A DNA stretch of 62,759 nt, the filler included, from a bacterium (GTDB lineage Bacteria > JAMORN01): the NCBI GenBank assembly GCA_027063545.1. It is 17 parts of 17 records of this genome, joined end to end, with 100 filler letters (N's around TTAATTAATTAA, not from the genome) between each part and the next. Parts side by side here need not be neighbours in the genome. Positions count along the whole stretch, not along the records: positions 33,642 to 45,111 come from JAMORN010000047.1; 16 more parts are not named here. One strand, written 5' to 3'. The notes under the pieces are model-generated. The model saw only the letters and a list, made by a program, of their open reading frames with translations. It was not told the DNA's origin and searched no databases. Shown one piece after another: positions 1-62,759 of this stretch. The first letter of the stretch is position 1; each line of letters opens with the position of its first letter. The position numbers and the translations under genes are program-made.

Positions 1-1359
1 GAAGAGAAGAGAATATTAAAAGAGTTAAAGGAAGGTAAAATAGATATAATAATAGGGACTCATAAATTACTCTCTAGTAAGGTAATATTTAAAAATTTAG
101 GATTATTAATAATAGATGAAGAACAACGATTTGGAGTTTCCCATAAAAATAAACTTCTTAAATATAGGTATTCTATTGATGTACTCTCTATGACAGCAAC
201 TCCTATCCCTAGAACTTTATCTATGGCTTTAAATGGAATAAAGGATTTAAGTATTATTGCTACACCACCAAAAAATAGATTAAGAATAGAAACGTTTATT
301 AAAGAATTTGATGATAATATACTTAAATACGCAATTGAAAGAGAATTACAAAGGGGCGGACAGGTATTTTTTGTTCATAATCGAATAGAAGAATTACCTA
401 GAATGGAAGAACATTTATCTAAATTAGTTCCTTTTGCTTCTGTTGTAACAATACATGGATCTTTATCAGTAGAAGAGATAGAGGAAAGATTAGAAAGATT
501 TATTAATAAAGAATATGATATACTTTTGACAACAACAATTATTGAAAATGGTATAGATATGCCAAATGTGAATACAATTATAATAAATGACTCACATAAA
601 TATGGGATATCTCAATTGTATCAGTTAAGAGGGAGGGTAGGAAGAAGCGATAAACAAGCATATTGTTATTTAATTATACCTAATAATTCAGTTTTATCAA
701 GTCAAAAGATTAAGGAAAGATTAACATCATTAATTCATTATACAGAATTAGGTAGTGGTTTTTATCTTGCAATGAAAGATTTAGAAATAAGAGGGGCTGG
801 AGATATTTTAGGTAAAGAACAAAGTGGATTCATTATAAAAGTAGGATTTTCATTTTATTTTAGAATGCTTCAAGAAATGGTAGAAAAAATTAAGAATAAA
901 AAATACATATCTATGCATCAAGTATATTTTTATGTTCCATTTGATACATATATTAATCCAAGTTATATAGAAGATGATGAAGTAAGAGCTACTATATATC
1001 ATAGATTGTCAAATATAACAAGATTAGATGAATTAAAAGAGATAGAAGATGAACTTATAGATAGATTTTCTACAATGGATAGTATAAGCTGGAGGTTTTT
1101 TAGAGTTATAGAAATGAGAATAAGGGCAGGCTTAAAGGGTATAAATGATATAAGAATATTGACAAATAATAAGTTATATATAAGATGGGAAAATCCAGAT
1201 AATATTGATGTCAAAAGAATAATTGAAAATTTAACAAAAGCAGACTTAAAATTTAAGTTTTCTTATGAGAGCGGGTTGGCTATAGAAGTAATGTTAAAAA
1301 ATTTTTACAAATCAAAAGCTGTTTTTAAAGAAATATATGAGATATTAAATTTTGTATAA
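1..1359 (+). CDS. mfd: Transcription-repair coupling factor Mfd, C-terminal part (5' truncated by window)
   Basis: Frame is open from base 1 (IIIGTHKLL...IIDEEQRFG), then TATPIPRT, QLRGRVGRS, DLEIRGAG and a TRCF C-terminal domain. Confidence 0.97.
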   Translation, partial: EEKRILKELKEGKIDIIIGTHKLLSSKVIFKNLGLLIIDEEQRFGVSHKNKLLKYRYSIDVLSMTATPIPRTLSMALNGIKDLSIIATPPKNRLRIETFIKEFDDNILKYAIERELQRGGQVFFVHNRIEELPRMEEHLSKLVPFASVVTIHGSLSVEEIEERLERFINKEYDILLTTTIIENGIDMPNVNTIIINDSHKYGISQLYQLRGRVGRSDKQAYCYLIIPNNSVLSSQKIKERLTSLIHYTELGSGFYLAMKDLEIRGAGDILGKEQSGFIIKVGFSFYFRMLQEMVEKIKNKKYISMHQVYFYVPFDTYINPSYIEDDEVRATIYHRLSNITRLDELKEIEDELIDRFSTMDSISWRFFRVIEMRIRAGLKGINDIRILTNNKLYIRWENPDNIDVKRIIENLTKADLKFKFSYESGLAIEVMLKNFYKSKAVFKEIYEILNFV

Positions 1360-1393
1360 GGATTAAATTTTTTTATTTTCATTATGATGAGTT

Positions 1394-2245
1394 ATGAAAA
1401 ATAGACAGAATATATTTTTAGTTTTACTTTTTCTTGTGATTTTATTTATTTCCTCTTGTGATAGAATCAATAAATTAAAACAAGTTTATATATTATCTTC
1501 AGATAGTATATTAGCTAGGGTTGATGGATTTTATTTGTTAAAAGATGATTTCTATAATCAATATCCATATATAAAAAATAGCAGCGATAGTTTGAAAAAA
1601 ATATATATAAATCAATGGGTTAATGAGAAATTACTTTATATGTATGCTAAACAATTAAAATTAGATAAAGATCCTCAAGTAAAAAAGATTATTCAACAGG
1701 CACAGGAGGAGATTATCGTTAATTATTTAAAGAAAAAGATTGTTGGTAGTAAGTTAGAAATATCAGAAGAATTATTAAAAAGATTTTATGAAAAAAATAA
1801 GGATAGATATAGAGTAAAAGAAAATGAGTATAAATATATAATATATTTTTTTAAAGATATGAAAATTGCATGGAAGGTAAAAACTAATCTTATAAAACAG
1901 CAACCTCCGAAAGATATATATAAAGCAGCTAGGGGTGTAGGTGTTAATATTCTACAAAAGGAACAGGTAACTTTTTTTACTAAAGAGCATCAAATAAAAT
2001 CCCAGATTCTTTTAGCCAAGCTTAGAGTCATGAATAATGGAGATTATTCAAGACCTTTTTTATATGATTCTAAACCAGCTATTGTATATTTAATTGATAA
2101 AAGATTAGAAGGGAAATATTTACCATATGAAGAGGTAAAATCCATAGTTGCTTTAGATTATATTAGAGAAAGAGAAAAAGAAATTATAAAGGATTTAATA
2201 GATAGTTTGAGGGTGGTATATGACTATGAAATATTTTATAAGTAA
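1394..2245 (+). CDS. PpiC/PrsA-like peptidyl-prolyl isomerase/foldase lipoprotein
   Basis: Lipobox FISSC; SurA_N-like helical region (YINQWVNEKLLY...AKQLKLDKDP); lies between mfd and surA. Confidence 0.75.
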   Translation: MKNRQNIFLVLLFLVILFISSCDRINKLKQVYILSSDSILARVDGFYLLKDDFYNQYPYIKNSSDSLKKIYINQWVNEKLLYMYAKQLKLDKDPQVKKIIQQAQEEIIVNYLKKKIVGSKLEISEELLKRFYEKNKDRYRVKENEYKYIIYFFKDMKIAWKVKTNLIKQQPPKDIYKAARGVGVNILQKEQVTFFTKEHQIKSQILLAKLRVMNNGDYSRPFLYDSKPAIVYLIDKRLEGKYLPYEEVKSIVALDYIREREKEIIKDLIDSLRVVYDYEIFYK

Positions 2246-3533
2246 GTTATTATTATCTTTTATTTTATTATTAACTACAATAATTCAATTATATGCGAAA
2301 TGGGAAGTAGCAGAACAAATTGTTGCTATTGTGGATAATGAACCTATTCTTTTATCTGATGTAAATAGTTATTTACAATACTATTTTATGTATAATAAAA
2401 TAGATATAAGAATGTTAACAGAGGAAGATTTTAAACAATATCAAAAAAAAGCTCTTGAAAATCTTATAAATTCAAAGGTATTAGTAAAAGAGGCAGAAAG
2501 GGAATCATTAAATGTGAATTCTGATAAGATATCTCAGGAGGTAGATAAACAAATTGATCAATTAATTAATCAATTTGGCTCAAAGGATAAGTTTGTTGAA
2601 GCTTTAAAATCTCAAGGTATGGATATTGTAGATTTTAGAACAATGAAGTTTAATCAAATTAAAGAACAGATGTTAGAATATATTATGAAAAATAAGCTTA
2701 GATCAGAACTTTCTATAACAAAAGATATGATTATAGAGTTTTATAATACCCATAAAGATAGTTTTCCGGCTCAAGATGAAAGTTACAGATTATCTATCTA
2801 TAAAACACCAATATATTTGGAAGGTAATAGAAAAAAGATTTTATATGATTCTTTGTCAACTATAAGACAAAAAATAGTAAGTGGTAAGTTATCATTTGAG
2901 GAAGCTGCTAAACTCTACTCTCAAGGTCCTATGAAAGATAAAGGAGGAGATCTAGGGTTTGTAAAAAAAGGAGATTTAATACCAGAATTAGAGAAAGTAG
3001 CATTTGCTTTAGATATAGATTCTATTTCTCCTATAATTGAGACAAATGTAGGACTTCATTTATTAAAAGTTATAGATAGAGATAAGGATAGGGTAAGATT
3101 AAGACATATTGTTTTTTTATTTAATATAACTGAAAAAGATATTAAATATTCAAAATTATATTTAGATTCTTTAATAAATTTAGTATATAAAGATACAACT
3201 TTATCATTAGAGAGTTTAGATAGTTCTATAAAAAAGATTATTTCTTCAGAATGGATTAAGTATAAAGATTTACAACCACAATTTCAGCAGGCTATAGAAG
3301 AATTAAAGATAGATTCTTTAACTTATTTCCCCAAATATACAAGACCTATTTTACTAGATAAGAATTTTTATATTTTAGAAATTTTAGATTATAAACCTAA
3401 AAGATATTTAAGTTTAAAAGATGATTGGAATATAATAGAAGAAAAAGCCCGAGAATATTATTTACAAAAATACTTTGAAGATAAATTAAGAGAATGGAAG
3501 AAGAATTTTTATATAGAAGTTAGAATGAAATGA
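2220..3533 (+). CDS. surA: Periplasmic chaperone/PPIase SurA
   Basis: Signal peptide, IVAIVDNEPILLSD, parvulin motif FEEAAKLYSQGP..KGGDLGF...GLHLLKV; upstream of pdxA. Confidence 0.88.
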   Translation: MTMKYFISKLLLSFILLLTTIIQLYAKWEVAEQIVAIVDNEPILLSDVNSYLQYYFMYNKIDIRMLTEEDFKQYQKKALENLINSKVLVKEAERESLNVNSDKISQEVDKQIDQLINQFGSKDKFVEALKSQGMDIVDFRTMKFNQIKEQMLEYIMKNKLRSELSITKDMIIEFYNTHKDSFPAQDESYRLSIYKTPIYLEGNRKKILYDSLSTIRQKIVSGKLSFEEAAKLYSQGPMKDKGGDLGFVKKGDLIPELEKVAFALDIDSISPIIETNVGLHLLKVIDRDKDRVRLRHIVFLFNITEKDIKYSKLYLDSLINLVYKDTTLSLESLDSSIKKIISSEWIKYKDLQPQFQQAIEELKIDSLTYFPKYTRPILLDKNFYILEILDYKPKRYLSLKDDWNIIEEKAREYYLQKYFEDKLREWKKNFYIEVRMK

Positions 3534-4519
3534 AAAGGATTCATATTACTATAGGAGATCCAGGTGGTATAGGTGTTGAAACTTTAATTTTAGGGATAAA
3601 TAAGTTGTTAAATACTGACTCAGAGTTTTTTTCTAAGTTTATCACATTAATTTATACACCATTTTCAGTTATTGAAAGATATAAAGATAAAATAAGTTTT
3701 GATTATAATATTATTGAAGATATAGATAAAGCTCAAAGTGGTATAAATATATTTAATATAAAAGAGTTAAATAAAATAGACTACCAAATAGGGACTATAG
3801 ATAAAAATAATGGTTATATAGCAGCAAAAAGTATAGAAGAGGCATTAAAATACATAAAGCCCAAGGAGGTACTAATAACTTTACCCATAAATAAAGAAAG
3901 TATAAATCTTGCTGGGTATAAGTTTAATGGACATACAGAATTCTTAGCTTTTTTAACAAATACAGAAGAAGTTTTTATGAGTTTTTGGGGTAAAATAAAT
4001 ACTTTGCTATTAACAACACATATATCAATGGAAGACATGATTAAAAAAATTAGAGATAAAGATTATGTCTATACAAAGATAAAAAATAGCTCTAAATTAA
4101 TTGAGGAAGTATATGGAAGAAAAATAAAATTTGGACTTTGCGGTTTAAATCCCCATGCGGGTGAAAATGGTCTTATGGGAAAGGAAGAAGTTGAAGTTTT
4201 ATCTCCAGTTGTTGAAAGGTTAAGAAAAGATGGGATAGATATATCTTATCCTCAACCTTCAGATACAATATTTTATAGATATTTAAATGGAGAATTTGAT
4301 TTTATATATAGCCTTTACCATGATCAAGCTTTAAGTGTGATAAAAACATTTTTTTTAAATAAAAGTGTAAATTTTACTTTAGGATTACCATTTTATAGAA
4401 TATCTCCAGATCATGGAACAGCTTTTGATATAGCAGGAATGTTTATTGCTAATTATGAACCTTTTATATATACTTTAAAATTTGGAATAAAGTTATATGA
4501 AAGAAATTTTAGAATTTAG
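3530..4519 (+). CDS. pdxA: 4-hydroxythreonine-4-phosphate dehydrogenase
   Basis: TIGDPGGIG, GHTEFLA, GLNPHAGE, YHDQ, SPDHGTAFDIAG motifs; surA-pdxA synteny. Confidence 0.95.
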   Translation: MKRIHITIGDPGGIGVETLILGINKLLNTDSEFFSKFITLIYTPFSVIERYKDKISFDYNIIEDIDKAQSGINIFNIKELNKIDYQIGTIDKNNGYIAAKSIEEALKYIKPKEVLITLPINKESINLAGYKFNGHTEFLAFLTNTEEVFMSFWGKINTLLLTTHISMEDMIKKIRDKDYVYTKIKNSSKLIEEVYGRKIKFGLCGLNPHAGENGLMGKEEVEVLSPVVERLRKDGIDISYPQPSDTIFYRYLNGEFDFIYSLYHDQALSVIKTFFLNKSVNFTLGLPFYRISPDHGTAFDIAGMFIANYEPFIYTLKFGIKLYERNFRI

Positions 4520-5120
4520 AGATTTTAATATAAAGATAAAGGATAGTTTTATTTTTCCTAATGATTTAAATATTAAATTATTAGAAAATGATTTTTCTGT
4601 TGTAGAAACAGATTATAAAGATGAAATTTTAAATGTTCTATTAGGTAAATTTTATGACTATAAAGGAGATATAATATTCCTAGAAACATCTATAAAAAAT
4701 TTACCACAAAAATTTATCCATAAACGAATAAGTTATATTTCTAGTTATAATTCATTTTTATCTGAAATGAGTGTTTTTGAAAATATAGAGCTTTCTGTTT
4801 ATTTTAAGAACAGAGACTATATAAAAAATTTATTTGATTATTTAAAAGAAAATAATCAAATAAATTTCCTTTTATATAAAAAGGTTAAAGATTTAACAGA
4901 TTTTGAATATGAAAGGTTAATGATAATAAGAGCAATTTCAAGACTTCCCCATCTTTTAATTGTAGATGAGATTTTATACTCAGAAAATATAGATTTCTTT
5001 TTTAAGAATTTAAGTTTTTTTAAAGAGTTTAATACCTTTACAATTTTATGGCTTGTAAGAAAAGATAAAAAGAAAATTTTAAAGAAATATTGCAATGAAG
5101 AAAATTATATTAGTTTTTAA
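4497..5120 (+). CDS. ftsE: Degenerate FtsE-like ABC ATP-binding protein
   Basis: Keeps SVFENI and Walker B LLIVDE but lacks Walker A; immediately upstream of ftsX-like and envC-like genes. Confidence 0.65.
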   Translation: MKEILEFRDFNIKIKDSFIFPNDLNIKLLENDFSVVETDYKDEILNVLLGKFYDYKGDIIFLETSIKNLPQKFIHKRISYISSYNSFLSEMSVFENIELSVYFKNRDYIKNLFDYLKENNQINFLLYKKVKDLTDFEYERLMIIRAISRLPHLLIVDEILYSENIDFFFKNLSFFKEFNTFTILWLVRKDKKKILKKYCNEENYISF

Positions 5121-5916
5121 ATTATCTTTTTATTTATTAAAAAGGGATTTTTTTAAAAGTTTTTATATTATTCTAATGTTTCTATTTCTTCTTATAGTTT
5201 TTGATTTAATATATATAACTAACTCTTATAAGATAAACTATATTGATTTTATTTTAAATAATACCTCTATAGAAGTTTTTTTTGATCCTTTAGTTGATTC
5301 TAATTACATAAAAGAATTTATTGATTCATTAACAAATAAATATAAATTAGAACAAATAGAAATAGTTACAAAACAAGACGCATTTTCATATTTAAAATCT
5401 AAGTTTAAAGATTTAAAGGTAGTGAGTATAGATATTTTACCAATGTCCGTTGTATTGATAATAAATAAAGATTTTAATTATAATAGGTTAAATAAATTAT
5501 TACATTACTTAAAGTCAAGGAAAAATGTTATTCATATTTCGTATAATAAAGGACTTCTGTTATTTTTGAAAAAGTTTGATAAATATTATCATTATTTTTT
5601 TATATCTTTTATTTCACTTTTATCTATAATTGGAATATTTTTTATATATAACAATATTTATCATTATACAGGTGATAGAGATGAATTCTTAGAAACTTTC
5701 AATGAACTAGGTTATAGTAAATACTATATTAAACTATCTTATTTTATAAATTTTTTAATATTATCATTAATATCTAATTTAATTATAGCATTTTTTATGT
5801 ATAAATATTATTATTTACTAAATAATATTATAAACAAGGATCTATGGTGGATTTTAAAAACAAATATTTATATAACATTAGGATTTTTATTATTTATCTT
5901 ATTTTTTCATCTATAA
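5095..5916 (+). CDS. ftsX: FtsX-like cell division permease
   Basis: TM, extracellular domain (IEVFF...VTKQDAF...ILPMSVVLI), then further TMs; between ftsE-like and envC-like genes. Confidence 0.75.
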   Translation: MKKIILVFKLSFYLLKRDFFKSFYIILMFLFLLIVFDLIYITNSYKINYIDFILNNTSIEVFFDPLVDSNYIKEFIDSLTNKYKLEQIEIVTKQDAFSYLKSKFKDLKVVSIDILPMSVVLIINKDFNYNRLNKLLHYLKSRKNVIHISYNKGLLLFLKKFDKYYHYFFISFISLLSIIGIFFIYNNIYHYTGDRDEFLETFNELGYSKYYIKLSYFINFLILSLISNLIIAFFMYKYYYLLNNIINKDLWWILKTNIYITLGFLLFILFFHL

Positions 5917-7067
5917 TAAATTTTTCAGTTTTTATCAGTTTAAGTGCTAAGAATTATGATAGACTTTTAAAGAAAAAAAATACCGAAATTCAAAAAATTG
6001 AGAAACGATTAAATAAATTACAGAAGAAAAGAGACAAATTAATAAAAACAGAAAGGGATATTTTAAATAAGATAAAAAGATTAGATGAAGAGATAGATTT
6101 ATACATTGAATTAATAAATAAATTAGAGGAAAAAAATGAACTTTTAATATCTCAGATAGATTCTTTAAAAGAAAGTTATCAGTCCAAAGAGATTGAATAT
6201 ACCGATTATGTTAGAGAACTAAATAAACTTCTTCTTTATCTATATTTTTATTCAAAAGACAAAGATAGATTGAATTTTTATTCTGTTTTTGATACTACTT
6301 ATTATCGGGAAATAGATAGATTTTTTATTTATTATAACTATTTATATAAAATATTAAAAGATATTGTGGAGACAACTCATAAAGAAAAACAGCAATTAAT
6401 AGAAAAAGAAATTATTTTAGCTCAGAAATATAAACAATTGGAAGAAACTAAACTAGAGTACTTACAAAAAAGACAAGAGTTAAAGTTATTAAGAGAAAAA
6501 CGTAATCAAGAAGTAAAGAAGATTAAAAATAAAAGATTAAAATTAGAGCTTCAATTGAAAGAATTGCAGAGGGAAAAAAAAGAAATAGAAAACATAATAA
6601 CTATTTTAATAAAGCAAAAAGAAAAGCAAAAGAAACTCAAATCTAAAGTTAAAACATATTCTGTAAAACTATTAAAAGGTAAAAGATTTTTTTATCCTAT
6701 ATATAAGCCCAAGATTGTTAGAAGATTTGGGAGATATTATGATAAAAAGTATAAAGTTAAAATATTAAATAAAGGTATAGATATAACTTCTAAACTTACA
6801 AAAAGTTATAAAGTATTTGCAGCTCGTAAAGGAAAAATTGTAAAAATTGGATATTTTAAGAATTTAAAAAATTATATTATAATAGAACATGAAGATGGAA
6901 TTTATACATTTTACTCTGGATTAGATAAAATTTTAGTAAAAGAGAATATGAAAGTAACAATAAAAACACCTATTGGTATAATGAAAACAAAAGGTATTTT
7001 ACATTTTGAATTAAGAGTTGGAAGAAAGGCAATAGATCCCATTAGATATTTAAAGCATAGAGGATAG
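5844..7067 (+). CDS. envC: EnvC-family murein hydrolase activator (coiled coil + degenerate M23)
   Basis: Signal/TM, long coiled coil, C-terminal LytM with NKGIDI and LHFELR...IDP. Confidence 0.85.
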   Translation: MVDFKNKYLYNIRIFIIYLIFSSIINFSVFISLSAKNYDRLLKKKNTEIQKIEKRLNKLQKKRDKLIKTERDILNKIKRLDEEIDLYIELINKLEEKNELLISQIDSLKESYQSKEIEYTDYVRELNKLLLYLYFYSKDKDRLNFYSVFDTTYYREIDRFFIYYNYLYKILKDIVETTHKEKQQLIEKEIILAQKYKQLEETKLEYLQKRQELKLLREKRNQEVKKIKNKRLKLELQLKELQREKKEIENIITILIKQKEKQKKLKSKVKTYSVKLLKGKRFFYPIYKPKIVRRFGRYYDKKYKVKILNKGIDITSKLTKSYKVFAARKGKIVKIGYFKNLKNYIIIEHEDGIYTFYSGLDKILVKENMKVTIKTPIGIMKTKGILHFELRVGRKAIDPIRYLKHRG

Positions 7068-7069
7068 AT

Positions 7070-8194
7070 ATGGAACTAAAGTTTAATTTTCAACCAGATG
7101 TTTATAGTAAGTTAAATTCTATTCTAAACAATAGAGAAAAAAGGTTACCCCAGACTTATCTTTTTTATGGTCAGGAGGGATTAGGTAAATTATATTATGC
7201 CTTATGGTTTATAGCAAATATTATATGTTTTGATGATAATAAAGATTGTTTAAATAAATTACATACTAATACACATCCAGATGTAAAGATTATTCATCCA
7301 GAGAATTTTACAAAGGAATATCATCCTAAAATAATAGATCAACCTTTATTATATCATAAAATAAAGGAGACAGATAAGATAAAAATAGAAGAAATAAGAG
7401 AGTTAAAAGAATATGTAACAACAAAACCTTTTGAGAGTTTAGTAAGAGTTATTTTAATAAATTATGCTGATTATATGACCACACAGGCTGCAAATTCTTT
7501 TTTAAAGTTGTTAGAAGAGCCCTCAGAAGATACAATAATTATTTTATTGGCAACGAATTTGAGAAATTTATTACCTACAATTATATCAAGAATTCAGGTA
7601 AAAATTAAGTTTTCACCAATAAAAATTGATTATATTAAAACTATATTAAAAGAATATAATCAATTGGATGAAGAGTTAGATACGTTTTTTATATCTTCAG
7701 GAAGTTATGTGGAAATTTATGATGATTTAAACTTTTTTGATAAAGAGAAAATAGAATTTATAAATAAATTAATGATTTATATATTAAATATTATTGATTC
7801 AGAGAGGGTGTTAAAATTAAAAGAAGAGGATTATATTAAACAAGCATATGAAATTTCTAAGATTATAGAGAAATTTTCTTCATCAATAGGATTTAGTACT
7901 AGTAATAAGGAATCTTTGGATTATTTATTAAATAAACTTTATGATATATTACATAAAATTTTTATTTTAAATACAACACCAAACATAAAAATATTTGAAA
8001 AAGTCTTTGGCTATTTAATAGAAAGAAATAAAAACATAGATAATTTTTTGAAGATAAAAATATTAGAAGATATAAAATTAGCAAGAAATAAGATACAAGC
8101 TAATGTTAATCCCACTATAACAATTCAAACTTTGTTATGGCGATTATATAAATTGTGTAGGGATTATTATAAAATTATTAATAGTTATCATTAG
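7070..8194 (+). CDS. holB: DNA polymerase III delta' subunit
   Basis: YLFYGQEGLGK, HPD, AANSFLKLLEEP, LLPTIISR. Confidence 0.93.
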   Translation: MELKFNFQPDVYSKLNSILNNREKRLPQTYLFYGQEGLGKLYYALWFIANIICFDDNKDCLNKLHTNTHPDVKIIHPENFTKEYHPKIIDQPLLYHKIKETDKIKIEEIRELKEYVTTKPFESLVRVILINYADYMTTQAANSFLKLLEEPSEDTIIILLATNLRNLLPTIISRIQVKIKFSPIKIDYIKTILKEYNQLDEELDTFFISSGSYVEIYDDLNFFDKEKIEFINKLMIYILNIIDSERVLKLKEEDYIKQAYEISKIIEKFSSSIGFSTSNKESLDYLLNKLYDILHKIFILNTTPNIKIFEKVFGYLIERNKNIDNFLKIKILEDIKLARNKIQANVNPTITIQTLLWRLYKLCRDYYKIINSYH

Positions 8195-8209
8195 AGAAAG
8201 GATAGCCGT

Positions 8210-9004
8210 ATGTATGGAGTTATAGTTGAGAATAAAAATAAAAATCATTTTATTTGTGAAAATCCTGATGATATAATCTTAAAAAGAGGTGATAAGGTTA
8301 TATTTTCAACAGATGATGATGGGTTTGATTTTGGAGAAGTATTATATACAAATGTTACGTTAAGAAAATCAAGTATTTATAAGTTATTAAGAAAAGCTAC
8401 AGAAGATGATATTAGAAGATTTGAGAGATTGATAAGGTTAGAAGAAGAAGCTTATGACATATTTAGAGAAAAAGTAAAAGAGAATAATTTAGAGATGAAA
8501 TTAGTTAAGGTAGATTTTCGATATGATAAGACAAAATATTTATTCTATTTTAAAGCAGAAGGGAGAGTAGATTTTAGGAAACTTGTTAGGAATTTAGCTG
8601 CAATATATAAAACTAGAATAGAGTTGCGTCAGATAGGAGTAAGAGATGAGGCAAAGCTTATTGGTGGGATTGGAATGTGTGGGCAAGAGCTCTGTTGTAG
8701 GAGGTTTTTAAAAGAATTTCAGCCTATAGAAACAAATATGGCTAAAATCCAAGATCTGATGATAAATCCTAGTAAAATTTCTGGGTATTGTGGAAAACTT
8801 ATGTGTTGTCTTGCATATGAGAAGGATTTTTATGAGAAATATAGAAAATATTATCCTAATATAGGTGATGAATATAAGACAGAGAAGGGAGAAGGGGTAG
8901 TTAAAGGAGTTAATATACTAAAAGGTACAATATTGGTTGAGTATGAGGGTAGATATCAGGAAGAAATAAAATATGAAATACCAGAGGAAATAATAGAAGA
9001 ATAA
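8210..9004 (+). CDS. ricT: PSP1-domain protein RicT/YaaT
   Basis: RVDFRKLV, RIELRQIGVRDEAK, GGIGMCGQELCC, SGYCGKLMCCL; follows holB. Confidence 0.93.
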   Translation: MYGVIVENKNKNHFICENPDDIILKRGDKVIFSTDDDGFDFGEVLYTNVTLRKSSIYKLLRKATEDDIRRFERLIRLEEEAYDIFREKVKENNLEMKLVKVDFRYDKTKYLFYFKAEGRVDFRKLVRNLAAIYKTRIELRQIGVRDEAKLIGGIGMCGQELCCRRFLKEFQPIETNMAKIQDLMINPSKISGYCGKLMCCLAYEKDFYEKYRKYYPNIGDEYKTEKGEGVVKGVNILKGTILVEYEGRYQEEIKYEIPEEIIEE

Positions 9005-9019
9005 AAGGGAGTATAAAAT

Positions 9020-11083
9020 ATGGAGAGATATTTAGTAACCGCAGCACTTCCTTATGCAAATGGGCCCATACATATAGGGCATTTAGCAGGTGCTTATATT
9101 CCCGCAGATATATATGTGAGGTTTTTAAGATTAAATGGTGATGATGTTGTTTTTATTTGTGGGACTGATGAGCATGGTGTTCCTATTACAATAAGAGCAG
9201 AAAAAGAGGGAAAAACTCCTCAGGAAATAGTAGATTATTATCATGAGGTGATAAAGAAATCTTTTGAAGGAATGAGGATAGAGTTTGATAATTTTTCAAG
9301 GACCACAAGAGAAATTCATCATAAAACTGCTCAGGAGTTTTTTTTGAAACTTTTAGAAAATGGAGCATTGGTAGCGAAAAAGGAAAAAGGTTTATATTGC
9401 CCTAATTGTAAAATATTTTTGCCTGATAGATATGTAGAAGGTACTTGTCCTGTTTGTGGGGCAGATGGTGCAAGAGGAGATCAATGTGAAAAGTGTGGTA
9501 CATGGCTTGAGCCATTTCAACTTATTAATCCAAAGTGTAAGATATGTGGAGCTACTCCTGAGGAACGAGAAACAACTCATTTTTATTTCAAATTAGGTGA
9601 TTATCAAAAAAGATTAGAGGAGTTTGTGTATTCTCATGATTTTTGGAGGCCAAATGTTATTAATTATTGTAGAAACTGGTTTGAAGAAGGGTTAAGGGAT
9701 AGAGCTATTACCAGAGATCTTCTTTGGGGTATAAAGGTTCCATTGGATGATGAGGAGTTTAAATCTAAGGTACTATATGTATGGTTTGAGGCTCCTATTG
9801 GATATATTTCTTCAACAAAAGAGTGGGCTATAAAGATTGGTGATCCTGATAGATGGAAGTTATACTGGCAGGATAAAAATACAAGAATAGTTCATTTTAT
9901 AGGTAAAGATAATATAGTATTTCATGCAATAGTTTTTCCAGCAACTTTAATGGCTTATGGGGATGAGTGGAATTTAGTTTACGATATACCTGCGAATGAA
10001 TTTTTGAATATTGAAGATGAAAAGATTTCTACAAGTCGTAATTGGGCTGTTTGGGTTGATGAGTATTTAGAGGAGTTTGAACCTGATCCATTAAGGTATT
10101 ATTTAACCATGATAGCACCTGAGAATAGTGATTCTAATTTTACATGGGAAGGTTTTCAAAAGCATAATAATACAGAGTTAGCAGATGTGATAGGAAATTA
10201 TGTTAATAGGGTATTAACATTTATAGCAAGAAATTTTGATTCAAAAATTCCTGAATATTCCAAAGATGATTTAGGAGAGTATGAAAAGAATTTATTGAAA
10301 GAAGAGAAAGAATTTTTTAATAAATTTTATGAAAATTTACATAATAAAAGATTTAAGAGAGCATTAACAGAATATATAGAGTTTTATAAAAAGTTAAATA
10401 AGTATTTTAATGATATGAAGCCTTGGGAACTTGTAAAAGAAGATAAAAAAAGAGCAGGTGAGGTTTTGGCTTTTTGTGTGAAGTTATTAAGAGATACAAC
10501 AGTAATGATGTATCCTTTTATGCCTACTACAGCTGAGAGAATTTGGGTTCTTATTAATGAACTTAGAGATATAAAAGAGGAAAGATGGGATAGATTTTTA
10601 GATATATTCCCAGAGCCTAATAGAGAGATAAAGAGGCCTAAAAAGGTTCTATTTAGAAAATTTGCAGATGAGGAAATTAAAAAGCAGAAAGAGAAATTAA
10701 TACAAAAGTCTAAAGAAGAAATAGAGAAGAATAAGAAATATAAGCCATTAAAAACAGAAATTACAATAGAGGATTTTCAAAAATTGGATATAAGAGTTGG
10801 AAAAATATTATCAGCTGAAAAGGTAAAAGGTGCTGATAAACTTCTTAAAATGGAAGTTGATTTAGGCTTTGAAAAGAGGACAATTGTTGGAGGATTAAAA
10901 AAGTATTATAGTTCGGAAGAATTAATAGGAAAGTATGTTATTGTTCTTGCTAACTTAAAACCTAGAAAATTAAAGGGAATAGAGAGTCAAGGAATGCTTC
11001 TTGCAGTAGTTAATGATGAAAACATTTCTCTTTTAGAGCCAGATAATAAAGATAAAATAAACCTTGGAGATGTTATTGGATAA
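9020..11083 (+). CDS. metG: Methionine--tRNA ligase with C-terminal tRNA-binding domain
   Basis: ALPYANGPIHIGH, zinc knuckles, KISTS, C-terminal Trbp111-like NLKPRKLKGIESQGMLL. Confidence 0.98.
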   Translation: MERYLVTAALPYANGPIHIGHLAGAYIPADIYVRFLRLNGDDVVFICGTDEHGVPITIRAEKEGKTPQEIVDYYHEVIKKSFEGMRIEFDNFSRTTREIHHKTAQEFFLKLLENGALVAKKEKGLYCPNCKIFLPDRYVEGTCPVCGADGARGDQCEKCGTWLEPFQLINPKCKICGATPEERETTHFYFKLGDYQKRLEEFVYSHDFWRPNVINYCRNWFEEGLRDRAITRDLLWGIKVPLDDEEFKSKVLYVWFEAPIGYISSTKEWAIKIGDPDRWKLYWQDKNTRIVHFIGKDNIVFHAIVFPATLMAYGDEWNLVYDIPANEFLNIEDEKISTSRNWAVWVDEYLEEFEPDPLRYYLTMIAPENSDSNFTWEGFQKHNNTELADVIGNYVNRVLTFIARNFDSKIPEYSKDDLGEYEKNLLKEEKEFFNKFYENLHNKRFKRALTEYIEFYKKLNKYFNDMKPWELVKEDKKRAGEVLAFCVKLLRDTTVMMYPFMPTTAERIWVLINELRDIKEERWDRFLDIFPEPNREIKRPKKVLFRKFADEEIKKQKEKLIQKSKEEIEKNKKYKPLKTEITIEDFQKLDIRVGKILSAEKVKGADKLLKMEVDLGFEKRTIVGGLKKYYSSEELIGKYVIVLANLKPRKLKGIESQGMLLAVVNDENISLLEPDNKDKINLGDVIG

Positions 11084-11087
11084 AGTT

Positions 11088-11733
11088 ATGGGAGAAAAAA
11101 AGTTTTATATAAAAACTTTTGGCTGTCAGATGAATGTTTATGATTCTAATATTATAGAAAGTAAATTAATAAAAGCAGGATATATCCCTACAGATAAAGA
11201 AGAAGAAGCTGATTTAATAATTTATAATACCTGTGCAGTAAGACAAAAAGCTGAGGAAAGGGCTATTTGGCATATAAAATCTGCAGCCAGCAAATTTAAG
11301 AAGGGATCTAAAATTGCTGTTATAGGTTGTGTGGCTCAAGAGAAAGGAGAAAAGTTAAAGAAAGAATTGCCTTTTGTAAATTATATTATAGGAACGGATG
11401 AGTATAAACGATTTGATGATATAATAAAAGGAAAACTAAAAGATGGAGTATATACAAATGTTTATTCTCAAGAGTTATATGAAGATTTTATAGATGATGT
11501 AGTAGTTAAAGGTCCAACAAGTTTTGTTACTATTATAAGGGGGTGTAATAATTTTTGTAGTTATTGTATTGTTCCTTATGTTAGAGGTAGGGAAAGAAGT
11601 AGGAAAAAAGAGAAGATAATAGATGAGGTAAAGAAATTAGTAGATAAAGGTATCAAAGAGGTTATTTTGTTAGGACAGAATGTTAATTCATATATAGATG
11701 GAAATATTAGATTTCCTGATTTATTGTATGAGG
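11088..11733 (+). CDS. miaB: tRNA methylthiotransferase MiaB (3' truncated at contig end)
   Basis: TFGCQMNVYDS, NTCAVRQKAE, radical SAM GCNNFCSYCIVPYVRGRERSR, LLGQNVNSY; likely start ATG 11088. Confidence 0.95.
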
Positions 11734-11833
11734 NNNNNNNNNNNNNNNNNNNNNNNNNNNNNNNNNNNNNNNNNNNNTTAATTAATTAANNNNNNNNNNN
11801 NNNNNNNNNNNNNNNNNNNNNNNNNNNNNNNNN
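11734..11833. other. Artificial contig linker N44-TTAATTAATTAA-N44 (first of 16; others at 13762-13861, 25527-25626, 27541-27640, 29549-29648, 31552-31651, 33542-33641, 45112-45211, 47100-47199, 49088-49187, 51067-51166, 53046-53145, 55009-55108, 56957-57056, 58903-59002, 60839-60938)
   Basis: Identical 100-nt N-padded spacers with stops in all six frames; genes are cut mid-ORF at most junctions. Confidence 0.99.
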
Positions 11834-13761
11834 TGGAAAGTGATACAGAAAGAATAATAACAGCAAATGAAAGAGCAGTAAAAAGAATTTTAGAAAGGAG
11901 TAAATTTTTTCAAAAGGAAGGGTGGTTTTATATAGTAATAAATAAAAAGAAAACCGTTGATAAATTTATGTTTGAAAAGGATAAAGTAGAAGAAGAACCA
12001 CTATTTAAAATAGATATATACTTCTTAACACATATAGATGATTTTGCAAGAGAATTAGGTTTAACAACATACAGGAAGCTGAAAGGGGAAGAATTGGTTA
12101 GAGAGCTTTATAAGATAATAACACTGCAAGAGGTAGTTTATATAGATAGAAGGGAATACAAATTAAAAAGTAGTTTGCAAGTAGAAAAACCCAGAAATAT
12201 GTTAAGAATTCCTTTGGAAATATTACAAGCGGAAACACCCGAAGAGAGAATAATGAGGTATGGAATAGAAACAATAATGTCGGATATAGATAACTATAAG
12301 GTTTATATAGGTGCATATCCATCTCCAACAGATAAAGTTTTATGGAATGAAATATTTAATGCCGATTGGGAAGGTTCATTGTGGTTATGTTTTAATGTAA
12401 ACAATCCTTTAAGCTTCTTAAAAGCAAGAAGAATAGGTGAAATAGATAAAGAAAGAATAGATAAATGGACTTTTCTCATAGAGGAATATGAAAAAGGAGA
12501 GTTATCCTTGGGAAGAATAATCCCCATTTTAATTACAAGAAAGGATTTTGATAATAATGAAAAATCGATTTTAGATACATTCAAATTTTTAGGATTTTAC
12601 GAAGTTATAGATGTAGCTTCAAATAAAAAAGATTATTTATTATCCACACCTATACTATATACAGATATAGAATATGAAACCTTAAAAACGGAAAAAGAAC
12701 TGAAAAATTATATAATAATTTCGGGTTTAAAACAAGTAGAACCAGAAAAAGCCTTGTTATGGGGACAGTCAAAAAGAAAAAATTTTGTCAATTTTAATCT
12801 ATTTTGTTCATCACCTCAACGAGAGGCAAATTTAAATCCTCACTTTACGATTATAGCTCCTTCGGGTGCAGGAAAAAGTTTTAATTTAGAACTGCTAATA
12901 GTCCAAGCATTAAATCTGGATTTACAGTCTTTATATTTTGGGGAAGAAGAATATAAAAAATATTTACGAAATAATATTAGAGTGAGATATTTTGATAAAG
13001 GTTATTCAGCAGAACTCTTATTTAAGTTAATGGAACACAGGGGTTTAGAAGTTGGAATTTTTGCTACTAATATAGATGAAGTTTCTTTTAACGTTATAGA
13101 ATTAGAAGAGTTAAAAATCGAAGAAATCCTTTTTTCTTTAAATTTAATCAATACTATACTTGAGATAAAACAGGTTGAACCTATAAAAGGTATAGAAAGC
13201 TCTTTATTTCAAGAAGCATTAAAAGCCCTTTACAGTCCTGAAAATCAAAAGACATGGTTATCAAAAGGAATGGAAATAATAGCTTTAGGAAAGAAGATGG
13301 ACTTCGTTTTAGAAAAAATAAAAGAGGAAGACTATACGCTGACACCCGAACAAATTGCTAAAAAATATCCCGAATTTGCGAATATAGACAAACCTTTAAT
13401 AGGAGATTTGAAGAAACTACTTGCAGATGAATTCATGAGAAAGTATAAAGATGACCCTGAAATGATAAAACATATTAGAAGTTTGATGGAAAAATTGGAA
13501 GTTTTAACAGATACAATCTTTGATAAGCCTACAAGGTTAAATTTAAAAAATGCTAAATATTTCTATATGGATATAGAAAAAATAAGGGACAACGAATATT
13601 TTATACCTATAATGCTTGCAATAATAAAAAAATTAGTGGATTTAGATAAAAAAAGTATGAAAAAAGATGAATATGCATTGTATGTATTTGATGAAGCACA
13701 TAACTTATTTATGTTAGGAGACCAGAAGTCGCAATATGCGGTAGAAACTCTTTTAGGGCTA
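11834..13761 (+). CDS. VirB4/TraC-like type IV secretion ATPase (truncated at both ends)
   Basis: Frame is open across the whole contig; Walker A NPHFTIIAPSGAGKS, RYFDKGYS motif, Walker B YVFDEAHNL. Confidence 0.72.
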
Positions 13762-13982
13762 NNNNNNNNNNNNNNNNNNNNNNNNNNNNNNNNNNNNNNN
13801 NNNNNTTAATTAATTAANNNNNNNNNNNNNNNNNNNNNNNNNNNNNNNNNNNNNNNNNNNNATGAAGGTATATATAAATAATAAGTACGCAGGTGTTTGG
13901 AAGATAGTTATAAAATAGAGTATATTAGAATTTATGGGTTAGTTGTATCTTTCTTAATAAAAGATTAATTTTTTAGTAAAGA

Positions 13983-15008
13983 CTAAAAAGTTTCGTAGAT
14001 TTGATAGAAATCAAATAGAGGATAGATTTTGTTTTTATAATATACACTTAATTGATTTTTCCCATGTTTTTTAGAATAATATAAAGCTTCATCAGCTTTT
14101 TCTATTAAGAAGTCGGGATCTATATCTTCTATAGGATTTGATGTAATTAAATCATCAAGTTCAGCTAGTCCTAGGGATATAGTTATTTTTCTGTTTATAC
14201 CAATATTACTAAAATCCTGTTCTTCCATTTTTTTTCTTATTCTTTCTCCTACAAATGTAGCATTATACAAATTTGTTCCAGGAAGTATAACAATAAACTC
14301 TTCTCCTCCAAACCTACAAGGAATATCTTGTCCTCTTATACTATTTTTAACTATTAAGGCTAGTCTTTTTAGTACTTCATCGCCTGCTAAGTGTCCATAA
14401 GTATCATTTATTTTTTTAAAATTATCTATATCCATTATTATTAAAGAAATATTTATAGATGTTCTTTTATAATTTTCTACTTCATTGATTAAAGTTTCAT
14501 ATAAATACTTTTTATTGTATAACCCAGTAAGAGCATCTGTTATAGAGTCTAATTTTGTTTTATCATACTTATCTTGAATCCCATAATAATCACTCATGTT
14601 TTGAATATATAAAAGATATCCAATTACATTTTTACTTTTTTCATTTTCAAATAAGGGAATAATTGTTAAAGTAGAAATAAATTCCTGATTTAATTCTTTA
14701 TTATAAAGTCTTACCTGTTCATATGTCCTTGCTGTAGTATTTGAAGGCATAGTATATATAATATTTTCTAAATTATCAATAATGCTATTTTCTATAAATT
14801 TAAAATCAAAGATATCTATTAATTTTTTTCCTTTATCTTTATAATTTCTTATAAATTTTTTATAATTCATTCCTGGAAAAAAGAATATAAGAAAATTTCT
14901 ATTTACATACTCAATCTTTAAATCAGGAGAAACAATTACTATCCCCTGAGGAAGCCTATCAAGAATTGTTTTGAAAAGCTCAATTTTTTCCTTTAATTTT
15001 TCATTCAT
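13983..15008 (-). CDS. PAS-GGDEF diguanylate cyclase
   Basis: N-terminal PAS (ILDRLPQGIVIVSPDLKIEYVN), DALTGLYNK, DIDNFKKINDTYGH, RGQD I-site, RFGGEEF. Confidence 0.92.
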   Translation of the reverse strand: MNEKLKEKIELFKTILDRLPQGIVIVSPDLKIEYVNRNFLIFFFPGMNYKKFIRNYKDKGKKLIDIFDFKFIENSIIDNLENIIYTMPSNTTARTYEQVRLYNKELNQEFISTLTIIPLFENEKSKNVIGYLLYIQNMSDYYGIQDKYDKTKLDSITDALTGLYNKKYLYETLINEVENYKRTSINISLIIMDIDNFKKINDTYGHLAGDEVLKRLALIVKNSIRGQDIPCRFGGEEFIVILPGTNLYNATFVGERIRKKMEEQDFSNIGINRKITISLGLAELDDLITSNPIEDIDPDFLIEKADEALYYSKKHGKNQLSVYYKNKIYPLFDFYQIYETF

Positions 15009-15057
15009 AGTATATTAAAAATAATTTATTTTAAGTTAAAAATAAAAGTTAAGTATT

Positions 15058-15945
15058 ATGAAAATCATAAAAAATTTAAAACTTAATCCTTATAATACTT
15101 TTAATTTAAATTCGTTAGCAAAAGAAGTTATAATTATAGAAAATAATAATGATTTAGAAAAATTTCTAAAATTTATCCAACTCTCAAATAAAAGTAATTT
15201 AATTATATTGGGAAGAGGTTCAAATATAGTTCTAACAAAAACAACCTATGATTATGTTTTTATTGATAGAAGAAATTCTATTATTTTAAAAGAGAATACA
15301 ATAGAAATCGATGGAGGAGTTTTGTTAAATAACTTAATAAAATTTTTATGGGATCAAAAGATAGTAGGATTAGAAAATTTATTTGGAATTCCAGGTACTT
15401 TGGCAGGTGCAGTGATATCAAATGTTGGAGCCTATGAAAGAGAAATAGAAGAAAATATTTTATCAGTAGAAGTTGTAGATATAGAAACAAGAGATATTTT
15501 TTTACTAAAAAAAAGAGATTTAAATTTTTCTTATAGGAGTTCTATTTTAAAAAAATGGTTAAAGGAGAATAAGAAATTTTTTATCACAAAAATTTTTATA
15601 GATTTAAATAGTCTAATATTTTTAGAGAGAGAAGATGATTTAAAACAGTATAAAAGTAAGGCTTATAATATATTAAAAATAAGAAAATTTAAACTCCCTA
15701 GAGGGAGACATGTTGGAAGTTTTTTTAAAAATCCACCACACAATTTTGCTGGGAAATTAATAGAAGAAGCAGGTCTTAAGGGATTTAGGTATAAAAATTT
15801 AGTTGTTTCTCCTAAACATGCTAATGTTATTATAAATATAGGAGAATCCACGGGTGAGGATGTTATAGCTATTGAGAATATAATAAAAGAAGAAGTATAT
15901 AAAAAATTTTCTATACTTCTTGAACGAGAGGTTATATATATATAA
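15058..15945 (+). CDS. murB: UDP-N-acetylmuramate dehydrogenase
   Basis: LGRGSNIV, GIPGTLAGA, SYRSS, GSFFKNP, HANVIIN, LEREV. Confidence 0.95.
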   Translation: MKIIKNLKLNPYNTFNLNSLAKEVIIIENNNDLEKFLKFIQLSNKSNLIILGRGSNIVLTKTTYDYVFIDRRNSIILKENTIEIDGGVLLNNLIKFLWDQKIVGLENLFGIPGTLAGAVISNVGAYEREIEENILSVEVVDIETRDIFLLKKRDLNFSYRSSILKKWLKENKKFFITKIFIDLNSLIFLEREDDLKQYKSKAYNILKIRKFKLPRGRHVGSFFKNPPHNFAGKLIEEAGLKGFRYKNLVVSPKHANVIINIGESTGEDVIAIENIIKEEVYKKFSILLEREVIYI

Positions 15946-15950
15946 ACAAT

Positions 15951-16490
15951 ATGAATATAGTTAAATTTAATAAATATGATATTGTATTTTTAGGCTTTGA
16001 GATTGATAAAAAAATAGATAGATATAGTTTAATTAATTTGTATAAAAAATTAATAAGAAAATATATAGGAAATTTTTCTTTAGAGTATGATTTGTATGGA
16101 AAGCCTTATTTAACTGATGAATATGGAAATCTAAAAAATATATCAATAAGTCATTCTAAAAATATATATATAATAGGAATTGATATTGAAGATAAGTATA
16201 AAGAAATAGGAATAGATTTAGAATTAAACTCTATAAATAATAAGTTAAAAAGAAAAATATTAAATAAGTACGATATAACAACAATAGATTTTAAAGATTT
16301 ATGGTTGATAAAAGAAGCAGCATTAAAATGTCTGGGTACAGGATTAAGTTTTGGGATGAAAAATATCTTAGTAGAGTCTAAAAATAAGATAAAGATAGAG
16401 AGTAGTTTTAGAAAATTTTATTTTAAGAAATTAAATTTTATTTTAAAAGACAAAATCTATTTTTTTTATTTAGTATATGAATTTTTTTAA
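15951..16490 (+). CDS. 4'-phosphopantetheinyl transferase (Sfp-like)
   Basis: YGKPYL, ISISHS, IGIDLE, WLIKEAALKCLGTGL. Confidence 0.85.
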   Translation: MNIVKFNKYDIVFLGFEIDKKIDRYSLINLYKKLIRKYIGNFSLEYDLYGKPYLTDEYGNLKNISISHSKNIYIIGIDIEDKYKEIGIDLELNSINNKLKRKILNKYDITTIDFKDLWLIKEAALKCLGTGLSFGMKNILVESKNKIKIESSFRKFYFKKLNFILKDKIYFFYLVYEFF

Positions 16491-16509
16491 CCCAAAGTAG
16501 GAGAAGTAT

Positions 16510-18813
16510 ATGAAATTTTTATTAAAATTAAAAACTATCTATTTTATAGTATGGTTATTTACCTTTAATTTTTTATCAAATTCTATCTATTCAGAATTTT
16601 TAAATTTAAATTTTACAGAAGATAAATATGATCTATTAAGAAATAGGTATAATTCTTCTTATATTTTTTTTGGGTATAGAAATATAGATAATACATATAC
16701 TTTAGGTTTATATAAAAATTTTTTTGGGTTGGGTGTAAAATTTCAAGATAATTTATATGCCCATAATTATAGTTTTTATTTTATTCAAAATTTAGATTTA
16801 ACAGATAACTATACATTAGGATATAGATATAAGAGAAATTATGAAAATAATAAAGTTTCTCCTACCTGGGATATTTCATCTTCTTTTAATTATAAATATG
16901 TGAATTTTAATTTTTGGCTATATGATATAACAAAAAATATATCCTCACAAATTTACAAAGAGTTTAATATAAACTTATATATAAGTAAGGAACTTTCAAT
17001 AGGAATAGAAGATAGATTTAAGGATTTTACTAAAGATGAACTTTTAGATACAATAGTTTATAAATTATCACTTTCCTACTACACCAATGTACAAACAGAG
17101 ATAGGAATAAAACATAAAGTATCAACACCTATAGAAAACATAAATGACTTTTATATAAAGTTTAAATATAATTTCTACAACAATTTAGATTTTCAAATAG
17201 ATGCAGAAAACAATAAAGAAGATATATATAATAATTATACTCTTTATTATAATTTTAACCATTTAATTCATAGAAAGAATACAGAAAAGTATTATCTATA
17301 TTGGGAATTGCCTACAAATTTAGATTTAGAATATGGCTTATTTAAAAAAGAAAATCCTATGATAAGATTTTATAAGAATCTTAACTATTATATAAAAGAT
17401 AAAAACCTAAAAGGTATTATAATTAAAATAAGTATAAATGGAAATAACTTTGCTACTTATTATAATCTAAAACGAGCATTGGAGAAATTAAAAAAACAAG
17501 GAAAGGAAATAATATTTTATTTAGAAAGTGGTAGTCTAAAAGATTTCTATTTAGCCTCTATAGGAGATAAAATTTATTTATATCCCTATGGTTATTATAT
17601 TTTTACTTATCCTCATTTTGAAGTAATGTATTATAAAGGACTTATGAATAAATTAGGGATAGACTTTCAGTTTGTTAGATATGAAAAATTTAAATCTGCA
17701 GTAGAGCCATTTGCATTTGATTCATCTACATTTGAGAGTAAAGTAAATAGACTAGAAGTTCTTTATGATTTTAGAAATTATTTACTTAATTATACCAATT
17801 TAAATTTAGATAGTTTAGTTAATAGACCTATTTATACTGGAATAACCCTTTTAAATAGGATAAAAAAATTAGATAAAAAGAAGTTTAATATAGATACTTT
17901 AAATTTCTTTTCATTAATAAAAGATATAAATCGAAAGAATTATAACATAATTAATATATCTAAGATTGAATATACAGATTATCAAAGTAGGTATATAGAT
18001 GGAAAAATTGCAGTTATTCCAATAGAAGGAACTATTATTACAGGGAAAAGTTACAATTCCTATTTTGAGAAATTTACAGGAAGTGATGATATTATAGAAA
18101 AAATAAATAAAGTAGAAAAGGATAAAAGTATTAAACTAGTTGTTTTTTATATAAATTCACCAGGCGGAAGTGCCCTTGCCAGTGATATAATATATACTAA
18201 AATTAAAAGTATGAAAAAGAAAAAAATAGCATATATTAACTCATTAGGAGCAAGTGGTGCTTACTATATTGCATCTGCTTGTGATAGAATATATTCTACA
18301 GATTATTCTATAGTTGGAAGTATTGGAGTTTTTTATGGAAAGTTTATATTTAAAAAATTCTATAAAAAACTTGGTTTAAATAAAGAGATAGATAAATTAT
18401 CTAAGTATGATGATTTCTTTAGTGAAAATACATATTTAGATTCTACAGAGTATAAAATTTTACAAGATGAATTAGGACTAACATATAAAAGATTTTTAGA
18501 AGTAGTATCTTCCTCAAGAAATTTTAAAGTTGATTCTTTAAGAATGTTAGCAGGAGGAAGAATCTATACTGGATATAAAGCATATAAACTTGGGCTTGTA
18601 GATTCATGCTTAGATTTTTCTTCTTTAATAGAAAAATACTCTAAAGATTTAAACTTAAAAAATTATGAGGTAGTTTTCTATAAAAAAGATTTAAAAGATG
18701 ATTTAAAAACATTGATATTTTCTACAAAAGTAGATTATTATAGAGAGTTTATAGAAAAAATGAAAAATCCACAAATATATATGATATTACCATATAGAGT
18801 GAAGATAGAATAA
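16510..18813 (+). CDS. sppA: Signal peptide peptidase SppA (two S49 domains) with ~250-aa N-terminal beta-rich extension
   Basis: FYLASIGDKIY, KFKSAVEP, IAVIPIEGTI, INSPGGSALAS, GASGAYYIA, GSIGV, GGRIYTG. Confidence 0.88.
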   Translation: MKFLLKLKTIYFIVWLFTFNFLSNSIYSEFLNLNFTEDKYDLLRNRYNSSYIFFGYRNIDNTYTLGLYKNFFGLGVKFQDNLYAHNYSFYFIQNLDLTDNYTLGYRYKRNYENNKVSPTWDISSSFNYKYVNFNFWLYDITKNISSQIYKEFNINLYISKELSIGIEDRFKDFTKDELLDTIVYKLSLSYYTNVQTEIGIKHKVSTPIENINDFYIKFKYNFYNNLDFQIDAENNKEDIYNNYTLYYNFNHLIHRKNTEKYYLYWELPTNLDLEYGLFKKENPMIRFYKNLNYYIKDKNLKGIIIKISINGNNFATYYNLKRALEKLKKQGKEIIFYLESGSLKDFYLASIGDKIYLYPYGYYIFTYPHFEVMYYKGLMNKLGIDFQFVRYEKFKSAVEPFAFDSSTFESKVNRLEVLYDFRNYLLNYTNLNLDSLVNRPIYTGITLLNRIKKLDKKKFNIDTLNFFSLIKDINRKNYNIINISKIEYTDYQSRYIDGKIAVIPIEGTIITGKSYNSYFEKFTGSDDIIEKINKVEKDKSIKLVVFYINSPGGSALASDIIYTKIKSMKKKKIAYINSLGASGAYYIASACDRIYSTDYSIVGSIGVFYGKFIFKKFYKKLGLNKEIDKLSKYDDFFSENTYLDSTEYKILQDELGLTYKRFLEVVSSSRNFKVDSLRMLAGGRIYTGYKAYKLGLVDSCLDFSSLIEKYSKDLNLKNYEVVFYKKDLKDDLKTLIFSTKVDYYREFIEKMKNPQIYMILPYRVKIE

Positions 18814-18815
18814 AT

Positions 18816-20261
18816 ATGAGAAGAATAATATTATACTTACTTTTTTTTACTATATTTTTATATATAAATATCTTTTCAAATGTAGAAAAAAAAACTATCT
18901 ATCTAACTACACTATTATCTTATAATAGAGATCAAATTTTAACATACTTTGCAGAAGATTATACATATTTAACTAGTATAAATTTTATAGATGGGAAATA
19001 TGTTAGAGTATGGTATAGGGAAAAGGATATAGATACCAATAATGTTATTTTATTAAGAAATAATCTTGATAATGTTTTTGATAGTTATATAAAATTAGGG
19101 TTTAATTTACCACCTTCTGATTCTCTTCTTTCTATGCTTTTAGGGGTTGTTTATGATTATGGCGGAGATTCTAAAATAGATATATATATTATGCCTTTAA
19201 AGTCAAAAGGTTTTTTAGCAATTACATATCCTGATAATGATTTAGTTGTTTTTAATAGTTATAATACCCCTGTTTCCAGTGCTTTTGCCATAATAGATAA
19301 TACAATTTTTAATGATTCTCTTTTATATAAAATTACTTTGTATCATGAAATGTTTCATGTAATACAGCAAGGATATAGAACATTTTTACAAACAGACATA
19401 TATGGGCCTATTCATTCTATTATGGAGGCTTCAAGTGTATTTATGGAGGAGTATTTCTATCCAGATGTTAATGATTATATTCAATATGTTGATGATTACT
19501 TTAATGCTAAAGTGATAGGCCCTATTGCAGGTTATTATACATCATCTGTAGAATCTTATTATGGAAGTGCATTATGGCTTATATACTTAAATAATATTAA
19601 TATATTAAAAAAAATATGGGAAAATATAAATATGGGTAATAATACAATAGAGTCTATAAAAATGGCATTTTTAACTGAAGGAGAAGATTTTAATAATTTT
19701 TGGGATGATTTTCTTAAAAATTTAATATACCTAAATTATGGAAAGTCAAATTTTACTGATAGTAAAGAACTTCCATTTTTTAATACATTTTTTACACTAA
19801 ATAAAGGTGATACAACAACAATAACTTCTATTGGGTATAGCTCTAATATAGTAAAATCAGATGATAAAACGAAGGATATCCTTATTTCTTCTAAAGATTC
19901 TCAATGGAGAGAGTTAATAGTTAATATAGAGGATCAAACATACTATGCTTTTTATAATACATCAGTAGATGAGGTTACCAAAGAAGGATTTTTATACTAT
20001 GGAGAGAGTGAATACTTTAATATCTATGCTTATCCTAATCCATTTACTATGAATGATGATTCTATTGTAATAGAAGGTATTAGCTTAAAAGATAAAAATT
20101 TTTATTGTGATATTTATAACATTAATGGCAAAAAAATTGACGGTTTTAAAATAAAAAGTAATAAAATCCCTATAAATATATTTAAAACTTCTGGAATTTA
20201 TTTTATATTTATTTATAATAATATATACAGGTTCAATTTAAGGGTTGTTTTTATAAAGTAA
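18816..20261 (+). CDS. Secreted HExxH zinc metallopeptidase (MXAN_6640-like) with C-terminal T9SS-CTD/FlgD-Ig-like tail
   Basis: Signal peptide; YHEMFHVIQ...MEASSVFME; C-terminal YAYPNPF...IYNINGK...SGIYF. Confidence 0.75.
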   Translation: MRRIILYLLFFTIFLYINIFSNVEKKTIYLTTLLSYNRDQILTYFAEDYTYLTSINFIDGKYVRVWYREKDIDTNNVILLRNNLDNVFDSYIKLGFNLPPSDSLLSMLLGVVYDYGGDSKIDIYIMPLKSKGFLAITYPDNDLVVFNSYNTPVSSAFAIIDNTIFNDSLLYKITLYHEMFHVIQQGYRTFLQTDIYGPIHSIMEASSVFMEEYFYPDVNDYIQYVDDYFNAKVIGPIAGYYTSSVESYYGSALWLIYLNNINILKKIWENINMGNNTIESIKMAFLTEGEDFNNFWDDFLKNLIYLNYGKSNFTDSKELPFFNTFFTLNKGDTTTITSIGYSSNIVKSDDKTKDILISSKDSQWRELIVNIEDQTYYAFYNTSVDEVTKEGFLYYGESEYFNIYAYPNPFTMNDDSIVIEGISLKDKNFYCDIYNINGKKIDGFKIKSNKIPINIFKTSGIYFIFIYNNIYRFNLRVVFIK

Positions 20262-20285
20262 AATTATCCTAAACAAGGATAGCAT

Positions 20286-21125
20286 ATGGAACTAAAAAAT
20301 AAGTTTTTTTTTGTGTTTATTATAGTAGTGTATTTTAGTGTCCTAAAAGCTCAATCTTTAGATTCTTTAAAAACACAGATTGATACAATACATACAAAAA
20401 AAGTTAAAGTAGTAAAAAGTGATACTACTAAAAATAATTCTATACAAAAAGATTCATTAGAAAATGATTCTTTACAAATAATAAATAAAATGATAAAAGA
20501 GGATAGTTTAACAGAGATAAAGCCAATAGATAGTCTATTTTCAAGTGATTCATTGGAAAAAACAGAAGATACTACAGAAAAATATTTTAAAATAGGAACA
20601 AATCCTAAATGCCCTTCTGATATGGTATATATAGAAGATACAATTGCTACATTTAAAATCTTTGGGAAGCCTATAATAAAAAAGAGGATTAGTTTTTGTA
20701 TAGATAGATTTGAATATCCTAATTTAAGAGGAAGATTTCCTATTGTAAATGTTACTATTTTTGAGGCCGAAAGGTATTGTAAATACAGGGGAAAAAGATT
20801 ATGCAAAGATTATGAATGGGTATCTGCATGTAGAAATACAAAAGAGAATACAATATATCCTTATGGAAATGAGTATATAGATTATAGATGTAATATAAAT
20901 ACTAGAGCTATAGCAAAAAGTGGAGAATATAAAGATTGTCATAATAAGTTTGGTGTTTTTGATATGATAGGAAATGTTTGGGAATGGACAGCAGGTGGTG
21001 GTGTTGGTGCATATGGAGGTTCTTATAAAAATAAAAAGGCGATTTGTAATACATGGAGGGCTTACAAGTTAAAAGAAAGGCGAGAGGATATAGGATTTAG
21101 ATGCTGTAAAGATCCTATTTTTTAA
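20286..21125 (+). CDS. Exported FGE-sulfatase (SUMF1/EgtB/PvdO family) domain protein
   Basis: Signal peptide, DS-rich linker, CPSDMVYI, FCIDRFEYPN, GKRLC..EW, YPYG, FDMIGNVWEW, GFRCC. Confidence 0.85.
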   Translation: MELKNKFFFVFIIVVYFSVLKAQSLDSLKTQIDTIHTKKVKVVKSDTTKNNSIQKDSLENDSLQIINKMIKEDSLTEIKPIDSLFSSDSLEKTEDTTEKYFKIGTNPKCPSDMVYIEDTIATFKIFGKPIIKKRISFCIDRFEYPNLRGRFPIVNVTIFEAERYCKYRGKRLCKDYEWVSACRNTKENTIYPYGNEYIDYRCNINTRAIAKSGEYKDCHNKFGVFDMIGNVWEWTAGGGVGAYGGSYKNKKAICNTWRAYKLKERREDIGFRCCKDPIF

Positions 21126-21164
21126 TATTATCTTGATAGGACTTGGGTGTAGGGGGATTTTTTT

Positions 21165-22142
21165 ATGAAAAAATACTTTTTTTATGGAGAAAATTTTATA
21201 GATAGAGAACAGGCAATATTAGATTTAATAAAAGAGGAAAAAATAAAGGAAGGTATTGTCAAATTACATGGTGATGAAGATATAACATGGTATGATGTTA
21301 TAGAAAAAATAGAATCTTCTGGAGGACTTTTTTCGACATTAAATTTACTATGGGTAAGAAATATAGAGTCTATAAAGAATCCGAAGGGCTCAAAAAATGT
21401 AGAGGATGAGTTTATTGATTTTTTAGAGAAGAATTTTGATTTACCAATAATTTTGGTTCTTGAAGCTACTAAAATAGATAAAAGAAAGAAGTTGTATAAA
21501 TATATTTTAAGGAATTTTAAGGTTGAAAAGGAATTTAAATGGCCTTATGAAAATCAAATATTAAAATGGATAGAGGAAAAAGCAAAAAAGAAGGGGTTGA
21601 TTCTTGATCAAGAGAGTTTATACTATATTGCTATTTCAAGTTCTATTTATGAAATAGATAAAGAATTAGAAAAGATTAAAATTTTTGCAGAGGATCTAGA
21701 TGGAAATATAACAAAGGATTTTTTAATAGAGGTTATAGGTCTTCATAAAATTGAATCAGTTTATTCTTTGCAGGATGCTATAATTGATAAAAATATAAAT
21801 AGGTTTTTAAGAATTTATGATAATTTAGTTAGAAATGGCGAGAATATTCATACAATATTTTATGTAATAACATCTACCTTTGAAAGACTTTTATATATAT
21901 CTGTAAATCTGAATAAATCTGTAAAAGATATTGGTAAAGAACTTGGAATTCCATTTTTCATTATTGCTTCAAAAAAATGGATAGATAAAGTAAAAAAATA
22001 TCATTCTTCTGAAAATATAATAGAGACATTAACTAATCTAAATAATCTAGAATTTGCCTTTAAAACAGGCTATATCAAAAATTTGAATGTAGGCCTAGAA
22101 AGTATAATATTGGATTATTTAAATGGAGAATCTAAATTTTAA
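21165..22142 (+). CDS. holA: DNA polymerase III delta subunit
   Basis: YFFYGE, GGLFS, IDKRKKLYK, WIEEKAKKKG, ELEKI. Confidence 0.85.
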   Translation: MKKYFFYGENFIDREQAILDLIKEEKIKEGIVKLHGDEDITWYDVIEKIESSGGLFSTLNLLWVRNIESIKNPKGSKNVEDEFIDFLEKNFDLPIILVLEATKIDKRKKLYKYILRNFKVEKEFKWPYENQILKWIEEKAKKKGLILDQESLYYIAISSSIYEIDKELEKIKIFAEDLDGNITKDFLIEVIGLHKIESVYSLQDAIIDKNINRFLRIYDNLVRNGENIHTIFYVITSTFERLLYISVNLNKSVKDIGKELGIPFFIIASKKWIDKVKKYHSSENIIETLTNLNNLEFAFKTGYIKNLNVGLESIILDYLNGESKF

Positions 22143-22950
22143 TTTGTTCTCTAGTTTTGAATTTTATCGTCATTTTTCTAATGGGTACAATATTTTTAAT
22201 CAAGATGGCGTCTTTAGTGTATGGAAAAAAAATATTTATAAAAAATTATATTTAGGTATATATGGATTTTACAGTATTTATTTCTATAATCTAAGCTTTA
22301 CTGACCTTTTTAAGAAGTATGATATAATTGAATTTGTGGATCTTTTTAATAAAATAGATGAGAAAGATTTTAAATACACCACATATACAGAGTGGAATTT
22401 TAGTTTTATTGATTATAAAAAAGATACTCTTTTCAAAAATATACCTAAAAGAAAAAAACAATATATAGAGAAATATTTAAAGTTAGAGAAAAAAGGAGAG
22501 ATCCTTTTTATAAAGGAGAATAATATAAATATATTCAAAGAAATACAAAAAGAACATGAAAGTATTTTAGGATATAAAGGTTTTCCTATTAGTATTTTAA
22601 AAAATTTTTTAAAAGAAGATTATACGGATATGTTTTATCTTAAATATAAGGACAAAGTTGTATCTTCAGTTATTTTATTTAAAGAAGATAAAAAGATTTA
22701 TTATTTTTTAAATGTTAGTAACTTAATAGTTAGAAAAATTCATGGTTTAGGTGATTTTCTATTATATAAGCTTATTACATACTATAAGAATGAAAACAGT
22801 ATTTTTATGTTAGGTCATACACCTCTATATAATAAATCTTTACTTAATTATAAACTAAATTTTGCTACAGATAATTTTAATTTTAAGATCTATAAGATTT
22901 TTAAGAATAGATTTTGGTATAGTTTATTTAAACTAAAAGAGAAAATATGA
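22123..22950 (+). CDS. GNAT-family (FemAB/Acetyltransf_6-like) protein
   Basis: DFLLYKLI...FMLGHT...SLLNYKLNF pattern; upstream of a GT4. Confidence 0.55.
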   Translation: MENLNFNLFSSFEFYRHFSNGYNIFNQDGVFSVWKKNIYKKLYLGIYGFYSIYFYNLSFTDLFKKYDIIEFVDLFNKIDEKDFKYTTYTEWNFSFIDYKKDTLFKNIPKRKKQYIEKYLKLEKKGEILFIKENNINIFKEIQKEHESILGYKGFPISILKNFLKEDYTDMFYLKYKDKVVSSVILFKEDKKIYYFLNVSNLIVRKIHGLGDFLLYKLITYYKNENSIFMLGHTPLYNKSLLNYKLNFATDNFNFKIYKIFKNRFWYSLFKLKEKI

Positions 22951-24080
22951 GAATTTTAGAAGTAATAAATGGAGTATCAATACATTCTACACTATGGGTT
23001 GAAGCTTTATATAAAAAAGGATATGATGTTTATGTATTTTTCCCTGATGAAGAATACAAAATGGGTAGTCTTATCCCTAAAGAAAGAATCTTTTATTCAT
23101 CTTTTTTAAAGTATAGATATAAAAATAAACTTTTTAGATATCTAAATTGGGGTTTTGAATTATATAAAATTTATAAAAAGATAAAACCAGATATTATTCA
23201 TATACAACTTGAACAATACTCTATGATATTTTTTGTTATGGATATAATAAGAAAATTTATGTTAGATTTTAAAGAGGTAAAACTTGTTTTTTCTTTAATG
23301 GGAGCCCAAACTTATTATGATATGCATCTAGCAAAGTATAAAAGTTTTATGTTTAAATATGCTATAAAAAAAAGTAAATTTGTTACCTATGATAGTATGA
23401 AAATGGAAAGTTTTTTAAGAGATTTTTTAAAAGAGGATTTTAAAGAAGAAAAAATGCATGAAATATTTTGGGGTGTTGATACAAAAAATTTAGATAAAGT
23501 TTTATATAGAGATAAATATAATCTAAGAGAAAAATTTAAAATAGATAAAAATAAATTCATTGTATTGTCAATAAGAAATTCTTTACCTAATTATAATTTA
23601 AAAATAATAGCCCAAACAGCAAAACTACTGGAAGATAGAGATGATATAGAATTTATATTTATAGGAAGAGGAGACTTTAAGGAAGTAAAAACTATTACAA
23701 AAAATTTAGGAAATGTGAGAGTATTCGGCTTATTAAGAGGAGAGGACTATTTTAATATAATTTATTCTAGTGATGTTGTTGTTTCTATACCTACATTTGA
23801 TTCTATATCTTTGAGTGTTTTAGAATCTTTATATTTATCAAAACCTGTAATTTCAAGTAAAATAGAGGATTTAGAGGAGTTTTTACTTGATAATGAAGTA
23901 ATATTTCTTGATAAATTAACACCTAACAATCTTAAAGAAAAAATTTTATATATTAAAGATAATTATAATAAACTCTCTAAAAACTTAAATAATTGGCGAA
24001 AAACTTTTAGAGAAAAGATAGATTTTTATGAGAACTTAGAAAAACTTGAGGAGTTATTTAAACAAATTTTAAAATCTTAA
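22947..24080 (+). CDS. Glycosyltransferase family 4
   Basis: KPDIIHI, WGVD, SDVVVSIPTFDSISLSVLESLYLSKPVISS. Confidence 0.85.
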   Translation: MRILEVINGVSIHSTLWVEALYKKGYDVYVFFPDEEYKMGSLIPKERIFYSSFLKYRYKNKLFRYLNWGFELYKIYKKIKPDIIHIQLEQYSMIFFVMDIIRKFMLDFKEVKLVFSLMGAQTYYDMHLAKYKSFMFKYAIKKSKFVTYDSMKMESFLRDFLKEDFKEEKMHEIFWGVDTKNLDKVLYRDKYNLREKFKIDKNKFIVLSIRNSLPNYNLKIIAQTAKLLEDRDDIEFIFIGRGDFKEVKTITKNLGNVRVFGLLRGEDYFNIIYSSDVVVSIPTFDSISLSVLESLYLSKPVISSKIEDLEEFLLDNEVIFLDKLTPNNLKEKILYIKDNYNKLSKNLNNWRKTFREKIDFYENLEKLEELFKQILKS

Positions 24081-24098
24081 AAAAAATAGGAGGTTAAA

Positions 24099-24287
24099 AT
24101 GGGAAAAAAGAAAGAGATTTATGGATATCTTTTTAATAGAATTGAAGAGATTGGTGGTCAAAAAATGCAGCATATAGGATTTGAACCTGAAGAAGGTGAT
24201 TTTGGAACAATGTTAGAGGAATTTGTACCTAATATAGGTGATAAATTAAAGGTTAAGGTTATATTTGAGGTTTTGGAAAAAGAGTAG
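24099..24287 (+). CDS. Small hypothetical protein (62 aa)
   Basis: Strong SD AGGAGG before ATG; protein-like composition. Confidence 0.7.
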   Translation: MGKKKEIYGYLFNRIEEIGGQKMQHIGFEPEEGDFGTMLEEFVPNIGDKLKVKVIFEVLEKE

Positions 24288-25005
24288 AATTACAATTTTT
24301 TAATATATTTATAGTTAATATAGCATCTTTTATAGCATTTTCTGTATTATTAAATGATATAATAATATTTTTTGCTAAATAACCTTTATTTATAAAATCT
24401 TCTAATTCCTTTTTTGTATAAGAGGAACTATAAAGTTTTCTATTACCATGTAGTCTTATATATAAAAACTCTTTTTCTATATTATATATCTTACTCCAAT
24501 TTTTATATTTTGGGAAAGAGGGTAAAACAACATTTAATTTATTTGCCTTAAAAAACTCCTTTTCATTGTCCCAATTTTTTTCCCTTACTTCAAAAAATGG
24601 CATTATTGAATTGCTTTGAAAAAATTCATTTATTTTAAGGATTTTTTCTTTATTATATTCTTTAGGCGAAAATTTAGGTGGAAATTGTACAAGAATACCT
24701 AAGAGTTTATCATTTAGTTTTTCTTTTAATATAAGATGGTGGGAGAGAATATTAAAATCTAACTCTTTTTTGTGTGTTATTTCTTTATATATTTTAAAAA
24801 CATAGTAAAGAGGTTTTTTTCTATATGTATAGAGAGAGTTTTTTGAAATAAGTTTATAAAATGAAGAATTAATTTCTACAAAATTGAAAAAATTTGAATA
24901 ATATTCTAAAAATTTATGTCTTTTTAAAGTGGTTGGATAAAAACTTCCAATCCATGATGTATAAAAATAACCTGCTGTTCCAATAAAAAAATTTTTTTTA
25001 CCCAT
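24259..25005 (-). CDS. DUF72 domain protein
   Basis: IGTAGY...W.G.FYP, VEINSSFY, LVQFPPKF, FEVR, YIRLHG, SFNN. Confidence 0.92.
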   Translation of the reverse strand: MGKKNFFIGTAGYFYTSWIGSFYPTTLKRHKFLEYYSNFFNFVEINSSFYKLISKNSLYTYRKKPLYYVFKIYKEITHKKELDFNILSHHLILKEKLNDKLLGILVQFPPKFSPKEYNKEKILKINEFFQSNSIMPFFEVREKNWDNEKEFFKANKLNVVLPSFPKYKNWSKIYNIEKEFLYIRLHGNRKLYSSSYTKKELEDFINKGYLAKNIIISFNNTENAIKDAILTINILKNCNSTLFPKPQI

Positions 25006-25526
25006 TTTTTATTTTTGATAAAAAGTATTTAGTTAGAGGTATATCATTATTTTCTATACTTAACTTTGCAAATATTGGAAAAAGATAAGAAGGAGGATTT
25101 TTGTCTAGTTCTAATAGTTTTTTCATATATAAATATCCATTTTTATAGTCATTAAGAAAGAATAAACTTCTTATTATACCTTCAAGAGATTTAATTTGTT
25201 CCAATTTTATATTTATAGGAACCTCAAATTTAACTAGATTATTTTCAATAAGATTTAGTGATTTTTCAAATTCTTCTTTAGCATCTTTGAATCTGTTTGC
25301 TTTTAAAAGAATCAAGCCTTTAAAGTTAAATAATATAGGATTTTTATCCTCTATTTCTAAACTTTTATCTATATATCTTAATGAGTTTTCTATATTTTTG
25401 TTATATAAGAGCTCAATATATGAGAGATAGTAATAAACCATGTGAAGATATGAAAAAATAGTATTAAAATAATTTTTATTTATCTTAGAAATTAAATCAA
25501 GAAGTGTATTTTGAGCCTCTTTTATC
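24998..25526 (-). CDS. Tetratricopeptide-repeat protein (5' truncated)
   Basis: TPR pattern NPILFNFKGLILLKANRFKDAKEEFEKSL; frame open to contig edge. Confidence 0.7.
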
Positions 25527-25626
25527 NNNNNNNNNNNNNNNNNNNNNNNNNNNNNNNNNNNNNNNNNNNNTTAATTAATTAANNNNNNNNNNNNNNNNNN
25601 NNNNNNNNNNNNNNNNNNNNNNNNNN

Positions 25627-25706
25627 CAAGAAGTATTTTTATTGGATTAAAGGATGCTGTAAAAGAGATGAAAGAAATTATATATAAAGCAAGGGGAGAG
25701 TTATAG
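25627..25706 (+). CDS. pdxJ: C-terminal fragment resembling pyridoxine 5'-phosphate synthase PdxJ
   Basis: Hand translation RSIFIGLKDAVKEMKEII matches the PdxJ C-terminal pattern; pdxA is present elsewhere; only 25 codons. Confidence 0.55.
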
Positions 25707-25710
25707 TACT

Positions 25711-26562
25711 ATGATAGTTTTAAAAGTTAATGGAATAGAGGTTGATGATATTTTATATAAATATTATATCCAAAAATTTAGAAGGGATAATTCTACTTAT
25801 GAATTTTTAGACGAAAAGGAGATTGAAAGAGTAGCAAAATATGAATTAATAAAGAGGGCTTTACTTCTATCTTTAGCAGAAAGGGAGAATATTATTGTTA
25901 CAGAAAAAGATGTAGAGAAGAAGTTAGCTAATTTAGTTGTGGGTTATAAGACACCAGAAGATTTTAAAAGAGATATTGAAAATACTCCATTAGGTTTTAA
26001 AAGATATATGGAAATTGTTGTTGAAGATATAAAAATAGAAAAGTTTTTAAAGAAAAAGTTTAATATAGAAGATTATAAGGTGGATATTTCAGAAATGCTT
26101 GAATATTACGAAAAAAATAAACATTTATATTCTGGGTATAAGAAAATACGAGTAAGTCATATTCTCATTAAAATAGACAGTAATGATAGCGAGGAAGAAA
26201 AGCAAAGAAAGTACGAATTTTTAGTTGGCGTAAAGTATAAAGATATGCCTTTTGAGGAAAAGGCTAAATTGTTTTCTCAATGTTCTTCTAAAGATAGAGG
26301 AGGAGATTTAGGGTATATAACAAAAGGAATGATGCCTCCTGAATTTGAAAGGGTAGCTTTTTCTTTAGATGTAGGAGAAGTGAGTTCTGTAGTGGAGACT
26401 ATTTTAGGATTTCATTTAATTAAAGTTACAGATAAAATAGAAGGGTTTGATGCTGTAAAAGATGAAATAGAAAATTATTTAAAGAATAGAAAAATGATAA
26501 TGGATATTGAAAATTTTATAAAAGAGGAATTAATAAAAGCAGATATACAGGATTATTTATAG
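25711..26562 (+). CDS. PpiC-type peptidyl-prolyl isomerase (SurA_N + rotamase), no obvious signal peptide
   Basis: VSHILIK, FEEKAKLFSQCSSKDRGGDLG, PEFERVAF, GFHLIKV. Confidence 0.88.
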   Translation: MIVLKVNGIEVDDILYKYYIQKFRRDNSTYEFLDEKEIERVAKYELIKRALLLSLAERENIIVTEKDVEKKLANLVVGYKTPEDFKRDIENTPLGFKRYMEIVVEDIKIEKFLKKKFNIEDYKVDISEMLEYYEKNKHLYSGYKKIRVSHILIKIDSNDSEEEKQRKYEFLVGVKYKDMPFEEKAKLFSQCSSKDRGGDLGYITKGMMPPEFERVAFSLDVGEVSSVVETILGFHLIKVTDKIEGFDAVKDEIENYLKNRKMIMDIENFIKEELIKADIQDYL

Positions 26563-26589
26563 AAGAATAAAATAAAAAGGAACGTTGGT

Positions 26590-27159
26590 ATGTTTAAAAA
26601 AAGTTTAATATTTTTATATATTTTTTTACCTCTTAGTATATTTGCTAAAAGCTTTTCTTTTTATACAGGTATAGAATTTAATTATTTATTATTACAAGAG
26701 TATAGATATAATATATCAACCAGTTATTATACACATCTTTATTCTTCGTCTGGTTTTGGTTTTGACATGGCTTTAGACAAAAAGATTTTTAAAAATTTTG
26801 GTGTTTCTGTGGGAAAAACAATAAATTATTTTCCATTAAATAGTGGTAAATTTTTTATTGATAATATTGATATAGGTATTTTTTTTGAATATCGTGTAAA
26901 AAAAGGGATAAATAAATTTTTTTCTAATATAAACTTTTCTGATTTAGCAAAAATTTTTTATAATGCCTCAAATATGTATGGAGGAATAGGATTAGATTTA
27001 GGATATTTAACCAATGTGTTATGGAATTATAAAGATCTATTTTGGGGTTTTGAATTAGGATTTAAGAGTTTTTATGATATAAAACAGATTAGTTATGACT
27101 ATGATATAGGTATTTTAATGCTAAATAATTATTCTATTAAAATACTTAAAAGATTTTAA
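26590..27159 (+). CDS. Putative small outer-membrane beta-barrel protein
   Basis: Signal peptide, alternating aromatic/Gly beta strands, terminal Phe. Confidence 0.5.
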   Translation: MFKKSLIFLYIFLPLSIFAKSFSFYTGIEFNYLLLQEYRYNISTSYYTHLYSSSGFGFDMALDKKIFKNFGVSVGKTINYFPLNSGKFFIDNIDIGIFFEYRVKKGINKFFSNINFSDLAKIFYNASNMYGGIGLDLGYLTNVLWNYKDLFWGFELGFKSFYDIKQISYDYDIGILMLNNYSIKILKRF

Positions 27160-27171
27160 CTCAATTTTTAA

Positions 27172-27540
27172 TTATTTAAAATAGTTTTTTAGATTTTCTT
27201 CAAATGGTGGGTAAATAATACCTTTGTCTGTGATTATCGCTGTTATATTTTCATGGGGGACAACATCAAAAGCAGGATTAAAAACATCCACATCCTCTGG
27301 CGCTATCTGACAATCCCTGTAGTAGATTATCTCTTTTTTATCCCTTTCTTCTATAGGGATTTGATCTCCTGATTTTAAAGACATATCAATAGTAGAATAA
27401 GGAGCAGCAATATATAAAGGAATGTTATGATATTTTGCTAAAATAGATAAGGAATAAGATCCAATTTTATTTGCTGTATCTCCATTTGCAGCTATTCTAT
27501 CAGCACCTATTATTATTTTATCAAGCATTTTATTTTTCAT
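27172..27540 (-). CDS. mtnA: S-methyl-5-thioribose-1-phosphate isomerase, C-terminal part
   Basis: GADRIAANGDTANKIG, IPIEER, FNPAFDVVP..ITAIITDKG; cut at contig edge. Confidence 0.95.
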   Translation of the reverse strand: MKNKMLDKIIIGADRIAANGDTANKIGSYSLSILAKYHNIPLYIAAPYSTIDMSLKSGDQIPIEERDKKEIIYYRDCQIAPEDVDVFNPAFDVVPHENITAIITDKGIIYPPFEENLKNYFK

Positions 27541-27641
27541 NNNNNNNNNNNNNNNNNNNNNNNNNNNNNNNNNNNNNNNNNNNNTTAATTAATTAANNNN
27601 NNNNNNNNNNNNNNNNNNNNNNNNNNNNNNNNNNNNNNNNT

Positions 27642-28304
27642 GCGTCATCTCATATTATGCTCCCCCAAAAAATTCGTACTTACCGTCAATTAAAAAAGCT
27701 TGTGCTATTATATAAAAACTTAAAATCTGATATAATGTTTATTTTTTATAATCCTAAAAATAAATATCATACTTATCTTTTATCTTTACCATTGTCTTTA
27801 AAAATAGGATTATATCATCCATCAATAGAACCTATTGCAAATCTTTTATACAAAATATCTAATCCTAATGAATACTATGGAATACACTTATTTAAATTTT
27901 TTAAATTTATTGGATTACCATTTAAAAATCATATCCCAAATTTCTTTAAAAATCTAGCATACTTCCATAAAAATATTTTTATCTTAACCAATCAAACACC
28001 TAGTTATATTGAAAAAGTAAAAACTAACTTTTCCCTTAATGACTTTTTTTTATTAACTCCAAATATAAACCAGGAGTGGGTAGAATCAAAATTGCCTATA
28101 AAAAACTATAAAACAAATATAAAAATTGTTGATATTTTAAAATCTTTATCTAATATAGAGAACATAATTGTAGAAGAAGATTCTATTTTTGTTCATATTG
28201 TTCCTTATTACTCTAATATACAAAAGATATTTATATTAAAATCGGAAACTTCTATTAATTCAAAATTTAAAATCCCTCCAAATGAAAAAATGGTAATTTT
28301 ATAA
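27642..28304 (+). CDS. Divergent GT9 (heptosyltransferase-like) fragment or hypothetical protein
   Basis: EDSIFVHI resembles the GT9 DSGPMHL motif; frame open from contig edge. Confidence 0.35.
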   Translation, partial: ASSHIMLPQKIRTYRQLKKLVLLYKNLKSDIMFIFYNPKNKYHTYLLSLPLSLKIGLYHPSIEPIANLLYKISNPNEYYGIHLFKFFKFIGLPFKNHIPNFFKNLAYFHKNIFILTNQTPSYIEKVKTNFSLNDFFLLTPNINQEWVESKLPIKNYKTNIKIVDILKSLSNIENIIVEEDSIFVHIVPYYSNIQKIFILKSETSINSKFKIPPNEKMVIL

Positions 28305-28329
28305 GGAATAAAGGATATTAAAAACATAA

Positions 28330-28402
28330 TGCGCCCAGCAGGACTCGAACCTGCGACCTACTGATTAAGAGTCAGTTGCTCTACCAACTGAGCTATGGGC
28401 GC
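28330..28402 (-). tRNA. tRNA-Lys (anticodon CTT), CCA not encoded
   Basis: Reverse complement GCGCCCATAGCTCAGTTGGTAGAGCAACTGACTCTTAATCAGTAGGTCGCAGGTTCGAGTCCTGCTGGGCGCA folds as a cloverleaf. Confidence 0.97.
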
Positions 28403-28501
28403 ATTTTTAGATAAAGTTAGTATTAAAATATAATATTTTATACTCAAAAAAACAAATTTAATTTTATTTGGAAAACCTTAATATAAAAACTTTACAAAAA
28501 A

Positions 28502-29548
28502 CTATTGAGTCTTATACCTAAAATTTCCTTCCTCTTGTGGTACTTCTCCAAGGTCTTCTACTTGTAAATCCTCTTCTTTATGAGATTTTATAATATGAGG
28601 TGTAACAAATATTATCAAATCTCTATTTATTTTTTCTTTTCTTGTATATCTAAATAACGCTCCTATTATAGGTATATCTCTCAAAATAGGTATTCCTCTT
28701 TTTACTTCTAACTCTTCTTGATTAGCTAATCCTCCTATAACTATAGTCTGGCCATCTTCAACTAATACCTCTGTCTTTGCAGACTGCTCTTTAAATATAG
28801 GCTGTCCAAGTTGAGGATCTACCTGATATGATTTCTTTGATGGTTTCAATTCCATTAAAATTTTCCCATCTCTAGTTATATGAGGTTTTACTACTAATTT
28901 TGTACCTGCATCTATTAGCTGTGTTGAAGTATGTCCCTCTGCGTCTCTTGTTAAGATAGGAACTTTTTCTCCCATAAATACTTCTGCTTCTTTATTATCT
29001 AATGTAACTATTTGCGGACTTGCTAAAATGTCTGCCTTATTAGTCTTTGCTAAATAATCTATTGTTACGTAATCTAATATACCAAATATAAATCCTCCAT
29101 TTTGTAAAACAAAATCATTAACACCAGAATTTGCCGGTGCCTCTATACTAACAACTTGCTCCGCTGGTGTTCCTGGAGAAGAAGTTAATGCAAAATTTTC
29201 ATTAGCTTCTATAAACTTCCAGTTTATTCCCATCTCTTGTACTACATTATGGTCAACATATACTAACTTAGCTTCTATTAATACTTGTGGTGTTTCTAAA
29301 TCTAATCTCTTTATAACCTCTTCTATTTGTTTTATATTTTTTTCTGTATCAACTATTATAATAGAATTAGTCTTTTCAACCACTGTTGTCTTTCCTCTTG
29401 GAGAAAGTAATGACTTTATAGCATTATCTATTTCTGAAGCCTTTGAATTATTTATTCTTATAATTTTCATTTTTAATGGAGCTACATTCTCTAATTCCTG
29501 AGATGATTTAGCATTTTCTAACATTAATTTATTATACTCTTCTGTTGT
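28502..29548 (-). CDS. pilQ: Type IV pilus secretin PilQ, C-terminal part
   Basis: LLSPRG...TNSIIIVDT, QVLIEAKLV, SPQIVTLDNKEA, DGQTIVIGGL, IPILRDIPIIGALF, LIIFVTPHI. Confidence 0.88.
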   Translation of the reverse strand, partial: TTEEYNKLMLENAKSSQELENVAPLKMKIIRINNSKASEIDNAIKSLLSPRGKTTVVEKTNSIIIVDTEKNIKQIEEVIKRLDLETPQVLIEAKLVYVDHNVVQEMGINWKFIEANENFALTSSPGTPAEQVVSIEAPANSGVNDFVLQNGGFIFGILDYVTIDYLAKTNKADILASPQIVTLDNKEAEVFMGEKVPILTRDAEGHTSTQLIDAGTKLVVKPHITRDGKILMELKPSKKSYQVDPQLGQPIFKEQSAKTEVLVEDGQTIVIGGLANQEELEVKRGIPILRDIPIIGALFRYTRKEKINRDLIIFVTPHIIKSHKEEDLQVEDLGEVPQEEGNFRYKTQ

Positions 29549-29648
29549 NNNNNNNNNNNNNNNNNNNNNNNNNNNNNNNNNNNNNNNNNNNNTTAATTAA
29601 TTAANNNNNNNNNNNNNNNNNNNNNNNNNNNNNNNNNNNNNNNNNNNN

Positions 29649-30129
29649 AATTTTAAATCCATGGCATATAAAAGTTATTTATAAACAAAATAAAATATAT
29701 AAAATACTTTTTGATAATAAAAATAATGAATTTTACAGAAATTTTTTAAAAAAGTTAAAAAAGAAAAATTATAAGTTAGAATTTTTAGAAATCTCTCCCT
29801 TTAATATAATTGAATTATTAGAAAAATATTTTATAGAAAAAAAAGATCCTCCTTTTATTGAAATTAAAAACATAAAAAAAGAAAAATACCGGGTTCTTAA
29901 ATATTTAAAAGAACATATCAAATTATCCCAAACAATAACCTATTCTCAACTTTCAAATTATATATACAATATTCCTATATATAGAAGAAAAATAGCACTT
30001 TTTATGAAAACAAATAATTTTCCTATAATATACCCATGTCATAGGGTTGTGGGTAAAAACAGTTATGGAGGTTTTACACCTTCTATTGATCTCAAAATAA
30101 AACTTCTCTCATTTGAAAAAAATATATAA
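29649..30129 (+). CDS. ogt: Methylated-DNA--protein-cysteine methyltransferase (5' truncated; missing from ORF track)
   Basis: Hand translation: TITYSQLS...NNFPIIYPCHRVVGKNSYGGF...KIKLLSFE; PCHRV active site. Confidence 0.88.
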
Positions 30130-30135
30130 AATAAT

Positions 30136-30164
30136 TTGACTTTAAATATAGAAATATCTAAATT
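30136..30164 (+). promoter_or_regulatory. Putative sigma70 promoter of the feoA pair, overlapped by a TATAG-N6-CTAAA imperfect palindrome
   Basis: TTGACT (30136-30141), 17-nt spacer, TAAATT (30159-30164). Confidence 0.55.
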
Positions 30165-30201
30165 TTAATATCATAAAAAAAGTGATAAAAGGAGAATATA
30201 T

Positions 30202-30438
30202 ATGGAAAGAAAGCTCTCAGAGGTTATAGAAGGAAGTGAGGTTATAATAAAAAGATTAGAGAATGAACCTATTATAAAGAGAAGGTTAATAGATATGGGG
30301 ATTGTTCCAGGGAAAAAAGTAAAGGTGTTATCAGTTGCTCCTTTAGGAGATCCTATAAAGGTTGATGTAGAAGGATTTGAAGTTTCTTTAAGGAAGACAG
30401 AAGCAGAGATAGTTGTTATTGAGGAGGTTGTAAATTGA
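30202..30438 (+). CDS. feoA: Ferrous iron transport protein FeoA
   Basis: RRLIDMGIVPG...APLGDPI...SLRKTEA. Confidence 0.95.
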   Translation: MERKLSEVIEGSEVIIKRLENEPIIKRRLIDMGIVPGKKVKVLSVAPLGDPIKVDVEGFEVSLRKTEAEIVVIEEVVN

Positions 30439-30683
30439 TTCCTTTAATTTTACTCGAGTCTGGAAAAAAAGCTATTATAAGGAAAATAAACGGAGGAATA
30501 GGGGCAAAACAGCAGCTTGTAAATTTAGGAATAGTAGAAGGCACTATTATTGTTTTAAAAAGTAAGTTAGGAAATAATTTCGGGCCTATTATGATAACCA
30601 TTGTAGATGATAAGACAAATACATATAGAGATGTAGCTATTGGCTGGGGGCTTGCTTCAAAAATTTTAGTTGAGGAGTTATAA
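30435..30683 (+). CDS. feoA: Second FeoA-family protein (TTG start)
   Basis: GGIGAKQQLVNLGIVEG...GPI...AIGWGLASKILVE; GAGG SD. Confidence 0.85.
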   Translation: MIPLILLESGKKAIIRKINGGIGAKQQLVNLGIVEGTIIVLKSKLGNNFGPIMITIVDDKTNTYRDVAIGWGLASKILVEEL

Positions 30684-30692
30684 TTTTTTTAT

Positions 30693-31418
30693 TTATTTTT
30701 CTGCTTTTACAATAATATTTAATCCAAATGGTAAAGAGAATTTAGAGATTATTTTTGCTTCTATATAATAGGGTATTTCAAGGATTTTATTTAAGAAATT
30801 ATGAGTTTCTGTAAGGTCTGTTTTTTTTAGATTTAAAAGTTTAATTATCATTCTACTTGATACAGCAAGTGGGAACAAAATTGTTGAGTAATATGATATA
30901 TAAATGTTTTTAAAGCCTATTTCTGAGAGTAAATTATAGAGTTCTTTTTTTGTATATCTTCTATAGTGTTTATGGATTTCATCATGATATGAGAAAAGCC
31001 ACATATATGCAGGTACTGTTAAAAATAGTATACCATTATTTTTTAATAGCCTGTTGTATATAATTTTTAGAGCTTTTTTATCTTCTTTTATATGTTCCAA
31101 AACATCAAAGAGTACTATCATGTCATATTTTTTATCAGGAAATTTTTCAGGAAATATAAATGGATAAATATTATTTATACCCAAATTTTTTAAAAAATTT
31201 ATTGCATCTTCATAGGGTTCTATTACATCGATTATATTTTTATATTTATTTAAAAGATTAATTTGAGCTCCGTAACCTGCACCTATTTCTAGAATATTAT
31301 ATTTTTTGTTTTTTTTTAAAAATCTATTAAAAACAGATTCTATAATTTTTTTTCTTCCCTTGAACCACCAATGGGAATATTGGGTATTTTTTATAAATTC
31401 ATAAGCCTCTTTTTCCAT
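30693..31418 (-). CDS. Class I SAM-dependent methyltransferase
   Basis: HWWFKGR, ILEIGAGYG, FDVLEHI, LTVPAY...HDE...HYRRY. Confidence 0.9.
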   Translation of the reverse strand: MEKEAYEFIKNTQYSHWWFKGRKKIIESVFNRFLKKNKKYNILEIGAGYGAQINLLNKYKNIIDVIEPYEDAINFLKNLGINNIYPFIFPEKFPDKKYDMIVLFDVLEHIKEDKKALKIIYNRLLKNNGILFLTVPAYMWLFSYHDEIHKHYRRYTKKELYNLLSEIGFKNIYISYYSTILFPLAVSSRMIIKLLNLKKTDLTETHNFLNKILEIPYYIEAKIISKFSLPFGLNIIVKAEK

Positions 31419-31651
31419 GATAGGAAAATAAATAATTCAACTAAGAAAATAAAAATATTTATATTTTAAAATTAAAACTAAAATAGATACCTAATATTCT
31501 ATATAGGGAGTTTTGTATGAGTACAATATTTAAAAATAGTTGTCCTGTTTGNNNNNNNNNNNNNNNNNNNNNNNNNNNNNNNNNNNNNNNNNNNNTTAAT
31601 TAATTAANNNNNNNNNNNNNNNNNNNNNNNNNNNNNNNNNNNNNNNNNNNN

Positions 31652-33541
31652 CATTAGAGGTAGTCTTAGTTTTTACATCAATAAATAATGGTATTAAATA
31701 TGAAAGTTCCACTATATATCCATATGATGTTCGCAGTATATAACTATCAAGGGTAAATTCATAGGGTATAACATAACTAGAAAAGTTTGTTAACTCTTTA
31801 GATAGTAAAAAAGAAGACTTATTAATTATATAAAAATAAGGCCCTAAATTTATTTCAAAATTTTTAATATCTATATTTAAATCTTTAATAAGAGAATAAA
31901 ATACAGCATAAGACGAAAAAGTAGGAAAGTAAAATGCCCTTATTTTTAACTCTAAAATAGCTTTTTTTATTAGCTCTTTATAGAACTTTAAATCTCTTTC
32001 AAAGATAACAATTGGCAATGAAAGAATTACTTTTTTATCGATATTTACAAGATTTTTATTGTTTAATTTGTTGTTTAGATTACTTATATGCTGAATTGGT
32101 AAAATGATAGTTTCTATTTTATCTATATTAATATTTGGCAACTCCTCCACTAAAACGCGTTTTTTAGGTATATGGTATCTAGTTGATAAAAGGCTATTAA
32201 AATCTTTTTCAATATGAAATAATATATTATTTATTTTTTCTTTTTTAATACTTTCTATTATATTCTCTATTTTTTTGTATAAATTTCTTTTAAACTCTTT
32301 AAGTAAAGAAATAGGTATAAATATATCTATATCATTTATAAATTCAATATTATTTACGCTAAAAGAGAAGTCTCCTGATTTTTTAAATAATTCTAAAATA
32401 TTACTTTTTAAATCTATATTTTTAGACTTTTCTTCTCCTTTAATACTTTTCTCTTTAACCAATTTATCTCTATAATATATTTTAAAAACTAAGTTATTTT
32501 TTTCTTGATAAACTTTTAAAGAAATAGTAGGCTTTTGAACCTCCCGTATATTTATATTAATTTCTTTATCTAACATCTTAAAAGAATGTCTATACACCTT
32601 TTGTCCTACTCGTAAACGGATTTTTTTCTTTAAACATAATTTCACAAATTCATTTTTTTTGGCAAAATTTATTTTTTTGTTTCTTTTCATGATACATTCA
32701 ACAGAATAAGGATTGTTCTCTCCTTCTATAAAAACCCCGTCTTTTACAGCAATATCATCTTTTAATTTTATAAAAAATCCATTTCTATCTATTTTTTCTA
32801 TTCTTCCTAAAAAAATTCCTATATGACCGGAATATTTATAGGTAAGAAGTTTATTATCTTTTAAGATTAATCCCTTAGTTGTTTCTCTAGAAAATAGTTG
32901 AAAAATAGTTTTCTTTAATCTATTATCTTCTTTATTATTGTCTAATATATTTCTATAGTATTTTACTACACTTTCTACCCAAGAAGGGCTCTTTAGTCTT
33001 CCTTCTATTTTTAAGCTATCAACAATTCCATTTAATTTTAAAATCTCCTTTCCTAAAAATAAATCTCTCATAGAGAAAAAAGGAAATTCTTCTTTTGTTT
33101 GGCTTTCTATAAAGTTTTTTCTACATACCTGAATACATAGTCCTCTGTTTCCACTTTTAGAAGTATAAAGTCCACTAAATAAACATAATCCAGAAATACT
33201 ATGACATAAAGCCCCATGAATAAAGACTTCTATTTCTATATTATTTACTTTCTTTTTTATTTGTTTTATTTCATCAATATTAATTTCTCTGGGAAGAATT
33301 ACCCGTTTAACCCCTAAATCTTTTAGAAGTTTTATAGAGTCACTATTTGATATAAAACTTTGTGTTGAGGCATGTATAGTCAACTCCGGAAAATAATCTC
33401 TAACAATTTTTATAACTCCCAAATCTTGAAATATAACAGCATCAACTTGGAGGTCATTTAAAGTATATAGGGCATCTATTAATCTTTTTAATTCTACTTC
33501 TTTAACTAAAATATTTAAAGCAATATATACTTTTTTATCTA
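31652..33541 (-). CDS. Peptidase U32 family protein (RlhA-like), truncated at both ends
   Basis: IHASTQ, RVILPRE, EVFIHGALC..SGLC, SGNRGLCIQVCR, SLKIEGRLK; long C-terminal region. Confidence 0.9.
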
Positions 33542-33641
33542 NNNNNNNNNNNNNNNNNNNNNNNNNNNNNNNNNNNNNNNNNNNNTTAATTAATTAANNN
33601 NNNNNNNNNNNNNNNNNNNNNNNNNNNNNNNNNNNNNNNNN

Positions 33642-34310
33642 CTTTTCACCTACTAAATATAACTTATCATTATATAGAGAAATATATTTAACTACCCCAG
33701 ATTTTAAGCCTTCTTTTCTTGTGATAAAATCAATATTTCCATTTTTGGTATTATATACCATTACACCTATTGCCTTAGGATACCATAATCCAATATAGAG
33801 ATTATCTTTATATTTTACTAAAGAACTATTTACCACATCTGTTATATATATTTTAGGCATTTCCTTAGAATACTTTTGCTGATATTTCTTTGCAAATTCC
33901 TTTATTTTAACTCTCTTTTCTACTTTAAAATTTTTTATATTCACCTTTATTAAACCTTTATCTGCTGAAAAAATCCATATATAATCACCATCTTTTACAT
34001 AACTTACACCAAAAGCATTAAAATTCTTTCTCAATAATAAAGAAGCTTTATTATTTTCATCTACTTTATACTTGTTAATACTTCCATCCTTTGTCCCAAA
34101 AATCAAGTTTCCTTCATTATCTCCTTTGAAGATTGCAATAACATGATTCTCCCTTCTACTCATTGTAAGCTTTCCAGAAACAATATCATTATTATTCATC
34201 AAAGATGAATAAACCATCCATAATATTGGGAAAAGATTTAAAAATACTACTATAAATGTTAGTATATTTAATATATAATGTGTGATCTTCTTTTTAACAG
34301 TGTAATCCAT
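33642..34310 (-). CDS. MalG-type carbohydrate ABC permease N-terminus with beta-propeller-like insertion (3' truncated)
   Basis: FPILWMVYSSL TM1 motif followed by repeated beta-blade segments; third gene of the SBP-permease operon. Confidence 0.75.
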
Positions 34311-34333
34311 ACACCCTCATCCCCTTTAACTTT

Positions 34334-35338
34334 TTATGTAGTTAAACTTTCTCCAAATATCTTATACCATATTATTACCAATATAACCATTACAATCATC
34401 AATATAACAGAAGCTGCTGCACCTATACCAAAATGCATCCCTATAAAAGCATTTCTAAATATATTTGTCATAAGTAAATCGCCATACTTTCCTGGAAATC
34501 CTCCACCATTACCAAACATCATTATTACTATATTAAATGAGTATACATTATATATCATTCCAAATAATATCAATACAGCCCATACTGGCTTTAATAATGG
34601 AACTGTAATATGCCAAAATTTCTGCCATGCATTTGCTCCATCTATATCTGCAGATTCATATACATCCTTACTAATATTTTGAAGCCCAGCTAATAGCATA
34701 AGCATAGAAAGAGGCCAAAATCTCCATATAGTAGGTATAATTATGGCCCATAGTGTTAAAGGTCCATTTAACCAATCAGGTTTAGATGGCAATAAATGAA
34801 GAATATCTACCAAAATCACATTTATAATACCCTCATTTTTCAACCACATAAATCCCCATAAAAAACCTACAACATAAGTTGGAACTACCCAAGGAAATAA
34901 AAGGAGCGTTCTAGCAATAGAACGCCCCTTAAATTCTCTATTTACAAGTAGTGCTACAATCATTCCAAAAATTATCTGTCCTGCTGTCACTAAAACAGCA
35001 TACCAAAATGTATTTCTAATAGCATACATCAATCCATTTCTTATTATACTATTTTTATTAAACAATACCTCATAATAATTTTTAAAACCTACAAATGGAG
35101 CTGTCAAATAATTTGTTAAAGTATCCTTTTCTACATCTAAAAATGACATCCATATAGCCTGTAATATTGGCAATAAATGTATAATAAGCATCCCCATTAT
35201 TGTTGGAAGTAAAAAGTAATATGCCATTTTATATTTTTTTGTCTTTTTAAAGGAATTTACAGCTATTATATATATAGCTACAACAGCAACAAGTACTAGA
35301 AGAATTCCACTTAAGTATACTAGTCCCTTTCCTGTCAT
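34334..35338 (-). CDS. MalF-type carbohydrate ABC permease
   Basis: FVGFKNY, LLLFPWVVP, EAA loop YESADIDGANAWQKFWHITVPLL. Confidence 0.93.
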   Translation of the reverse strand: MTGKGLVYLSGILLVLVAVVAIYIIAVNSFKKTKKYKMAYYFLLPTIMGMLIIHLLPILQAIWMSFLDVEKDTLTNYLTAPFVGFKNYYEVLFNKNSIIRNGLMYAIRNTFWYAVLVTAGQIIFGMIVALLVNREFKGRSIARTLLLFPWVVPTYVVGFLWGFMWLKNEGIINVILVDILHLLPSKPDWLNGPLTLWAIIIPTIWRFWPLSMLMLLAGLQNISKDVYESADIDGANAWQKFWHITVPLLKPVWAVLILFGMIYNVYSFNIVIMMFGNGGGFPGKYGDLLMTNIFRNAFIGMHFGIGAAASVILMIVMVILVIIWYKIFGESLTT

Positions 35339-35362
35339 AATATTTTCCCTCTTTATTTCTTA

Positions 35363-36826
35363 CTATTTTTTTGTTGTATTAGCTTTTGCTTCTACTTTAT
35401 TTTGTTGTGCAGCCTTTAAAGAATCAATTATTGCCTTATGTTCTGGATGCTCTTTCAAATCTTTTGCTATTATATTCCTTATTCTATTTGCGGCATCTTT
35501 TAATATCTTTGCTATATCTTTTTTATTAATCTTATCATTAGGTGTTAATTTTATATATTCAAAAATATCACCAAAAGATACTGTTAATACACTTGTTTCT
35601 ATTTCAGCCCAATATGGAACACTAGGATAAGCTTTTCCATATTCTGTCATTTCTTTAAATACTCTTCTTATAGGATCATCTGTAAAGTATGGATCATTAA
35701 ATGCAGCTTTATATGCTGGCAATAATCCACATTTTTGGAAATATCCTATTTGGGCATCTATATCTGTTGTTAAAAATTTTAAGAGTTTTTTAGCTTCTTC
35801 AGGATGTTTTGTAGATTTGAATATAGCTAAATTAGATCCTCCCAAGAACAATATCCTTCCTGCAGGACCTGCTGGTGGTAATGCTACACCATAATTTTTT
35901 GCTCCTATTGTATTTGAAGCACCACCTTGTTCTGGCGGCTTATTTAAATAGATATATTTACTTGTTGGCTCAAACCATGTAGCAATTCTTCCTTGATCAA
36001 ATTCTACAGAAAGTTGAGCAGTATTCTTTTCCAAATAATCCTTAGGCATTAATCCATCTTTAACAAAAGATATATAATACATAACCCCTTTTAATGTTTG
36101 AGGAGAATCTAACAAAACACTATCACCATATTCAGAAATTATATCTCCACCTGCCATCCAAATCCATGGAGCTAAATTATGAACGACATTCCAGTCATTT
36201 TTACCAGGATAACCTATAGGTGCTACTTTTTGTCCATCTATTACTAAATTAGCCTTTTTAATTTTTTCTAAAGCCTTTTTAAATCCTTCCCAATCCTTTA
36301 TATCATCTAATTTTATTCCAACCTTTTCAAATACATCCTTTCTATAGTATAATGGTCTTACATCAACTATCCATGGTAATGATGTTACATGTTTTGAGAA
36401 AACAGGCTTTGCATATGTCCATAATCCCTTTACAAAAGCACTTTCTCCACCCACTTCTTTTGCTAAATCATCTAAAGGTAGTAAAGCATTCATTCCTGTA
36501 ATTAAAGATGTCCATGTTGTACCAAGTTGGACTAAATCTGGGGCATCTCCACTAGTTGCTGCTGTTGTAATTTTTGTCCATGCAGCTCCCCAGTCTAAAA
36601 CTTCTACTTTCACTTTTATATTAGGATTTTCTTCTAAAAATGGTTTTAATATCTCATTCAAATCCTCAGCAGGTTTACTAGAATTAGGCATTATCCAGAT
36701 TCTTAATTGAACCTGTTGAGATTCATTAGATTTTGTTTTTTGTTGATTCTTATTCTTAGAACAAGATACAAATATAGATGATACTAAAAATATTAATGTC
36801 AGTATTAACAAGCTAACTTTTTTCAT
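35363..36826 (-). CDS. Carbohydrate ABC substrate-binding lipoprotein (SBP family 1)
   Basis: Lipobox IFVSC, ENPNIKVKV..LDW, APDLVQLGTTW, LYYRKD, FLGGSNLAIFK; SD AGGAGG. Confidence 0.93.
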   Translation of the reverse strand: MKKVSLLILTLIFLVSSIFVSCSKNKNQQKTKSNESQQVQLRIWIMPNSSKPAEDLNEILKPFLEENPNIKVKVEVLDWGAAWTKITTAATSGDAPDLVQLGTTWTSLITGMNALLPLDDLAKEVGGESAFVKGLWTYAKPVFSKHVTSLPWIVDVRPLYYRKDVFEKVGIKLDDIKDWEGFKKALEKIKKANLVIDGQKVAPIGYPGKNDWNVVHNLAPWIWMAGGDIISEYGDSVLLDSPQTLKGVMYYISFVKDGLMPKDYLEKNTAQLSVEFDQGRIATWFEPTSKYIYLNKPPEQGGASNTIGAKNYGVALPPAGPAGRILFLGGSNLAIFKSTKHPEEAKKLLKFLTTDIDAQIGYFQKCGLLPAYKAAFNDPYFTDDPIRRVFKEMTEYGKAYPSVPYWAEIETSVLTVSFGDIFEYIKLTPNDKINKKDIAKILKDAANRIRNIIAKDLKEHPEHKAIIDSLKAAQQNKVEAKANTTKK

Positions 36827-36928
36827 ATTCTCCTCCTTTTAACTTTATATCAATTTAAGGGTTTAAATTCCTAGTTCAGATAAAAAAATAATATTTTTTA
36901 AAGTGTAATCAAAAAATAAATATATATA

Positions 36929-38218
36929 TTAAATAACTATTTTATTTTTCCCTTCTCTTTTAGCCTTATATAATTTCTCATCTACAGATAAAAAATAAGA
37001 AGTTATATCTCCTTCTTCTATAAACTCTGATAAATCTGATATACCTGCTGAAAATGTTAATTTAAATAAATGTTCCTTATCTTTCAAATATTCTTTTATT
37101 TTGAATTTTATTCTTGGAATTATAGATTCTAATACCATTTCCTTCGTGGCATTTAAACATATTATAACAAACTCATCTCCTCCATATCTATATACTATAT
37201 CTGATTTTCTTACCGATTCTAAAAGACTCCTCCCCACTATTTTTAATACTTCATCTCCTACAAGATGACCATAATTATCATTAATTGTTTTAAAATTATC
37301 TATATCTATTATAGCTATAGATAAGGAAGTCTTTAATCGTATAGCATTAGCAATCATTTTTTTAAGCATTTCTTCTCCATATCTTCTATTATATACTCCT
37401 GTTAAAGGATCTGCAATAGCAAGTTTAATATTAACTTCATTCTTCTTTACTAACTCTATATAAGAAGACACAATTTCTCTTAAGTATTTTAAATCCAATT
37501 GAAAATCTGAAGAAAAATATATTGTTACTTTATCTCTATCTTTTAAAATAATTTCACATTTAGAACAAAATTTACTATTCTTTAAATTTTCATCTCCTAT
37601 TTTATATATTTCCTTATTGCCCAGTATATAAAATACTCCTTCAATATATAATACATCAACAATTTGATTTAGAATAAAAAATAGACTCTGTAAATAATTA
37701 TATAAACTTTCCTTATTTAAATCCTCTAATAAATCTTCCCAAAATTTTCTTAATGTATTTTCTAAAAGTATAGTTGAAAATACTTCAAATATCTTGTAGT
37801 AATTAACTGTCACATTTATTAAACTATGTTGTTTCGCATAATTTTTATAATAAGTCAATATTTCTTTTGTAGTCTGTTCATCTTCTTTATCTATATTTTC
37901 AAATAACTTAATCCCTAAATACGAAGAATACAATCTAACATCTTTAGAAAAAGAATCGTTTGATACAAGGGAAAATGGGATAATTTGCTCTATTTCAGAT
38001 ATTATAAGAAAAATTTTAAATATTTCATTTTTATATAATGGATTATATTCGACTAAAAATCCTCCAAAATTGTGTTTTAAAATATATTCTATAACTTTTT
38101 TATCCAATAAAGAAGAATCTTTTTCTAATTTAAAAAAGCACCATTGGATATTATTATCTTCTAAGTTTTTAAACTTGTTGACAAATCTATCATTATAATA
38201 TAATACTACTACTTTCAT
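36929..38218 (-). CDS. Diguanylate cyclase with N-terminal pseudo-receiver-like region
   Basis: DPLTGVYNRR, DIDNFKTINDNYGH, RKSD I-site, RYGGDEF. Confidence 0.9.
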   Translation of the reverse strand: MKVVVLYYNDRFVNKFKNLEDNNIQWCFFKLEKDSSLLDKKVIEYILKHNFGGFLVEYNPLYKNEIFKIFLIISEIEQIIPFSLVSNDSFSKDVRLYSSYLGIKLFENIDKEDEQTTKEILTYYKNYAKQHSLINVTVNYYKIFEVFSTILLENTLRKFWEDLLEDLNKESLYNYLQSLFFILNQIVDVLYIEGVFYILGNKEIYKIGDENLKNSKFCSKCEIILKDRDKVTIYFSSDFQLDLKYLREIVSSYIELVKKNEVNIKLAIADPLTGVYNRRYGEEMLKKMIANAIRLKTSLSIAIIDIDNFKTINDNYGHLVGDEVLKIVGRSLLESVRKSDIVYRYGGDEFVIICLNATKEMVLESIIPRIKFKIKEYLKDKEHLFKLTFSAGISDLSEFIEEGDITSYFLSVDEKLYKAKREGKNKIVI

Positions 38219-38292
38219 AACTTTTCCAATATTAAGTTTAAATATTTATATTAAATAAATCAAGGGAAAAATTAAGAGTTTTAAAGTTTATT

Positions 38293-39594
38293 TTACTCCT
38301 GAGTAGCTTTGAATGCTTCATCAGCCCATTCTAACGAAGAGATGTAATATTGAGAAACATCATCTAAAGAAATATTTGTACCATTTAGAATTTCTTCTAA
38401 AACATCTATTTTCTGTTCTTCATATAATAGTATAATATTTAATACAACCCCATATTCATTTTTAGAATTTTTAATTAAAGCATTTTTAATTTCATCATCC
38501 AAAGGAATGTCTCCTAATATTTCTTCCTTTGGCTTATCTAAAATAACATCTATTAAAGAAAATAATCCCATTAAAAAGAACTTTTCCTTCATATCGGAGA
38601 ATCCTAACTTCTCTGCTAATAATTCTGCGAATTTTGCTCTAAGAAGGGATAAACGTAGTACTTCTGAAGGTTTATCTGAAGCTAAAGTAGCAAAAATAGT
38701 AACTGTTACCCAACGTTTTATTTCTTTATCGCCTAATAATACTAAAGCAGTCTTTATTGAATCAATTTCTCTTGTTAATCCAAAGAATGCAGAATTGATA
38801 TATTTTAATAGTTTATAACTTAATGCTAAATCTCTTTTTATGATATCTTCTAGCTTTTTATAATCTAACTCTGGGGAATGAATCTCTTTTAATATTTGTA
38901 AATAATTTAACTTATTTCCCTCTATATCTTTAGCAGCTATTATTAATGGTCTAGAAAAGAAATTACCAGAAAATAAAGAAAAACTTAAAGATTTAGCTTT
39001 TTCAAAATCCTCTCTACTATTTAAATTATCAGCAATAGCCTCAATACCATAATCAAAAACTGTAGTCAAAATATTCTTTATTTCATCTTCACTATTTCTT
39101 AAAAAATCTATCTTCACCATATTAGCAGCTGCCAAAAGAGGAGAAGCTAATCCTGAAAAATTAAAATTATCTAACACTATAATATAACCACTATTATGTA
39201 GACGATTTACAGCTATCCTATATTCATCATCTACATCTTTAGACAAATATTGTTCTATAAGTATACCTATATAATTCTTAGGTAAGGTATATATAAAATC
39301 TGATTTTAAAAGATTTTTAGTGAATTTTATGAGCCCCCTTTTATTATTTATGGCTTTTTTTAATCCTATAAGGGAAAAAATATTATTTATACCTATTATT
39401 GTTCCCTTATCCTTTTCTGTATAACCAGAACTTTCTAAATCCTCAAGAGTAGGAAAATCTTCAACATCTTCTTTGAACTCTTCTTTAGAAAAAAAAGAGA
39501 AATCTTTAGGTGATGTCCTAAAGATTAATTCATAAGCAAAAACATCCAAATCTACTGAAAATATAGGCTTTCTAAATAACACAAAATTTTTCAT
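38293..39594 (-). CDS. EAL-HDOD (YuxH/PdeH-like) protein with degenerate EAL residues
   Basis: RKPIF...AYELIFR; HDOD DLALSYKLLKYINSAFFG...RAKFAE...FLMGLFSLID. Confidence 0.9.
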   Translation of the reverse strand: MKNFVLFRKPIFSVDLDVFAYELIFRTSPKDFSFFSKEEFKEDVEDFPTLEDLESSGYTEKDKGTIIGINNIFSLIGLKKAINNKRGLIKFTKNLLKSDFIYTLPKNYIGILIEQYLSKDVDDEYRIAVNRLHNSGYIIVLDNFNFSGLASPLLAAANMVKIDFLRNSEDEIKNILTTVFDYGIEAIADNLNSREDFEKAKSLSFSLFSGNFFSRPLIIAAKDIEGNKLNYLQILKEIHSPELDYKKLEDIIKRDLALSYKLLKYINSAFFGLTREIDSIKTALVLLGDKEIKRWVTVTIFATLASDKPSEVLRLSLLRAKFAELLAEKLGFSDMKEKFFLMGLFSLIDVILDKPKEEILGDIPLDDEIKNALIKNSKNEYGVVLNIILLYEEQKIDVLEEILNGTNISLDDVSQYYISSLEWADEAFKATQE

Positions 39595-39673
39595 ATTATT
39601 AAATTAAATGTTTTACATATTGCTTATCAACAATAATATTAGAAGAAAATAATATTTCTTTAACAAAATTATA

Positions 39674-39747
39674 CGGGGACGACGGGGCTCGAACCCGCAA
39701 CTTCCGGCGTGACAGGCCGGTGCTCTAACCAGTTGAACTACGCCCCC
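39674..39747 (-). tRNA. tRNA-Asp (anticodon GTC), CCA not encoded
   Basis: Reverse complement GGGGGCGTAGTTCAACTGGTTAGAGCACCGGCCTGTCACGCCGGAAGTTGCGGGTTCGAGCCCCGTCGTCCCCG. Confidence 0.97.
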
Positions 39748-39762
39748 GAATATTTGAAATAA

Positions 39763-39837
39763 TGGGCGATAGAGGACTCGAACCTCTGACCCCCTGCTTG
39801 TAAGGCAGGTGCTCTAAACCAACTGAGCTAATCGCCC
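39763..39837 (-). tRNA. tRNA-Val (anticodon TAC), CCA not encoded
   Basis: Reverse complement GGGCGATTAGCTCAGTTGGTTTAGAGCACCTGCCTTACAAGCAGGGGGTCAGAGGTTCGAGTCCTCTATCGCCCA. Confidence 0.97.
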
Positions 39838-39841
39838 ATTA

Positions 39842-40072
39842 TTAGTTTTCTTTCTTTTTATACAAAAGACCTATAGGAATCAACACTAAATATCCTACCA
39901 CAAACAAAATAGGGGCAACATTCAAAGCTAATGGGTTATCCCAATTATCTTTAGTAAAATACAAAATTAAATAACCTAATACTATTGAAAGAACCCCACT
40001 TAAAATTAAATAAAAATTAACTTTTGTATAAACTTTTTTTCCTTCCATTTTCTTTTCTCTTAATTCATTCAA
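39842..40072 (-). CDS. Small two-TM membrane protein, DUF3098-like
   Basis: NFYLILSGVLSIVLGYLIL...LNVAPILFVVGY pattern; start codon uncertain. Confidence 0.7.
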   Translation of the reverse strand: MNELREKKMEGKKVYTKVNFYLILSGVLSIVLGYLILYFTKDNWDNPLALNVAPILFVVGYLVLIPIGLLYKKKEN

Positions 40073-40205
40073 TATCCGATTTAGAAAATAATTTTATTTA
40101 ATCAAAAAGTCAAGATTTTTAATAAAAATATTCTAAAAAAAATAAAGTTGTATTTTTTACAATTTATCTCTTGACTTTGTATATATAATTTTATTTTTTA
40201 TATCC

Positions 40206-40251
40206 TAGTGGTAAAAAGTGGTAAAATATGCAAAAAAGTGGTTATATATGG
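40206..40251 (+). promoter_or_regulatory. MraZ-binding direct repeats (AGTGG at 10-bp period)
   Basis: TAGTGG 40206, AAGTGG 40216, degenerate ATATGC 40226, AAGTGG 40236, directly upstream of the mraZ ATG. Confidence 0.75.
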
Positions 40252-40715
40252 GATTTAGAGGAAGAAAAATTTGTAGTTTAGATAAGAAAAATAGATTTCT
40301 ATTTCCAAAGGAATTGAAGGACAAATTGCCTTCTGATAGTAGTTATAAATTTATTCTAATAAATAGTTTTGATGGTACTAAATCCTTATATTTGTATCCT
40401 CTCGAAAATTGGCAAAAATTTGAAAAAGCACTGTTAAAAAAACCATTAAAAAAAGATGTTATTAAATTTAGAAATTTTATATTGGGTAATTTAGTAGAAC
40501 TAGAGATGGATAAAAATGGAAGATTACTTATTCCACAAAATAAACTAGATTTTATTAATGCTAAAAACGAAATATTAATCTTTGGAGATATAGACAAATT
40601 TCAAATATGGGCTCCTGAAGAGTTTGAAAGATATAATTCTACTCTTGATTTTGATCCGGAAGAAATACTAAAAGACTTGTACATATATAATGAAGAGTTA
40701 GATAGTGATGAATAA
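40248..40715 (+). CDS. mraZ: Division/cell wall cluster repressor MraZ
   Basis: FRG...LDKKNRFLFP, LYLYP...W, MDKNGRLLIP, FQIW; likely start ATG 40248. Confidence 0.95.
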   Translation: MGFRGRKICSLDKKNRFLFPKELKDKLPSDSSYKFILINSFDGTKSLYLYPLENWQKFEKALLKKPLKKDVIKFRNFILGNLVELEMDKNGRLLIPQNKLDFINAKNEILIFGDIDKFQIWAPEEFERYNSTLDFDPEEILKDLYIYNEELDSDE

Positions 40716-41615
40716 AGAAAAAAAACACGTTCCTGTTCTTTTAAAAGAAAGTATAGAATTGCTCAGTATAAAAAAAGATGGAGTATATGTAGATTTAACT
40801 ACTGGGTTAGGTGGTCATTCTATTGAAATAAGTAAAAGATTAGGGGATTCGGGGCTACTAATTTGTATAGATATGGACAAAAATAATTTAGAATATAGCA
40901 AAAATAGAATACTACAACATGAAGTAAAAAATAAACTGCTATTTGTTGAAGATAACTTTAAAAATATAAAACATATATTTAATATGTTAGATATAGAAAA
41001 AATTGATGGATTTATAGCCGATTTAGGGGTTGCCAGTGTACATCTTGATGACCATTCATATGGATTATCATATAGATTTAATAGTATTATTGATATGAGA
41101 TTATCTAAAAAAATTACTAAAACTGCTCAAGACTTCTTCTTATTAGAAAGGGAAGAAATAGAAACAATATTGAAAGATTATGGAGAAATAAAAGGGGCAA
41201 AAAAACTGGCTGATATGTTTATTGTAAAATTAAGACATAAATATCCTAATATAACTACTTTTGATGTGGTAAATGTTGTGAAAGAAACTTTTAAAAATGT
41301 AAACAATCGCGTATTATCTATGGTATTTCAAGCTATAAGAATATGGGTAAACGAAGAGCTGGAAAATTTAAGAATGATGTTATATGATATATTACCTTTT
41401 ATGAAAGTTAATTCAAGAGGAGTTATATTATCTTATCATTCCCTAGAAGACAGAATTGTAAAAGAATTTATTAAAGAACATGAAATAAAGATTATTAATG
41501 GTTACAAAGATTATAATTTTCAACCAATATTACAAAGAATAAACAAAAAGCCTATTATTGCTTCTAGGGAAGAAGTGCAAAATTAAGAGGATTTATTAAG
41601 GTAAGAGATATATGA
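40705..41615 (+). CDS. rsmH: 16S rRNA m4C1402 methyltransferase RsmH, frameshifted near the 3' end
   Basis: HVPVLL, DLTTGLGGHS, DLGVAS, FQAIRIWVNEEL, SYHSLEDRIVK; ORF stops at 41586 but RSAKLR continues in another frame to TGA 41615. Confidence 0.93.
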
Positions 41616-41989
41616 AATACGAAGGCTTAAAAAAGTTTTTTATACTTATAGGCATTGTTGTTTTTCTAATATTAGGGTCTATTATTGGTATAATAAAAGA
41701 AAATAAATACAATATTCTAAAAAGGAAATTAAATAAAATTAAATATAAAAATGAAAAACTTATTACAATTCTAAATACAAAAAAATCAATTTTAGAAGAT
41801 AAACTTCTCTCTTCCAATATAGAAAAAAAAGCCAAAGAGATAGGACTTGTTTATCCAGATAAAGAATATAAAATCGTTTTTATAACACCTGGTATTAGAC
41901 CCAAGAATAAAGACAACAATAGCTTTTTTAACTTTGCAAAAATTAAAGAGAAATTTATCTCCCAAACATTTGCTAATACATTTAAATAG
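41612..41989 (+). CDS. ftsL: Cell division protein FtsL-like
   Basis: Single TM + coiled coil + IEKKAKEIGL; between rsmH and ftsI. Confidence 0.8.
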   Translation: MKYEGLKKFFILIGIVVFLILGSIIGIIKENKYNILKRKLNKIKYKNEKLITILNTKKSILEDKLLSSNIEKKAKEIGLVYPDKEYKIVFITPGIRPKNKDNNSFFNFAKIKEKFISQTFANTFK

Positions 41990-41991
41990 AT

Positions 41992-43866
41992 ATGGATAAT
42001 AAAACTATAAAAATTTTAGTAATTCTTTTAGTTATTATGTTTGGATATATTATATCTATAGGAAAATTAGCATATATTCAAATATATAAAAGAGAATATT
42101 ATATTAAATACGGGAAAAAGATTTACTGGAGAAGTAAACCTTTAATACCGCCAAGAGGGAATATATTTGATAGGGATTATGAAAATCTAACTTATAATAT
42201 CAAAGAAAAAAATAAATACACTAGAATATATCCTCTTCACTATCATGCAGGACAAATAGTTGGATTTGTAGGGAAAGATTATCAAGGTAAAAGTGGTATA
42301 GAGTTGAAATTTAATACCCAATTGAAAGGAACTGAAGGATGGATAGTATATGACAAATATAAATTTTTTGAAAAAATAAAAAAGCCTAAACAAGGAGATA
42401 ATATTGTTTTAACTATAGATAAGAAAATACAATATATAGCAGATGAAGAACTGGAAAAAGGTATAAATTTTACAAAAGCTGAACGAGGGGTTGTAATAAT
42501 ATCCAACCCCAAAACTGGGGAAATACTAGCTATGAGTTCTTATCCCTTTTTTGACCCCAATAATCCATATAAAAATTTAAAAAATTCTAAAAATTTAGGT
42601 ATCTCTTTAGTATATGAACCAGGATCTGTTTATAAAGTAATACCTGCTACTATTGCTTTAGAATATTTTTATTTCTATCCAAATGATATAATTCCTGAAA
42701 CAAAAAAAGGAATTTTAAGACTGTATGATGTAACAATCAGGGATCATGAAGTTTTTGGTAGAGATTTAACATTTGCAGAATGTTTGGTACACTCATCTAA
42801 TGTTGGTTTTGCCCTTATTGCTGAAAAAATAGGTCCTAAAAAATTATGGGAATATTCAATAGATTATGGGGTTGGTAGAAAAACAGGCATTGAACTTCCA
42901 GGAGAAGAAAAAGGGAAAATCAAAAATTATGGTGATAAAAGTTGGAGTAAGGTTGATCATTTATATATGGCTATTGGATATGGGGTTCAATTAACACCTA
43001 TACAAATCCTTACCATATATAATACTATTGCTAATGATGGGCTAAAAGTTAGACCTCATATTATAAAAGAAATAAGAAATCATAAAAATAGAATTATAAA
43101 AAAGTATGATACAAAATCTTGGGAAATGGATAAAATTGGAAGTAACCTCACATTTCAAAGATTAAAAGGTATGTTAAAAGGAGTTGTAGATTCAGGAACA
43201 GCCAGATTAGCCAAAATAGATGGTATAGAAATATGTGGTAAAACAGGAACAGCTGAAAAATATATAAATGGAAAATATTCCAAAAGTGCCCATTATACTA
43301 CTTTTGTGGGATTTTTACCTATGAAGAACCCTATACTTTCAATTATAGTTGTTCTTGATAATCCTAAGACTAATCAATATGCAGGTAGAACATCTGCTGT
43401 AATATTTAGAAATATTGTAAAAAGAATAATTACAGATCCAGAATTAGAATATTACGATATTATATATTCTTCAAAACTGGCTAAAAAAAACAAAAAAAAA
43501 TATCAAATACCTGATCTTATAGGAAAAGAAGTTCAAGAAGCTATTAAGATATTAAAACAGGAAAATATAAAATTCTCTCTTATAGGCAATGGTAATTATG
43601 TTGTTTCCCAGCTTCCTGAACCTAAATTAGTAAAAGAAAAACCTAAAAGTATAAAAATATTTTTAACTCCTAAAAATGAAATTAATGCAGAAAAATATAC
43701 ACCAAATGTTATCGGTTTAAGTATGCGAGAAGCTATTAGAATATTATTAAAAGAAGGATATAAACCTATTATAAAAGGTAGTGGCGTTGTTATTAAACAA
43801 ACTCCTCCACCCAAGACTAAATTTAAAAAAGATAAAAAAATAATACTTTTAGGGAGTGATAGTTAA
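41992..43866 (+). CDS. ftsI: Class B penicillin-binding protein FtsI with two PASTA domains
   Basis: EPGSVYK, SSNVG, GKTGTA; C-terminal IPDLIGK and PNVIGLSMREA repeats. Confidence 0.93.
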   Translation: MDNKTIKILVILLVIMFGYIISIGKLAYIQIYKREYYIKYGKKIYWRSKPLIPPRGNIFDRDYENLTYNIKEKNKYTRIYPLHYHAGQIVGFVGKDYQGKSGIELKFNTQLKGTEGWIVYDKYKFFEKIKKPKQGDNIVLTIDKKIQYIADEELEKGINFTKAERGVVIISNPKTGEILAMSSYPFFDPNNPYKNLKNSKNLGISLVYEPGSVYKVIPATIALEYFYFYPNDIIPETKKGILRLYDVTIRDHEVFGRDLTFAECLVHSSNVGFALIAEKIGPKKLWEYSIDYGVGRKTGIELPGEEKGKIKNYGDKSWSKVDHLYMAIGYGVQLTPIQILTIYNTIANDGLKVRPHIIKEIRNHKNRIIKKYDTKSWEMDKIGSNLTFQRLKGMLKGVVDSGTARLAKIDGIEICGKTGTAEKYINGKYSKSAHYTTFVGFLPMKNPILSIIVVLDNPKTNQYAGRTSAVIFRNIVKRIITDPELEYYDIIYSSKLAKKNKKKYQIPDLIGKEVQEAIKILKQENIKFSLIGNGNYVVSQLPEPKLVKEKPKSIKIFLTPKNEINAEKYTPNVIGLSMREAIRILLKEGYKPIIKGSGVVIKQTPPPKTKFKKDKKIILLGSDS

Positions 43867-45111
43867 TGAGGTTTTATAATATTATTAATCAATTAAAAGA
43901 AAAATTTTCAGATACTATTACAATAGAAGAAATTAATCTTTTTTTTGATTTTGAAGTAAGTGATATAATTTATAATAGTAAGGATACAAAAGAAAACTCT
44001 ATTTTTGTTGCTATTAAAGGATTAACTTCTGATGGCCATAACTTTATAAATGATGCTATAGATAAAGGCGCAAAAGCCATTTTTATAGAAGATAAAAATA
44101 TATTGCCAAATATAAAAGAAAATATTAATATTATATATACAAGTTCCTCAAGGAAAATACTTGCTGCCATCTCGAATATATTCTATAACTTTCCTTATAA
44201 AAATACGACACTTATAGGAATCACTGGAACAAATGGAAAAACTTCTATTGCTTTTTCTTTATATAATTACTTTTACAATTATAAAGATAGAAATTCTGGA
44301 CTAATTGGAACTATTTATTATAAAATAAATAACACAACTATTAAATCAAAAAATACTACACCAGAAAGCAAAGATTATATAAAACTATTAAAAGAAATGG
44401 TTGATAAAAAGGTTGAATATGTAAGTAGTGAAATATCTTCTCATGCTCTAAAATTAGATAGAGTATTTTCTATTGAATATGATGTTGCCATATTTACTAA
44501 CCTTACACGAGATCATTTAGATTTTCACACTGATATGGAAGATTATTATAATAGTAAAAAATTACTCTTTACCGATCATATAAAAAATAATGGTGTAAGT
44601 ATTATTAATATAGATAATGAATATGGAAAAAAACTTTTTAATGAATTAAATCGTAATAATAAATACCCTATTTCTATTAAAAATAAAAATGCATATTTCT
44701 ATATTTCTCAAATAGTTTTAACAGAAAATTTTTCAAACTATATTATTTCTATAAATAAAAGTCAAAATATTTCAATTACTACTAATCTAATAGGTGAATT
44801 TAATGTATACAATAGTGCTTTTATATTTGCGACTTTATATTTATTAGGCGAAAAAATAGAAGATATAACAGAATATCTTAAAGAAGTTCCTCCAATTCCA
44901 GGTAGATTAGAAAAAATAAAAAATAATATTAATAGACATATAATAATAGACTATGCTCATACCCCTGATGCTTTAGAAAATGTTTTAAAAACTATAAAGA
45001 AGCTTTCAAAGAAAAGAATTATCTCTGTTTTCGGCGCTGGTGGTGATAGAGATTCAGGAAAAAGACCATTAATGGGACAAGTAGCTGAAAAATATTCTGA
45101 TATTATTATTA
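43866..45111 (+). CDS. murE: UDP-MurNAc-tripeptide synthetase (3' truncated)
   Basis: GITGTNGKTS, TTPES, EISSHAL, NLTRDHLDFH, DYAHTPDAL, FGAGGDRD. Confidence 0.97.
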
Positions 45112-45211
45112 NNNNNNNNNNNNNNNNNNNNNNNNNNNNNNNNNNNNNNNNNNNNTTAATTAATTAANNNNNNNNNNNNNNNNNNNNNNNNNNNNNNNNN
45201 NNNNNNNNNNN

Positions 45212-46356
45212 CCATATGAAAAAGAAATAGGATGAGTATAATGGGTCATTCTTAAATATCCGTCAAAAACATGATGAGCATATACCCAAGGCTCAACTCT
45301 AGTATAATCTAAAGCCAATAAATAATAATAATCTTTATTTAATTTCTTTAAATATCCAATTCCTGTAGATAAAGCCCATTTATCAGACCACCAATCAGAA
45401 GTAAAATACTTATATAGATTAACAGTTGTCATATCATCAACAAAAACTCCTAAATATACCTTAAATCCATTTTTATATAAAGTAATATCTCCTCCTAATG
45501 CTTTGTTATCTTGATCTCCATAATAATGCTCTGCTAAAACAAATGGAACAACTGGGAAAACATACATAGGAACAAATCTATCCATAAACATAACGCCTTC
45601 ATAAAATCCAATATTTATAAAAGAAAATACTGGAAATTCAAGTCTATGAAATGCAAAATATTTATTCAAAAGAAGTGTATCTGTTATTAAAAATAGAAGT
45701 CCCCAACTATATTTAAATCTGGAAATATTATAGGAGGCAATGTAATAATCATAAGATAAAGAGCTATCACTTAAAAATATATTATCAAAAAATGAAGGAC
45801 CTATAGATAAACTATTATGCCCTAAATCAACTTGAAAATCTTTAGAAATATCTATATTTAAACTCCATATAGGCCTATCATAAAGTTTTACATTATTTGA
45901 ATCCTCCCCAGTTTTGTTGGTTTCTATATTATAATAAGGTTCTGTATAAGAATCCCATTTCCAAAATTTAAAAACATCTCTATTATACTCTAATCTATTA
46001 TTTTTAAAGTCTCCCCAGAATTCTATTTTCTTTGTTTTTAATCCTATTATTAAAGAATAAAAGCCATAATTCCCCTTTAAAGAAAAATCTTTTCTAAGAT
46101 CTCCTCCCATTGAAATTCCTGTTAATATAAATGTATTTGTATCTCTTACTTTGTAAAAAAAACCATCCTCTATAGGCATTTTTATATTTATATCAAGTTC
46201 TTTTAATTTTAAAGGATAAATCTCTGAATTTTTAGGTATAAGTTTTGTATACAAATCTGAGTAATAATAATGATAATTTGTCCTTACATTAAGAATCTCT
46301 TGAGAGTATAAAAAACTGAAAAAAACTAATATAAAAAGAATAATTTTCTTTACCAT
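45212..46356 (-). CDS. Wzi-like outer-membrane beta-barrel protein (3' truncated)
   Basis: Signal peptide; GPS...LSDS, YFAFHRLE, GFYEGV, GDQDN, DYTRVEPWVYAH. Confidence 0.6.
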
Positions 46357-47099
46357 CTTACCATCTGAACATTTTCTATTGGTTCATTAAATAGATAATA
46401 ACCAACTTTTTTAAATTTTTCAACCTCATTTGATACATAAAATCTTATAAAACCTTTCTCCTTTTTATCATTTAAAAGATTTTTCTCTTCTAAACTTTTC
46501 TTTAAGAATTTAGCTGTAGTTTGTGCTGAATCAACTATTTTTACATCATTACCTATAAACTCTTGAATTAAATCTTTAATCACAGGGTAATGAGTACAAC
46601 CAAGTATTAAAGTATCTATACCACTCCCCTTTAAATCTTTTAAATACTCTTCAACTACAAGTTTTGTTACCTTATGATCTATCCAACCCTCTTCTATCAA
46701 AGGAACAAAAAGAGGGCATGCCTTTGAAAAGACCTTAACATCTTTATCTAAATTCTTAAGACCTCTTGTATAGCTTCCACTTTCTATTGTTCCTACTGTT
46801 CCAATTACACCTATTTTTTTATTTTTTGTATGAGATAATCCTGTTATTACACCCGGTTCTATTACACCCATAATATTCACATCCGGAAATTCCTCTCTTA
46901 AAAAATCTAAGGCTAAGCTTGAAGCTGTATTACAAGCAACAACAATATATTTAACATCAAATTCTAGTAGAAATTTTACAATATCATAAGAGTATTTTTC
47001 GATAATATCCTTTGAACGTGGGCCATAAGGTGCTCTTGCTGTATCACCAAAATATATTAAATCTTCATTTGGAAGAAGTCTTTTTATCTCTTTTAAAAC
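46350..47099 (-). CDS. murI: Glutamate racemase (5' truncated)
   Basis: YFGDTARAPYG and VACNTAS upstream of the track ORF; LILGCTHYP. Confidence 0.96.
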   Translation of the reverse strand, partial: VLKEIKRLLPNEDLIYFGDTARAPYGPRSKDIIEKYSYDIVKFLLEFDVKYIVVACNTASSLALDFLREEFPDVNIMGVIEPGVITGLSHTKNKKIGVIGTVGTIESGSYTRGLKNLDKDVKVFSKACPLFVPLIEEGWIDHKVTKLVVEEYLKDLKGSGIDTLILGCTHYPVIKDLIQEFIGNDVKIVDSAQTTAKFLKKSLEEKNLLNDKKEKGFIRFYVSNEVEKFKKVGYYLFNEPIENVQMVRW

Positions 47100-47199
47100 N
47101 NNNNNNNNNNNNNNNNNNNNNNNNNNNNNNNNNNNNNNNNNNNTTAATTAATTAANNNNNNNNNNNNNNNNNNNNNNNNNNNNNNNNNNNNNNNNNNNN

Positions 47200-47428
47200 A
47201 TCAGATGTAATCTCTTTAAATAATCAATCATTATTTTTATTCTTATTTACAGAAACACCTAAAAAAGGTGGAAATGTTATAATTAATAGATTAAAAGATA
47301 AAATTTATAATTTAATCAAAGATAATTTTAAGCTTAATATAGAGATATCTACTAATATAATAGAAATAAACAAAAATTCTGAAATATCTGAAATTTTTGA
47401 AAGAATAAAAAATTATATAACAACATAA
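47200..47428 (+). CDS. C-terminal fragment of a degenerate GGDEF-like domain
   Basis: Hand translation SDVISLNNQSLFLFLFTETPKKGGNVIINRLKDKI follows GGDEF spacing but lacks GG(D/E)EF. Confidence 0.45.
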
Positions 47429-47438
47429 TTAAATAAAA

Positions 47439-48749
47439 ATGATAGATTTTATTTATAGTATTTACAACTTTCTAAATTATATCACGCTTGGAAAATTTTT
47501 AAGAATCTTCTGGTTTTTTTTTATATTTGATTTTTTAAGATATACCCTTTTTGATATTATTATCTTAATAACCAAAAAAGCTCATAAAAATAGCTTTGCT
47601 ATAGAAAAAGCTAAAAAAGAACTATTTGCTCAAAAGCCATTAGTCTCTATAATTGTACCAGGAAAAAATGAAGGAAAACATATCCCAAAATTAATTGAAT
47701 CATTAGAAAATCAGACTTATAAAAATTTTGAAATTATTATTATTGATGATGGATCTGACGATGATACCTATCAAATATGTTCATACCTATATAGTATTGG
47801 TAAAATAGATAAATATTTAAGAAATGAGATTAGGGGAGGAAAAGCTTCAGCAGCTAATTTTGGCTTACGATTTGCAGATGGGGAATATATAATACATCTA
47901 GATGCAGATTCATATTTAGAGTTTGATGCTATTGAAAATATTATTATACCATTTTTTATGGATAAAAAAATAGGAGCTGTTGGGGGTGATATAAGAGTGG
48001 CCAACTATAATGAAAATATATTAACTTCTCTTCAAGCTATAGAATATATAAAATCAATATCTATAGGAAGAGAAGTAACAAGTTTTTTAGGAATTTTAAG
48101 GGTAATATCAGGGGCTTTTGGTGCTTTTCGTAAAGATATTCTTAATAGAATTGGAGGATGGGATATAGGCCCAGGTCTTGATGGAGATATTACTATAAGA
48201 ATAAGAAAATTAGGAGCTAAAGTAACATTCACATCCTCAGCTATTTGTTATACAAATGTTCCTACTAATATAAAATCTTTAACCAAACAAAGATATAGAT
48301 GGGATAGATCTCTTATAAGATTTAGATTACGACGTCATAGAGATATACTTATGCCAGATGAACATTTTAATCCTTTAAACTTTTTAACCTTTCTTGATAA
48401 TATATGGTTTAATTTAATAATGACAATAAATTTTTGGATATATATGTTTGATATTTTTAATAACTTTTTGAGTTATATCAATATTATTTTTGTTGTAAAT
48501 TATTTTTTATATTTATTTACTGATATTATACAATTTGTTGTAGCTCTTTCTGTTATACCGAGAAGTTTTAAATTTTTTAACCTGATTATATATATACCTC
48601 TTCTACCATTTTATATGGGTATTTATCTAAGAATAATTAGGACATATGCATATTTTATGGAATTTTTCTTTAAAGCTTCATATAAAGACCCTTGGAATCC
48701 TTGGAAGGTTTCTAAAAAAGTTGTAGAGGTTGATTTTCAAAATAAATAG
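47439..48749 (+). CDS. Processive membrane GT2 polysaccharide synthase (IcaA/PgaC/HasA-like)
   Basis: IVPGKNE, DDGSDD, GGKASA, DAD, SGAFGAFR, QRYRW; N- and C-terminal TMs. Confidence 0.9.
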   Translation: MIDFIYSIYNFLNYITLGKFLRIFWFFFIFDFLRYTLFDIIILITKKAHKNSFAIEKAKKELFAQKPLVSIIVPGKNEGKHIPKLIESLENQTYKNFEIIIIDDGSDDDTYQICSYLYSIGKIDKYLRNEIRGGKASAANFGLRFADGEYIIHLDADSYLEFDAIENIIIPFFMDKKIGAVGGDIRVANYNENILTSLQAIEYIKSISIGREVTSFLGILRVISGAFGAFRKDILNRIGGWDIGPGLDGDITIRIRKLGAKVTFTSSAICYTNVPTNIKSLTKQRYRWDRSLIRFRLRRHRDILMPDEHFNPLNFLTFLDNIWFNLIMTINFWIYMFDIFNNFLSYINIIFVVNYFLYLFTDIIQFVVALSVIPRSFKFFNLIIYIPLLPFYMGIYLRIIRTYAYFMEFFFKASYKDPWNPWKVSKKVVEVDFQNK

Positions 48750-48774
48750 TTATATGATAACAGGAGGAAAAATA

Positions 48775-49087
48775 ATGAATTTGAATATTGAAAATTTTTT
48801 TAAAAATAAAGGTAAAAACAACATCATTATTGTAGGGTTAGGATATGTCGGGCTTCCTCTTTTAATGACATTTAACAAAAAATATAATGTTATTGGCTTT
48901 GATTTAAATAAAGAAAGAATAGAAGAGTTAAAAAATAATTATGACAGAACCGAGCAAATCTCAGAAGAAGAATTAAAAAAGGCAAATATAAAATTCTCAA
49001 ATGATCCTTCTATATTAAAAAAGGGGAAAATATTTATTATCACAGTTCCTACACCTATTACCAAAGAGACAAATCCTGATCTATCAT
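48775..49087 (+). CDS. UDP-sugar (UDP-glucose/GDP-mannose family) dehydrogenase, N-terminal part
   Basis: SD AGGAGG; VGLGYVGLPL, GFDL, ITVPTPI...PDL. Confidence 0.9.
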
Positions 49088-49187
49088 NNNNNNNNNNNNN
49101 NNNNNNNNNNNNNNNNNNNNNNNNNNNNNNNTTAATTAATTAANNNNNNNNNNNNNNNNNNNNNNNNNNNNNNNNNNNNNNNNNNNN

Positions 49188-49642
49188 TTAATGAAATAAA
49201 AACTTATATAAAAAATGTGTATCCCGTAGAAGGAAGACTATCATATTTTTACATAAATGATAATTTAATTATTGATGATTCTTACAATGCTAACTATAAT
49301 TCTATAATTAATCTTATAAAAACTGTTGATACAATAAGAGGATATAACAATAAATATATTATCCTTGGTGAAATGTTAGAACTGGGAGAAAAAGAAGAAG
49401 AACTTCATAAAAAATTGGTTAATAATATAAAAGAGTACAAAAAAATAAACTTTATTTTAAAAGGAGAAATTTATAAAAAATTAACAAATAACTCGAATAA
49501 TATTAAGATTTTGAATACAAATGAAGAAATTATAAACGAAATTAATAATATTCTTAAGTTAAAGAATAATATAATAGCCTTTAAAGGATCTCATGCAACA
49601 GAAATATATAAAATAGTAAATACTATTAAGGAGAGGATATAA
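49188..49642 (+). CDS. murF: MurF C-terminal part
   Basis: GRL, IDDSYNAN, ILGEMLELG, FKGSH; upstream of mraY. Confidence 0.9.
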
Positions 49643-49643
49643 A

Positions 49644-50732
49644 ATGCTTTATTTTTTACTTTATCCGTTAAAAGATATTTTCTCCATTTTTAATGTGTTG
49701 CAATATATAACTTTTAGGGCTGTAAGTGCTACTCTTACATCTATAATAATAAGTTTATTCTTTGGTAGGTATATAATTGAAAAATTAAAAGAATTACAGA
49801 TTGAAGAAAGTATAAGAAATGATGGACCTGCTACTCATTTAAAAAAGATTGGTACTCCTACCATGGGAGGTATTATAATTTTAATAAGTGTGCTGGTATC
49901 TACTATCTTATGGGCAAGACTTGACAATATGTATATCATTACCATTTTAGTAGGTACTACTATGATGGGTATTCTTGGAATAATTGATGATTATATTAAA
50001 ATAAAATTAAAAAATAAAAAAGGATTAATACCTAGGTATAAATTTTTAGGTCAAATATTAACAGCTATTATTATAACATATTTAATGTATAAACTTCCTA
50101 TTAGTAAAGAACTAATTACAAAAACAAGTATACCTTTAATGAAAAATGTTCTTCTAAACTATGGTATATTTTTTATTCCTGCTGTAATATTTATTATAGT
50201 AGGAGCATCAAATGCTGTAAATATAACAGATGGACTGGATGGTCTAGCAATTGGATTAATAGCTATCTCTTTTGTTGGACTTTCCATATTAGCATATATA
50301 AGTGGAAATATAAAAGCAGCTTCATATTTACATATGTTATATCTCCCTGGAAGTGGTGAACTTACTATATTTACTATGTCTATTATAGGAGCTAGTTTAG
50401 GATTTTTGTGGTATAACTCCCATCCTGCATCTGTTTTTATGGGAGATACTGGGAGTTTAGCTCTAGGTGGAGCTTTAGGTATTACAGCAATACTATTAAA
50501 AAAGGAATTATTTTTGATCATTTTAGGTGGTGTTTTTATTATAGAGACTCTTTCTGTTATATTACAAGTAGGATCATACAAGTTAAGAAATAAAAAAAGA
50601 ATATTTAAAATGGCTCCTATACACCACCATTTTGAACTATCAGGATGGCATGAGAATAAAGTTGTTGTTAGATTTTGGATTATAGGTATAATGCTGCTAT
50701 TGTTAACACTTGCAATAATTAAAGTTCAATAA
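49644..50732 (+). CDS. mraY: Phospho-N-acetylmuramoyl-pentapeptide transferase
   Basis: GTPTMGG, DDY, NAVNITDGLDGL, FMGDTGS, MAPIHHHFE. Confidence 0.98.
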   Translation: MLYFLLYPLKDIFSIFNVLQYITFRAVSATLTSIIISLFFGRYIIEKLKELQIEESIRNDGPATHLKKIGTPTMGGIIILISVLVSTILWARLDNMYIITILVGTTMMGILGIIDDYIKIKLKNKKGLIPRYKFLGQILTAIIITYLMYKLPISKELITKTSIPLMKNVLLNYGIFFIPAVIFIIVGASNAVNITDGLDGLAIGLIAISFVGLSILAYISGNIKAASYLHMLYLPGSGELTIFTMSIIGASLGFLWYNSHPASVFMGDTGSLALGGALGITAILLKKELFLIILGGVFIIETLSVILQVGSYKLRNKKRIFKMAPIHHHFELSGWHENKVVVRFWIIGIMLLLLTLAIIKVQ

Positions 50733-50748
50733 TTGAGGGAAATTTAAT

Positions 50749-51066
50749 ATGAATATAATATATGAATTAAAAAACAAAAAAATTGCCGTTTTAGGAGTTG
50801 GGCTTACGGGTAGTGCGTTTATAGACTATCTCCTATATAATAAAATTTACAATTTTGAGTGTTTTGATGAATTTGAAATTAAAAAAGAAATTAAAGAAAA
50901 ATTAGATAAATTTAATATAAAGTATAATAAGATTGATTTAAATAAGGATTCTCTCTTAGATTTTGATTTAATTTTTATATCCCCAGGTATTGATAGGCGA
51001 AAAAAAGCTATTAAAGAAGCAATAGAAAGAAATATTGAAATTGTAAATGATATAGAGTTAGTTTAT
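50749..51066 (+). CDS. murD: MurD N-terminal part
   Basis: IAVLGVGLTG, FISPGI, NDIEL; follows mraY. Confidence 0.9.
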
Positions 51067-51166
51067 NNNNNNNNNNNNNNNNNNNNNNNNNNNNNNNNNN
51101 NNNNNNNNNNTTAATTAATTAANNNNNNNNNNNNNNNNNNNNNNNNNNNNNNNNNNNNNNNNNNNN

Positions 51167-51979
51167 GTTTACTTTTCTATAGGACTCTTTAAAAAAACTG
51201 TAATTGCAGACACTTTTGCTATTGTCGCTAATTATGGATTTAGATATACAAATAGTCTTTCAACTATTGATGCTATAGTTGTAATTTTGGCATATACTTT
51301 TCAAATATACTTTGATTTTAGTGGTTATAGTGATATGGCAATAAGCCTAGGACGGTTTTTTAATATAAAACTTCCAATAAACTTTAATTCTCCTTATAAA
51401 AGTTTAAATATCCAAGAATTCTGGAGAAGATGGCATATAACACTTTTTAGATTTCTTAGGGATTACATATATATTCCTCTTGGAGGAAATAGAGTCTCTA
51501 AAGTAAAAACATATATAAATATCTTTATTACATTCTTAATTGGAGGAATATGGCATGGTGCTGGCTGGACCTTTATTATATGGGGAATTCTTCACTCTTT
51601 TGCCCTTATTTTAAATAGGATATTTAAAGAGTTTAAAATAACATTAAATAAATATATCTCTTGGGCTTTAACATTCTCTTTTGTTGTTTTTACCTGGATA
51701 TTCTTTAGAGCAAAAGATTTAAAAGAGGCTTTTAATATTATAAATGCTCTACTCTCATTTAGTTTTTATCATAAACTATACTATATCAAAACAACACATT
51801 ATAAAATTTATTTACTTATCTTAATGGGCTTTATTATATCGCTTTTATTTAAGAACTCAAATGAAATTATTGAAAACTTAAATATAAGTCAAAAAACAGC
51901 AATTATATTTGGGGTAATATTTGCTATAGGTGTTTTATTTGTAAATAGAACAAGTGAGTTTATTTATTTTAATTTTTAA
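51167..51979 (+). CDS. MBOAT O-acyltransferase (AlgI/PatA/DltB family), 5' truncated
   Basis: GLFKKTVIAD, QIYFDFSGYSDMA, FWRRWHITL, GIWHGAGW, EFIYFNF. Confidence 0.95.
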   Translation, partial: VYFSIGLFKKTVIADTFAIVANYGFRYTNSLSTIDAIVVILAYTFQIYFDFSGYSDMAISLGRFFNIKLPINFNSPYKSLNIQEFWRRWHITLFRFLRDYIYIPLGGNRVSKVKTYINIFITFLIGGIWHGAGWTFIIWGILHSFALILNRIFKEFKITLNKYISWALTFSFVVFTWIFFRAKDLKEAFNIINALLSFSFYHKLYYIKTTHYKIYLLILMGFIISLLFKNSNEIIENLNISQKTAIIFGVIFAIGVLFVNRTSEFIYFNF

Positions 51980-51983
51980 AAAT

Positions 51984-52896
51984 ATGGAAAAAGAAATTAA
52001 ATGGATTAAAACTTTCTTTTTAACGGCCTTTTTTATTTTATTTTCGATTATTCTATTTAACATTTTAATAGATCCATTTGGGTTATATAGAATTTCTAAA
52101 TTTATCTGCTTTAATACTGAGAATGAAATCTATTTAAATGGAACATTAATAAAACACTTTAAACCCAATTCTTTAATCCTTGGTACATCAATGGTTGAAA
52201 ATTTTATTATATCAGAGGTTGAAGATAAACTTGGATTTAAAAATTGTTTAAAACTCTCTTTATCTGGGTCTACAATCTATCAGCAATCTCTTATGTTTAA
52301 CTATGCTAAAAAATACAATCATATCGATGAGGTTCTATGGGGTATTGATATATTCTCTTTTTCAAAAAAAGATAATAAACTTTATAAGGATTTCCCCTAC
52401 TATTTATATAACAATAAAATAATAGATGACTATAAATATCTACTCTCTCCAAATACTACAAAAACATCTATAAAAAACCTTCTAAAATATATTACCAATA
52501 AAAATAGTATATGTTTTGATATGAATAGAATGTACGAATGGCAGCATGTATATGAAGGAAAATTTAAAGAAAAATTACTATAATTTTTTTCTTCCTATTA
52601 TAAAAGAAAATTCTAATACCGAATTTATTCTATTTTTTCCGCCTTACAGTTATTTAACATATAGAGTGTTAGAAGAAAAAGGTGTTTTAAAAAATTATTT
52701 AGAATTTAAAAAATTCTTAAAAAAAGATTTGCTTAAATATAAAAATGTAAAATTATATGATTTTCAAAACGATTCAAGTATTATTTATAATCTTGAGCTT
52801 TACAAAGATATAACCCATTATCATCAAAAAATCACTTCAAAAATACTAGACTACATCAAAGAAAATAAATTTTTGGTAACTAATGCAAATAAATAA
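51984..52896 (+). pseudogene. MBOAT-associated exported (SGNH-like) protein split by a frameshift at ~52546-52583
   Basis: First ORF has TM, IDPFG and LGTS; overlapping second ORF has FFPPYS and YKDITHY, as expected for one SGNH-like protein. Confidence 0.6.
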
Positions 52897-52915
52897 CAAT
52901 TTCTATTAAATCCAT

Positions 52916-53045
52916 TTAAAACTTAGGAAAAAATGGACCGCCATATATCCCTATATCATTTCTTGTTGAATCCTCATCTAAATAATTCTCTCCTGGAATA
53001 CCCCTATCTATACAAGGAGAATAAGGAGAAAGTAAATACTCACCC
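52916..53045 (-). CDS. C-terminal fragment of a secreted beta-helix protein (choice-of-anchor Q-like tail)
   Basis: Hand translation SPYSPCIDRGIPGENYLDEDSTRNDIGIYGGPF. Confidence 0.6.
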
Positions 53046-53316
53046 NNNNNNNNNNNNNNNNNNNNNNNNNNNNNNNNNNNNNNNNNNNNTTAATTAATTA
53101 ANNNNNNNNNNNNNNNNNNNNNNNNNNNNNNNNNNNNNNNNNNNNATAATCTTTAAACTTTTTTAAATTATCTAAAAGCTGAGAAAAATCCTCTTCAATA
53201 TTATTTACAATAAAATTAGAACTCTTATTAAAAATTTTGGTTATTTCCTTCATATCCATATGGACTCCTAATTTTTTAATCACTTAATTTCTGTAGTCTA
53301 TATAAATATAAAATTA

Positions 53317-54075
53317 TTAATTTAGAAAAAATTGTAAAGTATTTTTATATAAAATATCGGCTAATTTTTCCTCTTCTATTTTAAGTAAATCTGCTAAAAA
53401 TTTTAAAGTATACAATAAATTACCTGAATAGTTAACTCTATTTTTTTTCCTTATAGGTTCAGGTGTTAAGAATGGAGAATCTGTTTCTATAATTAAACTT
53501 TCAATAGGGATAGAAAGTACTGCTTTTTGAAGTTTTTTATTGTATGTAATATTTCCACATACTGCTACTTTAAAATCTGATTTTATTAAATCTAAGGCAA
53601 AATCAACATCTCCAGCAAAGCAGTGAAGTATTCCACCTTTTAATTTATCTTTATATTTATTTAATATCTCCCATGTATCTTTTGTGGCTTCTCTAGTATG
53701 AATTATAACATATTTGTCATATTCTATAGCAATTTTTAGTTGTTCTTCAAAGGCTTTTAGCTGAATATTTTTAGTAGAGTAATTTCTATAATAATCAAGA
53801 CCAATTTCTCCAATAGCAATAACTTTAGGCTCATTTAATAATGAAATAAGTTTATCTTTATTATATTTTTCAGAATCATGTGGATGGTATCCAACAGCTA
53901 TGTATATATCCTCTTTTTGTTTTGCTTGCTCTATAGCCAAAAGGGAAGTTTCGTAATCTATACCTATATTGATAAATTTATCTACGCCCTCCTCTTTTGA
54001 TTTATTATAGTAAAATTCGAAATTTTTTGAAAGAGGCTCTAGGTTAAAATGTACATGGGGATCTATAAATTTCAT
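53317..54075 (-). CDS. tatD: TatD-family nuclease
   Basis: IDPHVHF, GYHPHD, AIGEIGLDYY, IIHTREA, LHCF, ETDSPFL. Confidence 0.95.
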   Translation of the reverse strand: MKFIDPHVHFNLEPLSKNFEFYYNKSKEEGVDKFINIGIDYETSLLAIEQAKQKEDIYIAVGYHPHDSEKYNKDKLISLLNEPKVIAIGEIGLDYYRNYSTKNIQLKAFEEQLKIAIEYDKYVIIHTREATKDTWEILNKYKDKLKGGILHCFAGDVDFALDLIKSDFKVAVCGNITYNKKLQKAVLSIPIESLIIETDSPFLTPEPIRKKNRVNYSGNLLYTLKFLADLLKIEEEKLADILYKNTLQFFLN

Positions 54076-54164
54076 AATTTGTTCCTTATTTTTTATTTTT
54101 ATCTAAAAATAAATTTTTATTTTTTGTTTGTCATGACTATAAACTTAGAATAGGATGTTTTGAT

Positions 54165-54791
54165 ATGGAAAAATATGAAGGTGTTAAATTTAGGGTAAAT
54201 ATTTTAGAAGAATCTTTAGAGATAGATAATAACTTTTTAAAGATTTTAAAAGAATTAAATAATACAGCCTATTTGTTTTCTCAACTAGGTCTTACTCCCC
54301 TTCATACAGAAGGTGCTTATGGTAATTTTTCCTTAAGATTAAAAGATGATATATTTATTATATCAAAAACAGGCTTTATCCCTAAAGAAGATTTTAAGTT
54401 AGAAAATTTTGTAGTTGTTAAAGAGGTAGATATAAAAGGGAAAGAAGTATATGCTTATGGCGTTAATAAACCCTCTTCTGAAGCTTTTTTACATTATTTA
54501 TTATACAATAGTAATAAAAAAATAAATTTCATATTACATGGACATTTTGAGCTTTTTTTAAAACATAATAGTATATTAGATATTCCGACAACTAAAAAAT
54601 TTTATCCTTATGGAACTATTGAATTGGGATATAGTGCATTAGAATTATTGGAAGAAAAGAAAGATATAAAACTTCCTTTTATATTTAATTTAAAAGATCA
54701 TGGCTTTGTTGCTATTGGAGATGATTTAAATACGACTAGAAATTTAGTATTAGAAAAGCTAAAATATATAATAGATTTTATAATAAAGTAG
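54165..54791 (+). CDS. Class II aldolase/adducin family protein
   Basis: GNFSLR, ISKTG, PSSEAFLH, LHGH, YGTIEL, LKDHG. Confidence 0.85.
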   Translation: MEKYEGVKFRVNILEESLEIDNNFLKILKELNNTAYLFSQLGLTPLHTEGAYGNFSLRLKDDIFIISKTGFIPKEDFKLENFVVVKEVDIKGKEVYAYGVNKPSSEAFLHYLLYNSNKKINFILHGHFELFLKHNSILDIPTTKKFYPYGTIELGYSALELLEEKKDIKLPFIFNLKDHGFVAIGDDLNTTRNLVLEKLKYIIDFIIK

Positions 54792-55108
54792 ATATATGTA
54801 TCTTAAGTTGAAAATTTATTTTTTTTTATTTATTTTAAACTAAGTGTTTAATTAAATAATTAAAAAGGATTATTCATTTGTGGGTATAGAGATAATTATC
54901 GATAGCAACGAAGAAGAAAGTTCGCAGATAGATATAGAATTTATTAATAAATTTATTACAATTTTACTAGATTATATAAAAGAAAATAATATATCAAAAG
55001 AAGAAGATNNNNNNNNNNNNNNNNNNNNNNNNNNNNNNNNNNNNNNNNNNNNTTAATTAATTAANNNNNNNNNNNNNNNNNNNNNNNNNNNNNNNNNNNN
55101 NNNNNNNN

Positions 55109-55973
55109 AATAATCATAAGGCATTTCTCTTAAATAATCTTTACAATCTTCTTCAATAAATTCATCCTCATTTATTTTTATGTTATTTATAAGGTAATTC
55201 TTTTTTCCTATTTCTAGAGCTTGGCTATCTGTATCTACATTTACTACTTTTGAAGCACCATTTTTATAAGCATAGACACCAAAAGCTGCAGTATATGAAA
55301 AAGCATTTAAAATAGTTTTATCCTTAGCATATTTAGAAAATATTTCTCTATTTTCTCTTTGGTCTATGAAAAACCCTGTTTTTTGAGATTTGTTAAATGA
55401 GACTATAAATTTGTAACCATTTTCATATATTTCAATCTCCTCAGGAATATTTCCATATAAAGCCCCACTTTTTTTGTCCACGCCTTCATGTTTTCTTGTA
55501 ATACTATCACTTTTTTCATATATTCCTTTAGGATTATATATAGAAACAAGAGATCTTATAACCATATCTTTAAAAAAATCTATACCTGCTGTATGAGATT
55601 GAAAAACAATATATTCTCCGTATACATCAACAATTAATCCAGGGAGAAAATCACCTTCCCCATTTATTAATCTATATGTATTTGTATTATCTGATATTAA
55701 ACTTTCTTTAATTTTTTTTAAGTTAAGTATTTTTTTATAGAAGTAATTATAATTTAGATTAATATCATTATATTCAAAAACTCTAACCATTATATCTGAA
55801 GTTTTATTTACATATCCTATTCCAATAAACCTTTTTTGATAAAAAATTTTGCATGGTTGTCCATCATGTTTATAATTTTCAATACGTTCTATTGCCCCAG
55901 AAAAAATCCACGGAGATTTACTTTCTATAACCTTTTGCTTATTACTTTTTATATAAACTTTTGCAAATTCCAT
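55109..55973 (-). CDS. rlmI: 23S rRNA m5C1962 methyltransferase RlmI-like (3' truncated)
   Basis: PUA region PWIFSGAI, RLINGEGDFLPGLIVD, QKTGFFIDQRENR, LNAFSYT. Confidence 0.92.
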
Positions 55974-56007
55974 AATACATCCTTTATTTGTAGTTTTTTA
56001 AACTTTT

Positions 56008-56802
56008 TTACATTGCTAATTTTGTTATTATTAACGCTAGTAAATAATAAGCAAATACATGAAAATATCTTTTTCTAATAATAAATGTAAGAAATTTTAA
56101 TGATAATAGTCCAAAAAATAAAGCAGAGAAAAAGCCAGAGATTATAATAGGAGAGAATAGAATATTAAAATTTTCTATATCTTTTAATTGTAATAAAAAT
56201 GCTCCTAATATTACAGGGATTGACATAATAAATGAAAATTTAGCAGCATCTTCTTTATTGATTTTAAGAAAGATAGCTGTTGATATTGTACTACCAGACC
56301 TAGATATACCAGGAAGTATTGCAATAGCTTGAGCTATACCTATTAAAAAACTTTTGATAACTCCTATATTTTCCATTTTTATATATGCTTTATCTTGAAA
56401 AAATTTTGTAAGAAGTAATAGCGTACTAGTTATAAAAAAGTTTATATATACTATATTTGGCGAAGAAAATATATTTTCTATTTTTTCTTCAAATAATAAT
56501 CCAACTATTCCAGCTGGAATCATACTTACAATTATATATATAATGAGTTTTATATTTACTCCAAAATTTTTATCTTTTAACTCTTGAAAAGCTCCTAGTA
56601 TTATATAGTATAAATCTTTATAAAAGAAAATAATAACAGCTATTAATGTCGCAAAATGAACCGTTGTATCATAAAGTAATTGGATATTATTAGGCATATT
56701 GAAATAATTTTGCAAAAGTACCAAATGTCCACTACTAGATATAGGTAAAAACTCTGTTATTCCTTGAATAGCACCTAAAATAATACTTTGATATATATAC
56801 AA
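56008..56802 (-). CDS. uppP: Undecaprenyl-diphosphate phosphatase
   Basis: QGITEFLPISSSGHL, PGISRSGSTI, FSFIMSIP. Confidence 0.97.
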   Translation of the reverse strand: MYIYQSIILGAIQGITEFLPISSSGHLVLLQNYFNMPNNIQLLYDTTVHFATLIAVIIFFYKDLYYIILGAFQELKDKNFGVNIKLIIYIIVSMIPAGIVGLLFEEKIENIFSSPNIVYINFFITSTLLLLTKFFQDKAYIKMENIGVIKSFLIGIAQAIAILPGISRSGSTISTAIFLKINKEDAAKFSFIMSIPVILGAFLLQLKDIENFNILFSPIIISGFFSALFFGLLSLKFLTFIIRKRYFHVFAYYLLALIITKLAM

Positions 56803-57056
56803 GTTTATATTTCCTTTTATATTTATATTTTAAAATAAAAATTGAAATAATTTTTTACAATATTTTTAATTATAAAAAAAGAAAAAATTGGCTTAAATAA
56901 TAGAATTTGGTGGTTTCAACATTTAGAAATAGCATTTAGAAATATAGAAACATTAGNNNNNNNNNNNNNNNNNNNNNNNNNNNNNNNNNNNNNNNNNNNN
57001 TTAATTAATTAANNNNNNNNNNNNNNNNNNNNNNNNNNNNNNNNNNNNNNNNNNNN

Positions 57057-57249
57057 TGAGTTGAAAAAAATAAAGAATGAGATTATTGTTGCCGGAGGTT
57101 TAGGTCTTAATAATTTAGATAATCTTTTATCAAAGTATAAAGAAAAGATTTGGGGTATAGACTTAAATAGTGGTGTAGAAGAAAAGCCCGGAAGAAAATC
57201 TAAAGAAAAGATTTTAGAGGTGATAAAGATACTAGAGAAATATTTATAG
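57057..57249 (+). CDS. trpF: Phosphoribosylanthranilate isomerase, C-terminal fragment
   Basis: AGGLGLNN...GIDLNSGVEEKPGRKS. Confidence 0.85.
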
Positions 57250-57260
57250 AGGTTGTAGGA

Positions 57261-58040
57261 ATGTCAAAGCCTGATATTTCAGTAATTATAGCAACTTACA
57301 ACAGAAAAGATCTTCTTTTAAAACTTATTAAAAGAGTGAGGCTTCAGGAGAAGGTAAAAGCAGAGATTATCGTTGCTGATGATGGTTCTAAAAATCCAGA
57401 GATTTTTGAAGGACTTGTTGATTGGTATTTATGGAAAAAAGATGAGGGTAATACAAAAGTAGAGATGTTAAGAGCAGCAATAAGGGTTGCAAGATGTGAA
57501 AAAATAGTTTTTCTTGATGATGATGCTATACCTCAGAGTAGTTTATGGCTTTATTCTCACTATGAGGGTCTTGATACATCAAGGGTTACCAAAGGTGCTG
57601 TTTATACATTTAAGGTAGATGAGAAAACAGGGGAGTATTTATTTCAATACCCAGTAGAGGATGGTGTTAATGGAAAGATTTGGACAGCAATAAACATGGG
57701 ATTTTATAAGGAGGATCTTATAAAACTTGATGCTTTTGATATGATTTATAATGGGAACTATGCTGTAGAGGATACAGATTTAATAAATACTTTTTTATGG
57801 CATGGGTATAAAATAAAATTTTTAGATCCAAATATATCTCAAGTTCACCATATAGGAAAATTATATAATATGAATGAACAAGGTCAGATACTTGATAAAC
57901 ATAAGGTTAATTATGAAAAATTTTTAAAAAAATGGGGTGATAAACTTGATTTAATTAATAATAATATGATCTTTGTTGATAATTATCTTTTTCTTGTTGA
58001 TCCTAAAACTATGGAAAAACTCAAAGGTCTAAAACAATAA
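57261..58040 (+). CDS. Glycosyltransferase family 2
   Basis: ISVIIATYNR, VADDGS, FLDDD, EDTDL. Confidence 0.9.
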   Translation: MSKPDISVIIATYNRKDLLLKLIKRVRLQEKVKAEIIVADDGSKNPEIFEGLVDWYLWKKDEGNTKVEMLRAAIRVARCEKIVFLDDDAIPQSSLWLYSHYEGLDTSRVTKGAVYTFKVDEKTGEYLFQYPVEDGVNGKIWTAINMGFYKEDLIKLDAFDMIYNGNYAVEDTDLINTFLWHGYKIKFLDPNISQVHHIGKLYNMNEQGQILDKHKVNYEKFLKKWGDKLDLINNNMIFVDNYLFLVDPKTMEKLKGLKQ

Positions 58041-58081
58041 ATTTTTTTTGTTATCAAATTTAGATATATCTAAAAAAATAC

Positions 58082-58110
58082 TTGACTTTTTATCAAATGT
58101 TTATTATAAT
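58082..58110 (+). promoter_or_regulatory. Near-consensus sigma70 promoter
   Basis: TTGACT (58082-58087), 17-nt spacer, TATAAT (58105-58110); SD AAGGAGG before ATG 58162. Confidence 0.8.
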
Positions 58111-58161
58111 ATATAATAAAGAACAATAGTTCAAAATAATAAACACTAAGGAGGTATAAAT

Positions 58162-58425
58162 ATGCCAGGAGGATTTGGAAGAGGTATGGGAGGTGGTTTT
58201 GGAAGAGGGATGGGACAAGGACGAGGGGGTGGAATGGGAGGTATGGGCGCAGGAGGTTATTGTATTTGTTTAAAATGTGGTTATAGGGTTCCTAAAGAAA
58301 GAGGAGTTCCTTGTCAGGAACTTAAATGTCCCAATTGTGGTGTTAGACTTGTAAGAGAGGGAGGATATCATCATAATCTATTTTTAGAAAAGCAGAGGGG
58401 AAAAAATAATCCAAATCAGGAATAG
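58162..58425 (+). CDS. Small Gly/Arg-rich protein with Cys-rich metal-binding ribbon
   Basis: GGFGRGMG repeats, then CICLKCG...[10 protein letters not shown]. Confidence 0.85.
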
Positions 58426-58431
58426 CAGGTT

Positions 58432-58881
58432 ATGCCAAGAAGAAGACGAAGAAGATGGGTTGAATTTCCTCCTATATTTTGGGGCTTTAAACCCTGGGGA
58501 TTTATAAATCCTCAAATTAGAGAAGAAGTTAATCTAAGTTTAGATGAATATGAGGCAATCAGGTTGGTTGATTATTTAGGTTTAAAACATGAGGATGCAG
58601 CTGAAAAGATGAATATTTCACGACCCACATTTACCAGAATACTTGAGGATGCTCATAAAAAAATAGCAGATGCTATTATAAATGGCAAAGAGTTATTAAT
58701 AAAAGGAGGAGATGTAGAGATAAAAAATAAAAGATATGTATGTCTTGATTGTAATAAGATTATAGAAGAAAATGAACTTGATAGCCATAGATATGATAAT
58801 ATTTATGAAATAGGAAATTTTTATAGGGGATTTGGACCACCTTTTGGACGATGGGGAAAAGGAAGATTTAAAAAATGGTAA
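58432..58881 (+). CDS. DUF134 family HTH DNA-binding protein
   Basis: MPRRRRRRWV, LDEYEAIRLVDY, AAEKMNISRPTFTRIL..AHKKIADA, CxxC. Confidence 0.93.
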   Translation: MPRRRRRRWVEFPPIFWGFKPWGFINPQIREEVNLSLDEYEAIRLVDYLGLKHEDAAEKMNISRPTFTRILEDAHKKIADAIINGKELLIKGGDVEIKNKRYVCLDCNKIIEENELDSHRYDNIYEIGNFYRGFGPPFGRWGKGRFKKW

Positions 58882-59002
58882 TATTTTAATTTGATAAATT
58901 ATNNNNNNNNNNNNNNNNNNNNNNNNNNNNNNNNNNNNNNNNNNNNTTAATTAATTAANNNNNNNNNNNNNNNNNNNNNNNNNNNNNNNNNNNNNNNNNN
59001 NN

Positions 59003-59746
59003 GTTAACTTAAAAAAACTTTGGAAAATAGATGAAAAAATAAAAGAAAATTCCACAAAAAGGGTTATTATAGTAAACTATGAAAATAAACTACTAGGATT
59101 TATTGTTGATAGTATCGACGAAATAAAATGGATAAATAATGATAATATAAAAAAGGTGGAAGAAAATTTTATAAAAAATAAAGGTGCAATTATACTTTCC
59201 GATAATGAGATTTCTTTAATTATAGATTTTAAAGAATTTGATGAAGCAATAAATTTCTTTAATAATAATATAAAAAATCAAGGAGAAAACAATATGGAAA
59301 ATGAAGAAAAACTACATAATGAAGATAAAAACTTAACCAAAATACTTCATTTTAAAATTTCAAATATAGATCTTGGTATAGAAATAGAAAAAGTTAAAGA
59401 AGTAGTGGAATTATCTGAAATTACTCCTCTGCCTAAAAGTCCAGAATATATTATGGGTGTTATGAACTTAAGAAATTCTGTAATTACAATAATGTCACTT
59501 CATAAAAGACTTTCTATAACAGAAAATGAAAATAATTCGGAAATTAATAAAAGGGTGATTGTTCTTGAAGAAAAATCTATAGCTCTTCTTGTTGATTCTT
59601 TGGAAGGAATAAAAAATGTTGAACTTTCAAGAAATACATCTGAAATTGAGGATATAAAAATTGAAGAAAAATACTTAAAAGGAATAACTACCATTGACAA
59701 TGGAAAATTAATTTTTATTTTAAATATAGAAAAACTCTTAAAATAA
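59003..59746 (+). CDS. cheW: Tandem CheW-domain chemotaxis protein (5' truncated)
   Basis: Frame open from contig edge: first domain RVIIV...LGFIVDSI, second ITPLPKSPEYIMGVMNLR...ALLVDSL. Confidence 0.9.
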   Translation, partial: VNLKKLWKIDEKIKENSTKRVIIVNYENKLLGFIVDSIDEIKWINNDNIKKVEENFIKNKGAIILSDNEISLIIDFKEFDEAINFFNNNIKNQGENNMENEEKLHNEDKNLTKILHFKISNIDLGIEIEKVKEVVELSEITPLPKSPEYIMGVMNLRNSVITIMSLHKRLSITENENNSEINKRVIVLEEKSIALLVDSLEGIKNVELSRNTSEIEDIKIEEKYLKGITTIDNGKLIFILNIEKLLK

Positions 59747-59752
59747 ATTTTT

Positions 59753-60802
59753 ATGAAGGGTGAAAGGATTATTAAAAGAATAGAATTATATAAACAAGTT
59801 TTTGAAAAAGTTTTTGATAATTATATTACATTATCAAAAAAATTAAATAATATATCAATATATCTTAATTTTCAAATAAAAAAATTTTATTCTGATATTG
59901 AAATGATGGAATCTTCTAATAAAGTTGATGAAGATATTTTTCGAAAATTAAGAACTCAAATAGATGACTTTATAGAAAAATTGGAAATGTCTTCTTTAAA
60001 TTCAAAATTAAGAGCCTCAGAACTTGAAGAAATAAGAGGTATGACAAATGTTATAGGATCTATTATAAAAGAAGAAGCTTTAAATTTCTCTTCTAGATTT
60101 AACAAATTTGAAAAATTATTCAGTGAAATTAGTGATACTATGAATTTTATAATAAAAGAATTTAAAGTTAGAACTCATTTTTTCCCAAAAGTACCTAAGG
60201 CATTAAGTCAATTAAAAGAAAGCATAGAAGATAATGTTGTTCCTATCTTATACAAAGTTGATTATACGTGGGTAGATTTAGATAAACTTAAATATGATTT
60301 TAAAGTTATAATAAAATTATTAGATTTAATTTTACTATATATAGAGAGACTAAATAAAAATAAAGAATCTTTCCTATTAAATATTAGTTATCACAAAAAT
60401 AAACTATCTCTTTTATTTAGAGATTTAGAATTAATGTTAGAAGAATATAATAATTTTTATCTGAAGTTAACCCATCTTATAATAATCACAAAGGTAAAAA
60501 CTGGAAGCAGTCATAAAGAGAAATTTATTATGATTATAGACACTTTAAATTCTATAAGAGATGAGGCTTTTATTACTTATCAAAAAGTTTTGAAAATATA
60601 TGAAAAATATATAAAAGCTATGGAGAAAATTGAAAAAGTTGAAACAGAACATTTTAAAATAATTGATGAAATTCTAATTTACAAATATTTAGAGGTAATA
60701 AATAAAATATATCAAAATGGAAAAGGGTTAAGAAGCTTTCTTGAAAAAGAAATAAAAATTTTAGATGATATTCAAAAGGGAGATTTTGGGTATGAAAGTT
60801 AA
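59753..60802 (+). CDS. Soluble helical protein, possibly a degenerate chemoreceptor signalling domain
   Basis: Heptad-rich, no TM; SLNSKLRASEL...NVIGSIIKEEA weakly resembles the MCP hairpin tip; downstream of cheW. Confidence 0.45.
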   Translation: MKGERIIKRIELYKQVFEKVFDNYITLSKKLNNISIYLNFQIKKFYSDIEMMESSNKVDEDIFRKLRTQIDDFIEKLEMSSLNSKLRASELEEIRGMTNVIGSIIKEEALNFSSRFNKFEKLFSEISDTMNFIIKEFKVRTHFFPKVPKALSQLKESIEDNVVPILYKVDYTWVDLDKLKYDFKVIIKLLDLILLYIERLNKNKESFLLNISYHKNKLSLLFRDLELMLEEYNNFYLKLTHLIIITKVKTGSSHKEKFIMIIDTLNSIRDEAFITYQKVLKIYEKYIKAMEKIEKVETEHFKIIDEILIYKYLEVINKIYQNGKGLRSFLEKEIKILDDIQKGDFGYES

Positions 60803-60938
60803 TTCTAATCTTATAGATGCAATTAATATCCTATCTTCNNNNNNNNNNNNNNNNNNNNNNNNNNNNNNNNNNNNNNNNNNNNTTAATTAATTAANNNNNN
60901 NNNNNNNNNNNNNNNNNNNNNNNNNNNNNNNNNNNNNN

Positions 60939-61672
60939 TGGACTATGATGGTTATAATAAAACAATATTGGTTAAGAATAATTATATAAATATAAGCCCA
61001 GCCTTAAGTCCTGATCATAAGTATTTAGCCTATGTTTCATATAAATATAGTATTCCTTCCATAATTCTAAAGAATTTACAAACTCAAGAAGAATTTAATA
61101 TAACTAGAGGATTTGATTATGCTGGTTCTCCATCTTTTTCTCATGATGGAACTAAGTTAGCCTTTTCTGCTTCTAGACATGGAAATTCTGATATCTATAT
61201 ATATGATATAAAAACAAAAAAAATAACACGAGTAACACGACATTGGGGTATTGATACTCAACCTGCCTTTTCTCCTACAGATAAAGAGATAGTATTTACA
61301 TCTGATAGAGGTGGTATGCCACAGATATATATAATAAATATAGATGGAACTTTACCTACAAGAATATCATTTGAAGGTAAAGATAATGAAGACCCTTCTT
61401 GGTCACCAGATGGTACTAAGATTGTATATGCATCATATAGAGATCATGGATTTAAGATTGTAATAAAAAATATTATTACGGGAGAGGAATTTTTATATAC
61501 TGCTTCCAATAATAATGAGTCTCCTACATGGGCACCTGATGGCCAGCATATAGCATTTGAGGTTGGATATGGTTCTTATAGGCAAATAAAAGTTTTAGAT
61601 CTTTTAACTGGAGAGTCATTTTATTTAACCAAAATAGGAAGTAACTTTTCACCAAATTGGAGTTTTAAATAA
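60939..61672 (+). CDS. tolB: TolB beta-propeller (5' truncated)
   Basis: PD40 repeats (PSFSHDG, PAFSP, PSWSPDG, PTWAPDG), SDRGGMPQIY; upstream of pal. Confidence 0.95.
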
Positions 61673-61750
61673 TTTAAAAATATGATAAAAAAATTTATTT
61701 TATTATTAGTGAGTTTAAAAGGAAAATTGAAAAAATATGGAGGGATAGAT

Positions 61751-62272
61751 ATGAAAAAGGTTGTTATATTATTAGTATTAGGAATGTTTACATTTTCTCT
61801 GTATAACTGTACATCAAGTAAAAAAGTAACAAAGCCAGTAGAGGAACCAAAACCTGATACAACTGTAAAAGCCCCACCTCCACCACCTACAAAACCTAAA
61901 CCTAAACCACAACCTAAACCTACAGAACCAACTATAGAGGAAATACTTGAAGATATACATTTTGATTTTGATTCTTATGAAATAAGACCAGATGCTATTC
62001 CTATATTAAATAGAATAGCAAAATACTTAGAAAAACATAAAGATATAAAGTTGATAATAGAAGGGCATTGTGATGAGAGAGGAACAATAGAATATAATCA
62101 AGCATTGGGGCAAAAAAGAGCTGATGCGGTGAAGGATTATTTTGTCTCTTATGGATTATCTCCTGATAGATTTAAAACAATTTCTTATGGAGAATTAAAA
62201 CCAATAGATCCTAGACATAACGAAGAAGCTTATGCAAAGAATAGAAGAGTGCATTTTAGGGTATGGAAGTAA
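61751..62272 (+). CDS. pal: Peptidoglycan-associated lipoprotein Pal with Pro/Lys-rich linker
   Basis: Likely start ATG 61751, lipobox LYNC, IHFDFD, IEGHCDERGT.EYN.ALG..RA, NRRV. Confidence 0.95.
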   Translation: MKKVVILLVLGMFTFSLYNCTSSKKVTKPVEEPKPDTTVKAPPPPPTKPKPKPQPKPTEPTIEEILEDIHFDFDSYEIRPDAIPILNRIAKYLEKHKDIKLIIEGHCDERGTIEYNQALGQKRADAVKDYFVSYGLSPDRFKTISYGELKPIDPRHNEEAYAKNRRVHFRVWK

Positions 62273-62759
62273 TAAAAGGTAAATATAGTTTAATAGTATT
62301 ATTTTTTGTTATTTTTTCTATAAATAGTTGCAGTTACATTACTATTGTTAGGACTAAAGAGTTAAATGAAGCAAGAGATTCGGTTATTGTTAATTTAAAT
62401 AGAAGAGTGGATTCTTTAGAGACACAAATAGATTCTATAAAAGTGTTAATAGTAAATTTACAAAATGCCTTTGCTAGTTTTAATGAGCAAGCTATGAATA
62501 TGTTAAGATCAGATAGATTAGCTATTAAGATGAGTTTAAATAGATTAGATAGACAGCTAGCTTTTTTAGAGGATAAATTGGAGAGAAGTCAATATGAATT
62601 AAAAAAGATTAGTAGTAAGGTTGGAGAGTTTGAAAATATAAAAGTGGCTGTATATGAAAAAAATAAAAGTGATTCATTGGATATAGATAATATAAAAAGT
62701 AAGGAATTGTATGAGTTAGCTTATAGTGATTATATAGGTAGAAGATACGATTTAGCTAT
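62263..62759 (+). CDS. cpoB: CpoB/YbgF Tol-Pal TPR lipoprotein (3' truncated; missing from ORF track)
   Basis: Hand translation MEVIKGKYSLIVLFFVIFSINSC, coiled coil, then ELYELAYSDYIGRRYDLA; follows pal. Confidence 0.8.
   Translation, partial: MEVIKGKYSLIVLFFVIFSINSCSYITIVRTKELNEARDSVIVNLNRRVDSLETQIDSIKVLIVNLQNAFASFNEQAMNMLRSDRLAIKMSLNRLDRQLAFLEDKLERSQYELKKISSKVGEFENIKVAVYEKNKSDSLDIDNIKSKELYELAYSDYIGRRYDLA

Follow-up and report, generated by a model that had tools for sequence, protein, structure and literature searches.

A predicted seven-bladed propeller within the MalG-type permease of a likely cellodextrin importer

Results

The importer genes and the truncated permease

The window, by which we mean the whole 62,759-nucleotide stretch of DNA that was analysed, is a chain of contigs and N-linkers from one bacterial genome (GCA_027063545.1). 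In the part from JAMORN010000047.1, there are three co-oriented ORFs on the minus strand, and their domain matches agree with the initial annotation, which described an operon for a solute-binding lipoprotein, a MalF-type permease, and a third gene. The solute-binding protein (SBP; 35363 to 36826, minus strand) has 487 amino acids, matches SBP_bac_1 (E = 6e-37), and is of the CbpB/betaGlyBP type. It is a predicted lipoprotein: Cys22 is invariant in 32 of 32 aligned homologues. The MalF-type permease (34334 to 35338, minus strand; 334 amino acids) matches BPD_transp_1 (E = 1.6e-20) and lacks the large P2 loop of E. coli MalF; its residues 82–324 match only positions 264–511 of the 520-position MalF model. 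The third gene is of the MalG type, and its first 223 codons (33642 to 34310, minus strand) are present before it is cut off at the contig edge and N-linker. The 223-residue translation contains all of the motifs that had been quoted for it. Residues 13–31 form the first transmembrane segment (TM1; 34218 to 34274, minus strand; peak hydropathy of 2.29, with a helix at residues 3–36 in the structure model). Residues 50–223 are predicted to form blades 1–3 and the start of blade 4 of a propeller in the loop between TM1 and TM2 (33642 to 34163, minus strand; residues 50–223 of about 50–423), as judged from the strands of the model, structural matches, and a profile match to sensor propellers. No MalK-type ATPase is encoded upstream in the locus, and the DNA beyond the contig break is missing. 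The window also has GGDEF and EAL/HDOD genes upstream of the importer genes and on the same strand.

The genome assembly is 1.57 Mb and 82.7% complete, and it had no kin below the rank of domain among the genomes compared. The sequencing runs that contain this DNA are hydrothermal-vent metagenomes, and the window may derive from one of them. We did not find the remainder of the MalG-type gene elsewhere in the assembly, and in one metagenome run, the contig likewise stops at 33642. A DNA run from a second study contains propeller-coding pieces (33847–34016 and 34169–34599) with zero differences from the window, and it spans the end of the MalF gene and the start of the MalG gene. Because the second run bridges the two genes, and because the architecture recurs in 52 of 80 related loci (see below), we reject an assembly chimera. 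In two RNA runs from one sample, the matches were short and came from a related strain (151 bases with 5 differences), which is no evidence of expression, and a promoter scan was at chance level (43 versus 45).

A search for longer proteins gave a full-length counterpart. P0002, a protein of 652 amino acids (from ENA, on a 33-kb contig), is identical to the window's translation, letter for letter, over residues 1–223; it was the only longer match among 643 candidates. Everything beyond residue 223 rests on the P0002 protein record rather than on DNA from the window. P0002 comprises TM1, an insert of about 370 amino acids, and a MalG core with an EAA motif. BPD_transp_1 matches residues 460–642 above its cut-off (E = 4.7e-18), and the EAA---G coupling motif is present (EAA at 547–549 and G553). 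Hydropathy gives six hydrophobic segments (13–31, 445–463, 476–503, 516–534, 559–581, and 618–636), with a soluble stretch at about 45–425, within which hydropathy does not exceed 0.52. The anchor motifs are 399 residues apart, versus about 31 in ordinary relatives. The best NCBIfam model is MalG (E = 1.2e-35), but the score is below the equivalog cut-off. The adjacent partners, a MalF-type permease and a family-1 SBP, are those of a CUT1 (type I) importer. Judging from these sequence features, the third gene encodes a true MalG-type permease with a large insert, as had been suggested. The BPD_transp_1 and EAA core of P0002 rules out a membrane-anchored propeller that is not a permease.

The insert resembles the propellers of hybrid two-component sensors

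We modelled P0002 with AlphaFold2, using a nine-row alignment. Residues 50–423 have 28 strands in seven groups of four, mostly with pLDDT of 76–94, though confidence is low in two loops. In the membrane part, pLDDT is below 50, so the model does not fix the pose of the propeller on the transporter. The top structural matches of the insert are seven-bladed propellers, such as EED (Z = 24.0, rmsd 3.0, 287 aligned residues), and further structure searches and an ESM Atlas model gave the same seven-bladed picture. These results favor the propeller fold that was proposed for the insert: it is predicted to be a seven-bladed propeller in the outer loop between TM1 and TM2.

A likeness to the propellers of hybrid two-component sensors had been noticed in the window's sequence, and profile comparison bears this out. 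The family profile of the insert matches the solved sensor chains 4a2l, 3v9f, 3ott, and 3va6 over the insert positions (E = 9e-28 to 6e-23), while natural WD40 chains score E = 0.003 or worse. In a large protein set, 14 of the 118 matches to the insert profile are Reg_prop proteins. Pfam's Reg_prop itself scores only 13.9 bits on the window protein, below its cut-off of 20.4, and is above the cut-off in two of the 44 proteins scanned (P0040 and P0041). As a control for chance, we made a profile of the insert from 26 relatives, without P0002 and the three proteins closest to it. It gives 131 bits to residues 50–223 of the window protein and at most 6.7 to 500 shuffles. The 50 best structural matches to the full model include no sensor chains, but a rank list does not exclude the likeness. 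By profile similarity, then, the insert is homologous to the propellers of the Bacteroides sensors, and it was likely borrowed from a sensor-type protein. The 652 residues of P0002 include no kinase, Y_Y_Y, receiver, AraC, or other output domain. With a single propeller and no signalling domain, the permease is not itself a hybrid two-component sensor, and the sensing role that the initial annotation had offered for the insert has no support.

Close relatives have seven blades, four blades, or none

A search of species genomes gave 222 relatives, and we surveyed the 80 best of these. Their titles are mostly from Fibrobacterota, Margulisbacteria (with Saganbacteria/WOR-1 and Termititenax), and Elusimicrobia. 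The full insert is present in 52 of the 80 loci; 10 have a four-blade remnant, 13 have no insert, and 5 are unmeasurable. The loop has 342–403 residues in 50 loci, 491–506 in two, 222–225 in ten, 36 in ten, and 31 in three. The architecture does recur across phyla; of the 75 close relatives that could be measured, 13 lack the propeller. When 151 Fibrobacterota genomes were sampled, 22 had a match at E < 1e-60, 21 of them with frames of at least 613 amino acids, and all six of the Fibrobacterota proteins that we fetched have the insert. Among 121 genomes of Elusimicrobiota, 11 matched, 3 as close members, all short. Nine long permease matches did not match the insert profile; we read five such long proteins by eye and saw other loops or extra helices. 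Similarly, a search for MalG of the Thermotoga type gave five genome stretches with other long permeases, and none of these scores against the insert profile.

To place the insert on a phylogeny, we used the membrane core of 54 proteins picked from a larger set (FastTree and IQ-TREE). The proteins with an insert all fall into a single clade (support 87/93), to which the short permeases, those of Thermus among them, do not belong. At least four changes of the insert's state are needed on this tree, and the AU test rejects a history without losses (p = 3e-79). The reading frame was preserved in the losses: within one Saganbacteria/WOR-1 clade, either three blades or the whole domain were lost. 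The simplest reading is a single gain followed by erosion in Saganbacteria/WOR-1. One locus (L063) may be a recombinant, as its short loop resembles those of other WOR-1 genes without the insert. Elusimicrobia may never have carried the insert, since their loop looks ordinary, or they may have lost it; placing them outside the clade has AU p = 0.029 against it, for a group that was named after seeing the tree.

The four-blade form (478 amino acids) lacks blades 4–6 and is confidently modelled as four blades. This model matches portions of rings with seven and with eight blades, suggesting that the four blades form an open arc. A four-bladed hemopexin ring did not appear in the top 50 of one structure search with this model, and Foldseek ranked two at 14 and 33; absence from such a list does not exclude a closed ring of this kind. 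The retained blades (7, 1, 2, and 3) are those that adjoin the links to the membrane, and they are more conserved than blades 4–6 in all four identity bins. The four-blade form is intact in 10 loci, at 46% identity. Across the family, mean pairwise identity is 22% for the insert, 49% for the SBP, and 64% for the core. At 24 positions of the insert (within 50–420), the top residue is found in at least 60% of 77 rows, and these are mostly glycines, hydrophobic residues, and residues of the repeat motif.

We also considered that the propeller might replace the SBP. This is ruled out: we found the SBP in 44 of the 47 genomes searched (covering 47 of the 80 loci), including all 11 without the insert. 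The three misses are metagenome-assembled genomes of unstated completeness. In Saganbacteria, the SBP has been relocated to a different locus. Because close relatives have a trimmed version or none, and genomes without the insert keep the SBP, we view the propeller as an optional, fast-evolving add-on without signalling output.

The SBP points to cellodextrins or related beta-glucosides

The solved chains closest to the SBP are betaGlyBP of T. thermophilus (7c63, E = 1e-100) and CbpB of C. thermocellum (7x0i, E = 6e-93); the next is at 8e-25. CbpB binds cellobiose to cellopentaose, and also laminaribiose, according to the available text of PMC9601137. The sites that were changed in deposited mutant chains of betaGlyBP align to W79, W105, D155, and W212, which are conserved in 69, 69, 69, and 68 of 69 SBPs of the family. 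One tryptophan of the Thermus SBP aligns to Ser289, at a position that varies across the family, so the exact sugar may differ. In agreement with the SBP, the core of the permease is 62% identical, over 257 columns, to an insert-free Thermus permease of 285 amino acids. Given its closeness to betaGlyBP and CbpB, the SBP probably belongs to an importer of cellodextrins or related beta-glucosides.

Glycoside hydrolases and phosphorylases are common nearby: a GH26, GH8, GH116, GH94, GH9, GH2, GH1, or GH48-like gene lies within 10 kb in 60 of the 80 loci. (These neighbors were assigned by clustering and by running Pfam on representatives, and the 60 of 80 is a raw count.) GH26 is the commonest, in 33 of 80 loci. 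The activities of the GH26 family make mannan or mixed-linkage oligomers possible, and these neighbors could point to such oligomers as the substrate. The genome from the window encodes GH9 and GH8 proteins, two of them with a type IX secretion tail, and also a second CbpB-like protein. We did not find a GH94 phosphorylase in this genome (82.7% complete). A MalK-type fragment on another contig (C344) is 72% identical to the MalK of a Fibrobacterota operon from this importer family.

Discussion

A docking platform for the solute-binding protein?

We propose that this importer takes up cellodextrins and related beta-glucosides and that the propeller is an optional docking platform. Secreted GH8 and GH9 glucanases, whose genes are in this genome, would cut beta-glucans into short oligomers, for the lipoprotein SBP to bind in the manner of its homologues CbpB and betaGlyBP. 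The SBP would then dock on MalF/MalG, with transport driven by a MalK-type ATPase, and the MalK-type gene that we found elsewhere in the genome would supply this partner. We are confident in this much as the job of the transporter. Finally, the propeller, which lies in the TM1–TM2 loop and beside a MalF without P2, would, like MalF-P2, keep the SBP close to the channel. By analogy to the maltose transporter, we think that this role for the propeller has somewhat less than an even chance. We give the whole explanation, cellodextrin import together with a docking platform, a probability of about 0.42.

In E. coli, both the P1 loop of MalG and the P2 loop of MalF contact the N-lobe of MalE, and MalF-P2 binds MalE at 7–22 micromolar (PMC6906923, in the text available). 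We favor docking because the insert occupies the loop through which E. coli MalG contacts MalE, because the MalF here has no P2, and because the blades that are retained in the four-blade form are adjacent to the membrane links and are more conserved. On the other hand, an identity of 22% for the insert, compared with 49% in the SBP and 64% in the core, is low for a specific interface and counts against docking, and a lipoprotein SBP may already be held near the membrane. We also looked for changes in the SBP that go with loss of the propeller, and saw nothing convincing: 15 columns differ in one or both of the no-insert lineages, and only columns 148 and 165 differ in both, with conservative changes.

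Alternatively, the propeller might itself bind oligosaccharides, like its sensor relatives, and either concentrate them or pass longer chains to the SBP. A glycan-sensor propeller would then have been grafted into a cellodextrin importer in Fibrobacterota, Margulisbacteria, and a deep-branching vent lineage, and would still bind beta-glucan oligomers, as a second capture site that is fixed to the membrane and feeds the SBP. If so, the natural series of seven, four, and no blades would show a capture site being tuned away. The glycan capture suggested in the initial annotation keeps the support of homology to periplasmic glycan-sensing domains, and in BT4663, the entry surfaces of the propellers are where disaccharides bind (PMC5121618, available text). 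Between blades 2 and 3, many Fibrobacterota also have a tryptophan-rich stretch, with two alignment columns in which Trp occurs in 51% and 36% of 77 rows. But this stretch is not conserved in the Margulisbacteria members or in the protein from the window. The predominance of glycine, hydrophobic, and repeat-motif residues among the best-conserved positions, together with the four-blade form, argues against a conserved central sugar site: in ten loci, the arc that is modelled for the four remaining blades would leave no central shaft. Also, the available part of PMC5121618 describes sensors that use tandem propellers and dimerise, while there is one propeller here. We consider capture unlikely. 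Slightly less likely again is a passenger or spacer, which is tolerated but does little at present. Fast divergence and the in-frame loss of three blades or of the whole domain would fit a passenger, as would the unrelated large loops in other MalG lineages (PMC2246101, available text). However, two named phyla and this lineage all keep the loop within a narrow range of lengths (342–403 residues in 50 loci), and even the four-blade form is intact in its 10 loci.

A scaffold is a shade more doubtful than a passenger. The propeller would hold periplasmic glycanases, carbohydrate-binding proteins, or an outer-membrane channel, whose products would feed the importer, and differing partners would explain the fast change of its surface. 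In Fibrobacterota, the next gene downstream of the permease encodes an uncharacterised protein of 750–850 amino acids (in 8 of 80 loci), and genes for a 680-amino-acid protein and for a protein with CBM30/CBM11 often come after it. In Margulisbacteria, the gene in this place is GH8, GH116, or GH26-CBM9. But GH26-CBM9 and carbohydrate-binding-like genes adjoin the permease in full, four-blade, and no-insert loci alike, and there is a GH neighbor in 14 of the 14 loci classed as no-insert. Least probable by far is a role of the propeller in sugar sensing, with control of the transporter or of a signalling partner (for instance, the neighboring diguanylate cyclase). The insert does have sensor ancestry, the GGDEF and EAL/HDOD genes are upstream on the same strand, and one GGDEF cluster is found in 4 of 80 related loci. 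Yet three of those four loci are from Elusimicrobia, which lack the propeller, and the 652-residue protein has no output domain.

Significance

The architecture is real, conserved, and apparently unpublished, yet it is an optional add-on to a known kind of importer. No paper on it came up, so that part of the original claim of an undescribed system stands: papers searched do not describe a whole sensor-type propeller inside an ABC permease, and a MalG-type permease with a propeller is not described in the literature searched, which left out most subscription journals. No NCBIfam or Pfam model covers the combination of permease and propeller. But "undescribed system" is an overstatement, because the transporter belongs with the characterised CbpB and betaGlyBP importers and 13 of the 75 close relatives that could be measured have no propeller. 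For the same reasons (a characterised transporter type and a dispensable propeller), the finding matters less than we first thought.

The gene marks a probable cellodextrin importer in lineages whose uptake systems are poorly known. For instance, a 2019 study stated that cellodextrin transport in Fibrobacter succinogenes was unknown (PMC6851124, available text; we do not imply that the gene is present in F. succinogenes). Furthermore, with seven-, four-, and zero-blade forms in one clade and a short-loop relative in Thermus, the role of the propeller is directly testable by loop swaps.

Comparison with known systems

The long PstC proteins of Pseudomonas may have a propeller-like domain; we found nothing about it in the papers that we searched. 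In Thermotogales, MalG1 and MalG2 have about 500 hydrophilic residues between TM1 and TM2, of unknown function (PMC2246101). These belong to a maltose/manno-oligosaccharide lineage, and that paper assigns the region no fold and found nothing similar among known proteins. Like our insert, it is a large soluble region at that site.

The Bacteroides sensors BT4663, BT4673, and BT3049 (Reg_prop) have homologous blades, which are extracytoplasmic and are used in the context of glycan utilization, as here. But those proteins combine tandem propellers with Y_Y_Y and kinase, receiver, and AraC domains, whereas here a single propeller lies inside a permease that has none of these.

As importers, the closest systems are those of CbpB from C. 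thermocellum and betaGlyBP from T. thermophilus, whose SBPs lead the other solved SBPs by over 60 orders of magnitude in E-value. The CbpB transporter, the sole cellodextrin importer of C. thermocellum, is encoded by a cluster of SBP, permease, and permease genes without an ATPase gene, like this locus (PMC9601137, available text). The Thermus permeases that we found differ: they have 285–286 amino acids and no insert, and they lie outside the propeller clade. Similarly, one aromatic position of betaGlyBP is serine here.

Finally, MalEFGK2 of E. coli is another type I importer in which one permease carries an additional periplasmic domain, and the P1 loop of its MalG, which contacts MalE (PMC6906923, available text), is at the site equivalent to the insert. 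In E. coli, the extra domain is Ig-like and is on MalF; here it is on MalG and is predicted to be a propeller, and the MalF lacks P2.

Surroundings of the operon and the host genome

Directly upstream of the gene for the solute-binding lipoprotein (SBP), and on the same minus strand, is a gene for a GGDEF protein (36929-38218). A gene for an EAL/HDOD protein (38293-39594, also on the minus strand) lies with it on the upstream side, and the pair is preceded by tRNA-Val and tRNA-Asp (39673-39838). One cluster of GGDEF genes flanks just 4 of the 80 related loci (the best 80 of 222 relatives).

The host genome (G000) has a GC content of about 24%, and among the genomes compared, we found no relatives of it below the rank of domain. 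It encodes GH8 and GH9 proteins with type IX secretion tails. It appears to represent a deep, glucan-degrading lineage from vent samples. G000 also encodes a second CbpB-like protein (C180:26346-27783, truncated at the contig end), which is 39% identical to the window's SBP across 391 residues; no lipoprotein cysteine is evident in this protein.

Variation among relatives

Fibrobacteraceae-type genomes contain a longer form of the permease, with 728-760 amino acids (loci L070, L084, L096-L097, L099, and L102-L103; database proteins P0034, P0036, and P0038). It has about 130 additional residues, apparently helical, between propeller blades 2 and 3. At another locus (L018:9989-11792), two separate frames encode the permease, with the break falling within the propeller; a sequencing frameshift is the probable cause.

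The operon's gene content also varies. In Saganbacteria/WOR-1 (L140-L159), the SBP gene is no longer in the permease operon and instead precedes a glmS-like gene and a gene that resembles glycoside phosphorylases. The Elusimicrobia locus (L069, L078, L085) contains genes for the SBP, a GT2 glycosyltransferase, GH94, two permeases, two GGDEF proteins, and two GH9 proteins, one of which has 1990 residues and a type IX secretion tail. In Marinamargulisbacteria/Riflemargulisbacteria (L058, L061, L064, L072, L074, L080, L081), a GH8-domain protein of 2000 amino acids is encoded immediately 3' of the permease.

In Fibrobacterota (L006-L014, L098), the permease is directly followed in the operon by genes for an uncharacterized protein of 750-850 amino acids, an unknown protein of 680 amino acids, and a CBM30/CBM11 protein. 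The first of these has no matches in Pfam or NCBIfam, and its look-alikes in the Atlas are hypothetical or alginate-export-like. These downstream genes might serve to bring the importer's sugars across the outer membrane.

Other ABC permeases with unusual architectures

One locus encodes a fusion of SBP and MalF (L125:625-3084) adjoining a 578-residue MalG with a different loop insert (3084-4820). We also noticed a PotC-PotD-like fusion (L124:1958-3805) and a 503-residue MalG with a helical loop insert (L128:2972-4483). The first loop of MalG seems to be a recurrent site of insertions.
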